The notes under the pieces are model-generated. The model saw nothing but the letters and a program-made list of their open reading frames with translations. It made no database searches and was not told the origin of the DNA. The position numbers and the translations under genes are program-made. From a virus, in the IMG/VR virus record IMGVR_UViG_3300032214_001346, positions 1 through 64,000 of that record: 64,000 bases of DNA; one strand, written 5' to 3'. Positions 1 through 64,000 of the stretch are shown here, piece after piece (within the stretch, counting starts at the first letter, position 1; the number at the start of each line of letters is the position of its first letter).

Positions 1-6
1 ATTTTA

Positions 7-366
7 TTGCCTGTAAGCGGTTGTGTGGTTGAGATTACCCCTGTTATTGAAGGTTCTGGCAAGACTTTAACTAATATTGCCATGATTGGTATTGGAATAG
101 CACTGGTAACTACAGGTGTGGCTGCACCATTGGGGTGGTCATTAATTTATAGTGGTGCTACTGGATTGCTTAATTCTATTATTAATGGCAATCCTAAAGA
201 AGATGCTAAGTCTACTTTTTTTCAGTCCTCTGGTTTTAATACTAAAGAGGGTACACCTATTCCTTTGGTATTTGGTGAAGTATTAGTGAAAAACTTTCAA
301 GTAATTTCTTTGGAAATCACTTCAGAATTTGCACCGGGCTGGAAATATAAAACTGGTTCTAAATAA
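7..366 (+). CDS. Phage tail assembly protein I-like (lambda gpI); 5' end probably lies before the window
   Basis: EITPVIEGSG followed by a hydrophobic Gly/Ala stretch and a C-terminal G-x-PIPLVFGE motif; directly upstream of a J-like gene. Confidence 0.7.
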   Translation: MPVSGCVVEITPVIEGSGKTLTNIAMIGIGIALVTTGVAAPLGWSLIYSGATGLLNSIINGNPKEDAKSTFFQSSGFNTKEGTPIPLVFGEVLVKNFQVISLEITSEFAPGWKYKTGSK

Positions 367-379
367 TATTAAATAAGTT

Positions 380-2206
380 ATGGGATTTGCAAATAGAGCG
401 CTTTCTAAGAACCCAATTACTGACCCAATTACCGCAACTTCTAATGATTATGTCAAGTTGCTATTAGCTATTGGTGAAGGTGAGCTAGAAGGGATGACTT
501 CTTTATCTAATATCTATCTTGATAAAACACCGTTAATTAATAGTGATGGTTCAGCTAATTTTCTTGATGTATCTGTTGACTATAGCATCGGTGGACCCAA
601 TCAGTCTAATGATTCTTTTGTGACAAATTTGGGGATATCAAATAGTAATGTCAACACTGTTAATACAGAGATAAAAAATATTGGCGATGGGACGACAAGG
701 CAAATCTCAAATGCTGATATTACTGCGATTAAAGTCCGCCTAAGTCTTCAAATGCAGTACAACGATAAAAATGGTGATGTTAGAAAAACTGATTGTTGCT
801 TCAAAATTTTTATTAAAGAAGGGGGAGGTGCGTTTGTAGAAAGATACTCTACTTGCATCAACGCTAGGTACGCTGACCCAGTAACTTTTGAGTATTATTT
901 TCCTGTTGATCCTACTCAAAGCAGCTTTCAAGTCCGGGTGCAAAAAACTGTACCCAATGAACCGCCCAACCCTGACAACAGAGAAAGTAGAGAAAGTGTT
1001 AATCTGAAATGGATAGACTACTCAGAGATTAATAATGACCGGATTCTATTTACCAATACAGCATTACTAGCTTTACAGTTTCCATCTAAAACTTTCCAGT
1101 CAATACCGGAAATCTGGATGAAATTAGGTGGGATTAAATGCCGGATACCTAGTAATGCTACTGTCAACGCTGCTGATAGGGGAACGGATTTTAGTGGTAG
1201 TTGGAATGGTGGCTTTTATCTACCTGCTAAAGCGACTGCTGACCCGGCTTGGATTGTTTATTATCTATTAACTGAGCCTAGATTTAAGTTGGGTATCCCA
1301 GAGGAGTATATTGATAAGTTTGCTTTGTATCAATGCAGTATGTATAACAACGGGTATGTGGACAATGGCTATGGGGGATTAGAGAGAAGATTTTTGTTTA
1401 ATACGGTTTTAGGCACGGGTGGGCAAGAAGTAGTTATAGAGATGATTCGTTCTATCTGCTCTACTATGTATGCTAAACCTTATTGGAACGGCACGCAGTT
1501 AAGCTTTTGGCAGGATAGACCGACCACTGCATTACCGAAGATATTAACTAATGCAGATGTGGAGGAGGGTAAATTTGCTTACCAAACCAAAGAACTCAAC
1601 ACTGTAACTACTGTGGCCAAAGTATCTTATCAATCTACCATTGAGGACTGGGAACAAATACCAGAAATTGTAGAAGACCCAGCTTCTATTGATAAGTATG
1701 GAGTCCAAATTGAAGAATACGCTCTATTAGGAGAAACCCGGCGGGGGGCTGCTATTCGGTCAGGGAGAAGGACTATTTTTAGTTCTTTACCTAATAATAT
1801 ATTTCTGACCTGTAAAGTGCGTGCGCGGGCTATGTTCTTTCAACCCGGCGACGTAATTCAAGTGTCTGATAGTGCCAAAAACAAAGTCAGAATTGGTGGT
1901 TTAGTTTCTGCTGTAACTACCACTAAAGTAACTTTAGACGCGCCTATAACGTTAACATCAAATACTAATAAAAAAATATATTTAACCCTGCCAGATGAGA
2001 CAGTAATTGAAAGAACTATTACCAATGGTGCAGGAACTTTTACAGAGATTAATCTCGGTACACCATTGACTACATTACCGCAAATTCAATCACCATGGCA
2101 GATCATTGATACTAGCAATAAGGTACAATTGTACAGGGTCACTGATGTAGTCCCAGACTCAGAAAATAAGTCTTTATTTGAGATAACTGCTAAAACTTAT
2201 GGTTGA
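380..2206 (+). CDS. Tail tip / host-specificity protein J (lambda gpJ-like), N-terminal part
   Basis: GEGELEG, IYLDKTP, DPAWIVY..LT.PRF.LG, IDKFALY and QPGDVIQV.D motifs typical of gpJ. Confidence 0.9.
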   Translation: MGFANRALSKNPITDPITATSNDYVKLLLAIGEGELEGMTSLSNIYLDKTPLINSDGSANFLDVSVDYSIGGPNQSNDSFVTNLGISNSNVNTVNTEIKNIGDGTTRQISNADITAIKVRLSLQMQYNDKNGDVRKTDCCFKIFIKEGGGAFVERYSTCINARYADPVTFEYYFPVDPTQSSFQVRVQKTVPNEPPNPDNRESRESVNLKWIDYSEINNDRILFTNTALLALQFPSKTFQSIPEIWMKLGGIKCRIPSNATVNAADRGTDFSGSWNGGFYLPAKATADPAWIVYYLLTEPRFKLGIPEEYIDKFALYQCSMYNNGYVDNGYGGLERRFLFNTVLGTGGQEVVIEMIRSICSTMYAKPYWNGTQLSFWQDRPTTALPKILTNADVEEGKFAYQTKELNTVTTVAKVSYQSTIEDWEQIPEIVEDPASIDKYGVQIEEYALLGETRRGAAIRSGRRTIFSSLPNNIFLTCKVRARAMFFQPGDVIQVSDSAKNKVRIGGLVSAVTTTKVTLDAPITLTSNTNKKIYLTLPDETVIERTITNGAGTFTEINLGTPLTTLPQIQSPWQIIDTSNKVQLYRVTDVVPDSENKSLFEITAKTYG

Positions 2207-2867
2207 TTTTTATACTTTAGTTGAAACTAATATTGTCATTCCTGGTGATATTACTGTGGAAACTTTGCCAGTGGTTGCGTCACCACCAATTAATTTAAAA
2301 TCAGAATTGATTAAAATTAATTATGGAAACACTGATATTTATGCTTTATTAGCATCTTGGCAGCAACCTCGGAAAGAACTTATTAACAGCACTTTTACAG
2401 TTGCCAGCATGACTTTTTTGGAAACAACAGCGACAGTGACTACATCACAAAATCACAAATACAATACTAATGACTTAATATTAATTAAAGGGGCTACTCA
2501 ATCAATCTATAATAATTATTATACCATTACTAAAATCAGTAATAATCAATTTAGTTTTCCTTTTTCTGGATGGATCATTACCCCAGCTACGGGAACTATT
2601 ACCTGTACAAAAATAGTTAACGAATCTTACACCGACCGCTACAGTTTACAATACAAGAAAGCCCAAGATTCAGAATGGAGTAGTCCTCTTGAAACCTTTG
2701 AATTGTCAGCTAGATGGGATAACGTTAGTCCTGGGGATTATTATGTAAGAATAGCTGCTATTACTATTAATAATAAAGTTAGTGCTTATGTACAATCATC
2801 AATTGTTCCACAAGCGATCGCTGACTTTAGTAATGGAAATTATACAAGTTTTACAGGAGAGTTTTAG
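2199..2867 (+). CDS. Probable C-terminal continuation of gpJ (fibronectin-III-like)
   Basis: Overlaps the J stop by 8 nt; PPINL...ASWQQP...YSLQYK...W...PGDYYVRIAA is an FN3 pattern. Confidence 0.65.
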   Translation: MVDFYTLVETNIVIPGDITVETLPVVASPPINLKSELIKINYGNTDIYALLASWQQPRKELINSTFTVASMTFLETTATVTTSQNHKYNTNDLILIKGATQSIYNNYYTITKISNNQFSFPFSGWIITPATGTITCTKIVNESYTDRYSLQYKKAQDSEWSSPLETFELSARWDNVSPGDYYVRIAAITINNKVSAYVQSSIVPQAIADFSNGNYTSFTGEF

Positions 2868-3205
2868 TGACTGTACCTATCCTGATGCTACCACCAATTA
2901 AATGGGATTTTTCTATTAATAAAACTATCTTTCAACAAACTACAAAATTGGGAGATGGTTATAGTCAAATACTAACTGCGCCTAATTCAGTTAGAATAGT
3001 TTATGATATAGTTATTCCCAATTTAAATACCCAATCTAAAAATGATATTACGACTACTTTTAAGCAATACGGAGCTATTACTAGATTCAGATGGCGACCT
3101 AATGAATATTATGAATATAAAGAATTTATTTGTGATAAATGGAGCGTCACGAATCAAGGTACTTACTTATGGGAAATAACAGCAACTTTTAACCAACAAT
3201 TATAA
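2867..3205 (+). CDS. Minor tail protein M-like (lambda gpM)
   Basis: LGDGYSQ, FRWRP and C..W...ATF.Q motifs; 112 aa. Confidence 0.8.
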   Translation: MTVPILMLPPIKWDFSINKTIFQQTTKLGDGYSQILTAPNSVRIVYDIVIPNLNTQSKNDITTTFKQYGAITRFRWRPNEYYEYKEFICDKWSVTNQGTYLWEITATFNQQL

Positions 3206-3229
3206 ACAAGGAACATTAACTATAAATCT

Positions 3230-4015
3230 ATGGCACAGCCTTATATTGGTTCTCAGGGAAGCATTGAATACAGAGAAGCGTCTGGTAATGGGACCTTAGC
3301 ATCACCTTATATTCCTCAGTTTTCTTTGTCTAGCTTACCAACAACAAGTTTAGGAATACCTGAAATAATTACTGATATTCCATCTGCTGTTATAACAAGT
3401 TCAATAACCACTTCTGCAATTACACCTAGTTTTGGGTGTAGTTATTTTGTCTCTTTTACTGTATCAGCAGTAACCGGAACAAATCCCACTCTTGATATTG
3501 ATATTCAAGAATCAGATGACAATGGTACTAATTGGTTCACTGTATATTCTTTTCCTCGTGTTACTGCTATTGGAACATATAGATCACCTAAGCTTGCTTT
3601 ATCAGGAAACAGAGTTAGATACGTACAAACACTTGGAGGTACATTTCCTTCTTTTACTCGCTTAGTTAACAGACTTCAAAGTTCAGATTCTATCAAAACA
3701 GTAAGGCAATTAATTGATCGTAGTATAGTATTAACTACATTGAATAGCACTACACCATTCTTAAACATTCAGAACTGTGATAGATTGCAACTAATTATTA
3801 ATATAGGTGCGGCTACTATCATTCCTAATTTGCAGGTACAAGGTTCAGACGATAATGGCACTAGTTGGTATGCTATTGGTTCAGCGTTAACAGCAGCAGC
3901 CAATTCAACTGTGTTTACTACTGTTAATAATATTAATGCCCAACTAATACGAGCTATAGTCACAAGCGCAGGTAATGAGGTTACAATGGGATATGTGTTA
4001 TTAAAAGGATTTTAA
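3230..4015 (+). CDS. Putative virion structural protein with two internal repeats
   Basis: Repeated Q.SDDNGT.W motif; Thr/Ser-rich; within the tail operon. Confidence 0.55.
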   Translation: MAQPYIGSQGSIEYREASGNGTLASPYIPQFSLSSLPTTSLGIPEIITDIPSAVITSSITTSAITPSFGCSYFVSFTVSAVTGTNPTLDIDIQESDDNGTNWFTVYSFPRVTAIGTYRSPKLALSGNRVRYVQTLGGTFPSFTRLVNRLQSSDSIKTVRQLIDRSIVLTTLNSTTPFLNIQNCDRLQLIINIGAATIIPNLQVQGSDDNGTSWYAIGSALTAAANSTVFTTVNNINAQLIRAIVTSAGNEVTMGYVLLKGF

Positions 4016-4028
4016 TTGTGCAATTAAT

Positions 4029-4661
4029 ATGAGTTTAATTTCTGAAAATCAATTGTTAGATTCTGAGATTTTTATTGACTTAATTCAGGTCAAAACTTCA
4101 GAATTTGATATTAAGATTTGCAACTATGGAACGGTATCTTTTGGTGGTGTTTCTTACCAAGGATTTCCATGTCAGCTAAGTAGTTTTAGTCGTTCAGGTG
4201 AGAGTGTAGAAGCGCGGGCTTCCTTGACTATTTCTGACATCTCTGGACTAGTGGGAAATATCATTGATAATTATTCAGTCATTAAAGCAGAAGTGGTTGT
4301 TAAACAGACGTTACCGATGTTTTTGGATGGTCAACCCACAGCAGATGCTAGTCAGTTTTTCCCGTTGAATTTAGAGGTTAGTCAGTACACGGGTGAATAT
4401 CAAAATCAATTTGTGTTCACCCTTTCTCCTTATTCTTTAGAGAGAAAAAAATTACCTGCTAGGACATATTCAAGAAGATGTCAGTATATTCTTGGAGACG
4501 ATGATTGTCAAGCACCTAATAATAGAAGTTTTGATATTTCTGGCAACATAACAACCTTTGCTAATCGGGCTTGTCGCAAGGATTTAGACGCTTGTAAACA
4601 GTATCACGACAATACTTTAAGATTTGGTGGTTTTCCTTCAGTAAGTAGAATTAGAGGTTAA
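4029..4661 (+). CDS. Minor tail protein L-like (lambda gpL)
   Basis: Four C-terminal Cys (RRCQY, DDC, ACRKDLDAC) and RFGGFP end. Confidence 0.85.
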   Translation: MSLISENQLLDSEIFIDLIQVKTSEFDIKICNYGTVSFGGVSYQGFPCQLSSFSRSGESVEARASLTISDISGLVGNIIDNYSVIKAEVVVKQTLPMFLDGQPTADASQFFPLNLEVSQYTGEYQNQFVFTLSPYSLERKKLPARTYSRRCQYILGDDDCQAPNNRSFDISGNITTFANRACRKDLDACKQYHDNTLRFGGFPSVSRIRG

Positions 4662-4662
4662 A

Positions 4663-5145
4663 ATGGTACAAGTAACAGGGACTTTAGAGGTTAAAAATGG
4701 CTATATCAGGGTTAAGCCTAATGTACCTTTTATTGGTAGTTTATCAGGAGTTTCTGCTTATGAAATTAATGATGGATTGGTTGATATTCAATTAGCTCCC
4801 ACGCCCAATGATAGGGTTTATTTGGTTGATTATACTTTATCACCTGACGCGGCTTTTTTGCCTACAGAGAATTGGATTGTACCTGAGTATGATTGTGATT
4901 TAAATGAAGTCAGGGGATTAATAACTATTCATAGCCGAAATCTACAATTGCAAGTAGAAAACTTAACTTTGGTTAACAATCAATTACAGTTGAGTAACAA
5001 TCAGTTATTATTAGAAATAAGTAATCTTAAATTGGAGAACAGTGAATTGCAATCAAGAATAAAAACACTTATACCAGAGGAGATACATACAGACCAGAAG
5101 ACTTTAAATTCATCTTCTATTAATATTTTAAATAGATTTTTATGA
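4663..5145 (+). CDS. Tail-associated protein with coiled-coil C-terminus (module copy 1, gene A)
   Basis: Ends SSINILNRFL, matching the end of 10737..11654. Confidence 0.5.
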   Translation: MVQVTGTLEVKNGYIRVKPNVPFIGSLSGVSAYEINDGLVDIQLAPTPNDRVYLVDYTLSPDAAFLPTENWIVPEYDCDLNEVRGLITIHSRNLQLQVENLTLVNNQLQLSNNQLLLEISNLKLENSELQSRIKTLIPEEIHTDQKTLNSSSINILNRFL

Positions 5146-6215
5146 CTACTTTATCACCTCAGTTTAAAACTCAAACTTTGGACTTAGAACTAAAGAAGGG
5201 TGAATCAGCCCAGTTTTCTGTTGCCGTGACCGATTATGACTTGGATTTGCGCGGCTGTCTGATATTTGCTGAGATTAGGAGGTTGTTCCCAGGGTACAAC
5301 ATTATACCTAATATCACAGGAATAGTTACCAGCGGCAGCAATACCATTCAGTATCGGTATTACCCATCAATAGATAACAAAGCAATACTGCTGAACTCTT
5401 TACCTATCCGTCCAGGAGACTTGATTACTTTGGAGGGGTCTGGTATTACTGGCTCAAAAGTCGTTGCCGTTACTGATTCTCAGATAATTGTCAGCAATTC
5501 AGCTACGCGGGCAATTGGAGAGGGAAGACTGCTAGTGCGATCGCTTTCTTTAGCTTCGTTTACTGCTATTCCACATTTACCTAATATCACTGTATATGGT
5601 TCTGTATCCACTACTAGCCCCGCTACGTCATCTTCCATGACTGTATCGAACGTAACAAGAACTATTCCCAGTGGTACAACATTGATTTTTAACGATAGTG
5701 GTGCTATTGATCCAGTTGTACTGACAGCAAGCTTAGTACCAGGTTCAACGCTTGCTTATATAACACCGATTGGCTTCAGTATTGCATCTGGGAGTTTTGC
5801 TATAGTTGGAGCGACTACAGTAATTACCACTAACGGTGCAAATATTGGGGCGACTGGGATTAGTATAAACACTTTATCAGTGCCTATACCTTTGGGTACA
5901 TTACTAAATTTTGGTACTCGCACAGTTGATGGGTGGCAATATGTGGGTAGTGCCAGAACATCTGCTGCGGCTTTGGCGGGAGTAAATAGTTTAACAGTTC
6001 AGGCTTTAACTACTGCTATTCCTGGTAGTGCGATCGCATGGTTTGGAACTCACGCTTTCAATAGCTTTATTCTGGCCATAGATCCTGCAGATACCCAATT
6101 TTTGGAATCAGGAGAGTATACCTATGATGTTGTTTGCAGACAACCAGATGGGTATACGATTAGATTGATTCAAGGTAGTTGTACATTTACAGATCATTGT
6201 AGTGACGGAGTTTAA
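5142..6215 (+). CDS. Tail fibre/baseplate adaptor-like protein (module copy 1, gene B)
   Basis: Clear paralog of 11651..12739; C-terminal IDPADT.FLESG.Y.YDV..R.PDGYTIRLIQG resembles BppU-type N-domains. Confidence 0.55.
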   Translation: MTTLSPQFKTQTLDLELKKGESAQFSVAVTDYDLDLRGCLIFAEIRRLFPGYNIIPNITGIVTSGSNTIQYRYYPSIDNKAILLNSLPIRPGDLITLEGSGITGSKVVAVTDSQIIVSNSATRAIGEGRLLVRSLSLASFTAIPHLPNITVYGSVSTTSPATSSSMTVSNVTRTIPSGTTLIFNDSGAIDPVVLTASLVPGSTLAYITPIGFSIASGSFAIVGATTVITTNGANIGATGISINTLSVPIPLGTLLNFGTRTVDGWQYVGSARTSAAALAGVNSLTVQALTTAIPGSAIAWFGTHAFNSFILAIDPADTQFLESGEYTYDVVCRQPDGYTIRLIQGSCTFTDHCSDGV

Positions 6216-6217
6216 TT

Positions 6218-7798
6218 ATGGCAGATGTTACAGTTGGACGTTCAGTACCTTTGCAACCGGGTCCACAACCCTCAAGTAGCTCTATCTCTGTGGTTCAGGC
6301 GACAGATCACCCGCCTATTGCGGTATTTGATGCTTATGAAGGTGCTTCAGAAATTAAGCAAGATTTACTGGGTAATCCTAGATTTGGAACACCTCAATTA
6401 CTATTTGCCAATGTCAGGCGTTATGGAATTGATGATAAAATCTGGGCAACAAAATTAGACTCAAATTCGCAAGGTAAAGTGCAATTTGACCCTGGTAAAA
6501 GTGCAGCTAGATTATCAATTGCTAATGGGAACTTTGCCAGAACTTATGCTTCATTGCAAACTAAAATAAATTTTCCTTACCAACCTGGGCGGTCTATGGA
6601 TTGTTCCTACGGTATTCAATGTTCACGCGGTAGCGTTAATGAAAATATCGTAATTGAATATGGGGCTTTTGATAACTTTGATGGTTACGGATTCAGAATA
6701 GTTTATGAAAATGGCAAAGATAAAATGTTTGCTTTCAGGAGAACATTTTCTGGGGAAACATCTGGTTTATTAAGTAGAGAACAAATTCCTTATCTTGCTG
6801 GACATAATGACTTAATGGACATTAATGCCTACGAACAAATAGTAGAAATTAGTAACTCTACTGCTTCTGGATATGGGTCGTTTCCTTTAAATGGAAATAG
6901 ATTAGACGGGTCTGAATTAGGCGCGATTGATGTTAATGGAAATACTACTTCAACTGGCTATAAACTAAGCTTACACAACAGTGCATTGTCGGCGATGAAC
7001 TTGACGATGTTTAGAATTAGATATAGCTGGTACGGTGCATCCGGTGCGGATTTTTGGGCTTATGTGCCACTAAACAAAACGCCCAAACCAGGGCAACCAA
7101 GATGGGTGAGGATGCACAGTTTTCCAATTGGGGATACCTTGCAATTCCCTTCTTTAAAAAACCCAGACAAGCCGTTGACTTTTAGGATTTATCGGCGTGC
7201 AGATGCTACAGGATTACCAAATATCAATGCTTTCCTTTCAACTTTTGGAACTAGCTTTAGTATTGATGCAGGTGATCCATCTCCTGTAGAAATTTATAGT
7301 GCTGCTTCTCAAGTTGTATCACTTTCTAATACTAACCCAACCCCAATTATGGCAATCCAAATTAAGCCATATATCACGTCTTCAACTAATACTATTACCG
7401 CCACTTCTGTAAACACTCCCAATCAATTAAGAGCCTATCCTTTACAACTTAGTATTAGCTCAACAGCACAGGTGTCGTTTAGTTTAGTTAAAAATCCTAC
7501 TGTCACAGGCAACGCTTTCCCCACGCCTACAGCAGGTGATTTAAGCGGTATAAGTAATGCAACAACCTTAGGAACGGTAACAGCAGGTACAGGTAAAGTT
7601 TGCGGTACTTTCTATTGCGGTACAAATGATGGTGAGAATATTAATTTAACTGACATCTTTAGCTACAACAGGGAATATTTAGCTAGGGAGGCACAGGCTT
7701 CTACCAATACCCCAGGCGATACTTTGTACGTCGTGGCAACATTATTGACTGGAAATACAGCCACCGTATCCGCATCTTTAGTGTGGGGGCAACAATGA
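6218..7798 (+). CDS. Putative tail fibre/structural protein (module copy 1, gene C)
   Basis: Paralog of 12773..14686 (F.YQPG, DGYG, SWYG, IGDTL, ID.GDP). Confidence 0.55.
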   Translation: MADVTVGRSVPLQPGPQPSSSSISVVQATDHPPIAVFDAYEGASEIKQDLLGNPRFGTPQLLFANVRRYGIDDKIWATKLDSNSQGKVQFDPGKSAARLSIANGNFARTYASLQTKINFPYQPGRSMDCSYGIQCSRGSVNENIVIEYGAFDNFDGYGFRIVYENGKDKMFAFRRTFSGETSGLLSREQIPYLAGHNDLMDINAYEQIVEISNSTASGYGSFPLNGNRLDGSELGAIDVNGNTTSTGYKLSLHNSALSAMNLTMFRIRYSWYGASGADFWAYVPLNKTPKPGQPRWVRMHSFPIGDTLQFPSLKNPDKPLTFRIYRRADATGLPNINAFLSTFGTSFSIDAGDPSPVEIYSAASQVVSLSNTNPTPIMAIQIKPYITSSTNTITATSVNTPNQLRAYPLQLSISSTAQVSFSLVKNPTVTGNAFPTPTAGDLSGISNATTLGTVTAGTGKVCGTFYCGTNDGENINLTDIFSYNREYLAREAQASTNTPGDTLYVVATLLTGNTATVSASLVWGQQ

Positions 7799-9405
7799 CG
7801 CAAATCCACTTACCCGAAGACATTGGGGATACCCAATCTAAGGCTGGGGAAAAGCCAATTACAGAATCCTATCCCTTTGTTTTAGCTGAGGATGCGCTTA
7901 TACAATATGCCGGAGTTTTTCCTCCAATCTCCCCAGCAGAACTACTAAACCCAATCTATAAACCAACATCGGAAACAACGACAGATACATTTTCTTTAAA
8001 TAGGAAAGTCAAATTTTCCATCCTATTTAGAAACGTCTCTAATTACGACATTGAGCCTAACCAGTGGGGATGTCAAACTGGAGATGTAAGCGGACAATTG
8101 GGTACAGGTACAGTCAGCGTTACATGGTCTTATAGAGTCAATACCCGTGCTAGTTACACTTCCAATACAGAAGTAAAGTTTTTTCCCAGTCAAAGCGCGA
8201 TTGAACTTAAAAACTACCCAAATAGCGACGCTGGGATTACTCAACAATCTATCCTTTTTAGCACTCGCTATTTTACCGCTAGTGCTAATCCAATCATTCT
8301 GACAATGGCGGTAAAAGCATCATTATCAGATTCACCAAACTCAGTAAAAACCTGGGGTCTTTATTCTGTAAGTAGTGGCTATTTTTTCAGAATGAAAGGC
8401 AACGGATCTGCCAATAATTTTGTAGTAGGATATCGTTATTCTTTAGGTGGCACTCCTGTAGATATAGAAATCCCCCGCAGTTCTTTCAACGGCGACAAGC
8501 TGGACGGGCTAGGGAATAGCGTCCACGTCCAAACTTTTACAAACGTGGCGATGTTTGGGATTGAAGTTGGCACAGCAGGGATAGGGGCAAGATTCTGGGC
8601 TTATGTTGACGTTGGTAATAGTGCCAGATGGGTTTTGGTTCATAGTTTGTTGAATGATTCCGACTCTTCTCAAGACAGAATAACAGACGAAGAAGGCTGG
8701 CCTATTTGCTTCGAGAATATTAACTATGGCATATCTAGCACCACTCAAACATTAGCTAAATTTGGAGTATCAGTAACATCTATTGGTTCACCAACTGGAA
8801 CAACCGATGTTAATTTAGTGTCGGGAAACATAACAGCATCTTTATCTAAATCTCCCCAACCTATAGTGGGAATTAGAGCCAAAGACTTTATCAATTCTAA
8901 GAAGAACTCTAGTAATATTTTACCGATCACCTTAAGTGCGATCGCATCTTCAGGGACGTGGAGAATTGTATTAATTAAGAATCCCACAAAACCCACTAAT
9001 CCTGTATTGACATTTAGTTCAGCGAATTCTTTATCTGCAATTCAATTCTGTAATCAAAGCTTTTCAATTCAGTCAGGTACAATTTTAGGATCTTATTTAT
9101 TAGCAGGAAATAAACCTTTAAGTATTAACTTAGCTGATTTATTTGCACTAAACAAATCTTTCTTAACTACACAATACACAAATGACTTTAGCCCAACTGG
9201 CGACTTTGGACAGCAATTTGTACTAAATGCTGATGAGATTTGGGTATGCGTAGCTGAAGCTAGTATCAGCACAGCTTATTTAAAAGATATAGTTTGGGCA
9301 TCAACTTTAACTACTAATGCAACTCCTAGCTACGGTGATTCTAGTGCCAGTAGCCTTGATTTTAATGCCAGTATTTATGTAACTTTATCTGCACAGGAGG
9401 TGTAA
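7783..9405 (+). CDS. Putative tail fibre/structural protein (module copy 1, gene D); ATG probably 7795
   Basis: Paralog of 14686..17112 (DKLDG.G.S, MF.IE.G, GARF, RW). Confidence 0.55.
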   Translation: MGATMTQIHLPEDIGDTQSKAGEKPITESYPFVLAEDALIQYAGVFPPISPAELLNPIYKPTSETTTDTFSLNRKVKFSILFRNVSNYDIEPNQWGCQTGDVSGQLGTGTVSVTWSYRVNTRASYTSNTEVKFFPSQSAIELKNYPNSDAGITQQSILFSTRYFTASANPIILTMAVKASLSDSPNSVKTWGLYSVSSGYFFRMKGNGSANNFVVGYRYSLGGTPVDIEIPRSSFNGDKLDGLGNSVHVQTFTNVAMFGIEVGTAGIGARFWAYVDVGNSARWVLVHSLLNDSDSSQDRITDEEGWPICFENINYGISSTTQTLAKFGVSVTSIGSPTGTTDVNLVSGNITASLSKSPQPIVGIRAKDFINSKKNSSNILPITLSAIASSGTWRIVLIKNPTKPTNPVLTFSSANSLSAIQFCNQSFSIQSGTILGSYLLAGNKPLSINLADLFALNKSFLTTQYTNDFSPTGDFGQQFVLNADEIWVCVAEASISTAYLKDIVWASTLTTNATPSYGDSSASSLDFNASIYVTLSAQEV

Positions 9406-9407
9406 AA

Positions 9408-10220
9408 ATGCCCAGTTCAATTACAGCTAATTTATCTAGTTTTGGAATGTCTTATTTAAGTATATGGCGAATTTGGGGTGGTAGTAATGGAACGGCCACT
9501 TTCACAGCAAGCGGAAATGTATTTACAACTACTGCTACTATCCCAATGTCAACAGGGGACTTAGTGTATCTAGCTCAATTTGGTTACCCTCAGGCAACGA
9601 CAACAAGATACATGATTAAGTTGACCGCCAACACATTCTCCTTAGCAACTACACAAGTTTTAGCCAACGCTGGTACTGCTTCGGCTCTCCCTTATGTAGT
9701 TGCAGACACAGGCATCAGCAACGTGCCTCTTAATGGCAAGCAAGGTACTTTTGTCTCTCCCTCAGGAATTATACCTAGTGGAGTCACAAATTTTTTAATG
9801 TCTTCGTCTAGGTCTGCTCAATCTTTTGCCGTTACCGATAATGTTCAAATAGATTTTTCCGTATCTGTACCAATACAAACATTTAACCCGTTTAGTGCAT
9901 ATACTTTTTATAATTATGTCTTTGGGCTAAGAACAGATGCAGGTAATTATTCTTGCATCTGTTCTGATGATGGAGCTTTTTGGGTTGGCGATACTATCAC
10001 AGGATTTTCCGCTGATCAGCAAAAAACTTTAGCTACAACAACTTTTAGAATCACTTTACAAAATAGGCAAATAAGTATAGCAAACAGGCGCACTAATTCA
10101 ACTTATACAACACTGTTTACATCTTCCGTACTTTCTTTAAATTTATCAAATTTACGCTTTTTTACTAATCTCACTTTAGACGGACAAGCTTTTACCAACT
10201 GTACTATTACTTACTTATGA
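9408..10220 (+). CDS. Putative tail fibre / receptor-binding protein
   Basis: Beta-rich Thr/Ser composition and operon position. Confidence 0.45.
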   Translation: MPSSITANLSSFGMSYLSIWRIWGGSNGTATFTASGNVFTTTATIPMSTGDLVYLAQFGYPQATTTRYMIKLTANTFSLATTQVLANAGTASALPYVVADTGISNVPLNGKQGTFVSPSGIIPSGVTNFLMSSSRSAQSFAVTDNVQIDFSVSVPIQTFNPFSAYTFYNYVFGLRTDAGNYSCICSDDGAFWVGDTITGFSADQQKTLATTTFRITLQNRQISIANRRTNSTYTTLFTSSVLSLNLSNLRFFTNLTLDGQAFTNCTITYL

Positions 10221-10714
10221 TTACTCTTTTTATTCTGGAATCAATCACTGTTTTTAGCCCTGATTACACTATTCAATTAATAGGAAGTAATCAAACCAAT
10301 CAAGATAGATTATTCGCGGTTGACGGTGATTTAACAGCTTTTAAAACTGACTATCCCCAAGCCAAAGATTACTACGATGGCGACTGGTTTCTTAACTTTT
10401 ACCCTGACGCTGTTGGGGATACACCTCTAGAAAAATACTTAAACGCAATTAATGGAGTCACTATGTCTAGTCCGCCTAAATGGAATAATATTCTCCCCGC
10501 TTTGGCTAGTAGTTCTTTGTTTCTTAAAATACTAACTACTCAAAATCCTAATGCTTTTTCAGCATTACAGACGGTCGTTCAATATAGAAACATAGAATTA
10601 TTCCAAGTCTTAGCCAAAGCCACGCTAGAAGCTATTCCTGGAGGTTTAACAGAAGCGGAATCTCAAGAGTTGAATACAATATTGATTCAGAATAATTTTC
10701 CATTGATTAAATAA
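10217..10714 (+). CDS. Hypothetical protein, possible tail-fibre chaperone
   Basis: Coupled to the preceding fibre-like gene; inference from position only. Confidence 0.4.
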   Translation: MITLFILESITVFSPDYTIQLIGSNQTNQDRLFAVDGDLTAFKTDYPQAKDYYDGDWFLNFYPDAVGDTPLEKYLNAINGVTMSSPPKWNNILPALASSSLFLKILTTQNPNAFSALQTVVQYRNIELFQVLAKATLEAIPGGLTEAESQELNTILIQNNFPLIK

Positions 10715-10736
10715 GTTTACTAGGAGATTTAAGCAC

Positions 10737-11654
10737 ATGAATGTAGTTGATGAATTAATGGTTTTTTTGACAACAGAATTGGGAGAATTTAAGCAAGAAA
10801 TATTGGATGAGTTTAAAAAGATCGATTTTAAACGGGACTTGGATTTACTTTCAACCAATAACCAATTGCATCTAGACAAAGAACAATTGCAATTAGAAGT
10901 AAGAGATATCAAATTAGCTAATAACCAATTATGCTTAGACAAAAAACAATTGGAATTAGAAGTAAGTGATATCAAATTAGCTAATGGTCAATTATGCTTA
11001 GACAAAGAACAGTTAGAATTAGAAGTAAGTGATATCAAATTAGCTAATGGTCAATTATGCTTAGACAAAGAACAATTGGGTCTAGAGATAGAGGAACTCA
11101 AACTAGCTAACAATCAATTATGCTTAGGCAAAGAACAACTGGGTTTAGAAATAGAGGAATTAAAATTAAACAACAATCAGCTATGTCTAGGCAAAGAACA
11201 ATTGGGTTTAGAAATAGAGGAACTAAAACTAGCTAACAACCAATTATGCTTAGACAAAGAACAATTGGGTCTAGAGATAGAGGAACTGAAGTTAAATAAC
11301 AATCAGTTATGCTTAGGCAAAGAACAATTGGGTTTAGAGATAGAGGAACTGAAGTTAAATAACAATCAGTTATGCTTAGGCAAAGAACAATTGGGTTTAG
11401 AAGTTGAGGAGTTAAAACTAGCTAACAATCAATTATGCTTAGGCAAAGAACAATTGGGTTTAGAAGTTGAGGAGTTAAAACTAGCTAATGAGCAGTTATT
11501 TTTAAGTAATGCACAGTTGCAATTACACAATAATAAGCTACAATTAGATAATAATAAGCTACAGATGGAGAATAAACAATTGATAATCAATTACAACACA
11601 CATATTAACGAGCCTAGTCAATCTTCTATTAATATATTGGAAAGATTCTTATGA
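10737..11654 (+). CDS. Coiled-coil protein with about ten 21-aa repeats (module copy 2, gene A)
   Basis: LKLANNQLCLGKEQLGLEIEE repeats; ends SSINILERFL. Confidence 0.75.
   Translation: MNVVDELMVFLTTELGEFKQEILDEFKKIDFKRDLDLLSTNNQLHLDKEQLQLEVRDIKLANNQLCLDKKQLELEVSDIKLANGQLCLDKEQLELEVSDIKLANGQLCLDKEQLGLEIEELKLANNQLCLGKEQLGLEIEELKLNNNQLCLGKEQLGLEIEELKLANNQLCLDKEQLGLEIEELKLNNNQLCLGKEQLGLEIEELKLNNNQLCLGKEQLGLEVEELKLANNQLCLGKEQLGLEVEELKLANEQLFLSNAQLQLHNNKLQLDNNKLQMENKQLIINYNTHINEPSQSSINILERFL
10857..11490 (+). repeat. Imperfect 63-bp tandem repeat (about 10 units) inside 10737..11654
   Basis: Recurrent AATCAATTATGCTTAGGCAAAGAACAATTGGG-like units; boundaries approximate. Confidence 0.85.
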
Positions 11655-12739
11655 CAACAGACTCAACTTTGCAACTAACACCGCAATTAGCCCCGCAGTT
11701 TGATACCGCTGTTTTAGATTTGAATTTTAAAAAAGGAGAGTCCGCCCAGTTTTCTGTAACTATTGCAGACTATAACCTCGATCTTCGTGGTTGTTTGGTA
11801 TTTGCAGAAATCAGAAAACTATCACCTGGATATAACCTTTTACAAGGCTTCACTGGTATCATTACTCAAGGTAGTGATACTATTTTGTTGCGTCAATATC
11901 CCACCACTCACGATAGATTCCAAGCTTTAAGTGCTTGCGGAATCCGTGCTGGGGATTTAATCACTTTGGAAGGATCTGGCATTACTGCTTCAAAAGTCTT
12001 AGCTGTGACAGATACCGCTTTGGTGTGTTCAACTCCAGCTACTCGGTCAATCAGCGAAGGTCGCTTATTTTTAAGGTCTTTATCATCAGCTTCATTCACT
12101 GCTGTTCCCATTTCTACATTTGGAGAGATTGCTGCTAATGTAACGGCTGGCACTGTCACTGTATCTTCATCACCGGCTACTGTTCCTGCTGGGAATACTT
12201 TGATGTTTCGTAAAGCAGATGGAACAGCCCAGCCTTTCGTACTATCACAGGATTTAATTGTTGGCGGTACTGTAATTTCTGGTGCAGGTACTGTAACTAG
12301 TGGTGCGATCGCAAAAGTGGGAGTACAAACCATCATTGTTAATGAGCAAATGGCTGTTAACGCTACTTCTATCACTGTATCACCTTTGTTAATGGGAATT
12401 GAAGCAGGGGCTTTGTTGAACTTTGCTATTAGAACCAGTGACGGGTGGCAATATGTAGGAAAAGCCATTACTTCCAGTGCTGTAGCCCACAGTGTCCCAA
12501 CCAGCCCAATTACTTCTATTCCTGTAGAAGCTTTGACATCAGCAATTCCTAAGAATGCGATCGCCTGGCACGGAAACACGCCTTTCAATTCTTTTTATTT
12601 AGCTATAGATCCAGCGGACACCCACTTTTTAGAATCTGGATTGTACGGATACGACGTGATTTGTAGAAAACCTGATGGATATACGATAAGATTGATACAA
12701 GGCAAAGTATCTTTGTCTGACCATTGGAGTGATTTGTAG
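11651..12739 (+). CDS. Tail fibre/baseplate adaptor-like protein (module copy 2, gene B)
   Basis: Paralog of 5142..6215. Confidence 0.55.
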   Translation: MTTDSTLQLTPQLAPQFDTAVLDLNFKKGESAQFSVTIADYNLDLRGCLVFAEIRKLSPGYNLLQGFTGIITQGSDTILLRQYPTTHDRFQALSACGIRAGDLITLEGSGITASKVLAVTDTALVCSTPATRSISEGRLFLRSLSSASFTAVPISTFGEIAANVTAGTVTVSSSPATVPAGNTLMFRKADGTAQPFVLSQDLIVGGTVISGAGTVTSGAIAKVGVQTIIVNEQMAVNATSITVSPLLMGIEAGALLNFAIRTSDGWQYVGKAITSSAVAHSVPTSPITSIPVEALTSAIPKNAIAWHGNTPFNSFYLAIDPADTHFLESGLYGYDVICRKPDGYTIRLIQGKVSLSDHWSDL

Positions 12740-12772
12740 ATTTAATTATTCAAATATTTAGGAGAAAATATA

Positions 12773-14686
12773 ATGGCTGATGTAATTGTTTCTAGATCAA
12801 TTCCGATTGAACCCGGTCGCAAAACCGCAAATCAAAGTATTTCAGTAACTTTACCCACGGATCAGGCGGAACTATATGTAGTAGATGCGGCAACTTCACG
12901 TTCAGAAGTACGCGAATCTATGTTTGGTTTTGAAACCACTGAGCGTAGGCAATTTCTATTACAGGAACTCCCTTCTTATGGGATTGACTTGAATGTTTGG
13001 TCCAATACGGGAAACGTAAATTATATTCCTAGTATTGGTGGTATTGAATTGACGGTACCATCAACTAGTAGCTTTTCAACGCACCAAACACAATTTGCAT
13101 TTAAATATCAGCCCGGAAAACAGATATCCATATCACAAGCTGTACAGGTGGCTATGGGACCGGCGATCGCTAACTCTATCGTTCAATGGGGAGAATTTAC
13201 CCGGCGTGATGGGTATGGGTGGCGGCTAATGACAAAGGATAGAGGAGCAAACTTAGGCAGCACCACTATTCGTCCTTGGGACAATTATTTATACTTTTTT
13301 AGGCGAACATCAGCTATACCATCTTCAGTCCCTTCTGCAACAAAAGTCACTGCTGACGTAGTAGCGGGTATGTCTACCTCTAGCGCTCTAGGTGTATTGG
13401 TAGGGGATAGTTTATTATACCGGCCTAGTTATTTGGTTGGCGCTGATGGATTAAGCACTACTTATATTGATATAGACACCTGGGAGGAATTAGCTTATAC
13501 AAGTGTAGTTCCAACTCAAAGTACATTTAATTGTGATAAATACACTGGATTAGCAGGAGACGGGATTCCTGGGATTGATAACTCTAGGGGGACTAGTGCC
13601 AGACAAGTATCAGCAATTACTACTAGTTATGAAGTTACAGGTTGCACTACAACCAGCACTTCAACAACTGTAACTTGCAATACTACTGATGGGACGACAC
13701 AAGTGCTAAAAGTCGGCATGAGTGTCAGGGGAGCGGGAATACCAGCAGGAACAGTCATTAGACTTGTTAGCGGAACGGGAATAACTATAAGCAATGCAGC
13801 TACAGCAACCAGTACCACTGTTACTTTGTTTTTTAATGAAGTAGCGAATTTAGCTATGTTTTTGATTCAGCGTAGTTGGTATGGTGGTTCTGGTGGTCGG
13901 TGCTTAATCTATATGCCAGATCAGAATCCTCCTTACAACGGGGGGACACGCTGGGTTAAAGGGCATGAAATCAGAATTGGGGATACTTTACCTGTGGCTT
14001 CAATGTCCAGTCCTGATATGCCAGTGACTTACTTGATCGGGAAAAGAGCAGGAAATAGCACAGTTGATGGTAGTGCTTTCTTACGTCGCTTTGGTGTATC
14101 TGTATGGATTGATGGAGGTGATCCGCGTCCTGCCAAAATTGAGTCTGCTAGTGCCACTGGCGTGACTGTAAGCAATAGTGCTTATCATCCAATGTTGGCT
14201 TTAGCTATTAAGCCTTGGGTTTGGAATAAAGACGTAACAAGCAACAAAAGACCGCAACGCTCGCGTGTATATCCGTACAAGTTAATGGCTTCTTCTACTC
14301 AGAATACAGAACTTTACTTTATCAAGTGTCCTGTGAGTCAAGTAACGGCACTGGGTAGTGGTACTTCATGGTATTTAGGGCAATCTGCGAGCGATCATTT
14401 GAAAGTGGTGGCTACAACTAGAATATTCACAGGAACAATTGTCTCTACTTCAGGATATCCTAGCGGCGTTTCTGGAAAGTTGATCGGGGCATTTTATATA
14501 GGTGCGAATGAGTCTGTGGACATTGACTTATTAGAGATTTTTGATCCGCAAAGAGAACTTTTGGGAAGAGGAGAAACACCAATCACTGACGACACCCCAG
14601 GTGATTGTTTATTAATAATTTGCCGATCTTTAGTGGCTAGTACCAATGCGATCGCTTCTGTATCCTTGATTTATGGGGTGCAATAA
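12773..14686 (+). CDS. Putative tail fibre/structural protein (module copy 2, gene C)
   Basis: Paralog of 6218..7798 with insertions. Confidence 0.55.
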   Translation: MADVIVSRSIPIEPGRKTANQSISVTLPTDQAELYVVDAATSRSEVRESMFGFETTERRQFLLQELPSYGIDLNVWSNTGNVNYIPSIGGIELTVPSTSSFSTHQTQFAFKYQPGKQISISQAVQVAMGPAIANSIVQWGEFTRRDGYGWRLMTKDRGANLGSTTIRPWDNYLYFFRRTSAIPSSVPSATKVTADVVAGMSTSSALGVLVGDSLLYRPSYLVGADGLSTTYIDIDTWEELAYTSVVPTQSTFNCDKYTGLAGDGIPGIDNSRGTSARQVSAITTSYEVTGCTTTSTSTTVTCNTTDGTTQVLKVGMSVRGAGIPAGTVIRLVSGTGITISNAATATSTTVTLFFNEVANLAMFLIQRSWYGGSGGRCLIYMPDQNPPYNGGTRWVKGHEIRIGDTLPVASMSSPDMPVTYLIGKRAGNSTVDGSAFLRRFGVSVWIDGGDPRPAKIESASATGVTVSNSAYHPMLALAIKPWVWNKDVTSNKRPQRSRVYPYKLMASSTQNTELYFIKCPVSQVTALGSGTSWYLGQSASDHLKVVATTRIFTGTIVSTSGYPSGVSGKLIGAFYIGANESVDIDLLEIFDPQRELLGRGETPITDDTPGDCLLIICRSLVASTNAIASVSLIYGVQ

Positions 14687-17112
14687 TGGAAGAAATACAG
14701 AAGATTTATTTTCCTGAAAGCTTTGGATCAGACCCCAAGGACACAGGCGCACAACCTTTGTCAGATCCAGACAGCCGACACTATAGCGTTACCTTGGCTA
14801 ATGATTATTTTATTGGGATTCAGCGAAGAAAAAACTCTGCTAATCTACCTGATAGTGAAGTGTCTTCTAGCCAATTTGGATTCCCCATTCAGGATGAGCG
14901 AATACTGCTATTTGCCGACACAAATGGATATGGGACAGACTCAACTAAATGGGATATTGGATTATCGCTAACTAACGAAGCAAACACTCCCAATAGCCAA
15001 AAACTATGGGGAGTGGGTGTAGGGCTGACCGCTGCTTATACAGGGATAGAATCTTACACTGAATACAAGGATAACGCTACTCAATTAATTATTGGGAACA
15101 GTACCACGACCTCCTCTAAATATGTTGTTTTGACCTCCAAACAGCTATTTGATTGCGATGCTGCAAATAATATTTTCATCAGCTTTGGCATTAAGATGGA
15201 GGCTTCGTCTATCGGCAATGGCGTGACCTTCAAAGCTGGTTTATTTAATTATCAATCTGGCTGGTTTATTCAGGTTCGAGACAATATTATTTCTGTCGTT
15301 CAAAGATTTACAATTGATGGAATCACCACTGAAAATAACTATGGGAGAAGCATCTTTAAAGACAAACTAGACGGCACTGGTGTATCAGGGTTAAACGTTG
15401 ATTTTTCCTTGGTAACAATGTTTGCAATTGAGCTAGGGAGCTTTGACGGTAGCGGCGCTAGATTTTATATTTACGCGCGAGACAACAATCAGAATGATCG
15501 CCATAGATGGATATTATTTGCAGATATCCCTACTAGTGAATATGTGCAAACTATTGAAAGAAATCCTATTCCTCTTCCTTTCAACTTTGAGATTGAAACA
15601 TCAGGAAGTACAGGAGGTATTCTTAGTCGCTATGGATGCTCGGTAATTAAACTGGGATCTGATACTTCACAATTAAAATTATTTAGCGCAGCCTCTAATA
15701 CTTTGCCCTTAATCCCATCCAAGGAAGTATTTGCTTTTGCAGTTTTAACCAAAGAATTGTACATAGATAAGCCTAACAATACGAAGATATTTCTTAAGTA
15801 TTTAAACGCGGTGTCTGACGTGCCAATAGAGATAATTTTTAGGCGATTAAAACTCACTAGCAGCAACATTGACAGTCTGAAGTTTAAACCTAGCTTGAGA
15901 GAAGAATATGATCCAAATAATTTAGTTTATTTGATTAGTGGCGATAAGCTATATTTTGTTTCTATTGCCAATCAATCTGCTGTTAAATCCGTTAATGTAT
16001 CATTGAATAATATTTGGTTTGATGCAGTCAAAGATTTGATTTTCGGCACACAAACAAATAGCAGTGATATTTTAATCATTAATGGGTCTACAGGGGTGAT
16101 CGTCGCTTCTGTAACAACGGGAAAGATTAATTGTCATGATGTGGTGATATCAGGAAATACTCTCTATGTTTCTCATCCGGGGAATGATCAAGTCACTGTT
16201 TGGAATATTGCTGATATTACAGCCATAACCCTTACCAGTACAATTGATGTAGGCGACGACCCGCGAGATTTGATTGTGGGAGACGGACGGGTATTTTGTG
16301 CTAATCGTACTGGTAATAGTATTTCTATCATTAGCACTATTGACAATTCAGTATCACAGACGATAACAGTCGCTAGTACACCTAATGCCATGATCCACAA
16401 CCGTGTTTCTTTGTATGTAGCTACTGGGGACAATAAAGTTTATAGGTATACCCGATCAGGTACAACTTATGCCGTAGATAGTGCTAGTACCTTTGATACA
16501 ATGGTAAATCCTGATTCTTTGGCATTTGTAGATACTGCTGAAATAATTTATATAGGGAGTAGTACAACAAAATCACTAAATATCAGAGATTTGAATGCGG
16601 CTACTCCAATCACCATTACTGAACAATTAAGTGCAAACACCATAGGACTAATAACGGATACCGACGGTAACATATACCTGTATGACAGCATCGGAAATGT
16701 CACAGATTTATTTTATGATAGAATATTTGTGACTTTATCTAGTCCGACAAGCACGTTGAAAGGAAACCTTTTAAGCAGCGCAATTACAGCAATAATTTTA
16801 CCTGGGCTACAACCTTTAGGCGATATCGTCTGTAGCTTTATTTCTAGCAAGAGTTCCCAGATATATTTAGAGCAATTCTTTCAAGAATACAAGGAATTTT
16901 TCAGCACGTCCTATGATTTGAATGGGGCTACAATCGCCCAAGATTTAATCTTAATTTTTCTGAAACATATTGGGGAAAATTTAAGTTTATTAGCTGAACA
17001 AATTATCTGGCTGGAAGGAACTACTGGATTAACTACTACTTACGGATCTGAATCATTGCATTTTTCTAATCCTGGATCGGCAACAGTATCATTAATAATA
17101 GGGCAAAATTAA
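14686..17112 (+). CDS. Putative tail protein with inserted YVTN-type beta-propeller (module copy 2, gene D)
   Basis: Paralog of 7783..9405; TIDVGDDPRDL and VFCANRTGNSISII are YVTN-like repeats. Confidence 0.6.
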   Translation: MEEIQKIYFPESFGSDPKDTGAQPLSDPDSRHYSVTLANDYFIGIQRRKNSANLPDSEVSSSQFGFPIQDERILLFADTNGYGTDSTKWDIGLSLTNEANTPNSQKLWGVGVGLTAAYTGIESYTEYKDNATQLIIGNSTTTSSKYVVLTSKQLFDCDAANNIFISFGIKMEASSIGNGVTFKAGLFNYQSGWFIQVRDNIISVVQRFTIDGITTENNYGRSIFKDKLDGTGVSGLNVDFSLVTMFAIELGSFDGSGARFYIYARDNNQNDRHRWILFADIPTSEYVQTIERNPIPLPFNFEIETSGSTGGILSRYGCSVIKLGSDTSQLKLFSAASNTLPLIPSKEVFAFAVLTKELYIDKPNNTKIFLKYLNAVSDVPIEIIFRRLKLTSSNIDSLKFKPSLREEYDPNNLVYLISGDKLYFVSIANQSAVKSVNVSLNNIWFDAVKDLIFGTQTNSSDILIINGSTGVIVASVTTGKINCHDVVISGNTLYVSHPGNDQVTVWNIADITAITLTSTIDVGDDPRDLIVGDGRVFCANRTGNSISIISTIDNSVSQTITVASTPNAMIHNRVSLYVATGDNKVYRYTRSGTTYAVDSASTFDTMVNPDSLAFVDTAEIIYIGSSTTKSLNIRDLNAATPITITEQLSANTIGLITDTDGNIYLYDSIGNVTDLFYDRIFVTLSSPTSTLKGNLLSSAITAIILPGLQPLGDIVCSFISSKSSQIYLEQFFQEYKEFFSTSYDLNGATIAQDLILIFLKHIGENLSLLAEQIIWLEGTTGLTTTYGSESLHFSNPGSATVSLIIGQN

Positions 17113-17114
17113 TT

Positions 17115-19127
17115 ATGGCAACTAACACTTTAACCAGAACGGAATCAAGTAACGAATTATTTGTGTACAGATATACACAGCCTTCGGGGAGCGCTGAAGC
17201 TAGTGTAGTAAATTTGAGTATGCCTACAACAGGGTACAACAATCCTTTTAATGAATCAAGCGGACAGTGGCGAATCCTGAACTTACGGGTTGACGGGGGA
17301 AATTACAATGCGGAACTTGAGTTTGGATTTAAAAACAATGATACCAGCAAACCTTTATCTGGTATCTGTGGCTTTACCGTAGGACAACCACCGCTTTATG
17401 CTACCCACATCAATACTATTGCTAAAAGTATCGCTTATGGATTTATAAACAATCCTTTTACAGCTACTGATGGGCTGTATATTGTTCACGAAAATACTCT
17501 TGTGCAAGTAACTGGAACATTTGATATTGCTGCTTTACGTATCGTAATCAAAAATGGAACGGCTTCATACTACAGCGGGAACAGCTTGATATTAGAAAGT
17601 ATCATGGGCATTACTTCGTGTCCATTGTATGTTGCTGCTGCTTTAGGATACGCGGGAAACCAAGTTAGCGATATTGGCATTAGTGGTGCTAGTGGGTACA
17701 CGCTACCAGTCCCAGACTACACTAAAGAACTTTATTTTCTGTGTAGCGGACTAACAGCTACTTCACCACGATATCCAGGAAGGCTGGCTGATCCAGCAAT
17801 TGCAATAGGCTCACTAACCCATCTTGCAATTCGTACGTCTGCGGCTTTTACTGTTTCATATCCAGATGAAAATGTAAATATTGGTGCTTCAGCCGGAACT
17901 AATTACCAGATTCTTACTAAAGAATATTCTGGAGTTCCGTTTGTGATAAAATTAACGTTTGCATCCTTAGCAAATTTAACTGGATTACGCTTTGTCAATG
18001 GTGCGGCAGGGACGGGTACTTCTTTGTCTAGATCACTTGCTTCTTTGACTGGACTAAAAGAGTTGGAAGTCAGGGGAGGCACAGAGGGACGGACACTGGG
18101 CAAAAATACTTTCCCGACAGGATTAGAATCTTTATATCTTCATGGTAATCATGAGATTTCTAATCCATTAAATATTATGCCGGCTCTTAAATCTTTGCGA
18201 TATTTAGAGCAAAAAGAAAATACGACTTCAAATATTGAATTACTGGGATTTCCGAACTTACAATTATTAGAAATTCCTGTGGGGGCGGCTTGGGCAATAT
18301 CTAGTTTTGAGTCGCTCCAGAATTTCCGACTGATGTTTAATCCCATAAGAAACACCACTACTCATGGATTTTATGGCACTGCTTTGGTTAATGCGAATCA
18401 GTTTATTGTACTTACTAACTTAGCGATCGCTCAACAATCAGCAACGCTACTTTATGGGTGGCCAATTCAAAATTCTGGGAATAATTCTTTTATATCCAAT
18501 TTAAGCAGTTACGCCAGTCAAGTTAGTGGATTTCTTTCAAATTCTTCACGGGGTGATTCAATCACTATAAGCAGCAATGTAATTACTTTAACTATAACCG
18601 CAAGTATAACAACTGAAGTAGATAGCTTTTTAAGTGCTAATCAGTTTATCTTGCTAAAAAAATCAGATAATACGTTAAAGCAACTTAGAAAAATAGCTAG
18701 TGTAAACAAACCCAATAGCACTACATACACAATTACGCTAGACAGAGTCAAAATTGATATCACCTGCGGCACGGTGACTATAGCGGCAGGTACAGATGCA
18801 AATACTTTCGTGATGAGCGGTTTTAGTATTGCTGGCAGCATTGGCAACATTCGCGTGGGCGATACTGTGCGCGTTAGTTCTGTGACAATGCCAATATCAG
18901 GAACAGCAGCTCCGTCTATAGTTATTAGCAAAACAAATAATACAGTCACAGTCTTAAAAGGAACTAATGTGACTGATGGAATAGCTGCATCTGCATCAGC
19001 CACAGTAGTATTTGATTATGAGTTTTCAACCGGAAATTACCCCACTGCTGTAACTTCTCCCAGCGCAACTCCATCAGAAATTCATCTTTCTACAGGAACA
19101 AGAGCAATTTACCAATATTTAATTTAA
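17115..19127 (+). CDS. Putative receptor-binding protein with leucine-rich-repeat-like segment
   Basis: LTGLKELEV, PTGLESLYL, PALKSLRYL and PNLQLLEI repeats. Confidence 0.5.
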   Translation: MATNTLTRTESSNELFVYRYTQPSGSAEASVVNLSMPTTGYNNPFNESSGQWRILNLRVDGGNYNAELEFGFKNNDTSKPLSGICGFTVGQPPLYATHINTIAKSIAYGFINNPFTATDGLYIVHENTLVQVTGTFDIAALRIVIKNGTASYYSGNSLILESIMGITSCPLYVAAALGYAGNQVSDIGISGASGYTLPVPDYTKELYFLCSGLTATSPRYPGRLADPAIAIGSLTHLAIRTSAAFTVSYPDENVNIGASAGTNYQILTKEYSGVPFVIKLTFASLANLTGLRFVNGAAGTGTSLSRSLASLTGLKELEVRGGTEGRTLGKNTFPTGLESLYLHGNHEISNPLNIMPALKSLRYLEQKENTTSNIELLGFPNLQLLEIPVGAAWAISSFESLQNFRLMFNPIRNTTTHGFYGTALVNANQFIVLTNLAIAQQSATLLYGWPIQNSGNNSFISNLSSYASQVSGFLSNSSRGDSITISSNVITLTITASITTEVDSFLSANQFILLKKSDNTLKQLRKIASVNKPNSTTYTITLDRVKIDITCGTVTIAAGTDANTFVMSGFSIAGSIGNIRVGDTVRVSSVTMPISGTAAPSIVISKTNNTVTVLKGTNVTDGIAASASATVVFDYEFSTGNYPTAVTSPSATPSEIHLSTGTRAIYQYLI

Positions 19128-19128
19128 C

Positions 19129-20370
19129 ATGAAATTAGCAATTAAAACTAACAAGACGGCTGATATTACAGACTTAATCCCCAAGTTTGTTGTATTCTTT
19201 GATGCTTCTCTCCCAATCACTATTACAAAAGATGCAAATAATAAGATTTCTGGATGGCTAGATAGAAGCTTGAACGGATTTCATGCTGCTCAAACGACCC
19301 TTGCTTATCAACCCACTTACACATCTTTTGATGGCTTTTTTGGAATAGGATTTTCAAGCGTTAATAGTGTTAATAACGGCTTTTTGCAATTTACAGTTCC
19401 TGCAAACTTCTCTGTATCAAATGGGATTTTGTATGTAGCAACTGATAAATATTTATTGCCTCTGCGAATTAATATTGCTACCAGTGCGTCAGCAAGAACT
19501 TTTGAAATAACTGGAGGAATAGCGAATATTTTGACAGGGCTGATACTTTTCAATGGCACACCAACGTCCAGCGAAGACAGTAGGATAACGAGTTACTTAA
19601 GGCTTAAAGGCGCTAATAGGTTGCCATTAGCTAGTTTAAATATGGATTTTTGCGTGCAACCATCAAGCGTAAGCGGATTATACGGGGATCCTCTTTTGAG
19701 GCAAGTCAGCAGCTTAAATGCCTTAGGGATTTTGGATATGAATAGTCTCAACAACGTTACAAAAGCTTTTTTAGCTTTGAACAAAATAACTGAATTTCCT
19801 GTAATCGATAGTAGAAATATTACCAACATAAACCAAACATGGTTTGGCATGTCCGGGCTACAATCCTTTCCTGCATTAAATTTGAGTAATGTTACAAATG
19901 CGCGAAGTGCATTCTTGGGATGCACTGGAATCAGTTCTTTTTTTAATTCTTTCAGCAATTTATCAAAAGCTATTGATGTTGCCTTCGCCTGGAATGGCTG
20001 CACTAATTTAGTAAATTTTCCTGCCATGAACTTTGCAGCCGCCAATACATTTGAAAGTACCTGGACAAATTGCAAACTCAATATTGAGAGTGTCGATAAT
20101 ATCCTGATATCCATAGCGGCGGGATTGGCGAACAACCCCACCAAGATACTAGCAGCTAATGGCGGATCTTCTACGCTTACAGGCACAAATAATGCTGTTC
20201 CTGGGACTAGCAACAGGAGATTAAGCTGGGGTGCTAATGCTTGGGAATTTAATCTTTCTCAAATCAATGAAAATATCAGTGGAACTACTTATGATTTCAG
20301 AAGTGGAATCACAGGGCAACAGGCTAAAAATTGGTTAGCTGCAAAAGGATGGGCGATCGCAACTAATTAA
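19129..20370 (+). CDS. Putative tail/adhesin protein with BspA/DUF285-like repeats
   Basis: FDAS..IT...SGW.DRS.NG.HA.Q N-terminus; FP.lN.SNVTN...AF.GCT repeats; ends KGWAI. Confidence 0.6.
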   Translation: MKLAIKTNKTADITDLIPKFVVFFDASLPITITKDANNKISGWLDRSLNGFHAAQTTLAYQPTYTSFDGFFGIGFSSVNSVNNGFLQFTVPANFSVSNGILYVATDKYLLPLRINIATSASARTFEITGGIANILTGLILFNGTPTSSEDSRITSYLRLKGANRLPLASLNMDFCVQPSSVSGLYGDPLLRQVSSLNALGILDMNSLNNVTKAFLALNKITEFPVIDSRNITNINQTWFGMSGLQSFPALNLSNVTNARSAFLGCTGISSFFNSFSNLSKAIDVAFAWNGCTNLVNFPAMNFAAANTFESTWTNCKLNIESVDNILISIAAGLANNPTKILAANGGSSTLTGTNNAVPGTSNRRLSWGANAWEFNLSQINENISGTTYDFRSGITGQQAKNWLAAKGWAIATN

Positions 20371-20379
20371 CCCATTAAA

Positions 20380-20401
20380 AAACCCGCTCTGTAGCGGGTT
20401 T
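20380..20401. terminator. Bidirectional intrinsic terminator closing the tail operon
   Basis: AAACCCGCT-ctgt-AGCGGGTTT between convergent genes. Confidence 0.8.
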
Positions 20402-20417
20402 CGTTTATTACAATATT

Positions 20418-20765
20418 CTATTCCCAGTTGCTAACATCAATATCAATAATCTCTGTCTGTTTGTTGTTAAAAAGCTTACTGATTCTGTAGCTTATCTTGT
20501 GTTTAAGAATCACAAAGAAGTAGAAAGTCCGCCTAAACTTAAACAAAGGAAATGTGATTGCATCTATTATAGATACTAAAAAGTTTTTAGGCATTAAGCC
20601 CTGATAGCAGCAGTCGGCATAAACATCTACCATCTCCAAAGTGGAGCATCCACTGTATTGTGGGAATTGTCGCTTAAACTCATCTTCCCAGACTCCGAAC
20701 GCTTTCATGGGTTCATAAGTAAAAGCATACTGCACATACCACCAACCAAATCTCATTTTTTCCAT
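20418..20765 (-). CDS. Hypothetical protein (true start probably ATG 20765, MEKMRF, not TTG 20843)
   Basis: ATG lies 4 nt after the stop of the small ORF 20770..20898. Confidence 0.55.
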   Translation of the reverse strand: MEKMRFGWWYVQYAFTYEPMKAFGVWEDEFKRQFPQYSGCSTLEMVDVYADCCYQGLMPKNFLVSIIDAITFPLFKFRRTFYFFVILKHKISYRISKLFNNKQTEIIDIDVSNWE

Positions 20766-20769
20766 TGTT

Positions 20770-20898
20770 TTAATCCTTACACTTTCCTTTTTTGATACAA
20801 TCTCCCGTTTGATCGTCACGGGCTGCCAGTGTGGGACTGGCAATATTAAGAATTGTTGAGATTGCTATTAATAGCAATGCAACCTGATATTGTTTCAT
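20770..20898 (-). CDS. 42-aa signal-peptide-bearing small protein MKQYQVALLLIAISTILNIASPTLAARDDQTGDCIKKGKCKD (not in ORF track)
   Basis: Translated by hand; AAGGA about 13 nt upstream; n/h/c signal-peptide pattern. Confidence 0.6.
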   Translation of the reverse strand: MKQYQVALLLIAISTILNIASPTLAARDDQTGDCIKKGKCKD

Positions 20899-20962
20899 GG
20901 TCACAGTCACTTTCCTTGTGATAAAGGTAGGTTTTGCTTGCCGGCGCACCTACCTTTTTGAA

Positions 20963-21748
20963 TTATTTGAATAAAGCAACTTGCTTAGGCTGCTTCATCC
21001 AAATACTTTGATGCTGTTCCCAAGCGGCGGGCATTTGCTGTAACAATTGCCCGCCTAAAAGGTTGCCTCCAGATTTAGGAGTTCTTCCCCCAAGTTGCTT
21101 AAAGAAAAACGCTACTTGTGCTTGCTGACATTGATCACGAATTTCTTCAGCCCACTCAACTCTCATCGAACGGTGGCTTGGCCCAGATTCACCACCAACG
21201 ATGACCCAATCAATATCTGTCAGGTCAAGTTTTAATGAGCTTAATAATGGTTCACAAGACAGAAAACGTACACTTGCTGGCACTTGACGTAGCAGGTCAA
21301 CACGAGAAACGTAACTTTGGCTTTCTACTGATACACCTAACCAGATATTTTGGTGAAAATTTAAGCGTGGTGCCAACTCAACTAATCGTTCCGGTCTTTT
21401 AGTTAATATCTGATAGACATGATGAGGCGTGTCTTGAATCACGTCAAATACTGCTTGAACGAAATCCAAAGGTACTTTTTTATGGAATAAGTCACTCATG
21501 CTATTAACAAAGATTCTACTGGGAGTACGCCATCCCAAAGGCTCTTTCAGCCTTTGTGGATATAGCGTTAAGTCAAATCCGTTTTTAAAGGTTTTGGGGA
21601 ACCTTTTTGTTATTGTTTCTGCGTAACAATGTATGCAGCCTGGGCTAACTTTGTCACAACCTGTGGTAGGATTCCAGGTTTTATCTGTCCACTCAATACC
21701 AGTATTTATGCTAGACATAATTTTAATTATGGGGTGAAGAGCGATCAC
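20963..21748 (-). CDS. Phage Gp37/Gp68 family (DUF5131) protein
   Basis: TGIEWTDKTWNPTTGCDKVSPGC.HCYA, FVNSMSDLFH, LSCEPLL, WVIVGGESG, FFFKQ. Confidence 0.92.
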   Translation of the reverse strand: MIALHPIIKIMSSINTGIEWTDKTWNPTTGCDKVSPGCIHCYAETITKRFPKTFKNGFDLTLYPQRLKEPLGWRTPSRIFVNSMSDLFHKKVPLDFVQAVFDVIQDTPHHVYQILTKRPERLVELAPRLNFHQNIWLGVSVESQSYVSRVDLLRQVPASVRFLSCEPLLSSLKLDLTDIDWVIVGGESGPSHRSMRVEWAEEIRDQCQQAQVAFFFKQLGGRTPKSGGNLLGGQLLQQMPAAWEQHQSIWMKQPKQVALFK

Positions 21749-21782
21749 GTTGTGGTGCGATCGCTAAATCTCAATTGGTTAA

Positions 21783-22622
21783 TTAAAATCCGTAATCATC
21801 AACTACCGATGATTCATTCGTACTTGCTAGTTGTAAATCTTTTATCCGAGGAGTCCAGTCTTTAACGGATTCTTTGCTTATCTTAATGAAATCTGATAAC
21901 TCACTACCATTGGGTATTAAGTCGTCAATAGTGGCGGGCAAATACTGGTTTACTACGGATACCAGGGCAGTGTTAGGTGGAGTACCTCTCTCATCAGCTT
22001 CAAAAATAGGCTGATATATGCAGTGAGCGTGAAACAAATCGCCCATGATTTTAACAGGCTGTTTACGTGCATCTGCATAAGCTTTTTCCATATCAGAACA
22101 AAAGCCTCCGCGCAAAGTTTTCTTTTGTGGGTTAGCATTTTGCAGCCAACCCAACCCAAAACTAGCACCACTAGCACCACCAGCAGATATCAACAGCGGT
22201 GTTGTGTGACAAGGTTTATTTGCTTTGTCAAGCATGATCGACCAAAAGTAACTCTTGGTTTTGTAATCATCCCGATTGTCCCAAAACTGTGGACAATCTT
22301 TTAATTGTCCACAAATTTTAGACTCTTTTTTAGAAAAGATATAAACAGGAAGCCTGTGTATGATTAACAACCTAGGAGCAAGCGTGATATACATTTGCTC
22401 TACTACTTTAGAAGCAAACTCATGTTCTATTAAATCCCACTCATCAGGGGGGGAAAAACTTGCTAACTCTGCGTTAGCTTTTGTTATAGCGAAGCCGTAA
22501 GGCTTCATGCCTTTTTTTGTTATCTTTGGGTTTATGATCTGTGCGTAAGGTTGCACAGATAAAGATGTGGGGGCAAATTCTTGGGATTCAAAATCTACAG
22601 ATGTGTTCATTGTTTGAGTCAT
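21783..22622 (-). CDS. Conserved cyanobacterial phage/plasmid protein (DUF5895-like), possibly ssDNA-binding/recombination
   Basis: PYAQIINP, PRLLII and G..GASFG motifs; acidic-aromatic tail DDYGF. Confidence 0.5.
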   Translation of the reverse strand: MTQTMNTSVDFESQEFAPTSLSVQPYAQIINPKITKKGMKPYGFAITKANAELASFSPPDEWDLIEHEFASKVVEQMYITLAPRLLIIHRLPVYIFSKKESKICGQLKDCPQFWDNRDDYKTKSYFWSIMLDKANKPCHTTPLLISAGGASGASFGLGWLQNANPQKKTLRGGFCSDMEKAYADARKQPVKIMGDLFHAHCIYQPIFEADERGTPPNTALVSVVNQYLPATIDDLIPNGSELSDFIKISKESVKDWTPRIKDLQLASTNESSVVDDYGF

Positions 22623-22693
22623 TGTTTTATTCTTTGATTAATTTATTGTTTTAAGTGTGCGGATATGAAGGCATCGCACCCAGCCTAGATGAT

Positions 22694-22855
22694 TCAAAAA
22701 GGGAGATAATCAGTGTCCCCGGTTCTTCTGTACTGCTCAAATAGAAATGGCAATGTAGAAGTTTTTACTACTGGGTAGCTCACTGTTATTCCCAGTATAT
22801 CCACTGTTTTTAAGTGGATATAAAAGGTTTCTTCGCACAAGTTGAATAATCTCAT
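22694..22855 (-). CDS. 53-aa hypothetical protein (not in ORF track)
   Basis: ATGA-coupled to the upstream small ORF; hand translation MRLFNLCEE...DYLPF. Confidence 0.45.
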   Translation of the reverse strand: MRLFNLCEETFYIHLKTVDILGITVSYPVVKTSTLPFLFEQYRRTGDTDYLPF

Positions 22856-23019
22856 TCAGCACTGTTGTGAAGTTTATTAATTACTCGCTGCCCCCGCTCA
22901 GTGCGGGGAACTCCATAATCATCAGCCCGCAGCACGACGGCTGCATTACGGGCTAGATTTTCATTTACTCCTGCATTCTGTAAGGCTTCTTGATAAGCTC
23001 TGGTTTTAGTCGTTGTCAT
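22852..23019 (-). CDS. 55-aa hypothetical protein (not in ORF track)
   Basis: TGATG coupling to 23019..23834; MTTTKTRAYQEALQNAG... Confidence 0.5.
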   Translation of the reverse strand: MTTTKTRAYQEALQNAGVNENLARNAAVVLRADDYGVPRTERGQRVINKLHNSAE

Positions 23020-23834
23020 CACACCAACTCCTTTCTTGTTAATTTTGCTAATGCTTTGGCGGCTTGCATTGGATCGTTATAATAGTCACTACCCAATGTC
23101 CACCCTCTATCAACATCTAGCCAGATATTGCCGGCTAAATGTCCTTTAACTCGGACCGTGTAGCGCTCACCCAGCGGATCTACGATCCGATTGTCTTCGA
23201 TATTGTAGTTGATATTTTCGATATCCTGAGATATAGGTAAAATCCTACCACTACCCCGCTCATCATCTATGTAATTAATTGCAAAGGCTTCCGCCTCTGC
23301 GTAAGTCAAAAAGCTTTCACATTTGTCAGAGAACTGGACTTCCCAGTTGCCATTGTCAAAGTTGTGACTAATGTTAGTCACAACAGTTTTACCTTGACAG
23401 ACTTCGGCGTAACCAAAGTCTATTTCATGAATTACTACCTTTTGGGTAACTTCTTGGATCTGACTTTCCAAGAGATCAACAATCTCTTGTTGAGAAACAG
23501 TCTGTTGCTCAACTATTTCAAAACGACTACTAGCCCAGCGTTCAGCAGCCATATAGGTGCGGAACTCATCTCTTATGATGTTTCCATCCAAGTCAATGAC
23601 AGAGTACCCTGCCAAGTCGCAGGAGTCCATTCCGTCGTTAAACTCAATAACAACCTGCTGTTTTTGATCTTCTACAGGCTGTAAATTAGCCTGGTGGGCA
23701 ACTATAGCGTCAGCCCAGGTAATTACCTGGCGTTTGTCACCAACTGGGGTGACTCCTAACTCTTTAGCTACCATTTTGCAGTAGCTAATGCCTTTCTTGA
23801 TTAAAAACTTGACAGAGAAAACTGGATATGTCAT
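23019..23834 (-). CDS. Hypothetical phage early protein
   Basis: Long ORF downstream of a consensus promoter. Confidence 0.6.
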   Translation of the reverse strand: MTYPVFSVKFLIKKGISYCKMVAKELGVTPVGDKRQVITWADAIVAHQANLQPVEDQKQQVVIEFNDGMDSCDLAGYSVIDLDGNIIRDEFRTYMAAERWASSRFEIVEQQTVSQQEIVDLLESQIQEVTQKVVIHEIDFGYAEVCQGKTVVTNISHNFDNGNWEVQFSDKCESFLTYAEAEAFAINYIDDERGSGRILPISQDIENINYNIEDNRIVDPLGERYTVRVKGHLAGNIWLDVDRGWTLGSDYYNDPMQAAKALAKLTRKELV

Positions 23835-23919
23835 ACTAAACTATTCCTGTGTATAGGATAAAAACAAAGCGATCGCTTACTTCTTGGTCGGAGGGGCGGT
23901 CGTTTTTGTTTATATATCT

Positions 23920-23948
23920 AATATATCATTACAAGATGGAACTGTCAA
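23920..23948 (-). promoter_or_regulatory. Sigma70-type promoter TTGACA-17-TATATT
   Basis: Reverse-complement reading; exact 17-nt spacing. Confidence 0.7.
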
Positions 23949-24150
23949 GTGGTTTTGAAAAATATTTTTTATTTTCCACAAAATCAGCCAGACCTCTTAA
24001 TACATCAGGGTTTCGCGCCATTTGCTCAATCAGATCATTGTTGTTAGTGCCTATATACTGTGCATAAGCACGATAGATTTGTTTAGCGTCATTAGTAATC
24101 ATGATTTGCTTAGAAGTCTTAGTTTCGCCGTATTTTGGCTTTCCGCTCAT
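23929..24150 (-). CDS. Small ribbon-helix-helix-like regulator; paralog of 30168..30374
   Basis: Shared Y..YA......LIE...RNPDV.RG.A.F.E motif. Confidence 0.6.
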   Translation of the reverse strand: MSGKPKYGETKTSKQIMITNDAKQIYRAYAQYIGTNNNDLIEQMARNPDVLRGLADFVENKKYFSKPLDSSIL

Positions 24151-24312
24151 AAAATTCTCACTTTGTAATTGTGTGCTGATAAAATCAATTTAGCATGATA
24201 AAATCAAATATCAAACGCCTATAGGAATAAAAATATGTTTATAGATATACAAATAAAAATACCCACTTTGATACAAGTGGGTATTTAGTAATTATTTGCA
24301 CTTATTGATATA

Positions 24313-25716
24313 TCAATAACTTTGTTGAGCTAAATTCTTGAACTCTGAATATTGCCCATCAAAGAGTAACTTGTCTGTTCCTGTTTCAGCGTTGCGCGCC
24401 TTTGTAGTAATCAGTTCAGCTACACCTACATCTGTAGTTTCTTTATTGTAATACTCATCACGGTAAAGCATCATGATGACATCTGCGTCTTGTTCAATAT
24501 TCCCGCTTTCAGACAGGTCGCCCATGGTAGGTCTTTTGTCTGTTCGGCTTTCCGTGGCTCTGTTTAACTGAGATAAAGCCAATACTGGACAATTAAACTC
24601 TCCTGCTAATTCTTTAAGCATTCGGCTTGTATCCCCAACTTTAATCCGAAAGTCCCTATTATTGGACTTATCATTTCTAGCAAGCAGGGTGATGTGATCA
24701 ACCACAATCAGTCCTACATCGCCAGTTTTGGCCTTCTTTTGCCTAATCGTGTTCCGCATCTCCATCGGAGAAATACTAAAATTATCGCATATAAATAGCC
24801 TTGAGTCATGTAGTATTTGTGACTGAGTGAGATTAAAAAATTCGTTCCATTCACTTTGAGTAAGTTGATTTTTTACAAATTGATTCAAACAGGTTCGGGT
24901 TAGTTTGGCGGCTAATCTAGCCGCCAAATCTTCTTTAGATGTTTCTAGGGAGAATACGTAAACGTTTTTTAGCAGTACACTGGCAACGTGCCAAGCGATC
25001 GCCATACCACAGGCGGTTTTGCCCATACTGGGTCTACCCGCTAAGATATGCAGCAGTTTTTTATGCAGTCCTCCTAGACGGTTATCCAAGTCGTAAAACC
25101 CCATCTTGACAGGGGCAGGTCGTTCTCCCGCTTGAATTTCATACTTCTCTGTGTATAAAGATGTCACAGCATCACTGATGTGGATTAATTCTGATTTTGT
25201 TTGATTAGTGCTTATATCAAGAATCTTCCTTTGGCATTCTTCAATAGCTTCATGTGTCGGAACCCAAGTATCCCACGCTATTTTTAGCGATTCATTAAGA
25301 GTCTTGATTAATTGTCTGCGTTGGTATTTTTCCAGAACTAGTGCCGCCATAGCATCAATATTAATTGCAGATACTGTGCGGTCTACTAAAGTGGCTAATT
25401 TATTTCTGCCACCAATTCTTTCTAGTTGATCCTTGTCTCTCAGATAATTAGCCATAGAGAGTAAATCAGTGGGTTGGTGCTGTGCATGAAGTTGTAAAGC
25501 AGCTTTGTAAATCACTGCGTGTGCATCTATATAAAATGCTTCGGAAGGTAAAAAATCGCACACTCGTTGAATAGCTTCAGGATCTAGTAAAATGCCGCCT
25601 AAGACGACTTCTTCAGCTTCAACGTTTTGAGGGGGCAATAGAGTAATTTCTTGAGTAAACATGGTAGTTGACCTTAAATGTTTGTTATGCAGATGGTAAA
25701 TGCTTAGACCAATCAA
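24313..25716 (-). CDS. dnaB: Replicative DNA helicase DnaB (start probably 25662)
   Basis: PPQN.EAEE.VLGGIL, AGRPSMGKT, FSLE, LSQLNR, RP...DL.ESG.IEQDAD, KARN. Confidence 0.95.
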   Translation of the reverse strand: MIGLSIYHLHNKHLRSTTMFTQEITLLPPQNVEAEEVVLGGILLDPEAIQRVCDFLPSEAFYIDAHAVIYKAALQLHAQHQPTDLLSMANYLRDKDQLERIGGRNKLATLVDRTVSAINIDAMAALVLEKYQRRQLIKTLNESLKIAWDTWVPTHEAIEECQRKILDISTNQTKSELIHISDAVTSLYTEKYEIQAGERPAPVKMGFYDLDNRLGGLHKKLLHILAGRPSMGKTACGMAIAWHVASVLLKNVYVFSLETSKEDLAARLAAKLTRTCLNQFVKNQLTQSEWNEFFNLTQSQILHDSRLFICDNFSISPMEMRNTIRQKKAKTGDVGLIVVDHITLLARNDKSNNRDFRIKVGDTSRMLKELAGEFNCPVLALSQLNRATESRTDKRPTMGDLSESGNIEQDADVIMMLYRDEYYNKETTDVGVAELITTKARNAETGTDKLLFDGQYSEFKNLAQQSY

Positions 25717-26848
25717 AACGCGGTTGATTAATCAATGCGTAGTCGAGATACGCTCGATTCCAACTACGTTTGCTACAAAAGTCTTCTAAGCTTTTGCAAT
25801 TGATGTATTGCTCCCATACGGTTTGATGCTGGATTGGCTGCCAGGTTAATACAGCGTCAGGAAGGGGGACTAAAGCCATTTCTTTTTTAGTTTTGATGGA
25901 ATATTCCTTCCATCTGATTTCTAAGTTGTTATGGTCTTTTTTGAGGTGGCTGTAGACATTAGCCCGTGACTCATGGATATCAGTTCCAAATTTGCCCGCC
26001 CACTCCAAAGCGAACCATTGCCAAAAGTCATTATCCAGTTGGCCGTTTTTCTTCCATGGACCATCTGGTAGCCATTCCCATGCTATATCTTTTGCGCTTT
26101 TACGCGGTTTTCCAAATGGTTCAACCACATTTGCCTTGTCAAGACGCGCCGGGGCGGCGGGCGCAACTTTGTCCAATGAGAGATTTATCTGTTTACCCGA
26201 AATTCCTTCCTTTAAATCAGGAATAGCAGATATCTGTTCTACTCCATCTTGTTTTAAATCCTCTTTAGCGGGAGGAAGTCCGCTAGATACTTCTTCTTTA
26301 GATATTTCTTTCTTAAATACTTCTTGGAATAAGTATTTATTATGTGGCAGGTTTTCCGTAGCCGGATTTTCCGTAGCCGGATTTTCCGTAGCCGGATTTT
26401 CCGTAGCCGGATTTTCCGTAGCTGGATTTTCCGTAGCCGGATTTTCCGTAGCCGGATTTTCCGTAGCCGGATTTTCCGTAGCCGGAAAACCTGATTCCGG
26501 TTTTACCCTTGCTGTACGGGCTTTCTGAGTTTTTTTGCTTGGTTCGCTTGATGGTATTTCCCGAATAACAGATTTCCATCCTGCCATTCTTCCGTTTACT
26601 CGTGCTTGCTCACGAGTTAAATACCCAAACTTTTCTAATTCTTTTAATGCTGAACAAACAGATGTTTTTCCGTCAGATTCAGACTGGTCAGACAAATGTT
26701 CGGTATTAATCTCCCACCCATCAGGGTAGGAAAGCAATAAGTGATGTAGCCCACGCGCTTTGAAGCTCAACCGCGTATCTCTAATAGCCGCGTTGGCTAT
26801 TACTGTGTAATCTTTTGAATGCTGCACTCTTATTGTTTCCCCCATCAC
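25685..26848 (-). CDS. Phage replication initiator (N-terminal wHTH, internal iteron region)
   Basis: YTVIAN..IRD.RLS.KARGL...LLS.PDGW...AL.ELE..GYL; (PATEN)9; upstream of dnaB. Confidence 0.85.
   Translation of the reverse strand: MMGETIRVQHSKDYTVIANAAIRDTRLSFKARGLHHLLLSYPDGWEINTEHLSDQSESDGKTSVCSALKELEKFGYLTREQARVNGRMAGWKSVIREIPSSEPSKKTQKARTARVKPESGFPATENPATENPATENPATENPATENPATENPATENPATENPATENLPHNKYLFQEVFKKEISKEEVSSGLPPAKEDLKQDGVEQISAIPDLKEGISGKQINLSLDKVAPAAPARLDKANVVEPFGKPRKSAKDIAWEWLPDGPWKKNGQLDNDFWQWFALEWAGKFGTDIHESRANVYSHLKKDHNNLEIRWKEYSIKTKKEMALVPLPDAVLTWQPIQHQTVWEQYINCKSLEDFCSKRSWNRAYLDYALINQPRFDWSKHLPSA
26352..26486. repeat. 9 x 15-bp iterons TTTTCCGTAGCCGGA; probable replication origin within the initiator gene
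   Basis: Nine contiguous units, one with a single change; AT-rich tract adjacent; lambda O-like arrangement. Confidence 0.9.
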
Positions 26849-26983
26849 ACACCTCCATGGGCGTGCAACAGCGCACTTGTCTTATTGACAAAAATTGAAA
26901 AATGATTCATAGTTAAATTGCTCCTAAGAGATTTAAGAAATGGTAGGGGCTGTCCCTCGACTGTGTTCAGCAGTACGAGGGCT

Positions 26984-27184
26984 TTAATTTTCTGTCTGTT
27001 CTGCCAGTGCTTTGGCAAAGGCCAAAACCTGACTGGCAATACTGGGATTTTGATCAAGGCATTGGGCGATCGCTTTGATGTCGGCTTCCAAAATAATTGG
27101 AAGCTTGATGTTTTTTGTCTTCCCAGAACGCCACCCTGGTTTGAATTGGTGGCATTTCGGAGGGATAGCGTTTTTGTTTGCCAT
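26984..27184 (-). CDS. Small hypothetical DNA-binding protein
   Basis: W.SGKTK.IKLP motif; downstream of a TTGACA box near 27232-27237. Confidence 0.5.
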   Translation of the reverse strand: MANKNAIPPKCHQFKPGWRSGKTKNIKLPIILEADIKAIAQCLDQNPSIASQVLAFAKALAEQTEN

Positions 27185-27330
27185 TGGTTCTTTGATTCAA
27201 CATATTCAATATATCTTATTCCCTGGTAACTTGTCAATAGAAATAAAAAAGTTTTTTTCATACTCAGTAAGTCGGGTAAATATATGACAATAAAATAGCC
27301 ACTTGTTTAAGCGGCTATTAGTTGATTGTT

Positions 27331-27552
27331 TTATGTAGTTGGTATGTAAGCTTCACACTTAATAGCTATTTGCTCAAAGATTAAATCTATTTTTTCCCTT
27401 AATTCATCTTTGTCATCTTTTTGACATTGCCAGAGATTAACCAAGGTTGTTATTGGGAATCGATCATCGTTGCAGTCTCCTTCGTAGCTATAAAATTCAT
27501 TGTTCTGTTCAATTAAAAACCCTGAGTAAATACAATTTAAGCAACTTTTCAT
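27331..27552 (-). CDS. Hypothetical Cys-containing protein
   Basis: ORF with ATGA coupling to the upstream gene. Confidence 0.5.
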   Translation of the reverse strand: MKSCLNCIYSGFLIEQNNEFYSYEGDCNDDRFPITTLVNLWQCQKDDKDELREKIDLIFEQIAIKCEAYIPTT

Positions 27553-27767
27553 GATTCACTAATTTTAATCTGATTTAAAGAGTAAGCCTTGTGTAATTTG
27601 CCATTGATAGAAACTTCCATGAAACTCCATTTAGAGCCTGTGGGGGCTAATTCTGGAGTATGGAATCCTTCAAATATTGCATCTATCCATCCATGATTGG
27701 GATGCTTGTATTTAATTTTGTCTCCTGTTTTGTAATTGGTTAGTTGCGGTTCTGTTTGTTTTGACAT
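27549..27767 (-). CDS. Hypothetical SH3/KOW-like small protein
   Basis: YKTGDKIKY..P..GW pattern. Confidence 0.5.
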   Translation of the reverse strand: MSKQTEPQLTNYKTGDKIKYKHPNHGWIDAIFEGFHTPELAPTGSKWSFMEVSINGKLHKAYSLNQIKISES

Positions 27768-28079
27768 ATTATTAAAGAATGATGTTGTGTTTTCCTTTTG
27801 TCTCCTTTAAGTCCGCCTTGTCAGCGGACTTTTTCTGTTTATTTATGGGATTGAATGATTAAATAACAAAGGGAAATAATTGTTATTAAGATTGTCTCAA
27901 TCCCAATGGTGTAAAAGCTAAAAAGCCAAATATTAAAGTGATTCATAGCTAGGCTCTTCCTGATCAAATAGTGATTGCTGTTTCCAATCCTTACGTTCAC
28001 CATCTAAATATTTGAATGCTTCGTTGACCACGTTTTTAATAAATAAGGTGTGGTCGGGCAAGCATATCTTCCTTCTATT

Positions 28080-28355
28080 TCACACTATTTCACACTTACC
28101 TGTGATTGTGATACTTGTACTTTCCTCTTGATATTCTATTTTACACTTACCTGTGATTGTGATATCTATACTTTCCTCTTGATATTTGATGGAAAGTCCA
28201 ATGATTTGCCTTTGCTCAAGCGAGATATTTGGGTCTAATCCAATTTCTTCAACTAACATTATTTCCAGTCCATCCAAGCCATTGTAAAACTCAATCCTTA
28301 TGCTTTCAGTATCTCCTCTTTTGGCTTTGATTTTGGTGATTTTCCGCTCATTCAT
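28080..28355 (-). CDS. Hypothetical protein with a 17-aa tandem duplication
   Basis: YQEES..ITITGKC.I twice (51-bp repeat). Confidence 0.5.
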   Translation of the reverse strand: MNERKITKIKAKRGDTESIRIEFYNGLDGLEIMLVEEIGLDPNISLEQRQIIGLSIKYQEESIDITITGKCKIEYQEESTSITITGKCEIV

Positions 28356-28773
28356 GATGCTGTTCCTGTGTAATGTTTTAGTATTTCTATGTTAATAAAG
28401 ATTTGGGTTGGTGACTGGAGGTGTGGTGGCTTGTCTAGTTGAATGTAATAAAGCCAGTCACCTGTACTAATTTGCCTGATACCTGTACAAATTCCCCATC
28501 CTTTATTTGTGAGTAGGCGATCGCCGAACCAGTAAGTTGGTCTGGTTAATGTCTCCCATGGTTCTGTTTTAGATGGTCTAGGCAGTCCCTTTAAGTCTTT
28601 AGATGCTATTTTCAATGGTGGTATTTGCACGGTATTTAATGTCTATTGTTATCTTTTGGCGCATCTCTAAATCTCTTAGGCAAATGGTGATTTCATTAAG
28701 CGGATATTTTGGAAAATTATCAATGATTTCTTTCTGAGTCCGCTCAACTTTGGTAAATTCCATAATCTTTGAT

Positions 28774-29127
28774 TCAAGTGTCATCTCTTCCTTTTTGTTT
28801 CAAAAACTTGGTTGTAAAATATAGTTGCGCGTTAGCAGTGTTGTAATCCCAAGGGTCTAGATTCACGACTACTAAATAAGCTCCGTATTTTGAAAGTCTG
28901 AAGTCAAGGTGGTTGCGTCCAATTTTGCTACTTGGATTTGGGACAACTAATTTTAAAAGATGTTTCTGGGGAAATTCTTTTGTATTTTGAAGTAGTTGCT
29001 TGACTCTATCTATTGAGTGTTTGAATGTTGCCCAATTTGTGCTTACAAGAGGGGCTAATTCGCGGGCTAACCAGTATTCCCCGTCACCATCTATGTGGGA
29101 AATATCATCAAAAGGATTACTTTTCAT
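28774..29127 (-). CDS. BRO-N/DinD-like DNA-binding protein
   Basis: PFD.I......EYWLAREL...W..F...I.R; DFRLSKY.AYL...N.DP...A.AQ.YF. Confidence 0.75.
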   Translation of the reverse strand: MKSNPFDDISHIDGDGEYWLARELAPLVSTNWATFKHSIDRVKQLLQNTKEFPQKHLLKLVVPNPSSKIGRNHLDFRLSKYGAYLVVVNLDPWDYNTANAQLYFTTKFLKQKGRDDT

Positions 29128-29290
29128 GCTGCAACCTTTTTAGTCCAATAGCCAAAAGATTTTCTACTAAAAGTCCAATTTCTTCATCATTTGTCACAGC
29201 CAAAATTTTGATTGTTTTATACAAATCTCGTGGAATCCTGATCATCGCTTTTTCCGATTGTGTTTGATTATTGATTAGTTTCTTTGTCAT
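29117..29290 (-). CDS. Small ribbon-helix-helix/Cro-like regulator (likely ATG 29290)
   Basis: MIRIPRDLYKTIKILAV...LVENLL pattern; divergent from the XRE genes. Confidence 0.55.
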   Translation of the reverse strand: MTKKLINNQTQSEKAMIRIPRDLYKTIKILAVTNDEEIGLLVENLLAIGLKRLQHEK

Positions 29291-29318
29291 AAACACTGTT
29301 TTACTTAGTATTATCTTG

Positions 29319-29437
29319 TGTGTAACACAATTTAATTGTAGCACATAATCTATTGTAATTTACAAAAGAAATATATAACTTTACGTTATCTTTATCATTT
29401 TTAATCTATTGTGTGATTATGTTATTGTGTTACACAA
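29319..29437. promoter_or_regulatory. Divergent control region with two inverted operator-like boxes (TGTGTAACACAA 29319-29330; TTGTGTTACACAA 29425-29437)
   Basis: Quasi-palindromic boxes between divergent regulators. Confidence 0.55.
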
Positions 29438-29439
29438 AT

Positions 29440-29790
29440 ATGAAAGCTACTAGAAAGATTTGGACTAAAAAAGGACTGGCTAAATTAGGTGGTATAGTCC
29501 GCAGATCCCGTGAGGCCAGACAATTGACTTTAAGAGAACTTGCTGACTTGAGTTCTACTGAAGGTAATTCGGTCCACTTCAAAACCATTAGCTGTATTGA
29601 AAATTCTTCTGTAATGCCCAACTTTAATACTCTTGAAGCGATCGCCTCATCAGGTTTAATTTTTGACGATAAAGGTAAGACTTTAGATATTTACGACTTC
29701 ATTGATATTGCATCTGAAACCGACAACAGCACAGATGAAACTACAGATATTTACGCAGACTTACCTCTTTTAAACAATATTGAGAATTAA
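29440..29790 (+). CDS. XRE-family HTH regulator (repressor candidate); likely ATG 29440
   Basis: LGGIVRRSREARQLTLRELA...TIS.IEN....PNFNTLEAIA. Confidence 0.8.
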   Translation: MKATRKIWTKKGLAKLGGIVRRSREARQLTLRELADLSSTEGNSVHFKTISCIENSSVMPNFNTLEAIASSGLIFDDKGKTLDIYDFIDIASETDNSTDETTDIYADLPLLNNIEN

Positions 29791-29793
29791 AGT

Positions 29794-30159
29794 ATGAAAG
29801 CAGGAAGATTAATCAAATCTATATGTAGCCGGGCTTCTAGTATGAATCAGGCTGCTAAAAAGTCTAAAGTTTCTCAAGGAACTTTGAGCGAATGGCAAGC
29901 GGATAAAGTGTCGCCTGGATTAGAGAAATACGTAGATTTGTGTTTGGCTATGGGTTGCCGTCCTGGTTTTGAATTGGATCAATATTTGGGTCTAGGTGCA
30001 GCAAAACCAAAAACAGCAGAAGATGTTTTAGGCGTAGCGTTGGGACTACCACCCATAGAACAGCAACGCTTAATCTCTTTAATTACTGCTAAGTATGTTG
30101 AATATTTAAGCGGTGAATTGAAAGATGAGATGATAGAATTAGCAGACATCAATAATTAA
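29794..30159 (+). CDS. XRE-family HTH regulator
   Basis: SMNQAAKKSKVSQGTLSEWQADKVSP. Confidence 0.75.
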   Translation: MKAGRLIKSICSRASSMNQAAKKSKVSQGTLSEWQADKVSPGLEKYVDLCLAMGCRPGFELDQYLGLGAAKPKTAEDVLGVALGLPPIEQQRLISLITAKYVEYLSGELKDEMIELADINN

Positions 30160-30167
30160 AGGAAATT

Positions 30168-30374
30168 ATGGCACGACCATCAGATTACGGTAAAAACAAA
30201 GTAAAAGTTACGCTTAGGCTTACTCCAACAGCTAGATGTGTATATCAGTGTTACGCAGACCATTTATGTATAGCCTTTGGTGAGCTAATTGAGAGAATTG
30301 TCCGAAACCCAGACGTAGCAAGGGGTATGGCTGCTTTTCTGGAGACTGAAAAAAAAGTTTTGGAAAAGGCTTGA
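30168..30374 (+). CDS. Small RHH-like regulator; paralog of 23929..24150
   Basis: MARPSDYG..K..VTLRLTPTA. Confidence 0.6.
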   Translation: MARPSDYGKNKVKVTLRLTPTARCVYQCYADHLCIAFGELIERIVRNPDVARGMAAFLETEKKVLEKA

Positions 30375-30399
30375 CAAAATAATTCTATCCATACATAAT
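30371..30399 (+). promoter_or_regulatory. Sigma70-type promoter TTGACA-17-CATAAT
   Basis: Direct reading; overlaps the stop of 30168..30374. Confidence 0.7.
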
Positions 30400-30432
30400 G
30401 GAAATATAGAAAAACAAACGACGCGGGAGGGT

Positions 30433-31530
30433 GTGATGGACTTAGTAAAAAGAAGACAGGTATTGATCAATTTGATCTCCCGCGTCGGGAGAGGACAACA
30501 AAACATCTACCGCTGGGTAGATGAGTTAATCAGTATTGACGCTCAGATTGAGCAACAGGAACAGGTACAAGAGGAGACAAAAAAAGTGACAACAGAATTA
30601 AAATTAGCGGTAGGGATGCAAATAGTTCACCCTCGCTGGGGCGAAGGAATTATATTTGCCGTAATGGGCAAAATGGTTTCAGTGGATTTCCCAGGAATGG
30701 GAAGAAAGCTGGTATCTGATACTTCAGATTTAAAAGCTGTTGACAAACAATCTAAACAGAACAAGCCACAACAACAGTCGCAAGTACAATCACAAGCACC
30801 AATTAAGTCACAACCCAAGATTGATACAAGTATAGAAGTCGCTAAACAGCAACTTCTAGCACTTGGTGTACTGGAAGAGTCTATTTCAATCCAGGACGGA
30901 CTTGTAGTGGTCCTAGGTGCTGATTGTAAACAGCATGAAGGAAAGTTTTTCTATTGGGACAAAACAGTGTTCCCTACTGAACACGATAAGGGTTATAAAA
31001 AAGATGCAGGCAATGTCCGCATCAATCCAGCACAGATTAAAAACTCCCAGAGAAAAGCCTGGGAAAACTATAAAATTGAGCAGGGCAAAAAACCTGCTCA
31101 ACCATTTGAAAAGTGGTTAAGTGGGAGGTTAACTAACCTCCCCAAACTAGTTATTAATAAAATTGATGCTGAACCTGCATCAATTTGGATCAAAGAAGAT
31201 ATAAACAAATACGTTCTGTTTATTAACAGAACGTCACGCCACGTTCAAGAACTATGTGCTGCTATTCGGCATGAAATGAATGGCACGGATAGTCAAGATG
31301 GGAAGTTTATGGTCTTCCTGGACAACCAGGAAGAAATTACCCTCGCCTCAAAAGGGAGCGAAGGATGGAAATTGAGTACTCATGTCACCCTAATGAAAAA
31401 AGAGGGTGACACCAAGAAGGAGTTTTACGTAAAAGATGAGGTTTTTGCACCCATCATGGAAAAGTTAAATGTAGCTGCTGAAAAATGCGGTGATTCTTTT
31501 AAGATGCCATTTGGGCTTCGCGTAATGTAA
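30433..31530 (+). CDS. Hypothetical early protein with Tudor/KOW-like domain
   Basis: VG.QIVHPRWGEG.I......VSVDF, as in the UvrD C-terminal Tudor-like domain. Confidence 0.55.
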   Translation: MMDLVKRRQVLINLISRVGRGQQNIYRWVDELISIDAQIEQQEQVQEETKKVTTELKLAVGMQIVHPRWGEGIIFAVMGKMVSVDFPGMGRKLVSDTSDLKAVDKQSKQNKPQQQSQVQSQAPIKSQPKIDTSIEVAKQQLLALGVLEESISIQDGLVVVLGADCKQHEGKFFYWDKTVFPTEHDKGYKKDAGNVRINPAQIKNSQRKAWENYKIEQGKKPAQPFEKWLSGRLTNLPKLVINKIDAEPASIWIKEDINKYVLFINRTSRHVQELCAAIRHEMNGTDSQDGKFMVFLDNQEEITLASKGSEGWKLSTHVTLMKKEGDTKKEFYVKDEVFAPIMEKLNVAAEKCGDSFKMPFGLRVM

Positions 31531-31602
31531 TATCTCACTAAAGTAAGTTGTATTGCGACCTAAGCACGTCGGTAAACTGCTGTTGTAAATAAGGAGCAAA
31601 AA

Positions 31603-32646
31603 ATGGAAACAACAATGATAGTAGCGGAAGTAGATGATGAGTATCAGGGTTGTCAAGGAAAAATCATTTTCATGGCAAATACTTACTATGCAAAATTAAA
31701 AAACTACACTTTGGAGCTACAAGTACAAAAAGTTTTGTTTCTACCTAGCTGGGTTGAGATTGTCACACCGTTCAAAGCTGAAATTGAAAATGAGTTTGGC
31801 ACTAATGCTAATTCGGTATGCAATGCCGTTAGCTCGGTTTTAAAAGGTATAGAAAGACGTGTGAACGCAGAAGCGAATCAATTCCCAGATGGTATGCTAA
31901 TTCAGCAATATCAACTTTTTTGCAAGTCTGTTAAATCCTTGATGAGCGAGTATAGTAAATCTAAGCGTGTAGAAGGACAAAAGAAATTAAATTTGAGACA
32001 GCAAAATACAATTGATGTTGAGGTCGCTTCGTTGCTTTTGTGGTCAAAAGCTAAGTTGCAAAACTTACCACGACTAGGTAAAGACTGGACTGAAGTAGCG
32101 ATCGCGCTGATGACCCTTACAGGTCGAAGGCAGTCTGAAATTATGTGTAGTGGTAGCTTTGAATACCTTGATAATAACTGGGTTATGTTTAGTGGACAAC
32201 TCAAAAAACATAGTTTAGAAAGTGCCGAAAGCTACAAAATTCCCATTTTAATGGGCGCTGCTAGAGAAGTAGTTGAAGGACTTAGGTGGCTGTCAGACTC
32301 GCGTAAGCGAGTACAGATTATAGATGGTGATGTTAGTGCTGCTGCTAAAAAGGCTCATGATATGTACAGCAGTTATCTAAGCGCGAGCGTCAAGGATGTG
32401 TTAGGTGCTTATGTAAAGACTGATGATAACTGGGTTCACGAAGGAAAAGATCGGAAAAAATGTCTTCTCTTGAGACAAATATACGGTCAAGTCGTCTATC
32501 CTTTGTTTTTTAGGGATAGTAGGCAAAAAATAAACCAAGCGTTAAATCAAATTATGGGACATAACAATAGCTTAGAAGCGGGTAGGAGCAGTGTCACCTG
32601 TTATGACGCAGATGTCGTAGTGATTGACATTGATAAATGTAAATAG
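31603..32646 (+). CDS. Protelomerase / telomere resolvase family tyrosine recombinase
   Basis: LTGRRQSEI...G.F......MFSGQLKK...IP.L...LRQIY...IMGH...Y aligns by eye with TelN SGRRMIEI...FSGQAKK...SRAIY...ILGH...Y. Confidence 0.8.
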   Translation: METTMIVAEVDDEYQGCQGKIIFMANTYYAKLKNYTLELQVQKVLFLPSWVEIVTPFKAEIENEFGTNANSVCNAVSSVLKGIERRVNAEANQFPDGMLIQQYQLFCKSVKSLMSEYSKSKRVEGQKKLNLRQQNTIDVEVASLLLWSKAKLQNLPRLGKDWTEVAIALMTLTGRRQSEIMCSGSFEYLDNNWVMFSGQLKKHSLESAESYKIPILMGAAREVVEGLRWLSDSRKRVQIIDGDVSAAAKKAHDMYSSYLSASVKDVLGAYVKTDDNWVHEGKDRKKCLLLRQIYGQVVYPLFFRDSRQKINQALNQIMGHNNSLEAGRSSVTCYDADVVVIDIDKCK

Positions 32647-32708
32647 TTAGCTTTGCGACTTAAGTACGTCATTAAACTGCTGTTGTAAATACTGAAGAGC
32701 AAAATAAA

Positions 32709-33023
32709 ATGGAAACAACAATGACAGTAGATGGTTACAACTATACTTTAGTTGAATACGCTTACACAACAAACCAAGGAGACTTGGTTGGTTATTCCAA
32801 GTCCCATGACATTAAATTTGCTGGGGAAATTAAAGAAATACCTGATGATTGTGAGTGGCTGACACCACTCACTCCAGTTAAACGCGCCCCTCTGGGCGAC
32901 ACCTTCGTAATGGAAGATGGGGTGGATACTTATTCCAGACATTTCTTAGAGGAACAATTAAAAGAAGAAGAAAGTCTCAAAAGGCGTAGGATAAAGCCGG
33001 GCTGGCAGCCTTTTACCTTTTAG
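32709..33023 (+). CDS. Hypothetical protein; starts METTM like the protelomerase
   Basis: ORF behind a duplicated leader. Confidence 0.6.
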   Translation: METTMTVDGYNYTLVEYAYTTNQGDLVGYSKSHDIKFAGEIKEIPDDCEWLTPLTPVKRAPLGDTFVMEDGVDTYSRHFLEEQLKEEESLKRRRIKPGWQPFTF

Positions 33024-33028
33024 CGTCA

Positions 33029-33092
33029 TCCCACCTGATGATGGGCGGCTGGCTACCGCCCGAAACTACCACCCCGGTAGTAGTGGGAAGCC
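33029..33092 (+). ncRNA. Type I hammerhead ribozyme
   Basis: Stem I UCCCAC/GUGGGA; core CUGAUGA(U); stem II GGGCGG/CCGCCC; GAA; stem III ACUACC/GGUAGU; GUA cleavage triplet (cut after 33082); loop II GGCU can pair with downstream AGCC. Confidence 0.85.
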
Positions 33093-33121
33093 TATTTACA
33101 TTACACCCACAGGAGACAGAC

Positions 33122-33349
33122 ATGGACGTTAAAGAATTTATTATTGCTAACTGGAAAAGCACTCAATCTCTTAACACCCTATTGGGTGTTGATTTTCCCA
33201 AAAATGACGAGTTTCACTTTGGTGAAACTCCCACAGAACAAGGAAGAATTGAAGTAAAAAACGGGAAGATTACCCGTGTCACTACATGGTCAGGTTTAAG
33301 CTGGTCAGCTAAATATGGCTACAGCAGTCCTGTTGTAGATGTCTTTTAG
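33122..33349 (+). CDS. Hypothetical protein (true start ATG 33122, MDVKEF)
   Basis: AGGAG RBS at 33111-33115; the longer ORF start falls inside the ribozyme. Confidence 0.6.
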   Translation: MDVKEFIIANWKSTQSLNTLLGVDFPKNDEFHFGETPTEQGRIEVKNGKITRVTTWSGLSWSAKYGYSSPVVDVF

Positions 33350-33434
33350 TGTTATTTGCGGATCATGAAAGATCCGCACTTAAAGCTTTTGCAATTCCCT
33401 TCTTGAGGGATATTTTTTATACTTGGAGTAACAG

Positions 33435-33752
33435 ATGAAAGTTGGAGATAGTTTAATTGTTTTAGACAAATCCTGGAACAAGACAAGAGGGCAGGTATCT
33501 CAAGGAATTATTGAAAAGATAGGACGGACATACTTCTATGTTCGTGTTGATTATGATCTAATAAAAGTTCAGATAGGGGATTTCCCTATTGTCGTCCAAG
33601 AGTACAATGCTGTATTATTTGATTCACAAGAATCATACAGCAACTACATTCAACACAAAGATAATCTTAAAAAACTTCAAGTTGCAACCAGAAAACTTGA
33701 TTTGCTGACACCGGATCAAATACGTCGCATTTTAGAAATAATAGAAGAGTAG
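33435..33752 (+). CDS. Hypothetical phage protein (KOW-like)
   Basis: MKVGD...IEKIGRTYFYV. Confidence 0.55.
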   Translation: MKVGDSLIVLDKSWNKTRGQVSQGIIEKIGRTYFYVRVDYDLIKVQIGDFPIVVQEYNAVLFDSQESYSNYIQHKDNLKKLQVATRKLDLLTPDQIRRILEIIEE

Positions 33753-33754
33753 CT

Positions 33755-34423
33755 ATGAATCAATTAACACTCTTTGAAGAGCAGCTTACTGTCAGTGATG
33801 ACTTTACGAACGATGACTATGAAACACCTGACTGGTTAGCCAAAGCAATGGCTAATCTAGTCTTGCTTACAGACAGAGAGATTCTTGAACCATTTGCTGG
33901 TTCAGGTCAAATAGCTAAATACCTACCAAGCGATCGCTCAGTAGAGTGTGTAGAAATCAAGTATTCCCGATTTTTGCAAGGGAAAGAAAAAGCTAAGTTG
34001 GCTACATGGGTAAATGGTAACTTTTTTAGCGATATTTCTAAGTGTGGATGTGACCTTATCATCTCAAATCCACCTTTTTCTTTATGTGTTGAGGCGGTTG
34101 CCAAATCTTTGGAACTGCTTAATGATAGCCCCAATTCCCGTCTCTTGTTTTTGATGCCATTGGATTGGAATTGCTCTCAAGGAAGGGCTAAAGCGTGGGA
34201 ATCATTGGATGCACATATCCATCATGTCTACCCTATCGCCGACAGGATAGATTACCTGAAAGATGGTATTCCTATGAGCAAGCAACAAAAAATAGTTAAT
34301 GGTGTTCCGCAGTTCAAGAGTGGAAAGCCAGTCATGAACAGCGGTCGTCAATGTTACGATGCTGTTTTTGATATCCGTTTAAGCAAATCACGGTCAGCAT
34401 TAACACTAATTTTCAAGCCATAA
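33755..34423 (+). CDS. DNA N6-adenine methyltransferase
   Basis: YETP.W, ILEPFAGSG (SAM binding), SNPPF (catalytic). Confidence 0.85.
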   Translation: MNQLTLFEEQLTVSDDFTNDDYETPDWLAKAMANLVLLTDREILEPFAGSGQIAKYLPSDRSVECVEIKYSRFLQGKEKAKLATWVNGNFFSDISKCGCDLIISNPPFSLCVEAVAKSLELLNDSPNSRLLFLMPLDWNCSQGRAKAWESLDAHIHHVYPIADRIDYLKDGIPMSKQQKIVNGVPQFKSGKPVMNSGRQCYDAVFDIRLSKSRSALTLIFKP

Positions 34424-34438
34424 GAGGAGCATAACACA

Positions 34439-34894
34439 ATGGACACGCTGTTAATCAGCTTACACCCTCGCCACTGTCAGAACATTCTCGCAGGGAACAA
34501 GACGATAGAGCTTAGGAAAAGAAGTCCAAGGAAAAGAAGTCCAAAAGCCATTAAGCCAGTTTTTTTCCCTGGCAACAAACAAGGACTGATTCCTAAATTC
34601 AAAAAAATATTGATTTATGAGACCAAGCCGACAGCAGCAATTGTAGGATTAACCACACCCACTGAGATAATTGAACACACTTGCAGCGAGTGGCATAAAT
34701 TTACAAGCGAATTATGCTTGTCTGTAAGTGAAATAGAGGAATATCTAGGCGGATATTGTGGATGGGGAATCAAAGTAGAAAACCCCCAGCTAATTACACC
34801 AATTCCACTTTCAAAAATGCGTGATTTAAACATCACGCCACCACAAGGGTACAGATATCTAAGTGACGAATTAGTTGAGCAACTACTCGCATAA
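34439..34894 (+). CDS. ASCH/PUA domain protein
   Basis: ISLHP.....IL.G.KTIELRK, IYET.P..AIVG, PPQGYRYL. Confidence 0.85.
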   Translation: MDTLLISLHPRHCQNILAGNKTIELRKRSPRKRSPKAIKPVFFPGNKQGLIPKFKKILIYETKPTAAIVGLTTPTEIIEHTCSEWHKFTSELCLSVSEIEEYLGGYCGWGIKVENPQLITPIPLSKMRDLNITPPQGYRYLSDELVEQLLA

Positions 34895-34936
34895 TGCTAT
34901 ACTATGGTATAGTAGTACCTACGAAACACTCATATA

Positions 34937-34976
34937 AGCGATCGCCTTTTCCGTTAGGCGATCGCTATTTTTTTTG
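34937..34976 (+). terminator. Intrinsic terminator whose stem is formed by two HIP1 octamers
   Basis: AGCGATCGCCT-tttccgtt-AGGCGATCGCT followed by a T tract. Confidence 0.7.
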
Positions 34977-35286
34977 ATTGTGGAAACACCAAAACCCTTG
35001 AAAATCAGGGCTTTAATTTTCTGGTTTTAATCGTGCCAATTGCCTGTCATTGGTTTAAATCTTTGTACAGCACTAAGTTCACGTTATGGCTTTAAAAATG
35101 CCCAACAACTAGCGGCATAATCCACTTACGATAGAATGAGCATCCGGCGCAATTGTCACCGGTTTAATTGAGTTATTTTGAAGGTAAAAACTTGGTTTTT
35201 TGTCACTGGCACGATTGCTTAAGGACAAAATTCTTGAAAAAGAAAAAACCCTGTACATCAACTACAGGGTTTTGTTTTAGTATCAT

Positions 35287-35808
35287 TTAATTGAGAAGGT
35301 TTCTGATTCCTTGGGAATATCCTTTCCCTTCCCCAAGGTTTTTCAAAATTTTCCATTCCTCTTCTGACAATTTAATTTGACGAGAAGTGCCGTCAATTTT
35401 TGGCTTATTGTTGTGGGAGTTGGGGTTTTTTCCTCTCCCATCAGGTACAGGGATTTTGACCGTTAGGGTTGTTTCACTAGTCCCATTACCATTTGGTTTG
35501 TCGTAGTCGTGAGACTTCTTGACTTCCTTTTTTATCTTTATTCCCGTTGGTACATGAGTATACCAATCAGACTTTTTACAATGATTCCAAAGCTTACCGG
35601 GATTTTCGTAAGCTTCTATCATATAGATATCGTCAGCGATATCTATATCTCCTAAAGCTGTCTCAATGACATCTGGGATATCATTGTAATTTCCAGAAGC
35701 TATGCTTTTAGCATAAGAATCTGAAAGTTTATTGTAGCTTGTGTAAGCGTAATATGCTGTGTACACAAAAGTGTCATATTTTGTCATATGCTTACAATCC
35801 ATCCGCAA
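35287..35808 (-). CDS. Hypothetical protein with C-terminal RHH-like tail (start probably 35787)
   Basis: GRG.NPNS..N...QIKLSEEEW..L..LG...YSQGIR.L. Confidence 0.55.
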   Translation of the reverse strand: MRMDCKHMTKYDTFVYTAYYAYTSYNKLSDSYAKSIASGNYNDIPDVIETALGDIDIADDIYMIEAYENPGKLWNHCKKSDWYTHVPTGIKIKKEVKKSHDYDKPNGNGTSETTLTVKIPVPDGRGKNPNSHNNKPKIDGTSRQIKLSEEEWKILKNLGEGKGYSQGIRNLLN

Positions 35809-36266
35809 ATAGCATTGCTGTATTTATGTCCTTCAACATCAACTGAAGGAATTTGACCAACTTTGAACTTAAATTCAATTGGCTCTTGGGAGTTTGCTCT
35901 TGCAGTAAACTCAATTATTGCCCCTACAGGCAATTCATACTCAGAAATACACCACTTTCCGTGGTTGCCTCTATTGCCAACTAATTCCCATTCTGGTTTA
36001 GAAAGTGGTTTTAAAACTTCGTAAATTGGCTTGCCATTAACTGTAACCATGGCACTGCGCCAGTTAGTCGTGTGAGATTCACGCCCGGTTTTTACTTGAA
36101 CTTTCATTGGTTGTGGTTGTGGTGTTACTTGTGTCATTGCCTCTAATTTTGCTTCTAATACACACAGTCGGTCAACGAATGAGCGCAAGCCATTCTTTAT
36201 AGCTCGCAAACAGGCTTGAATTTGTCCTTTGATGGTACGAATTTTAAAAGAGATGGTAGCAGTCAT
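35784..36266 (-). CDS. Hypothetical early protein
   Basis: First gene behind a TTGACA-17-TATTAT promoter (36298-36326). Confidence 0.6.
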   Translation of the reverse strand: MTATISFKIRTIKGQIQACLRAIKNGLRSFVDRLCVLEAKLEAMTQVTPQPQPMKVQVKTGRESHTTNWRSAMVTVNGKPIYEVLKPLSKPEWELVGNRGNHGKWCISEYELPVGAIIEFTARANSQEPIEFKFKVGQIPSVDVEGHKYSNAICGWIVSI

Positions 36267-36422
36267 TTCTTTAACCCCTGTATTTGTTCATGTTTCTATA
36301 ATAGGGGATAAAGAAAATAATGTCAATACAGAAATTAAAATAATTTTAAGATACAGGATAATTAAAAGCACGCAAGTAAATACAAAAATCCCCAATCCTT
36401 GATAGAAGAACTGGGGATTTAA

Positions 36423-36884
36423 TCAACCTACTTCATCTGGTATGTATTTATCGTTGTATGTTTGAATTATTTGACAATATCTAAGCGCACTTTGAGGGCT
36501 ATATTCATAGATACTTTTTGCTTGTTTAATTTGACCGGGTAGCATATCAGGGAACTGAATTAAAATGTCAAGTATTGGTAGCTTAACTTTCTCTTTTTTC
36601 AGCATCAAGCTAAGTCTTTTTTCAACATCTTCTCTGGTTCTTTTAAGCGCAATTCCGACTTGTGCAATGTGGCTGTTTTCAATTTCTTTCATTAAAGTTC
36701 TGTCTTCTTCAGTAGTCCATTTTCTTGGTGTAGTTAATTCTCTTTTTGGAACTACAATATTAATATGTCCCTCCACAATTCTTCTTCTGTAATACCGGAC
36801 TTTCTTTAATTCAATTCCCAGTATCTTGGCAGCTTTGGGGCATTTTTCACGTGCTATAATTTCTAATTGTTCTTTGCCGATCAT
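36423..36884 (-). CDS. Myb/SANT-like HTH protein
   Basis: RKWTTEEDRTL.......IAQVG.AL.RT...V..R. Confidence 0.55.
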   Translation of the reverse strand: MIGKEQLEIIAREKCPKAAKILGIELKKVRYYRRRIVEGHINIVVPKRELTTPRKWTTEEDRTLMKEIENSHIAQVGIALKRTREDVEKRLSLMLKKEKVKLPILDILIQFPDMLPGQIKQAKSIYEYSPQSALRYCQIIQTYNDKYIPDEVG

Positions 36885-36889
36885 GATAG

Positions 36890-37459
36890 TTACTGATGTT
36901 CAATATTTGTCTCGCTGTAGTAGCTATTGAGAATTTTAAATAGTTCTAATAGCGCGTCTCCTGATAATTGTTCTTGCCGACTTAAGTGTAAGATTGTCTT
37001 AAATGAATTGGTTTCTAGCTCACTTAAACTGAGGATAACTGGATATTGAGTCTTGAGGATTAAGACATTATTCTTAACATCAAATTTCCAGAATGTAGAT
37101 ACATTAATTAGTATTTCATTCTGATTGAATTTGAGGATGTCACGATTAAAAACGACTGCTTCTTTAATGTTGTGACAAACATTAAAGGTGTTGTCTATTT
37201 CACCACCCATTACTGAATCCAAAACAGAAATTAAGTTTGAGCGGGTAACTTTAACTTTGTGTTTTTGTCCTATCAATCCATAGAGTTCTCTGGATACAGA
37301 GCCAACATAACCATCGTCGTAACTTAACTTTTCCGCTATTTCTATGTAAGTCTTTCCGTCGCAAAGAAGGCTCACGATGTCTCTCTCTATAGTGCTAAGA
37401 GATTTGTGTCGTATATTCTCAGAAAGGGCATTAATGTAATTGATATATTTCATGATCAA
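36890..37459 (-). CDS. LuxR-like HTH protein similar to the N-terminus of cyanobacterial NB-ARC proteins
   Basis: LS.IE..IV....DGKTY.EIA..L.Y..GYV.....ELY......KVTRSN. Confidence 0.65.
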   Translation of the reverse strand: MIMKYINYINALSENIRHKSLSTIERDIVSLLCDGKTYIEIAEKLSYDDGYVGSVSRELYGLIGQKHKVKVTRSNLISVLDSVMGGEIDNTFNVCHNIKEAVVFNRDILKFNQNEILINVSTFWKFDVKNNVLILKTQYPVILSLSELETNSFKTILHLSRQEQLSGDALLELFKILNSYYSETNIEHQ

Positions 37460-37629
37460 AGTTGTTAAAAAAGCAACAAAAAAGAGGTTTTTGTTGCTAA
37501 TGGTGACAAACCTGTTAACTTTATTCGAGATTTTATTAGCTTAACTTTTATTTATTAAAATGTCAATTATTCAATTGGCAACAATAAAAATATCTGCAAT
37601 AATAATTAGTAGTTTCAAGGATTAATATT

Positions 37630-37809
37630 ATGGCTGAATTATCAATTGATCAGCAGTTTCAGTTAGCTGCTTTTGAACTTCAAGTAAAGCAAATGTCGCG
37701 GGAACAAGCACAAGAATTTCTGATTAATTTGTTCAAGCAATATCAAACTCAAAGGGCAGCTTACATTGAACTTCTGGGACATCAGTGGGGCATAAGCTAT
37801 ATCCCATAA
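37630..37809 (+). CDS. nblA: Phycobilisome degradation adaptor NblA (59 aa, not in ORF track)
   Basis: MAELSIDQQFQLAAFELQVKQMSREQAQEFLINLFKQYQTQRAAYIELLGHQWG matches the NblA pattern ELS.EQQF....F..QV..MS.EQA.EFL..L......LL.HQWG. Confidence 0.92.
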   Translation: MAELSIDQQFQLAAFELQVKQMSREQAQEFLINLFKQYQTQRAAYIELLGHQWGISYIP

Positions 37810-37869
37810 TTGGTTTTTAGTCCCACTGTTTGCTGTTATATTTTTTGTGGGACTAATTTATGTGTTTAT

Positions 37870-38136
37870 ATGCTTTACGTAATTGAATCTAGTAACAACT
37901 TATATAAGATTGGCATCTCTAATAATCCGATTAAACGACTTAACCAATTGCAAGTAGGTAATGGTGAAAAGTTAAAGATGGTTGCCATGCTGAATGTACA
38001 GAATGAAAAAATTACTGAGAAAAGAATACACTCAATGCTATGGCAGAATAAAAGTATTTTTGGTAGAAATAATGAATGGTTTAATTTAAATAATGAGCTA
38101 TTAAATTGGTTATTGGAATACTTACAGACTTGTTAA
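37870..38136 (+). CDS. GIY-YIG (T5orf172-type) nuclease domain protein; likely ATG 37870
   Basis: YVI.....YKIGIS.NP.KRL.QLQ.GN...E..IH......EWF. Confidence 0.85.
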   Translation: MLYVIESSNNLYKIGISNNPIKRLNQLQVGNGEKLKMVAMLNVQNEKITEKRIHSMLWQNKSIFGRNNEWFNLNNELLNWLLEYLQTC

Positions 38137-38249
38137 GAAATAAGGAACTACCTTCCTGTTAGTTCCTTACCAAGGATTTATCTTGAATGTACAACCAAAT
38201 TATAATATATTTTATTTAAAAAAATACCCCAATGACGGGGTATAATATT

Positions 38250-38753
38250 TTAAGCAATCTTTAAAAACGCATCCAGTGTTTTGCTAGGCACGGGCAGATG
38301 AGTGTGGAACTCTAGCCCGTGTTTTTCCGCCCATCTTCTCAGTGTCCTGATGTGAGGCGATCGCCCCACCTGATGATTTAACCACAAAGGTACATCACAG
38401 CCTTTGATACCTTCAATAACAATTTCATCACCTAAAGCCTGTCCTAATGCTGCTTTAACTCTTGGCTCATTTAAGCGAGTAATTATTTGCTTGAGGGTGA
38501 CACCAGACTTACATCCAACTGGGGGCTTATCACCTCGCTTTTGTTCCCTGCGAATATACGCCAACATCATTAACCACTGGCAATGAGTTTTGCTAATCAA
38601 TACTTCATTATCATTGGGAGTTTTGCGACCGTCGGGAACTTTGCAAATATGCTTGTATTTCCGCCAGGTGCGATCGCAGATGGGGCTACCGTATAATTTA
38701 ACGCAAACAGCCCGCACCCATAACTCAGGATACACATTACTCATAACTAGCAA
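38250..38753 (-). CDS. Hypothetical DNA-binding protein
   Basis: Two HTH-like segments (RTWRKYK; RTLRRWA). Confidence 0.45.
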   Translation of the reverse strand: MLVMSNVYPELWVRAVCVKLYGSPICDRTWRKYKHICKVPDGRKTPNDNEVLISKTHCQWLMMLAYIRREQKRGDKPPVGCKSGVTLKQIITRLNEPRVKAALGQALGDEIVIEGIKGCDVPLWLNHQVGRSPHIRTLRRWAEKHGLEFHTHLPVPSKTLDAFLKIA

Positions 38754-38960
38754 TCCTCGTTATCAATTCTTGCAATGCTCTATAGGAATAGCTCCCGCTG
38801 CGGTAATCTTTCGCTGCTTGCTCAAGTTCATCGGCTAATATTTCACTAGCAGAAATAAGTGCTAAGGCTTCTAAGACTTTTGCTAAATCATATAAGTCAA
38901 AGTCGTTGCAGTCGGACTCTAAATACTGTAAAACACTTAACAAAGGAATTTTCCACATAC

Positions 38961-39461
38961 TTACCTCCAATCGTTAGCCCAAATAAAATTAATCCCAGCG
39001 TTTTTGGCGCATTGCTCATCTTCTACCCTGTCTCCCACCATTAAAGCATCTTCCAATGGCAATGAACAGCAATCTTCAATGAACTGCATAAGCATACCTG
39101 GGGAAGGTTTACGATAATTGCGCCCTGGCTTTAAATTAACTACATTTCCGTGTGGATAGCATCTATACCCATTGCTACCGTCAAAAGTAGTACAGAAATT
39201 AATACATTGTAGTTGTGGTAATAATTGCATTGTGTACATTTGTTCTTTGATGCAGCTATTTAATGTCTTTTTACGCGCTTCTACACCTGCTTGGTTAGTC
39301 ACCCCTACAATAGTCCAGTCTGAATATCGGGTTATTGTTTCTCCTACCCCAGGTATTAATTCTTGATCGTAAGGGTCGTTAATAAATGTTGCCCCTGATT
39401 TAGTTTGCCGTACAGTGCCGTCTAAATCTAAGAATAAAATTTTACTCATTGGCTTCTCCAT
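38961..39461 (-). CDS. HAD-superfamily IIIA phosphatase (GmhB / polynucleotide 3'-phosphatase-like)
   Basis: DLDGT, VTNQAG, RKPSPGM, MVGDR.ED..A..AG. Confidence 0.9.
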   Translation of the reverse strand: MEKPMSKILFLDLDGTVRQTKSGATFINDPYDQELIPGVGETITRYSDWTIVGVTNQAGVEARKKTLNSCIKEQMYTMQLLPQLQCINFCTTFDGSNGYRCYPHGNVVNLKPGRNYRKPSPGMLMQFIEDCCSLPLEDALMVGDRVEDEQCAKNAGINFIWANDWR

Positions 39462-39819
39462 TAACTAAATTTAGTCTCTTTTGCCGTCCTACTGCTTTGT
39501 AATGCCCAAATTCTTTAATCTGGATGTCTTTCTCAGAGACTCCAAATTCTTGGGCTTTTTCTTGTTCATGCAGCTTGACTACTTGCTGTTCCTGTCTCCA
39601 AAGGGATGCGATCGCCATTTCCAGTCCTTCTCCCATGCCCACGCCGTAGCAAGCAATCACTCTTAAAAGTTTACGCTTAAGTTCAGCAGGGACTTTGGCG
39701 CGTACTTCCCGTCTAGCATCGTCCACAACTTTGCGTCCGTTAATCATGCCTCGATCAGGATGTGCTGCAATATCAGCTTGCAATTGTTCTCTTGTTTCTG
39801 GTTTTTCGCGTTTAGTCAT
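39442..39819 (-). CDS. Hypothetical RHH-like protein
   Basis: VRAKVPAELKRKL pattern. Confidence 0.45.
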   Translation of the reverse strand: MTKREKPETREQLQADIAAHPDRGMINGRKVVDDARREVRAKVPAELKRKLLRVIACYGVGMGEGLEMAIASLWRQEQQVVKLHEQEKAQEFGVSEKDIQIKEFGHYKAVGRQKRLNLVNGEANE

Positions 39820-39950
39820 TTATTCACCTAATTATTCTTCTTTCACTAATAGCACACTAATAGCGGAATATGCTATTTTTATTTTAAATCCTCCTAGAAG
39901 CTGAAACCAACTAGGAGGATATTGACCCCGTACACAGGAGCTAATAAATT

Positions 39951-40193
39951 ATGGCACGAGTTAAGGTGATTGAGGATATTTTACCGAAACAAGAAGCGAG
40001 AAAAGCCGGTTTTTCCCCAGAATGCCACGGATACCAGAATTTCTGCATTAATTACATTGACAGGAAAATCAACGAATACTATCAAGGGACTGGGATTCAG
40101 CCGCCAACATTATCCACAATCCAAGCTTGGTTTTATAAAGACAACATCCCAGACTGGGCTGTGGTCATGTTCAAAAAAAACTTGCTAGTCTAA
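39951..40193 (+). CDS. Small HTH-like protein
   Basis: AGGAG RBS; PTLSTIQAWF...IPDW. Confidence 0.5.
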   Translation: MARVKVIEDILPKQEARKAGFSPECHGYQNFCINYIDRKINEYYQGTGIQPPTLSTIQAWFYKDNIPDWAVVMFKKNLLV

Positions 40194-40242
40194 CACCCCT
40201 TTAAATAGAAGTCAATGATTTATGGGATTTACCAGATATCTA

Positions 40243-40271
40243 TTGACGCTCTATTAGAGGGGTTTTATATT
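40243..40271 (+). promoter_or_regulatory. Promoter TTGACG-17-TATATT heading the 40.3-46.9 kb operon
   Basis: Direct reading. Confidence 0.6.
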
Positions 40272-40320
40272 GAGGACATACCAGACATGACCCGGACATG
40301 AGACGGGAAAACAATATGAG

Positions 40321-40590
40321 ATGAATCTACCAAAGTTAAGTCGTAAAGAAGCGGGTGATCGTTTAGGAGTAGGAGAAAGACAGGTACAGCGATATTTAAA
40401 AGTTGCGGTTCAGTATTTAAGTTCATTTAGTTCTTTTATTGACCCAGTAACAAACCAGTTAAACGGTAGCCCACTTACTGAAAAAGAAGTTAGCAATTTA
40501 GAGGAAATACAAGCTTTACTACGTAAGTACAAAAACTCTAAAAAAAGTAAAGAACAAATAGCAAGTGAGTTAAGCAATGGCAAACATTGA
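40321..40590 (+). CDS. HTH DNA-binding protein
   Basis: SRKEAGDRLGVGERQVQRY. Confidence 0.7.
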   Translation: MNLPKLSRKEAGDRLGVGERQVQRYLKVAVQYLSSFSSFIDPVTNQLNGSPLTEKEVSNLEEIQALLRKYKNSKKSKEQIASELSNGKH

Positions 40591-40724
40591 AGTAGTAGTC
40601 CTAATCCGTAAATTAGAAAATGACGGTAGCTACACTGAGTGGCAAGCAAGACCCGGTTTTAACGCATTTAACGCTAAAGCAAAGAAAGAAATTCAACAAA
40701 TGATAGGAGTCACAGGAGCTAATT

Positions 40725-41294
40725 ATGAACGTATTTGATTTGATTAAGCAGTATCTAAAGAATCCCATTTCTGATGAACAATTAGCAGTAAAAGCTGAGT
40801 CTATCGCTAATGAAGTGGGAATTAATTTGGCTAGTATTTACAACGCAGAAGCTAACACATTTGATGAAGCTACTGCTAGATTTATTGCCGAAGAAGTGGA
40901 TAAAGCTAATAATTTACCTGCTGTCGTTAATAATGACACTCAGTTAGCGACAACAGAACCCAAAAAGAAGGGTAAAAAAAGCGAGATTAGTAACACCAAT
41001 ATGCCCAATGCAAATGGTGTTGAAGCACTAAGACCTGCTGTTCAGAATTTGAAAACAGCAGTTGAGTCTGAAACTAAAGAAATCATCCAAGTATTTGATA
41101 GTAACTGTGGAAGAGTTGAGAGTGCGGTAACAGCTAAAATTATGCAACGCTGCCAACAAATCAACCCAAATATCATTGCTAAAGTGTCCAGTGAGTTGGA
41201 GGGATACACAAATCAGTCTGCATCCTTTCGCCAACAGATTGGATCAATCTTCGATGAGGCTTTTGAAGATATCATCAATTTTGAAGCCGTCTAA
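40725..41294 (+). CDS. Hypothetical helical protein
   Basis: AGGAG RBS; long ORF in operon. Confidence 0.55.
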   Translation: MNVFDLIKQYLKNPISDEQLAVKAESIANEVGINLASIYNAEANTFDEATARFIAEEVDKANNLPAVVNNDTQLATTEPKKKGKKSEISNTNMPNANGVEALRPAVQNLKTAVESETKEIIQVFDSNCGRVESAVTAKIMQRCQQINPNIIAKVSSELEGYTNQSASFRQQIGSIFDEAFEDIINFEAV

Positions 41295-41350
41295 TTGGAT
41301 GATTGCAGCAGTATTTATTCAGTTCTTTATTCTATCAGGAATAGTGGTTT

Positions 41351-41716
41351 ATGCAATTTCCCAGCCACCTAGAAATACAGGAGGAAGTAATCAGTCCACA
41401 ACCAGTGGAACTTACGTACAAGCCCAGCGGTGAATTTACTTTAAAGGGTTCTCCTGCGCTCAATGCAATTGATAGATTGATAATTTCATCGGACTATCAC
41501 AAAGACCAAGACCGTCGCCTCAAGTCAGAGTTAGAGCAACGCATAAGCGATGAAGCCAAAATGACAAATGCCATGACTATTACCTTTTTAGGCTTGGCAA
41601 CATTAACTTTAATCCTCTGTGCATTTTTAAGCATTAACAAATCAACTAACCAGGAGCATAAACAATGTTTGACAACATTTTCGCCGGACTCGCAACTCAA
41701 GAAAAGACACAATTAA
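41351..41716 (+). CDS. Single-pass membrane protein
   Basis: Hydrophobic ITFLGLATLTLILCAFLSI. Confidence 0.5.
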   Translation: MQFPSHLEIQEEVISPQPVELTYKPSGEFTLKGSPALNAIDRLIISSDYHKDQDRRLKSELEQRISDEAKMTNAMTITFLGLATLTLILCAFLSINKSTNQEHKQCLTTFSPDSQLKKRHN

Positions 41717-42102
41717 CTGGGATGGGCGCTGATGTCACAAAAATTGGTGATATGGGTGCATCGCTAACTAGAATCAAGGAAACCATGAAGTTGCCAGCAG
41801 GAGTTTCCGCTCAACAAGTCCTTCAAGAAGCTAGAAACACTGGGGAAATAGAAGCCCAGTTGGCACTGGCTAAAGATATTGCAACTAGCAGAAGTCAGCA
41901 GATGGATCAGTTGGTGAGACTTCATGAAATAAATGTTCAGCACACGCAGAAAGTGATGCAAGTTGATGAACGTCTAAGAAGTATCCAGGCTAATCACGGC
42001 AAAGCTGTGTCTAGGTATCAATTAGGCGCGGCGGAAACTCAAGTTAATTTAGACGGGTTTCAAACAGTCTACGAAGTTCAAGCAAAGGAAATATTTTCAT
42101 GA
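41665..42102 (+). CDS. Coiled-coil hypothetical protein
   Basis: CAGGAG RBS; ORF in operon. Confidence 0.55.
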   Translation: MFDNIFAGLATQEKTQLTGMGADVTKIGDMGASLTRIKETMKLPAGVSAQQVLQEARNTGEIEAQLALAKDIATSRSQQMDQLVRLHEINVQHTQKVMQVDERLRSIQANHGKAVSRYQLGAAETQVNLDGFQTVYEVQAKEIFS

Positions 42103-42581
42103 TTTTTAAGAGGAATAGTGAAGCGGACGCTACCCTATTCCAATTCTTTAATAAAGTTGGTTGGGGCGTGCTTTTATACAATGCTTACACCCTTTACCCC
42201 TACTTTTATGACTTATTAAAGAGTGCGGAATATTGGCAAAGAATATTTGCAAGTGCTGTAGCAGTGGCTTTGATTTTGGGGATTGAATTGTCAGTAACGA
42301 CAGTTATATTTGATCCTAAAATGCTAATCAAAGTGTTAACAAAGCCTAAAGCAGATCAGGAAGTAAAGAAGATATTTGATACAGTTTTTTTTGTAGGATT
42401 AATAATTTTTCTGCTCGTAGCATCTTACACATTTTGGACTGATTATCAAATCAATTTGAAGCAATTAGGCAATCCTTCTGCTATGTTTTTAAGGGTTCTT
42501 TGTGGAGTATTTGTTGTTGGTAGCGAATTGGCTTTTGGCTGTGCAAATGTATTTGATTTAGCAAGTAAGGAGAATGATTAA
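42099..42581 (+). CDS. Multi-pass membrane protein
   Basis: About four hydrophobic segments. Confidence 0.6.
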   Translation: MIFKRNSEADATLFQFFNKVGWGVLLYNAYTLYPYFYDLLKSAEYWQRIFASAVAVALILGIELSVTTVIFDPKMLIKVLTKPKADQEVKKIFDTVFFVGLIIFLLVASYTFWTDYQINLKQLGNPSAMFLRVLCGVFVVGSELAFGCANVFDLASKEND

Positions 42582-42678
42582 AATGCCAGTAACAGATATC
42601 AAAAGTGTAATCACAATATTACTAATTGCATTGTTCTTAAGCATGATTTTGTATTTGCAATATGACATGAGGAGGTAA

Positions 42679-42969
42679 GTGATGAATAAGTTATTGTATG
42701 GCGGTTTACTATTTTGTGGGTATGCAACTTTCCAGCTTTTAGGCTTTTTAATAAAAGCTTATCCTTCTACTGCCGGCGGTGCGATCGCACTGATTCTTTT
42801 AGGATTGTTATTGATACTAATTGCTGGTTTTAATAATTGGTTAGGGTTGTATCACAGATATCACGGAGCAATGAGTAAAAACTTAACTTTAGTGGGGTTT
42901 GCCCCTATTTACATCTTTGGTGGTTTAGTTCTATTTGCAGTCATGGTAGGTTTATATGCAGCATCTTAA
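42679..42969 (+). CDS. Multi-pass membrane protein
   Basis: Three hydrophobic segments; GGAGG RBS. Confidence 0.6.
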   Translation: MMNKLLYGGLLFCGYATFQLLGFLIKAYPSTAGGAIALILLGLLLILIAGFNNWLGLYHRYHGAMSKNLTLVGFAPIYIFGGLVLFAVMVGLYAAS

Positions 42970-43462
42970 CTCAATTTTAAAACGCTTAGAAGCCTTGTCT
43001 TCTGAATACCCTGAACATATCATACTTGATGATTATTGGCTAGATGATCTATGCGATAGTTTGGTGACACAAAAACAAAACTCAAGTCAAAACCAGCGTT
43101 TTCAACTAATAGTAACTGGGGAATTTTGTATTGGTAAATCAGCATTGATTGAGATAATTCAAGAGAGAACTGGTTTACATGGAGACGACATTTTGGAAAG
43201 ACAAAGACCGTTTGATGACGGACTCACTAAAAAACAGCGAGAAAACATCTCTTTTATTGCCATGGGTACTCGCGTGATGAGGTACTTCTTGTGCAGCCTT
43301 AATTACTGGGATATCAAACCAGAATTAGGCTTGCTGTTTGAAAAAGCATGGGATTTGCTTGACAACAAATATATTCCTTGTGCATTGGTAATTCCTACAA
43401 ACAAGGACCCTTACATAACATTAGCTCTTAACTTACCAAAACCTTCTTATGCAGCATCATAG
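42956..43462 (+). CDS. Truncated paralog of the downstream ATPase domain
   Basis: L..L.S.YPE.I..DD.W.D.LC.S, GE...GKS and ALV.PT...P.I shared with 43449..45020. Confidence 0.6.
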   Translation: MQHLNSILKRLEALSSEYPEHIILDDYWLDDLCDSLVTQKQNSSQNQRFQLIVTGEFCIGKSALIEIIQERTGLHGDDILERQRPFDDGLTKKQRENISFIAMGTRVMRYFLCSLNYWDIKPELGLLFEKAWDLLDNKYIPCALVIPTNKDPYITLALNLPKPSYAAS

Positions 43463-45020
43463 TAACCCATTTTCAAAAGATAAAGACATTTATTCCAAGT
43501 TGATAAATGTTGAGCGGGTTTTAATGGGAACTCTTGCAGCTACAGCAATAGCAGGTACGTTTACCCCAGTGATATTTGCCCCAAACTTAAATAGTGAAGT
43601 TAAGCTAATTCAACAGTTACTTGGGCTTTTTTCAGGTGCGTGTTTTACCGCTGAAGTCTACCGACGCAAGCATAAAGAGAAGTTCTACAAGTCTATTGAA
43701 GATGCTAGTCACGCTATTATCAAAGAGGAACTCAAAGGCACGTTTACCTTTGAACAATGCAAGAATGCTATTCAATCTAAGCGTGAGTTGGCAGGGTACA
43801 TAAATGGACTTCCAGAAATGGAACGACCCCGCTGGATGCAATCTTATGGGTTACAAGGCTTAGTTGAGTTGCCACAAGTACAGCAAGCGGTTATTGATGA
43901 GCCTAGACAGTTACCAGGTTCTCGTGCCGTGGCTAATCCTGAAATAGCGACAGTGGATGAAAAGATGGTTCAATCAATTATCAATCCCAGCACCCGACAA
44001 TTACTGGAAGAATTAGCGTCTCAGTATCCTGAATATGTACGGATAGATGATGAATGGGTTGATGAATTGTGTGAAAGTTCCGCTAGACAGAAGATGAGCG
44101 AACGTGCTAACCACCACTTTAGCTTTTGGGGTGAAACTCAGTCAGGAAAGTCTACTTTAGCAGGTGTTTTTATCAATAAGATTGCTGCTAAGTCACAAGG
44201 ACCAGCTTATGTGTTTGGTTCAGACCCTAAGAACTATTTAACAGCTTGGTTGTGTAAATTTAGCCGCAAGTTTGATGGTTTCAAAACCAATCTAGATCAA
44301 TGGGTTACGTTTGCCACAAAAGTTATAGATGCACGTCAGGATGAGTTTAAAAACAACCGCAAGGGTGAAGGATTAGGTGAAATATTCCTGATTCAAGATG
44401 AAGTTAATGTGGTATTTGGTGAAGGGAAAGGACTTGTTGGACAAGTGCCGAAAGACACAGCAATGAACCTTTGTGCTATGTGGAATTATATTATTAACTT
44501 CACCGCTGCTATGAAGATTCACGGTATTTTTATGGGACAAAACCCATTGAGTACCTACACTGGTTTTAGTCGTCCTGCGCTTAAAAATATCTGCTTTTTG
44601 GCACTAGGTAAAGTGTCTAATTACGTTTTAACTAAGATGCCGGAACTCTTAAACGTGAAGTCAGAAATATCTGATTTGTTTAGTCAAGTGTGTGAACTTT
44701 TAGACAAAGAACAGGTGAGATACGCCTTAGTAGTCCCTACCCGTGGTAGTCCTTTTATTGCTTTGATTCCTGTATTTGATATTGATGCAATGGAACAAAC
44801 TAGTGGTGATCAAAGTGAAGATGAGGGTGAAGCCCAACCGCAGGAAAACACAGCGGACTATTATCAAATATTGACTAAATGGTGCAAGGAAGTCTTGAAA
44901 AGGCAACCTACAGCAGATGAGTTAAAAGCAGCATGGAAACATTTAACCCAACAGGAATTAAACGATAAAGGTGTTGAGTTATTAATGGCGAAATTAAAGG
45001 AGGGACTGGAAGATGAGTAA
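43449..45020 (+). CDS. Membrane-anchored P-loop ATPase (FtsK/HerA/VirD4-like DNA translocase)
   Basis: Two N-terminal TM segments; Walker A GETQSGKS; DPK; Walker B FLIQDE; MGQ. Confidence 0.75.
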   Translation: MQHHSNPFSKDKDIYSKLINVERVLMGTLAATAIAGTFTPVIFAPNLNSEVKLIQQLLGLFSGACFTAEVYRRKHKEKFYKSIEDASHAIIKEELKGTFTFEQCKNAIQSKRELAGYINGLPEMERPRWMQSYGLQGLVELPQVQQAVIDEPRQLPGSRAVANPEIATVDEKMVQSIINPSTRQLLEELASQYPEYVRIDDEWVDELCESSARQKMSERANHHFSFWGETQSGKSTLAGVFINKIAAKSQGPAYVFGSDPKNYLTAWLCKFSRKFDGFKTNLDQWVTFATKVIDARQDEFKNNRKGEGLGEIFLIQDEVNVVFGEGKGLVGQVPKDTAMNLCAMWNYIINFTAAMKIHGIFMGQNPLSTYTGFSRPALKNICFLALGKVSNYVLTKMPELLNVKSEISDLFSQVCELLDKEQVRYALVVPTRGSPFIALIPVFDIDAMEQTSGDQSEDEGEAQPQENTADYYQILTKWCKEVLKRQPTADELKAAWKHLTQQELNDKGVELLMAKLKEGLEDE

Positions 45021-45288
45021 TCAGTTGAAAGGATTTGTGTTACAGGCTGATCAAGGATTGATTCACAGAGATACCAGCATTTTTAATGTTGTATTTACAT
45101 CCAGGATTAGTGAAGCTTATCTATTTGATTCAGTACGAGAAATTGATGTGTTCAAAGCAGTAAGGGGACTACAATCAACGCCATTAATTTGTTATCAAAT
45201 CCATCAGCAAACATGATAAATAATTGCAGTCAAAAAGAGTATAAAATATCTATGTACTCTTTTTGAAAAATGCAGTTTAAGGGTTGCT

Positions 45289-46134
45289 ATGTCAAGTTAT
45301 CAACAAGTATTAGACTTTTTAAAAGCACGAGGTGGAGTTGTTAATTTAAGAGAATTAAGACAATTTCCCAATAGTATTGTAGATACATTACATTTGCACC
45401 AATATATAGAAATAACGGGAAAGATCGGCTGTCATGAAGTATGTTTAATTTGTGATAAATTTGAAGCTAAAGACGATAAAAAACCGCAACCAACCCAAAC
45501 TATCATTAAGCATAAAGAACCCCCTCAAATCCCAAAAAAAACTAAAGTAAAGCCTCAACCAAAAATTAGTAACAATGACAGACTTGAGCGTTGCCAACAA
45601 GTAAGAAATTCTATCTTTAGTGAGATTAAAAATGCACATAAACCCATGTCTGCTATGGAGTTGAAAGATAAGTTTCCACAGATTAGACCTAGAGCGATCG
45701 CCTATCATTTAAAGAGATTAGAAAAGGAAAGTTTGGTATGTTCTATTGATTGGAATACACGGTTATGGACTAATACGGAAAGGGAGTGCCTACTTCATGA
45801 AATTATAGGTACTTATATTGGTAGGTATGAAAACAAGAACGCTGTTTTAGATGTTTTGAAAAATGCAGATGAAGCAATGTCAGTGACAGGTATTTTACGT
45901 AAGTTACCACCAAATCAATGTAGCGGGACCACTTTAAGAAAGATATTAGAATTGTTCATCACAAGGGGTATAGTCAGGGCAGGAAGCTATGTCAAAAGTA
46001 ATATTGTGTACTTTGCTCTTATTGATAATTCAATAGCTTTATCCCACTTAAATCAACTAATCAAATATAAGAAGAGAAGGTTAAATTCTCAGTTATCATT
46101 ACCCCTCAAAAACAGCTATGAAGACCATAACTAA
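45289..46134 (+). CDS. Multi winged-helix protein; paralog of 47170..48411
   Basis: DF.K.RGGV.NLREL..F N-terminus shared; repeated wHTH. Confidence 0.65.
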   Translation: MSSYQQVLDFLKARGGVVNLRELRQFPNSIVDTLHLHQYIEITGKIGCHEVCLICDKFEAKDDKKPQPTQTIIKHKEPPQIPKKTKVKPQPKISNNDRLERCQQVRNSIFSEIKNAHKPMSAMELKDKFPQIRPRAIAYHLKRLEKESLVCSIDWNTRLWTNTERECLLHEIIGTYIGRYENKNAVLDVLKNADEAMSVTGILRKLPPNQCSGTTLRKILELFITRGIVRAGSYVKSNIVYFALIDNSIALSHLNQLIKYKKRRLNSQLSLPLKNSYEDHN

Positions 46135-46476
46135 AGTCACTGTTAGTGAATTAATCAAAAGTGCTGTCAAGTCTTTAGACGCGCTTTCTCAGCATCCAGA
46201 ATTAGCAGACAATTCCACTGTTGAAACTGCTATTAATTTAGTTCTCAAATTAAAGGGTCAAGTCAAATATGAGTGAAATATCTTACGCATTGTGTCACGA
46301 ATTTAAGCAAGCTAGGGATAACTTAGTCATTGATAAATTTCATGCTGTTCAGTCTTCCATTACTGTCAAGAAATGGTGGCAAATTGTTTTTAAAAACAGT
46401 GATGGATTAACAACTATTAAGCACGGATTATCCCAAAAGAAGGCAGAAAAATTAGCTAATGAACTGAACAAATTAA

Positions 46477-46926
46477 TTGATACTAAATAGTAAAATACGA
46501 TTATTATTTACTATCAAAAAACCAGCAATGTCTACCAAATACGAAAAGAAAAGTAAGTATCAGCAACGGAAAATGGCAGAGAAGAAAAAGATACAGAAGC
46601 AAAAAGTGGACTACGATAAACGCTATGGTAGTTCTAGGAAATACCGGAAACAGTGTGCGATCGCCCATAAGTCAACCCATGGTTTATGTTGCGTATGTAT
46701 GGTTAGAAAATCAGATGAGATACATCATGCTTACTATGGGAAAGATGCAATTGGGGAGTCTACATTTCCGGTTTGCTTATCTTGTCATCAATCTATCTGC
46801 CATAGCCCCAAGAATTGGATTAGAGACGGTAGCAATCCATTGTGGAAAAACAGGAATACTTCAGAATTTTTGCAGCGATTAAGATTAGGATATCAATTGC
46901 TCTATGAAGGCATAAATCTGATATAA
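46477..46926 (+). CDS. HNH-like endonuclease (start probably 46528)
   Basis: CCVC.....EIHH..Y.......PVC..CH...H. Confidence 0.7.
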   Translation: MILNSKIRLLFTIKKPAMSTKYEKKSKYQQRKMAEKKKIQKQKVDYDKRYGSSRKYRKQCAIAHKSTHGLCCVCMVRKSDEIHHAYYGKDAIGESTFPVCLSCHQSICHSPKNWIRDGSNPLWKNRNTSEFLQRLRLGYQLLYEGINLI

Positions 46927-46954
46927 TTATTTCAACAGGAATTGATACATAAGG

Positions 46955-47066
46955 TCAAGATAGGTTTCCACAGCCTATCTTTTTTTGTGCTACAATAAAG
47001 GAGGTAGATGCTCATAAATAATAATGATGCAAGATCAAGATAGGTTTCCCATAGCCTATCTTTTTT
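46955..47066 (+). terminator. Two near-identical intrinsic terminators (46955-46986, 47035-47066)
   Basis: AGATAGG-loop-CCTATCT plus T tract, twice. Confidence 0.75.
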
Positions 47067-47169
47067 ATTAATTATTGTTATTTAAAAAATACTTTGATAT
47101 AATAATATGATGATAGGTTTTTTGAGGTTTACCTGTGACTTGATGGGGTCGTCCCCATCTTTTTTGTTA

Positions 47170-48411
47170 TTAATTATTTAAAAAATAAAGAGTATGCCGT
47201 CCTTTAATGCAGGAATACAAAACTCCTGTGGACTTCATTTGTCGTAACACTCTGTGGATATGTGGAAGGGAGTAATCATTAATTAAGTCGCTTAAAATGC
47301 TTTGAGCGTGATGGTTATTGTTTTTGATGGACTCAATAACTTGGTCCCTTAATGTGTATCCAGAAACTTTGTTTAGGCTTTCCATGGCGGAAGAATTAGA
47401 CTTGAGGGCAATATGTAAAGAGTATCCGGTGCGCTTTAACTCAATTAGTCCTTTATTTTTTAGCTTGTGTATAACAACCCAAGCGGATTTACGTGGTATT
47501 TGGGATTGTGCGGATATACCACGAATCCCCAAAGCAATGCTAGTATTTTCTAACACGCTTAAAATTCTTTCAGCAACTTTCTGTGAACCGGGTCGGGGTG
47601 TCCAGTCCCCAAATAGATGAGAGCGATCTGGGGTGGTGTAGTATTTGATATTATTCTTGGTAACACGACTACAGCACAAGACCCCTTTGCGGGCGAACAG
47701 TGATAAGTATGCAGATATGGTTTTGATGTTAGTGGATTCTGGTAATAGCGATCGCACTTGCTGTAATGTCATTGGCGAGTCGGAATCAACGACAATCTCT
47801 AGTACCCTGTGTTTTAGATTTATGTCTTTAGCTGTGGCTAATTTCTCTTTTAAAGCGGCTGCAGTGGCAGGAACGGGAATTGGTTCAGGTTTAGGTTTCT
47901 TGGGCTTTCTATTCAATCCTGCCAGTAATTCTTTTCGGTCGGGCGTGGTGTAGTGCCTAAACATCTTTCTATTTTCACTGCAAACTATAATTCCGGCTTT
48001 AACAAGTGCTGATAAGTAAGCGCAGATACTATCAGGATTACACTGGATTAGTTGTTCTTTAATCTCACTGGCTGTCACTGGATAATCAGCGTTTTTAATA
48101 ACACTAAATATCTTGTTTTTCAGAGAGAAATCATTAGCCTCTCTCTTGGTTTTTTTCTTTTCTACCAACTTATTTTCAATGACTTGATGGTGCTTTCGTA
48201 CTTCTTCTTTTGCTGTTATTCCATCATATTTCTTGGTGAATTTATCCAATAAAGTGACTTCAATGCCACTACTTCCCCGACTGACTTTGATGCATCCTTC
48301 TAACTGTAAAGCTTCAATATCTTTGCGGTTAAAGTGAGAAAGTTCGCGCAGGTTAATTACTCCTCCACGAACTTTAATAAAGTCTATAATTCCATTTTGG
48401 TTTATCAACAT
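47170..48411 (-). CDS. Multi winged-helix protein
   Basis: Repeated I.AYLS.L...G...CS......Y.TPDR units. Confidence 0.65.
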   Translation of the reverse strand: MLINQNGIIDFIKVRGGVINLRELSHFNRKDIEALQLEGCIKVSRGSSGIEVTLLDKFTKKYDGITAKEEVRKHHQVIENKLVEKKKTKREANDFSLKNKIFSVIKNADYPVTASEIKEQLIQCNPDSICAYLSALVKAGIIVCSENRKMFRHYTTPDRKELLAGLNRKPKKPKPEPIPVPATAAALKEKLATAKDINLKHRVLEIVVDSDSPMTLQQVRSLLPESTNIKTISAYLSLFARKGVLCCSRVTKNNIKYYTTPDRSHLFGDWTPRPGSQKVAERILSVLENTSIALGIRGISAQSQIPRKSAWVVIHKLKNKGLIELKRTGYSLHIALKSNSSAMESLNKVSGYTLRDQVIESIKNNNHHAQSILSDLINDYSLPHIHRVLRQMKSTGVLYSCIKGRHTLYFLNN

Positions 48412-48426
48412 CCGCTTACACCTGAT

Positions 48427-49257
48427 TTACTTTTTGTCCTTAATAGCTTCATTGATTATAGCAGCTAAGTCCTCTAATTTGGACTCATAGTAATCGGTGT
48501 TTTGTTGATATTTGAATATTGAATTAAACAACATTAATTTATTCCACTCAGCGAATAAGAACCCAGCAAAAGTATTCTTATAAAAGAATAAATGAATGGC
48601 GAAACGACCAGTTCCCCTTTCTGCTAACCAAGTCTCACAAGTCTCATTGTTGGTACAATAAAAATATTTTTGGTTATCATTAATCATTGGTAAAACAGCG
48701 TAGTCAAAAAAATGTTTATTGATTGGTGATTCATGAGCTAAGGAATATTTACCATCCGAAGATACTTCCAAGAACACTGTATGATCTCCTTCATACTCCT
48801 TAAACATAGATAGCCTAGTTGCATTTAGTTCCTTTCTCGTGCGCTTCATTTCTTGAGTAATTCGTAGTACCTCTTCAGAGGAAATATTATCAAAATATTT
48901 TTGATTACTCATTATTTCCAATAAAACATCTTTAAACTGATAAATAATTGTCTTAACCAAAGTCTCACCTGTTAAGGACAGCACAGCTGTAAATAAGCAT
49001 CCAGATACAACAATTAAAGCTTTGATAATATTCAGTGATACAACAGCTTCATGAAAATCTTCATAATCAGATTTTTGATAATTCTCCTGTACTTTTATCG
49101 GTTTTTGTGAATTAGCTTGATAGACTTGTACCTGCTTAGATAATCCTTCTGTGTTATCAAAGGCTTTCACTTGACGTGATGTAATGGTGACATGAATGAA
49201 GCCTTCAATCCCAATTAATAAAAACATTAACCCGTACAATATTTTTTTCTTTTTCAT
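48427..49257 (-). CDS. Membrane protein with GAF-like C-domain; distant paralog of 53571..54179
   Basis: Two TM segments; R.S.(F/Y)...E.S...MI...C..WL..R pattern in both. Confidence 0.45.
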   Translation of the reverse strand: MKKKKILYGLMFLLIGIEGFIHVTITSRQVKAFDNTEGLSKQVQVYQANSQKPIKVQENYQKSDYEDFHEAVVSLNIIKALIVVSGCLFTAVLSLTGETLVKTIIYQFKDVLLEIMSNQKYFDNISSEEVLRITQEMKRTRKELNATRLSMFKEYEGDHTVFLEVSSDGKYSLAHESPINKHFFDYAVLPMINDNQKYFYCTNNETCETWLAERGTGRFAIHLFFYKNTFAGFLFAEWNKLMLFNSIFKYQQNTDYYESKLEDLAAIINEAIKDKK

Positions 49258-49504
49258 GGTAATTTACCTATAATTTTTACTTAATTATAAGTAAGTAAAA
49301 GTCCTTACAAAATTCCTGAAAACGTTGTAAGTGTGGACATTCCACAAAAAATGTTATTATTATGTTTCATAATTATTTAAGATTTTAAAGAAATATTTAT
49401 CTTTTGGTGGTGCTTTTATTATCATTAAAAACAACAAAACCGCTACGTGAGCGGTAATGTTGCGGCAGTCCTACGACGACCCCTAGGCTGTGCCTATTTG
49501 GATT

Positions 49505-50668
49505 TTAGTACATACTTGATTGGGTTTCATTGTTTACAAGTGAAGCGCAAATATCGTACATCTCAGCCCATACGTAATCATCTTTTGCAATTGACGACAA
49601 AGGCTGTCCTGCGTATTTTACTTGCATAGATACGTGAAAATATCTAGTTAACATTTTTTTGATCAAGCTTATCTTGGTTTTCTCGCTTACTTGCAATCTA
49701 TAATCTCCTGTTTCAGTTTTTTCTACAAAAACTCTAAAACCAGACATTATCGGAAAAACCAAGGATTGCTGAGTTATCACACAGGTAAGTATTTCATGGT
49801 TAGGCAACTTGGTATATTTCCTAGCGTCGTTTCCACTTTTTGTAAACCTTGTTCCTGTAGCACTAGAATGATGCTGTTCCTCTAGTCTTTTGAATATTTT
49901 AGACTGAAGATCTATAGCGTCGTGAACTAACGAAAAAAGTTTTTTTGGTATTAAGTCTCGATGTACAGAATTAGAAGCCTGTATTGAAAGTTTTGGATGC
50001 TTTTTTTTGTTGGTATTGGATGGAGAATAACTTGGATCTAGTGCCCAAATAAGGCTGTAAATTCTGGCAATTGTACAGCACCCATCAACATTTGTTGTTT
50101 GCACTCCAAATTGCCCTTCATGATAAATAATTCTGTACCTTTCAAGTTCTGGTTTTATCCAGTCATAGTCACCGCTATAATTTGCTAAACTCATTTTTGA
50201 GACGGCTTTACTGGTATTTAGTGCGATCGCCTTTTCTTTTAATTCAATTTCATCAAAACCTGAATAGATTATGATGTTTACAAAAACTTGAGAAATATCT
50301 ATCTCTTTAAAATTAGCAGCCATGCAAAAAGCTAATAGCCGATGACCGCCATCTAACAATCCATCGGAATCTTTAAACGTCAATCTAATCAAACTTGCAG
50401 TAATTTTTGAGCAATCAGCAGCAAGATGAAGCGGCGAACTGATAACCGAAACGCCCTTTTTCAAGGATTCAATTATTGATTCGGTAACAGAGTTTTTTAT
50501 CGGTCTTCTTACGTTGGCAGTTAGTGGAATTTTCCACAAAAGATGAGATTCGTTTTTACTGTTAGCTTCAACTAAATCCTTAAGAGTAGTTGATACGTGA
50601 TACTCTTTTCCCTGTTGAACTGGAAATTCATTTAACGACCGGAACTTTAAGTTAATAACGTGTGGCAT
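49505..50668 (-). CDS. AIPR-like (ParB/Srx-fold) protein
   Basis: ANVR....V...I.ESL, GLLDGGHR, ALNTS..V...SL.N, LVFPI..GFR. Confidence 0.65.
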   Translation of the reverse strand: MPHVINLKFRSLNEFPVQQGKEYHVSTTLKDLVEANSKNESHLLWKIPLTANVRRPIKNSVTESIIESLKKGVSVISSPLHLAADCSKITASLIRLTFKDSDGLLDGGHRLLAFCMAANFKEIDISQVFVNIIIYSGFDEIELKEKAIALNTSKAVSKMSLANYSGDYDWIKPELERYRIIYHEGQFGVQTTNVDGCCTIARIYSLIWALDPSYSPSNTNKKKHPKLSIQASNSVHRDLIPKKLFSLVHDAIDLQSKIFKRLEEQHHSSATGTRFTKSGNDARKYTKLPNHEILTCVITQQSLVFPIMSGFRVFVEKTETGDYRLQVSEKTKISLIKKMLTRYFHVSMQVKYAGQPLSSIAKDDYVWAEMYDICASLVNNETQSSMY

Positions 50669-50691
50669 AATTGAATTATAGGTTAGTTGGT

Positions 50692-50723
50692 TTCACATCA
50701 ATAAAATATTTTATTGATGTGAA
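50692..50723. repeat. Perfect 32-bp palindrome TTCACATCAATAAAAT|ATTTTATTGATGTGAA
   Basis: Checked base by base; no loop. Confidence 0.9.
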
Positions 50724-50783
50724 TTTACTTATAATAATATCATAAATTAATTTATTTGTTAAAAAAATAAACGGTTTTAAAAG

Positions 50784-50809
50784 TACCCACTAATACGCTT
50801 TAGTGGGTA
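50784..50809. terminator. Dispersed 26-bp hairpin TACCCACTAA-N6-TTAGTGGGTA (copies also at 52620-52645, 54843-54868, 57759-57784; variant 24260-24283)
   Basis: Always at gene 3' ends or between convergent genes. Confidence 0.75.
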
Positions 50810-50816
50810 GCCTTAA

Positions 50817-51605
50817 TTAAATTACGTCAACCACAGATGGATACCACTGTAGGGACTGGACGGTTTTATTATGTCCTTTAGCTGTATCCAAAACTATTTG
50901 AGAATACTCTTTACCCTCTTCCGTTGGCAACCACAACGGGCTAGAACTGCTGGTATTTTTAGTTTGCATCCCTTTTTCCATCAAGAGTAAATTCATCCTT
51001 CTAGCGGAAATTTCTAGCCCTGTTTTTTGAGCATAAAGTTCTGCCAATTTACCAGGGCGCACCAGTTCCTTCTCTACAGGAATGCCTAAGAGGGTTTTTG
51101 ATTCTTCCATGGCAGATGCTAACGCAGGATAGCTTTTGGCAATCTGATTAGCTTTGACCCCTGCTATTAAACGTGAGTCTATGGCTGTACAAGCAAATAC
51201 TAAATCTATCGCTGTACTTATTTGTTGCATTTCCGGTTGCATGGGAGTCACACCCGGATAACTACCTGATTTCCTGATCGCTGGCAATACTTGTGATGTT
51301 ACCCACCGCTTAAACTCTTTAGCTTGTGGTTTATGACTTCCAAAAATACAAGCGTACAATCCAGACTCATTAATGATTGAAACCTTGAAAGTATTGCTGC
51401 TAAAGGATTCCGCCAAAATGGCGGAATCTAATTTTTTGGGATTAATCACATCCTTGTCTTCAGTATCTACGAGGTTCAGCATTTTTGATAAATCGGCATA
51501 ATCAAAAATTTCTGCAACATCTTTAGCTACAAACCAAGGTTCGCCGTCAATCATCAAAACGCGGACTTGGTTGTTATTAAAATTAAAAGCTGTTAAAGTA
51601 GTCAT
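50817..51605 (-). CDS. BRO-N domain antirepressor-like protein
   Basis: F.F.N..VRV...DGEPWFVAKDV, INESGLY..I..S.KP.AK.FKRWVT..VLP.IRK.G.Y. Confidence 0.92.
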   Translation of the reverse strand: MTTLTAFNFNNNQVRVLMIDGEPWFVAKDVAEIFDYADLSKMLNLVDTEDKDVINPKKLDSAILAESFSSNTFKVSIINESGLYACIFGSHKPQAKEFKRWVTSQVLPAIRKSGSYPGVTPMQPEMQQISTAIDLVFACTAIDSRLIAGVKANQIAKSYPALASAMEESKTLLGIPVEKELVRPGKLAELYAQKTGLEISARRMNLLLMEKGMQTKNTSSSSPLWLPTEEGKEYSQIVLDTAKGHNKTVQSLQWYPSVVDVI

Positions 51606-51735
51606 AGTTGACCTGTTAGTTAGGTTGACCCCAGCGATAAGACTTCATGGGTGGCTGTATCCACCTTTTGAAGTGCTGGTATTTTAATTATAACACTTAA
51701 TCGCAAATATAACTACACTTATTGATATAATAATT

Positions 51736-52616
51736 ATGTATTTTATTGATAGCCAGGGCATGATTAATCAGATAATTCATGGTGATTGTTTTGAAGTTTT
51801 GAAAGATATTCCTGATGGTTCTATTGACGCTGTAATCACAGATCCGCCTTACATGACAACTGATTTAAACTTTGATAAAACAGGCTTTGATGTTGACTTA
51901 TTCTTAAAATTATTATTACCAAAACTTAAAAGTGATGGACAATTAGCTGTATTTGGGAGTATTGAATTACTTGCTAAGTTTAGCGGTATTTATCCTATTA
52001 GATGGTCAGGAATGTGGCTGAAACAAAGCGGAGTAATGAGAACTCATACAGCCAAGAAACCTATGAGCAAAAGCGAACCTTACTGTATATTTGCTCACCC
52101 AAAACATAAAGTATCAAACCTTGTTTATAACAAAATATTATTGCCAGGAGAGCCTTATGAAAAAAACAAAAAAATACTGGCTATATTAGAGACGGCAAAA
52201 ATCAAATAGATAGAGCAAATACTTCTGCATGGACTAAGGACGGGTATATCTCAAAAAACCTGGGTACAAGACAACAAACAGATGTTATTGAAGCACCAAA
52301 TAAAAGTTGCTTAAAACACCATGAAAGAACCATTCACCCCACACAAAAGCCTGTAGCACTGATATCTACATTGGTTCAGTGGATAACCAACCCCGGCGAT
52401 TTAGTCCTTGACCCATTTGCTGGTAGTGGTACAACGGCACTAGCCTGTAAAGAACTTGGTAGAAACTATATCTGCATTGAGAAGGAACGGGAATATGTTG
52501 ATATTATTCATAAACGCTTAAACACTCCCATTACTGAGAGAGGCTTAACTGTAGAGGAACAGGTAGAGATTGAAGAGAAGACTAAGCCACCTTATCAGCA
52601 GTTGTCATTGTTTTAA
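51736..52616 (+). pseudogene. N4/N6 DNA methyltransferase split by a -1 frameshift at A7-C-A7 (52160-52174); may be recoded or an assembly error
   Basis: IIHGDC and TDPPY in frame 1; HPTQKP and [11 protein letters not shown] continue without a stop in the -1 frame from 52173. Confidence 0.8.
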
Positions 52617-52651
52617 AAATACCCACTAAAGCGTATTAGTGGGTATGGGAA

Positions 52652-53425
52652 TTATTCACCAATTAATCTTTGTCTAGTATCTCCAAATATTAAATCAATG
52701 ACTTCATCCAATGAATCAGGTGCAACATACTCACTAGTAGAGTGCCTCGTAACGGGTATTAATAAATCATCACGGTTCATGTTCCGTAATTTATCAGCTA
52801 CCCATTTAAGCGAAGGTATCTTTTGTCCAGTACGCTTTTTAATTTCTGCTTTGAGTTGATCAGCAGTCAGGATTTTGGATACTTTACCCGTTTTTAGTTG
52901 CACAATCTCAGTAGCCAAAACTTCAGACTTGACAATCTGATCTGACATCCCTCTTAATGCTAAAACTGTTTCTTTGCCGTGCATAGTGAGCATAGACGAG
53001 TCTATTTCTTTGCCTTTGTTAATTTCCTTGGCAACTGCTAACTGAAGTTCTAGCTCACGGATACGCTCTGACTGTTGGGGAATAACGGTTTTTATGACGG
53101 CTTTAGCATCTTTAAATGCTTTGACCAGCGATCGCTTACATTGTCTAACCTTATCAGTGTTTTTGGATAAAGTCATTACGTAAGTAGCTTGGTCTTCATT
53201 CAAATAACAGAAAACGGTTGTATTCTTTGCACCGACTGAGTTTATTGCAGTTCCGTTTTCAAATCGGAGGTATCCAAACTCTTGAATTTCTGTCCAGTAT
53301 TTCTTGATTGTTCTAACAAATGATTCATGCTCAATACTTAGCTCCCTGGCAATGAGTCGGGAATCAACAACCAGTTTACCATTTCTGTCAATTACGTCAA
53401 TTTGTGTTAAACTATTCATATCCAC
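52652..53425 (-). CDS. Rha family phage regulatory / antirepressor protein
   Basis: LVVDSRLIA.EL.I.H, YLNEDQA..VMTLSKNT..V...K..LV.AF. Confidence 0.85.
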   Translation of the reverse strand: MDMNSLTQIDVIDRNGKLVVDSRLIARELSIEHESFVRTIKKYWTEIQEFGYLRFENGTAINSVGAKNTTVFCYLNEDQATYVMTLSKNTDKVRQCKRSLVKAFKDAKAVIKTVIPQQSERIRELELQLAVAKEINKGKEIDSSMLTMHGKETVLALRGMSDQIVKSEVLATEIVQLKTGKVSKILTADQLKAEIKKRTGQKIPSLKWVADKLRNMNRDDLLIPVTRHSTSEYVAPDSLDEVIDLIFGDTRQRLIGE

Positions 53426-53570
53426 CTCTTATTTTTAAGTTGATTACCAGTGACATAACCGTTAGGAATGTTGATACCGTTCTTAACGGTGCTGGTATTT
53501 TAATTATAACACTTAATCGCAAATATGACTACACTTATTGATATAATAATTATGTGGTACTTAATGATTT

Positions 53571-54179
53571 TTGCAAAAGGGAATAAGCTTTATGGAAGTA
53601 ACATTAATCGCTTTAATCTTAATATCATATTTAGTCTACTTACTGCATTTTAAAATAATTCCATCATTGCAAAGATTAGATAAGAAAGTTTTTAAAAACA
53701 AGAACAGACCCAAGTTATCCCCAAATCAAGAATCAGAAATTAAAGGATATATGCGGCAGATATTAGCAACTACAAGCTTTAATCGTGTGTCCCTTTATTT
53801 CTTAGACTCACCATACATAAACAACAATCTTATTCAAGCAGACTCTTACACATTATGGATAGAAGCGTCTAAATCTATTCCTATGCGAAAAGACACTAAA
53901 TTATCTTTTGCTTATATCAGTGAAGAATTTAACCGCATGATACAGGCAAAAATAACTCATAAATATTATAAAAACGCTAAAGAGGGTCTAATATGTCAGG
54001 TGTGGTTGCGCGATCGCCATACTGTCAGCTATGGGATATATATAATCAATGACTGTTCATTTTTGTTACTGGAAATTGCTATTACTCAACTTCCTAAATT
54101 ATTTTATATTTTATTGAGACACAATAAACACGGGGATTATGTTAGTCCGTGTTCTGCGGTAGCCCGTGTTTTACGGTAG
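53571..54179 (+). CDS. Membrane-anchored hypothetical protein (start probably 53592)
   Basis: N-terminal TM; similarity to 48427..49257. Confidence 0.5.
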   Translation: MQKGISFMEVTLIALILISYLVYLLHFKIIPSLQRLDKKVFKNKNRPKLSPNQESEIKGYMRQILATTSFNRVSLYFLDSPYINNNLIQADSYTLWIEASKSIPMRKDTKLSFAYISEEFNRMIQAKITHKYYKNAKEGLICQVWLRDRHTVSYGIYIINDCSFLLLEIAITQLPKLFYILLRHNKHGDYVSPCSAVARVLR

Positions 54180-54183
54180 CTGA

Positions 54184-54327
54184 TCAGCCATAAGCAGCTT
54201 CACTCATGTCTTCCCCAATGCAGTAGCCATAAAAGTATTGCTCGTTGTCTCTTGTTCCTTCTGGGTAGGGATTATTGTAAGGTTGATTGTTGAACCCAGC
54301 ATCATATCCTTCTTCGTATGCAGACAT
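54184..54327 (-). CDS. 47-aa Rmf/CrpP-fold-like small protein (not in ORF track)
   Basis: MSAYEEGYDAGFNNQPYNNPYPEGTRDNEQYFYGYCIG: AY..GY.AG...PY...Y..GY..G pattern. Confidence 0.5.
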   Translation of the reverse strand: MSAYEEGYDAGFNNQPYNNPYPEGTRDNEQYFYGYCIGEDMSEAAYG

Positions 54328-54879
54328 AGTTTTTCTCTACTTTCTATAGAATTAATGTAGTTTCCTGCTTTTCATAGGGAAACATAACAATTATTGTATC
54401 ACGAATAATTATAATTATTTAAAGTTTTATGGTAGCTATGTTATGAGTGTTAGCTGCTAGTTTTAATCCGGCTTTCAAAAGTAAGTTAATATTAAATTAA
54501 TGATTTTGGGTATAATTATGACACAATCTTTGTATTTTTTTAATAATAGCAAAGTTACTCCTGAAAAGGTTGAATTAAGGTCGCCTTTGTCTTGCATTAG
54601 TGCTTATGAAGAAACTTTAGAATCTCTTTTGTGTACGGCTGATTATCTTTCTCCTGTTTCCACTAGCTTTATGATGAATGACGCTGTGTGGGGGGCTATT
54701 GAAGGGATTATCAGAGATCAAATATCAGCGTTAAAACTTTCTCTTGAGGAACAATTTGATCTGTTGCAAGACCATCAAGTTCTTGGTAATTTGTTTAGGC
54801 ACAATTTATTACTGGTAACTGTTTATTAATAAACAGTGTATTTACCCACTAAAGCGTATTAGTGGGTAGTGGAAATAAG

Positions 54880-55299
54880 CTACTTCACTGGATACCATGT
54901 ATCAGATCGCCGCTGCTCTTGCCATGCCAGCTTTGACAAAGTGGCTTGTAAATAAGAAATTGCCTTCTTTTTAGCATCCTCTTCATATACGGCATAGACG
55001 TAAAATCTATATACGTCTTCGAGAAAAGAATAGCCCTCTTCAGATGAATTTATTCCAATCCATCCTTTGGAGACATATACAGGGTATTCCTCTTTAGCAG
55101 GAATTTTTACCGTATACGGAGTTTCATTATGCTTCGGCAATTCTGGAATTGTCAAGACTTCCAATTCTTCAATCTGTGCTGACTCATCATCTTTAAATCC
55201 CCACAGGACTTTTGCTCTTTCTGCATCTTCCATGGATGCGAAAGCACCGTGAACTTGGTAATCGTCGTATTCACCAGATGTGAGTAGGTATACTTGCAT
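54880..55299 (-). CDS. Hypothetical phage protein
   Basis: VYL...GEY.DY.V.G.F.S.E.AE.A N-terminus common in phage proteins. Confidence 0.6.
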   Translation of the reverse strand: MQVYLLTSGEYDDYQVHGAFASMEDAERAKVLWGFKDDESAQIEELEVLTIPELPKHNETPYTVKIPAKEEYPVYVSKGWIGINSSEEGYSFLEDVYRFYVYAVYEEDAKKKAISYLQATLSKLAWQEQRRSDTWYPVK

Positions 55300-55550
55300 T
55301 AAATTAACTCCAATAAAATTGTTAGTGCTGATTGGATGCTGTTGATTGCATCCTTGATTAATGCCCGCTTTTGGGTTGCGGGTTTATTTGGTTTAGAAAC
55401 TAACAACTCATCATTAGCTATTAGTTTCATGAACTTAGAAATGTTGGGGTCTTCACCCCACGTACAGCCAAACTCTAAAGCTTTATTCTCTAGCTTGGCT
55501 TTGTCTTCCATTGAGACGGAGAGCGTAATGCTCTCCTGTTTCCTGGTCAT
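55299..55550 (-). CDS. RHH-like protein resembling the N-terminus of cyanobacterial WYL regulators
   Basis: M.RK..SITLS....DKA.LE..A.EFG..WG..PNISK....IA..EL. Confidence 0.6.
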   Translation of the reverse strand: MTRKQESITLSVSMEDKAKLENKALEFGCTWGEDPNISKFMKLIANDELLVSKPNKPATQKRALIKDAINSIQSALTILLELI

Positions 55551-55885
55551 TGCAAATAAATTTCAACTTCTGTCCCTTTGTCGCGTAGATAAGGCGCAAA
55601 GCTTTCTTCATCTTCACCCAATACAATACAGGCGTTATTTACAGCATCATGAATGCTACAATCCATGAAAACTTGATGCTTGTAATACGTGGCTTTCATT
55701 ATGCTATTCTGTACCATTGTCAGAACCAGGGCTGATAATGGTGTACCACTTTTGCTGTACTGAGATGAGAAGTACAAATCTTCATCCCTTTTGACTTCAT
55801 AATTTAATCTATTTTCTAATGCTTGAGCCATAAACTTGTCATGCGCCAATTGCGCTAATTGCGATTCGTTTTCCCACCTAAACAT
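55547..55885 (-). CDS. Hypothetical protein
   Basis: ORF in operon with RBS. Confidence 0.5.
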   Translation of the reverse strand: MFRWENESQLAQLAHDKFMAQALENRLNYEVKRDEDLYFSSQYSKSGTPLSALVLTMVQNSIMKATYYKHQVFMDCSIHDAVNNACIVLGEDEESFAPYLRDKGTEVEIYLQ

Positions 55886-55899
55886 AAGTGTCCTTTTTA

Positions 55900-56340
55900 T
55901 TACAGGATTTTACTTGCGCCTATACAGTAACCGATTATCCGGTCACTCCATCCCAGTTTTTCCATCTCCTGAATGGGTGCAAACTGACTCATCCAATCCC
56001 AAGGATCAGACGGTCTGATTTTTAACCCAATCAATTCAGGAATTAATCTGAGCATTTCAGGTTTCCAATACCTTTGCAGACAGCCACCGACCTTAATAAA
56101 GGCCTTTTTAACTTGTTCCTCTGAATATGTGGGAACAAGAAAGTCCATTAAGTTCAGTTGCACTGGGGTGGTGACAGACTTAAGAGGGGGTTGAACAGCA
56201 GCCTCTATACTTGCAAGCTTATTCTCGCAGTCAATCAGGGCAATAATGTACTTACGAGCATTCCTAACGCCTATAGCTATTTGGTTTCTCAGCCTGGCGA
56301 TCGCTGACTTTAACTTTTTAACGATAAGTGCAACACCCAT
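55900..56340 (-). CDS. Hypothetical early protein
   Basis: AGGAG RBS; TTGACA box near 56429-56434. Confidence 0.55.
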   Translation of the reverse strand: MGVALIVKKLKSAIARLRNQIAIGVRNARKYIIALIDCENKLASIEAAVQPPLKSVTTPVQLNLMDFLVPTYSEEQVKKAFIKVGGCLQRYWKPEMLRLIPELIGLKIRPSDPWDWMSQFAPIQEMEKLGWSDRIIGYCIGASKIL

Positions 56341-56886
56341 GGTACAATACTCCTAATCACTTGGTTAATAGAGGCTTGGGCTGTCTCCCTTGTCTCTATA
56401 TTTATATCATTACACAATATTTTATCCTTGTCAATAAGAAATTGTCCGTATTTTAATATATTTTGTACTGAATTTTTAAAGTTGTAAATTGTACAATATG
56501 AAAAGAAGTAAGCGACGTAACCGACATCAACTAAAACAGCAACTAAGGAAATTAGATGCGATCGCGCTTAAACAAATCCATAGGAGCTATAACCTTTCTT
56601 CGGCTTCCTGGGGTGGTAGTCGTTGCCCTGGATGCGGAATAAGTATTCGACCGTGCCAACTGCTTAACGCTGATTTTAGCCGGACTTTAGTAGATGAACA
56701 CAGTAGATGGGTTGGGCATATTTCAGGGCATTTTCTACCTTGCAAAAAAGTTAAACGCTGTCCCGGCGAAAGGGATTGGTTTTAAAGTTTCGGGAATTGA
56801 TATTATTTTTGCCATTAAAGGGATTGATTATAGTTGCATGATGTGAATCATCGTTTTCAATAATCCAATGTCTTTAATGGCTATTT

Positions 56887-57218
56887 TTATCCACAATCAG
56901 GTTTTCCAGCTACGGAAAAACCACAAGCGGAAAAACCAGCTACGGAAAAACCACAAGCGGAAAATCCGGCTACGGAAAATCCGGCTACGGAAAATCTGCT
57001 ATATAATAAATATCTATTCCAATAAGTATTTAATTAAAGAATTATCTAAAGAGGAAGTATCTAAGCGGAATGCCCCTCATAAGAGGATTTAAGAAAAGAA
57101 CTAACACAACAGATATCTGTTATTCCTGGCTTAAAGACAAATATTTTTAGAGAACAGATAAATCACTCATTGGATCAGGTTATGCCCGCCCGCCGCGCTT
57201 AAAAATGACAAGAAGCTA
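56887..57218 (+). pseudogene. Non-coding inverted copy of the initiator's origin segment: DnaA box TTATCCACA (56887-56895), six 15-bp iterons (56906-56995), AT-rich tract
   Basis: Translates to SGFPATEKPQAEKPATEKPQAENPATENPATENLLYNKYLFQ*, then frameshifted homology to EEVS...QIS.IP.LK...QIN.SLD.V.PA. Confidence 0.85.
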
Positions 57219-57318
57219 TAGATAGTAAAGCGTAAATTACATCACTCAACTACAATCAAGTACCTTCATGGCGGAAATAACACCAATTCCTGTAATTCCT
57301 GTTTCTCCTATGAGTCCA

Positions 57319-57337
57319 CTTGCAATTAACCCAGTTC
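57319..57337 (-). CRISPR. Isolated 19-nt 3' half of the CRISPR repeat (GAACTGGGTTAATTGCAAG)
   Basis: Exact match to the array repeat. Confidence 0.75.
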
Positions 57338-57388
57338 AGGTGTCTTTATTTTAGTAAAGAAAGCCTTGAAAGCCTTATATTCTCGATC

Positions 57389-57476
57389 CGTTAAAAGTAA
57401 CGTTGGAGTCGTTAAAAGTAACGTTGGAGTCGTTAAAAGTAAGGTTGGAGTCGTTAAAAGTAACGTTGGAGTCGTT
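57389..57476. repeat. 4 x 21-bp tandem repeat CGTTAAAAGTAACGTTGGAGT (iteron-like)
   Basis: Four contiguous units with one substitution; followed by an AT-rich TTAATTAACA duplication. Confidence 0.9.
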
Positions 57477-57565
57477 GAATTTAAGGTTTCATCTATATTA
57501 TTAAACAATCTTAATTAACAGTCTTAATTAACAATCTTTAGCTTAAGCGTAAATAAAAAAGCTTC

Positions 57566-57695
57566 TTTAAGAAAAGAACTAATACAACAGATATCTGTTA
57601 TTCCTGGCTTAAAAGTAAATATTTTTAGAGAACAGATAAATCACTCATTGGATCAGGTTATGCCCGCCGCCGCGCTTAAAAATGACAAAAAGCTA
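57566..57695 (+). repeat. About 130-bp direct repeat of 57088-57218
   Basis: TTTAAGAAAAGAACTAA...CACTCATTGGATCAGGTTATGCCCG...AAAAATGACAA nearly identical. Confidence 0.9.
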
Positions 57696-57807
57696 ATAGA
57701 CTTTGGTTCAGAATTTATAAAGCAATTTTAAAGCGTACTTATTGAATAAATAAAAAAATACCCACTAAAGCGTGTTAGTGGGTATCAGGTTGAAACCTAC
57801 AATGCAA

Positions 57808-58011
57808 CTATAACACTGTTGAAACAGCCAAGACATCATTCATGTCTTGTCCATAATATTGAACTTCAGCGGTTCTCCGTCCAAAGCGAATATCCGCGTT
57901 TCCGCCGAAGGCTCTAATTTTCCCTGCGGACATCTTGACGTACACCTGGTTATCGTCCGTTAGGGAAAAATACCCGCAGACTGGTACATCTTTAAATTGT
58001 CTAAGCTTCAT
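57808..58011 (-). CDS. 67-aa hypothetical protein with its own consensus promoter (TTGACA-17-TAGACT, 58046-58074)
   Basis: AGGAG RBS, promoter and downstream hairpin terminator. Confidence 0.65.
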   Translation of the reverse strand: MKLRQFKDVPVCGYFSLTDDNQVYVKMSAGKIRAFGGNADIRFGRRTAEVQYYGQDMNDVLAVSTVL

Positions 58012-58115
58012 TGTTTTGTCTCCTTGTCTCCTGATTTATAAATATAGTCTATCTTATTTTTTGTTTACTGTCAAGTGGTTTTAGAAAATATTTGTTTCGC
58101 TTGCTTGCTTGAATT

Positions 58116-58223
58116 CTTGCAATTAACCCAGTCCCTCAAGTCCGGTTTCACCACGCTGAAACACAATTTAATACTTTAACTTACACCTTGCAATTAACTC
58201 AGTCCCTCAAGGTCGATTTCACC
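58116..58223 (-). CRISPR. Degenerate mini-array: two diverged 37-bp repeats (58116-58152, 58187-58223) and one 34-nt spacer
   Basis: CTTGCAATTAAC.CAGT and TTTCACC ends conserved; centre diverged. Confidence 0.85.
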
Positions 58224-58353
58224 TTTACCCCTATTATAGCATTATTTCTTATTAGGAAACAATTGCTCAAGTACCCGTCCTACAGTAGTTCCTAACCACT
58301 GACCACCGCGTTTTGAGGGTATGTTTTTATTGTTTAAATAATCTGCGATCTAG

Positions 58354-58593
58354 CTAAAAATCAACTCTACCATCACTGTTTAATTGGAATGTTTCGGCGT
58401 AGTCCTTGGCGATGAAACTGCTTATTAAGTCTACAGTGGTTACTTCGTTCATGGTTTTGTCGTAATACTGAGCATAATCTGATATGGTTTTATAGGCCAC
58501 TATTAGGTTTATGGCACTAGCTTTTAGTTCCGGGTTGTTCCAATCTGTCTTGTTGATGAACGCCAATTCTTTGCTGATATCCATTAATTCCAT
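58354..58593 (-). CDS. 79-aa hypothetical protein lying between the main array and the mini-array
   Basis: ORF behind a TGCTATAAT box; flanked by 36-bp direct repeats. Confidence 0.6.
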   Translation of the reverse strand: MELMDISKELAFINKTDWNNPELKASAINLIVAYKTISDYAQYYDKTMNEVTTVDLISSFIAKDYAETFQLNSDGRVDF

Positions 58594-58648
58594 AGCTTTT
58601 AAGGGGTAGGTTTTACCCCTATTATAGCATTATTTCTTATTAGGAAAT

Positions 58649-59049
58649 CTTGCAATTAACCCAGTTTCCCAAGGTCGGCTTCACCAATTAAATAGCACCG
58701 GCACTAATGATGAGATAAGAGTCTTGCAATTAACCCAGTTCCCTAAGGTCGGTTTCACCTTCTGAATATTGAATCTTTGATAGAAGCTAACTTGCAATTA
58801 ACCCAGTTCCCTAAGGTCGGTTTCACCAACTCGATGTTTTTTATTCCTGATTTTGAATCAAATCTTGCAATTAACCCAGTTCCCTAAGGTCGGTTTCACC
58901 CAAACCGGGAGGGTTGATGGAATTTAGGTCGACACTTGCAATTAACCCAGTTCCCTAAGGTCGGTTTCACCTTTGAAGCTCAAAAAAAGAGATTAGAGTT
59001 GAATTTTCTTGCCTTGCAATTAACCCAGTTCCCTAAGGTCGGTTTCACC
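58649..59049 (-). CRISPR. CRISPR array: six 37-bp repeats GGTGAAACCGACCTTAGGGAACTGGGTTAATTGCAAG with five spacers (41, 34, 36, 31, 37 nt in transcription order)
   Basis: Repeats at 59013-59049, 58935-58971, 58864-58900, 58791-58827, 58723-58759 (identical) and 58649-58685 (3 mismatches, trailer end); unique spacers. Confidence 0.97.
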
Positions 59050-60783
59050 TGCCGTATCCCAGATCGTAAGCTGTGTAAAGGTTTCATCCCCTGATTGCGC
59101 GGATCTCTTATTTTTCTTTGTTCCAGGTTTTTGAGTTTTCGCTGAATTAGCTGAAATGCTTATTGGGTAAGGTGCGCGGGTGCTTGGTAAATTGTCAAGG
59201 TTCGGATTGCTTACGGTGTCTACCTTTGAGGTTGTTTTCACGGCTTTAGAGGTTTTTACATCCCCCCTTCCGCGCTGAGTTCCCCTTTCGGGGTTTAATT
59301 GGGAGGAATATCCATCCTCCGGTGGTGCTTGCACACCTTCCTGGTGACATCCCGTATTGGAATCAGAGCCAGGCTTTCGGGTTTCCCCATGTTCCCACGC
59401 CCAAGCGCGGTACACTGCTGATAATTGTTTTTTGCCTTTGAGCAAGATGTTCTTAGCTGCATTAGAATCACGTCCTTCTGTGTGACCACATTCTGTACAG
59501 CGGTGAGTTCTTTGGCTCAATGCTTTCTTTATTTTAGCACCACATTTTGAACAGTCAACCGTAGTGAAATGAGCAGCAACTTTTACAAACTCTCTATCAG
59601 TATCTTTACACTTTGTTTCAATTTTACTGATTAAATCACCCAGTGCTGAATCAGCAAAACTTTTGTTTAACCCAGCTTTACGTTTTGCACCGTTTTGTTC
59701 ATAGCCATTGCCGTCCTCACGTTTCTTGGCTTTGGGCTTACGGTTCAGGTTTTGTATCTTTAAGTCTTCCATCACAATCCCAGAATACTCACGCACAACT
59801 TTAGTAGATAACTTATGGTTAAAAGCGTTACGGCTGCGGCGGATCTTTTCATGGTGTAAAGCTATTTTTTGATAGGTTTTCTTCTGATTACATCCTCCCT
59901 TTTGTTGCCTAGACGCTTTACGCTGTAACCGTCTTAGCTTTGCTTGTTGTTTCCTAAATAGCTTAGGCGGTTCTATTTCTCTCCCCTGATCTGTGGTGAT
60001 AATTGATAGTAAACCCGGATCAATTCCTACTGCTTTATCAGATTTTGGTAATGGGTCATTGGGGATATCAACGCATACATGAAGATAGTAACCTGATGGT
60101 TCTTTAACTATTCTGGCAGGACCCCATTCTTGCCAGTCATATCTATCAAATAATCCTTTAACTTTAATTTTACCAAGTTTAGGGAACTGGACATAGCCAT
60201 TATTTGAGCCGGGTATTTTTTCCGGTTTTAGTTCTTTGGATAAACCCCCAGCATTGAGATTAACAAGTGACTTGATTTTATCATTTCTCCCTTTGAATTT
60301 TGGCTTTCTACCGGGGTGTTTTGGGGTAACGTAAGCTTTCCATGATTTCTTTAAAGAATCAATTACCCCTGCCTTAAATTTAGTGGGAACATCTGCCATA
60401 AAGTCGGGAATATTGTCACTCCTATAAAATTCACATTGTCCATATTTATCAGGGTTTTCAATATTCAAATGTTGTCTAATTTCACAGTAAGGATGACCGC
60501 TTTTAGGTCTGATGACACCTGTACCGACTAAGCGGACTTTTTCCCACTTCTCAGTAGACTTACCTTTCTTGTCTTCAGTAACAACCTTTCGCCATTTCCA
60601 CTGCAAAACTACACCATCAGGAATAATGCGATCGCTTATTTCTTTCTCTCTATAATATTTCTGTCTTCCTGCTAGTTTGAGTGACAGCCCTGTATTCCAA
60701 ACCCACTTGAGTTTGTCTAGCCATTGATTAATCGTTTGTACCTGTGCAACCGTGGGGTCAAGTTTAAATTCAAAAGTTTTCAT
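59020..60783 (-). CDS. TnpB/Cas12f-like RNA-guided RuvC nuclease, CRISPR-associated (compact type V candidate)
   Basis: KTFEFKLDPT...WVWN N-terminus; RuvC-I GIDPG, RuvC-II VMEDL, Zn finger CSKC/CTEC, RuvC-III RDSNAAKNI; directly fused to the array. Confidence 0.9.
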   Translation of the reverse strand: MKTFEFKLDPTVAQVQTINQWLDKLKWVWNTGLSLKLAGRQKYYREKEISDRIIPDGVVLQWKWRKVVTEDKKGKSTEKWEKVRLVGTGVIRPKSGHPYCEIRQHLNIENPDKYGQCEFYRSDNIPDFMADVPTKFKAGVIDSLKKSWKAYVTPKHPGRKPKFKGRNDKIKSLVNLNAGGLSKELKPEKIPGSNNGYVQFPKLGKIKVKGLFDRYDWQEWGPARIVKEPSGYYLHVCVDIPNDPLPKSDKAVGIDPGLLSIITTDQGREIEPPKLFRKQQAKLRRLQRKASRQQKGGCNQKKTYQKIALHHEKIRRSRNAFNHKLSTKVVREYSGIVMEDLKIQNLNRKPKAKKREDGNGYEQNGAKRKAGLNKSFADSALGDLISKIETKCKDTDREFVKVAAHFTTVDCSKCGAKIKKALSQRTHRCTECGHTEGRDSNAAKNILLKGKKQLSAVYRAWAWEHGETRKPGSDSNTGCHQEGVQAPPEDGYSSQLNPERGTQRGRGDVKTSKAVKTTSKVDTVSNPNLDNLPSTRAPYPISISANSAKTQKPGTKKNKRSAQSGDETFTQLTIWDTAGETDLRELG

Positions 60784-60816
60784 GGTAAAATAGATGCGTG
60801 GGTATGTTGGACCTAC

Positions 60817-60878
60817 TCCTAGTGGTGGATTGATGCTGAGAACATCACCACGCGACTAGGTTTAAATATTATAGCATT
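60817..60878 (-). promoter_or_regulatory. Extended -10 (AATGCTATAATA) and 5'-UTR hairpin of the nuclease gene
   Basis: CCTAGT..GTGG.TGATG-loop-CATCA..CCAC.ACTAGG on the minus strand. Confidence 0.55.
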
Positions 60879-60991
60879 TAAACCAAATATATGACATTGA
60901 GGCAATTGAAACAGAAACTTTACGCTACAATAATAATGTCAAGCTCAGATATATTAAGGGTGCTGTCAGTAATGCTGACAGCTTTATCATT

Positions 60992-61321
60992 ATGTTCCCA
61001 AATGCGCCTAGTTCTCTTAAAATCAGTTGGGATAATGCCATAAGTTTTGAAGCAAGTTTCTTATCTCAAAACTACCAGGGTGGTGTGGATGAGAAAGGGA
61101 ATAGAAACCAGCTTAACCAGGTGGTCGGTACGCAGACTTTGACCTTGACCATTGATAGTTTATTTACTTATTCAGAGATTGATACTTTTTTAACTAATAA
61201 TTTAAGTAAGCCTTTCTACTTTAATTCCACTTTGTACCGTTGCGAGACGTTTAAGTGGACACCATCTAGCGATAAGGTGTTTAAGTTGGAACTGAGTTTA
61301 ATTCAAATATTTAGACCTTAA
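60992..61321 (+). CDS. Second minor tail protein M-like protein
   Basis: IDTFL......PFYF....YRC..F........LS..Q.F.P; 109 aa. Confidence 0.55.
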   Translation: MFPNAPSSLKISWDNAISFEASFLSQNYQGGVDEKGNRNQLNQVVGTQTLTLTIDSLFTYSEIDTFLTNNLSKPFYFNSTLYRCETFKWTPSSDKVFKLELSLIQIFRP

Positions 61322-61437
61322 TCAAGTCTAATCGGGCTATATATTCAATAAAAATTATAAGATATTTCTACTGATATTGTGCATAACAATTAATTATATG
61401 TAATTATTAAAAATAAAAATGTTGAGGTTTTAATACT

Positions 61438-61992
61438 ATGAAATGGGAAAAACTACCAAAACCTTGGACTAAAGAACAGTGTCGCCGTCGCTACGTTGAA
61501 AGTGAAGAGGATATAGGTATTAGAAAACTGGCTGTCGAGGCTGGCTTGGGTAAGGGAACTGTTGAGGTATGGGTAAGACGAGAATTATGGGTAGACCAAA
61601 GGCGACAGTACCAAGACACCCTAAAGACAACTATTCAAGTTAAAACTATACAGAAAGCATCTGAGAAAATATCAGATGAACTCTCTCAAATTGTCATTGA
61701 AAATTACAAAGTACACAAACTTGCTAGGGATTATGTGGCTAAAATAATTGAGGTTAAAGCTAGACAATTGGCAGAAGATTTAGAACTGACGGGAGAAGAA
61801 AGAAAGAAAGCAATTTCTCTACATAGCGCACCTGAAACAAATCAATGGTCACAGGCATTGCAGCGGTCAACAAGTGCCATTAATGAGACTAGAGGGATTA
61901 AATACTTTGTTGATGTCAACGCAGCTGCTGATAAGCTATCTAGGGAAGGCTACCAAATTATTGATCCAAGTGAAGATAATGAAGATATTTAA
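61438..61992 (+). CDS. Terminase small subunit-like HTH protein
   Basis: W......RYV......R.LA...G....TV..W...E.W..QR..Y; next to ParB-N and MTase genes. Confidence 0.55.
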   Translation: MKWEKLPKPWTKEQCRRRYVESEEDIGIRKLAVEAGLGKGTVEVWVRRELWVDQRRQYQDTLKTTIQVKTIQKASEKISDELSQIVIENYKVHKLARDYVAKIIEVKARQLAEDLELTGEERKKAISLHSAPETNQWSQALQRSTSAINETRGIKYFVDVNAAADKLSREGYQIIDPSEDNEDI

Positions 61993-62290
61993 GATTTTTG
62001 ATTTTACTGGACATGGTGCGATCGCTATTGAGCATGGAGAAACTGTATATAAGGCAATTCATTACCACTTACTACGTAATGAGTTGGTGCAATTGGATTT
62101 TACAGGAATTGAGATTTTAGGTACTGCATTTGTGGGAGTTGCCCTAAAGCAACTCCTGAGGGATATTTCCCAGGAAAAAGTGAATGGCTTAATTGAGTTT
62201 ACTGGACTCAGTGATGATAAACGTGATATGATACAGCGTGTAATGAAAAAAGCGTATAAGTGGTACTTTGATGAACAAAATCAAGCGTAG
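61979..62290 (+). CDS. STAS-like (DUF4325) protein; likely ATG 61979
   Basis: GE.VY..I......V.LDFTGI.....AFV..A...L. Confidence 0.75.
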   Translation: MKIFKIFDFTGHGAIAIEHGETVYKAIHYHLLRNELVQLDFTGIEILGTAFVGVALKQLLRDISQEKVNGLIEFTGLSDDKRDMIQRVMKKAYKWYFDEQNQA

Positions 62291-62807
62291 CCAGATAGAA
62301 GAATGGGATATTGATCGGCTGTCTCCTTATGAGAACAATGCTAAGTTGCACCCTGATTCTCACATTGAACAGATAGCTAACTCCATTGAGGAATTTACTT
62401 TTCTCGACCCGGTGGCAGTAGATGAGAATGGTGAAATACTAGAAGGTCACGGTCGGCTTTTAGCAGCCAAGAAACGGGGTGATAGTACAATTCCCGTAAT
62501 TCAAGTTACTGGGCTGTCAGATGCTCAAAAAGTGGCATATCGGTTAGCACATAACAAACTGACCATGAACACTGGATTTGATCCTGATATGTTGAAACTG
62601 GATTTTGAGTTTCTACAGGATAGTGAATTTGATCTGGGTTTAACGGGCTTTGGGGAATTGGAATTAAGTTTTCTGGATGATGAACAGGAAGAGGAAATTA
62701 ATGAACCTTACAGCCCAAAATCGTCAACCAAGGAAGTCAATGTAGATGAGTTTGAATTTGACCACAAGTGTCCTAAATGTGGTTTTCAGTACAATGATAA
62801 AAAATGA
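62268..62807 (+). CDS. ParB N-terminal (ParB/Srx) domain protein
   Basis: L.PY.NNAK.H....I.QIA.SI.EF.F..P..VDE.G.I..GHGRL.AA; C-terminal CPKCG. Confidence 0.9.
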   Translation: MMNKIKRSQIEEWDIDRLSPYENNAKLHPDSHIEQIANSIEEFTFLDPVAVDENGEILEGHGRLLAAKKRGDSTIPVIQVTGLSDAQKVAYRLAHNKLTMNTGFDPDMLKLDFEFLQDSEFDLGLTGFGELELSFLDDEQEEEINEPYSPKSSTKEVNVDEFEFDHKCPKCGFQYNDKK

Positions 62808-63847
62808 ATAATCCCCACGCCTGGTACTTAAAAGATTTGAAGCTTATACCCCAAAATGGACTAAAGGTAATGTCAACTTTTAGTTGCGGTGGTGGTAGTT
62901 CTTTAGGCTATAAACTAGCAGGCTGCAATGTCATTGCTGCTAATGATATTGATCCGGAAATGGCTTATCATTATCAGCTAAATCTTAATCCTCAACATTA
63001 TTTCTTGTGTCCAGTCAAAGACTTAATCAAGAAACAGTTGCCCAGTGAACTCTATCACTTAGATATATTAGATGGCAGCCCTCCTTGTTCTAATTTTTCA
63101 GTATCAGGGAACAGAGAAAAGGACTGGGGGAAGAAAAAACACTTTCGGGAAGGTCAAGCTGTACAGGTTCTTGATGACCTGTTCTTTGATTATTTAAACT
63201 TAGTTCAAAAGCTAAAACCCAAGGTGGCGATCGCTGAAAATGTCAAGGGGTTAATATTAGGTAATGCTAAAGGTTACTGCAAACTCATTATTGACAGATT
63301 CAAAGCTATTGGTTACAGCCCCCAACTATTCTTAGTTAATGCTGCGGACTGTGGTGTACCGCAGAGACGAGAACGGGTATTTTTTATTGCACTACGCAAC
63401 GATATTCATAAGCCTAAGCTGATATTAGCACCTAAGCACCGATGGGTTAGCACGGGAGAAGCCACTAGTGATTTGCAAGTGCTTACACAGGATGAAATTA
63501 AAGAAACCCGTCCTAGTCCCAACGATATTAAGTGTTGGGAGCATACACGCAAAGGTGATATGTACAAAACTTTTTTATTAAAGACAGAGAAACGTAATGC
63601 TTGCTTTAACAATATTAGGTTAGATGATAGTTGCCCTGCTAGTACGCTTAGTTCTACACCGGAACTATATACGCACTGGGATGTATGCAGAAAACTAACT
63701 TATAGAGAATATAAACGCTTAGGCTCATTTCCAGATGATTATAAAGCCAGAAGTACAAGGATAGGTAAATATATGATAGGTATGAGTGTACCACCGCGCA
63801 TGATGGAAAAGGTAGCACAAGCGGTAATTAGTCAGTGGTTATTGTGA
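62804..63847 (+). CDS. DNA cytosine-5 methyltransferase
   Basis: FSCGGG, DGSPPC, AENV, GVPQRRERVF, FPDDY, IGMSVPP. Confidence 0.95.
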   Translation: MNNPHAWYLKDLKLIPQNGLKVMSTFSCGGGSSLGYKLAGCNVIAANDIDPEMAYHYQLNLNPQHYFLCPVKDLIKKQLPSELYHLDILDGSPPCSNFSVSGNREKDWGKKKHFREGQAVQVLDDLFFDYLNLVQKLKPKVAIAENVKGLILGNAKGYCKLIIDRFKAIGYSPQLFLVNAADCGVPQRRERVFFIALRNDIHKPKLILAPKHRWVSTGEATSDLQVLTQDEIKETRPSPNDIKCWEHTRKGDMYKTFLLKTEKRNACFNNIRLDDSCPASTLSSTPELYTHWDVCRKLTYREYKRLGSFPDDYKARSTRIGKYMIGMSVPPRMMEKVAQAVISQWLL

Positions 63848-63890
63848 GTTTTTTGGCAATGTATTAAAAGCTGTGCTATAATAATTGAAA

Positions 63891-63938
63891 CCAGCACCGT
63901 AAAGAGTGTAGTAGCACTCAGAACGGTTGTATCGCTGG
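63891..63938 (+). promoter_or_regulatory. Structured 5'-leader (CCAGCAC...CGCTGG) upstream of an ORF starting at 63974 that runs off the window
   Basis: Same architecture as 51631-51679 and 53447-53495; preceded by TGCTATAAT. Confidence 0.6.
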
Positions 63939-64000
63939 TTAACATTTCACCCGTAAGAGCGGGTTAATCTGTCATGACTAATTTAGCATTAATCGTTGAA

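Follow-up and report, generated by a model that had tools for sequence, protein, structure and literature searches.

In IS200/IS605 elements such as ISDra2, the sequence that encodes the omegaRNA (or reRNA) scaffold of TnpB overlaps the 3' end of its gene (PMC8612924). Cas12n, a miniature effector derived from TnpB, has a disordered C-terminal region, and the region for its tracrRNA overlaps the ORF (PMC12216341). For Cas12p, a pseudoknot was shown experimentally: the 5' part of the tracrRNA pairs over 4 bp with the final four bases of the repeat. A repeat:anti-repeat duplex is present as well, and the preprint speaks of a non-coding region as the source of this RNA (bioRxiv 10.1101/2025.01.20.633832). 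The type V-U2 (C2c8) nucleases constitute a family which is widespread in cyanobacteria and cyanophages. In the sole study of a phage-borne member, the type V-U2 locus of cyanophage vB_AphaS-CL131, no tracrRNA was found and the direction of the array was left open (PMC6293099). We found no published guide-RNA architecture for type V-U2 (C2c8) in the literature, and a literature search for an ORF-embedded tracrRNA by phrase gave no match; the layout of a scaffold embedded in the ORF is known from Cas12n and TnpB, and is not described for the C2c8 family.

The window analysed here comprises 64,000 nucleotides of cyanophage DNA (positions 1 to 64,000 of IMG/VR record IMGVR_UViG_3300032214_001346) and contains such a locus. 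Comparison of related loci leads us to conclude that a tracrRNA/omegaRNA-like scaffold is encoded inside the nuclease ORF, and we consider it quite likely that this ORF-embedded guide-RNA scaffold is combined with a read-through protein tail having a putative clamp-binding end. The locus is made up as follows:

59020-60783, minus strand: nuclease ORF, 587 aa, type V-U2 (C2c8), TnpB-like
58117-59050, minus strand: CRISPR array, of the same polarity as the nuclease gene and adjoining the ORF
59014-59050, minus strand: CRISPR repeat 1, 37 nt, doubling as codons for the last 9 residues and the stop

The stop codon TAA (59020-59022) lies within repeat 1, and the array of 8 repeats consists of six good repeats, a 424-bp insertion and two degenerate distal repeats. 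The nuclease scores 484.2 bits with the NCBIfam model NF038192 (V_cas_c2c8; cut-off 350), the coverage of which ends near residue 420, and its homologs carry the NCBI name C2c8; according to Pfam, it contains OrfB_IS605, a Cas12f1-like TNB zinc ribbon and HTH_OrfB. It is placed above the cut-off by the general guided_TnpB subfamily model (201 vs 100) and below it by the IS200_TnpB model NF038281 (173 vs 425 bits). The RuvC triad (D255, E339, D439) and the zinc-ribbon residues C411, C414 and C429 are invariant in alignment A1, RuvC-III (RDSNAAKNIL) and the segment YRAWAWE corresponding to residues 438-447 and 458-464, respectively. Neither a match to TnpA (Y1, PF01797) nor transposon ends were found anywhere in the phage record, and no cas1 was found in its 93 kb. 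Judged by its sequence, that is, by family score, intact triad and zinc ribbon, the adjoining array and the lack of adaptation genes, the nuclease is a type V-U2 (C2c8) effector.

Comparison with the systems named above reveals both kinship and distinct features. (i) As in TnpB, whose Pfam domains are the same, the scaffold (59275-59415) overlaps the 3' end of the ORF (59020-60783); in contrast to TnpB, however, TnpA and transposon ends are missing from the record, the IS200_TnpB score is below cut-off, and a CRISPR array, separate from the scaffold, provides the guide. (ii) Cas12n (type V-N, formerly V-U4/C2c9) is related, RdCas12n (PDB 9j09) matching the family profile with E = 7.7e-38, but the present nuclease belongs to a separate family (C2c8; NF038192), its ORF runs ~225 nt past the scaffold into the first repeat, and its tail ends in a conserved QLxLW motif; no clamp-like motif is described for Cas12n in the literature cited. 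(iii) Cas12p (‘Cas12 hacker’) is likewise a phage-borne miniature Cas12 and, by sequence, the closest relative of solved structure (PDB 9jfs; E = 5.7e-71 with the profile over residues 1-447); it differs by an N-terminal extension with a thioredoxin-binding domain and ends about 15 residues past RuvC-III, so that it has no long tail. (iv) The CL131 nuclease is of the same family, from the same kind of phage, 76-77% identical and directly followed by its array; its tail is interrupted by a stop and a frameshift, yet the scaffold is kept, with an anti-repeat that matches its own repeat.

The conserved, covarying RNA structure extends over codons ~457-503 (about 59275-59415, minus strand; ~30 related loci compared) and has the following parts, listed in the direction of transcription:

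59389-59415, minus strand: 5' hairpin of the scaffold, over the YRAWAWE codons; inner stem 59405-59410 with 59395-59400
59402-59405, minus strand: loop 4-mer CUUG, complementary to the repeat-end CAAG; predicted pseudoknot
59379-59388, minus strand: small GGG-GAAA-CCC hairpin of the scaffold
59340-59373, minus strand: pair of nested helices of the scaffold, CCUGG/CCAGG and AUUCC/GGGAU; relatives show compensatory changes
59324-59337, minus strand: scaffold helix 6, GGUGU/GCACC
59302-59320, minus strand: scaffold helix 7, 6-bp stem GGAGGA/UCCUCC with 7-nt loop UGGAUAU; compensatory changes at 6 of 6 pairs
59295-59301, minus strand: CAAUUAA, the anti-repeat, adjoining helix 7 on its 3' side; complementary to repeat nt 27-33, which immediately precede CAAG
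59282-59293, minus strand: CCCC-GAAA-GGGG hairpin, inserted 3' of the anti-repeat; in relatives, a GNRA-type hairpin occupies the equivalent place
59275-59279, minus strand: CUCAG, possible second half of a split anti-repeat, which may pair with repeat nt 22-26

RNAalifold applied to nine members of the clade yields a structure of 36 pairs with compensatory changes at 15 of them and 98.4% of the cells paired, values that were reached in 0 of 500 shuffles; slid controls exhibit 2-4 pairs with change on both sides, and 34-47% paired. With a covariance model, the element is recovered from ~30 diverse C2c8 loci in the equivalent position and on the sense strand, and the resulting wide alignment (A4) displays compensatory changes at 35 of the 36 pairs, a count that favours the structure since the alignment was fitted to the model. 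The original prediction had proposed an analysis of covariation across homologs, and it is the seven helices, the anti-repeat and the pseudoknot loop that are found to covary. Two of these parts change in concert with the CRISPR repeat. The anti-repeat tracks the repeat from locus to locus (CAAUUAA, CCAACUACA, CGAUCGC, CAAUCCC and others): for 20 loci the cognate combination scores 138.0 compared with 96.2 +/- 6.4 for non-cognate ones, and the maximum in 200,000 permutations was 127.5, so that the observed value was never reached (p < 5e-6). In each of the 14 loci compared, the pseudoknot loop is Watson-Crick complementary to the repeat end, and 4 pair types are represented (p = 5e-6 by permutation); in the window, the last 4 nt of every repeat are CAAG. 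Such anchored tests were used because whole-repeat RNAduplex scans of the ORF and its flanks are too noisy, the whole-repeat duplex energies separating cognate from non-cognate repeats in one group of loci only (L023/L027). Codons 448-500 show a dS of 0.00-0.11 versus 0.42-0.71 in the core, at a dN/dS of about 1, with synonymous sites almost frozen over codons 448-490. Recombination of a tail-plus-array module, a swap of which is seen in L048, could explain part of the low dS.

Both sequence motifs from which the scaffold was first proposed are present in the window. On the minus strand, positions 59301 to 59291 read CAATTAAACCC, which is complementary to repeat nt 24-33 (GGGTTAATTG) apart from one extra A, and the CCCC-GAAA-GGGG hairpin at 59282-59293 appears in the single-sequence MFE fold, too. 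As originally drawn, the two overlap at 59291-59293 and can thus not form together; a register that keeps both consists of CAAUUAA (59301-59295), the hairpin and CUCAG (59279-59275) facing repeat nt 22-33. The pairing equivalent to that of CUCAG is perfect Watson-Crick in L028, where repeat nt 25 is A, and an analogous split anti-repeat is seen in L060. With 7 contiguous bp, the anti-repeat of the window is short, and its bulged complement is in itself no better than chance, since 500 dinucleotide-shuffled versions of the segment include 32 with an equal or better one; it is the comparative evidence that lifts it above chance.

The proposal of an omegaRNA/tracrRNA-like scaffold inside the ORF is thus borne out by the covarying helices and by CAATTAA being an anti-repeat that tracks the repeat, but its placement in the low-complexity bulk of the tail is not. 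The scaffold lies mostly at 59302-59415, 5' of the two motifs, and covers the YRAWAWE codons and the first ~40 codons of the tail; the bulk (59076-59274) evolves at a dN/dS of about 1 and is deleted in variants that keep the scaffold. Several other candidates were discarded. A long-range helix GCGCGG/CCGCGC (~59270-59275 with 59172-59177) shows little covariation and its 3' strand is missing from short-tail variants, and a GGGGG/CCUCU hairpin downstream of the anti-repeat likewise shows little covariation. A 16/19 complement to repeat nt 7-25 at 60172-60190, in the conserved FPKLGK codons, is taken as a coincidence, as L048 has the identical sequence although its repeat differs, and the synonymous variation at this site does not follow the repeat; for an upstream or divergent tracrRNA, 60784-60991 contains no consistent complement, and duplex matches there are at noise level.

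Based on this comparison, the 3' region of the nuclease gene would serve, at the RNA level (about 59275-59415, minus strand), as the scaffold of the guide RNA, in the form of a tracrRNA derived from the omegaRNA of TnpB; we infer that it is bound by the nuclease. The CUUG loop of the 5' hairpin would pair with the CAAG end of each repeat in a pseudoknot; four further helices would follow, and then the anti-repeat CAAUUAA would anneal to the repeat bases just 5' of CAAG, with the CCCC-GAAA-GGGG hairpin beside this duplex and CUCAG possibly lengthening it. The crRNAs (repeat, then spacer) would come from the array that starts inside the end of the ORF, ~225 nt from the anti-repeat. As mRNA, the same stretch would be read through by the ribosome to give a disordered tail, of which the first ~45 residues would be dictated by the RNA, the next ~70 would be a neutral linker, and the last ~20 would provide a basic patch and QLTIW, a putative binding site for the host β sliding clamp.

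Four metatranscriptome runs from lakes contain a relative's contig that covers 59217-59513 and the array at a depth of 150-590, contig depth being a poor measure of RNA level, and contigs over the remainder of the gene have a depth of 3-13. The contig ends in these RNA runs differ (59310, 59314, 59513, 59606), and hence no transcription start is claimed. One weak candidate for a promoter of the scaffold RNA is located inside the ORF:

59531-59558, minus strand: sigma-70-like site TTGACT-16-TAAAAT with TG

This site is conserved in the close clade, and the number of such sites is not above that in shuffles. From the sequence we infer that the scaffold RNA would be made either by processing of the mRNA or from an internal promoter.

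The ~125-126 residues that follow YRAWAWE had been described as a disordered-looking tail, and AlphaFold2 agrees: residues 460-587 are predicted with a pLDDT of about 30 and without secondary structure. Beyond the scaffold, the tail comprises:

59076-59274, minus strand: low-complexity tail linker, with neutral amino-acid evolution (dN/dS about 1)
59059-59073, minus strand: QLTIW codons (residues 571-575), resembling the bacterial beta-clamp-binding pentapeptide

Among the alternatives to our reading of this region, the one that survives best, while still unlikely, is that the last ~120 nt before repeat 1 (59051-59170) are a CRISPR leader with a promoter and integration signals for host Cas1-Cas2; an adaptation leader inside the ORF had been part of the original prediction. 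Degenerate repeats at the far end of the array, a dS of 59051-59170 below that of the core, and the spacer content of the relatives would be in line with a leader: arrays with nucleases 95-99% identical have no spacers in common, which indicates that spacer turnover is fast. Apart from near-identical contigs, no spacers shared among relatives and no polarity signal were found, and the spacers of the window's array had no match when BLASTed against a phage collection. However, cas1 is absent from the phage record, no promoter-like site was found in 59051-59170, distant relatives conserve this stretch at the amino-acid and not at the nucleotide level, the array of L022 adjoins a different sequence, and in L008, L056 and L061 the arrays lie 84-97 nt past the ORF.

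The notion that the region is purely non-coding (tracrRNA and leader), with a protein that ends near residue 460 and a long ORF that is an accident of annotation, is less probable still. It would be consistent with a dN/dS of about 1 over codons 448-555, with the NCBIfam C2c8 model ending near residue 420, and with three kinds of relatives: in cultured CL131, a TGA follows ...WEHGET, a frameshift is present and the protein is annotated at 466 aa; in L022 and metatranscriptome contigs, natural short-tail variants, a deletion of 58828-59216 removes nearly all of the linker and leaves the scaffold in place, so that these relatives possess neither linker nor QLTIW. The tail peptide is thus dispensable in some lineages. 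What argues against an accident is that (i) many diverse lineages keep the frame open from RuvC-III to the first repeat or up to a C-terminal QLxL[WF], their indels being multiples of three, (ii) of 5000 shuffles, no more than 18 gave a tail frame free of stops, and the two alternative frames contain 6 and 8 stops, (iii) the QLxLW codons vary synonymously, with a dN/dS of 0.27-0.41 at the C-end, and (iv) the motif is C-terminal even in L008, L056 and L061 with their distant arrays. The comparison of dN/dS across homologs, also proposed at the outset, shows the C-terminal motif under constraint, synonymous sites nearly frozen over codons 448-490, and a neutral linker. Hence, as judged from the open frame and from protein-level selection on the C-terminal QLxLW, the segment is dual-coded as an overlap, and the tail is probably also translated.

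A dual-coded segment with a guide scaffold has further to be distinguished from a cis-acting mRNA element (for stability, translation control or as a processing signal). The structure does reside within the mRNA, no separate terminator follows it and its 5' end is not defined by the RNA contigs; a purely cis-acting element, however, need not have two separate parts that change with the CRISPR repeat, and solved tracrRNA/omegaRNA systems likewise combine a pseudoknot at the repeat 3' end with an anti-repeat duplex (bioRxiv 10.1101/2025.01.20.633832; PMC12216341), which makes this alternative very improbable. That the tail is merely a disordered protein extension in which hairpin and repeat complement occur by chance, without any RNA role, is hardly credible: a hairpin of 4 bp is trivial, shuffles attain the bulged 10-bp complement as stated above, and an Rfam scan of 56000-62000 gave no family match (only a chance-level hit to AniS, E = 0.89), but chance accounts neither for the compensatory changes in seven helices, nor for the covariation of anti-repeat and pseudoknot loop with the repeat, nor for the nearly frozen synonymous sites.

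The β-clamp-binding motif of bacteria is of the QL[SD]LF type. The pentapeptide of the tail resembles it in that it begins with QL, has hydrophobic residues at positions 4 and 5, is situated in a disordered C-terminus and is modelled in the canonical cleft; it differs in that W or F comes last in C2c8 tails, W instead of F being atypical. Q571 and L572 are nearly invariant in alignment A1, and the motif recurs across loci. Complex prediction for the tail and DnaN of Dolichospermum circinale, which is not a proven host, gave a score of 0.63 against 0.00 for the best control. Of the solved complexes, 58 of 80 attain the mark for this score, as do 2 of 110 mismatched pairs, counts that hold only roughly here because the prediction was run on alignments of our own. 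The runs share at least 76% of the contacts, the pLDDT of the partner is at least 42, and residues 568-578 occupy the DnaN cleft formed by residues 183-188, 259-264, 337-339, 363-365 and 379-386. Clamp-peptide complexes are numerous among solved structures, and the model may therefore pass because such structures are already known to it. On these models, we put binding of QLTIW to the host β sliding clamp at slightly short of an even chance. That QLxL[W/F] is a true clamp motif and that the disordered linker tethers the nuclease to host clamps left on replicating DNA is a somewhat more tentative proposal, and a search of the literature gave no paper in which such a motif is tied to TnpB or Cas12. 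If it were true, interference would be biased to replicating rivals (other phages, plasmids) or to replication forks, the coupling of IS200/IS605 transposition to replication would find an echo, and the nuclease would be the first clamp-coupled effector of the CRISPR/TnpB type; an RNA-guided nuclease would be linked to the replication machinery.

The position of the scaffold also bears on how the C2c8 family is annotated and truncated by engineering, since several of its apparent protein motifs are footprints of RNA helices. This is clearly the case for YRAWAWE and the E of AP.EY, and less certain for RGxGDV and TRAP. Covariation places scaffold, pseudoknot and anti-repeat to the base, and thereby offers a testable single-guide design for a compact nuclease with a core of about 460 aa. 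Finally, four relatives without an array (L002, L003, L009, L052) carry one isolated repeat-like unit where the ORF ends and look closer to the omegaRNA state.

The nuclease gene, which lies in a 93-kb virus record and is 76-77% identical to its counterpart in Aphanizomenon phage vB_AphaS-CL131, scores above the cut-off of the curated NCBI model for C2c8, the type V-U2 effector (484 bits; cut-off 350), and the RuvC residues D255, E339 and D439 of its product are invariant in 36 homologs. Neither Cas1 nor a Y1 transposase was found in the 93-kb phage record.

Features of the nuclease locus (window coordinates)
59020-60783, minus strand: nuclease ORF, 587 aa, with OrfB_IS605, zinc-ribbon TNB and HTH_OrfB domains
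59302-59415: scaffold helices
59014-59050: CRISPR repeat 1, encoding the final nine codons and the stop of the nuclease
directly after the nuclease gene, with the gene's polarity: CRISPR array with 37-nt repeats

When the window is compared with relatives 70-78% identical in protein, synonymous codon identity is ~50-65% in the core of the gene and 95-100% at codons ~448-490. At codons 448-500, dS (Nei-Gojobori) is only 0.00-0.11, compared with 0.42-0.71 in the core, and dN/dS rises to ~1 or more, a pattern characteristic of constraint acting on nucleotides rather than amino acids. For nine distinct clade members RNAalifold yields seven helices with 36 pairs, of which 15 show compensatory changes, and 98.4% of cells are paired; none of 500 shuffles reached these values, and in slid controls just 2-4 pairs change on both sides, with 34-47% of cells paired. 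The covariance model derived from this alignment locates the element at the homologous place, on the sense strand, in ~30 diverse C2c8 loci, and in the resulting wider alignment, which is fitted to the model and thus favours structure, compensatory changes are seen in 35 of 36 pairs, with 94% of cells paired versus ~40-45% in slid controls. Some of the family's 'protein motifs' are footprints of RNA helices and loops: the YRAWAWE codons form the first scaffold hairpin, and helix 7 has a loop, UGRAUAU, that contains the near-invariant E482 codon.

In 14 of 14 loci, the repeat's last four bases find an exact complement in the first-hairpin loop plus its closing base, with four pair types (CUUG:CAAG, CUUU:AAAG, GUUU:AAAC and GUUG:CAAC; p = 5e-6). 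This complementarity corresponds to a pseudoknot known experimentally from phage-encoded Cas12p and called typical of Cas12 tracrRNAs (bioRxiv 10.1101/2025.01.20.633832); among solved structures, Cas12p is also the window nuclease's best match (profile E = 5.7e-71). Immediately 3' of helix 7, each member carries a stretch complementary to the part of the repeat directly before its final four nucleotides: CAAUUAA in the window, CAAUUAACC in the related locus L001, CCAACUACA in L048, CCAAUCACAU in L023 (whose full anti-repeat measures 33 nt), and CGAUCGC or CAAUCCC in further relatives. Summed over 20 loci, cognate pairing of anti-repeat and repeat totals 138.0, versus 96.2 +/- 6.4 for permuted repeats (maximum 127.5 in 200,000 permutations). 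Scaffold and anti-repeat are real.

The original prediction had placed an RNA scaffold and a putative adaptation leader inside the ORF, the scaffold around a hairpin at 59282-59293 and a repeat complement at 59301-59291. The features it rested on were all found where described: residues 460-587 are predicted to be disordered (pLDDT ~30), and the minimum-energy fold computed for this stretch contains the hairpin (z = -2.65). The prediction is partly borne out: covariation and repeat tracking support a scaffold within the ORF and an anti-repeat, but most of the scaffold lies 5' of both motifs, at 59302-59415. Taken alone, the 10-bp bulged repeat complement is unremarkable (one at least as good arises in 32 of 500 dinucleotide shuffles) and, as drawn, it shares three bases with the hairpin. 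Many members have a GNRA-type hairpin after the anti-repeat, beyond which, in locus L060, the repeat complement resumes. The sequences suggest a register for the window in which CAAUUAA, the hairpin and CUCAG pair with repeat nucleotides 22-33, which would reconcile the two overlapping features; in L028, whose repeat differs by one base, this register is perfectly Watson-Crick. A 16/19 complement to repeat nucleotides 7-25 inside the ORF (60172-60190, FPKLGK codons) is probably coincidental, because identical bases occur in L048 beside another repeat and synonymous variation does not track the repeat.

A scaffold overlapping the ORF, combined with a disordered C-terminus, is of a kind already known: the tracrRNA region of Cas12n overlaps an ORF with a disordered C-terminal region (PMC12216341), and in TnpB systems the reRNA spans the tnpB 3' end (PMC8612924). 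We found no published description of an ORF-embedded tracrRNA for V-U2, and the CL131 study reported finding no tracrRNA (PMC6293099).

Across ~120 loci gathered from genomes, viral contigs and metagenomes, the nuclease frame comes within a few nucleotides of the first repeat despite very different repeat sequences: in most loci the stop lies 11-33 nt into the repeat, and for L048 and the L023 group it lies 6-11 nt ahead. In four array-less homologs (L002, L003, L009 and L052), one repeat-like unit stands at the ORF end, where others have the first repeat, and the 3' ends of such units match family types (…CGAUCG-CAAG/UAAG, …GGUUG-GAAG); by their sequences, these homologs appear to represent an omegaRNA-like state beside the CRISPR state within one family. 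L048, with a nuclease core 96% identical to that of the window, switches, at a point between scaffold helices 5 and 6, to L023-type helices and anti-repeat, a short tail and a different repeat (L048:1540-1880); anti-repeat part and array were swapped jointly as a single module. Two Nostoc-type loci contain extra scaffold-model matches upstream of or early in the nuclease gene (L003:2489-2672, L003:3125-3256 and L053:635-839), those in L003 outscoring the cognate site; they may be leftovers of further copies.

The tail is probably translated. Many diverse lineages keep an open frame from RuvC-III onward to the end, differing in length by multiples of three; such a stop-free frame arises in just 18 of 5000 shuffles, and the other two frames contain 6 and 8 stops. 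While dN/dS is ~1 in the linker (codons 501-555), it is 0.27-0.41 over the last ~23 codons, including pairs with dS ~1.5, and the codons of the nearly invariant Q571 and L572 show synonymous variation (CAG/CAA and CUU/CUG/UUG/UUA/CUA). Where the array is located 84-97 nt further downstream, QLxL[W/F] is still C-terminal, which makes a DNA motif of the leader-repeat junction less likely. Two observations speak against an essential tail. In CL131, the sole cultured relative (MG209611, 1749-2133), CGA has become TGA after ...WEHGET and a frameshift precedes GTSVTCHD, which accounts for the gene's annotation as a 466-aa 'transposase', yet scaffold, QLTLW codons and array are retained. Likewise, L022, a DNA contig, and relatives in four lake metatranscriptomes fuse 59217 straight to a repeat, losing linker and QLTIW and retaining the scaffold.

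QLxL[W/F] is similar to the bacterial clamp-binding pentapeptide. Residues 540-587 were modelled with DnaN of Dolichospermum circinale, whose genome encodes an 88%-identical nuclease, and scored 0.63 (best of three controls, 0.00); among solved complexes 58 of 80 attained that mark, among mismatched pairs 2 of 110, counts that apply only roughly given the use of our own alignments. At least 76% of contacts are shared between runs, partner pLDDT is at least 42, and residues 568-578 occupy a cleft that includes the DnaN C-terminus. The model thus favours, short of demonstrating, binding of the tail peptide to DnaN, although it may reflect mere likeness because clamp-peptide complexes are well known.

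In four lake RNA runs, contigs over 59217-59513 (in one run to 59606) plus the array have depths of 150-590, versus 3-13 over the remaining nuclease gene. This hints weakly at accumulation of scaffold-plus-array RNA, since the depth of contigs measures RNA level poorly and strains can be pooled where sequence is conserved. Expression of this RNA could be driven by a sigma-70-like site (59531-59558), although sites of this type are not enriched. In run X8 a high-depth contig runs straight into Illumina adapter at 59606, so many fragments may end there; on this one run, 59606 could be an RNA 5' end.

Four phages (L018, L020, L021 and L028) with 94-99% identical nucleases have arrays of 5 to 28 repeats and no spacer in common, which points to fast spacer turnover, although no adaptation genes are seen near the locus in their records. 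In the window, a 424-bp insertion (58224-58647) bounded by two identical direct repeats of 36 nt (58224-58259; 58612-58647) and containing a 79-aa ORF (58354-58593, minus strand) interrupts the array, with two degenerate repeats on the far side. Downstream of the array lie a ~130-bp duplication (57088-57218 and 57566-57695, 96-97% identical), four tandem 21-bp units (57389-57493) and a partial repeat copy (57317-57337).
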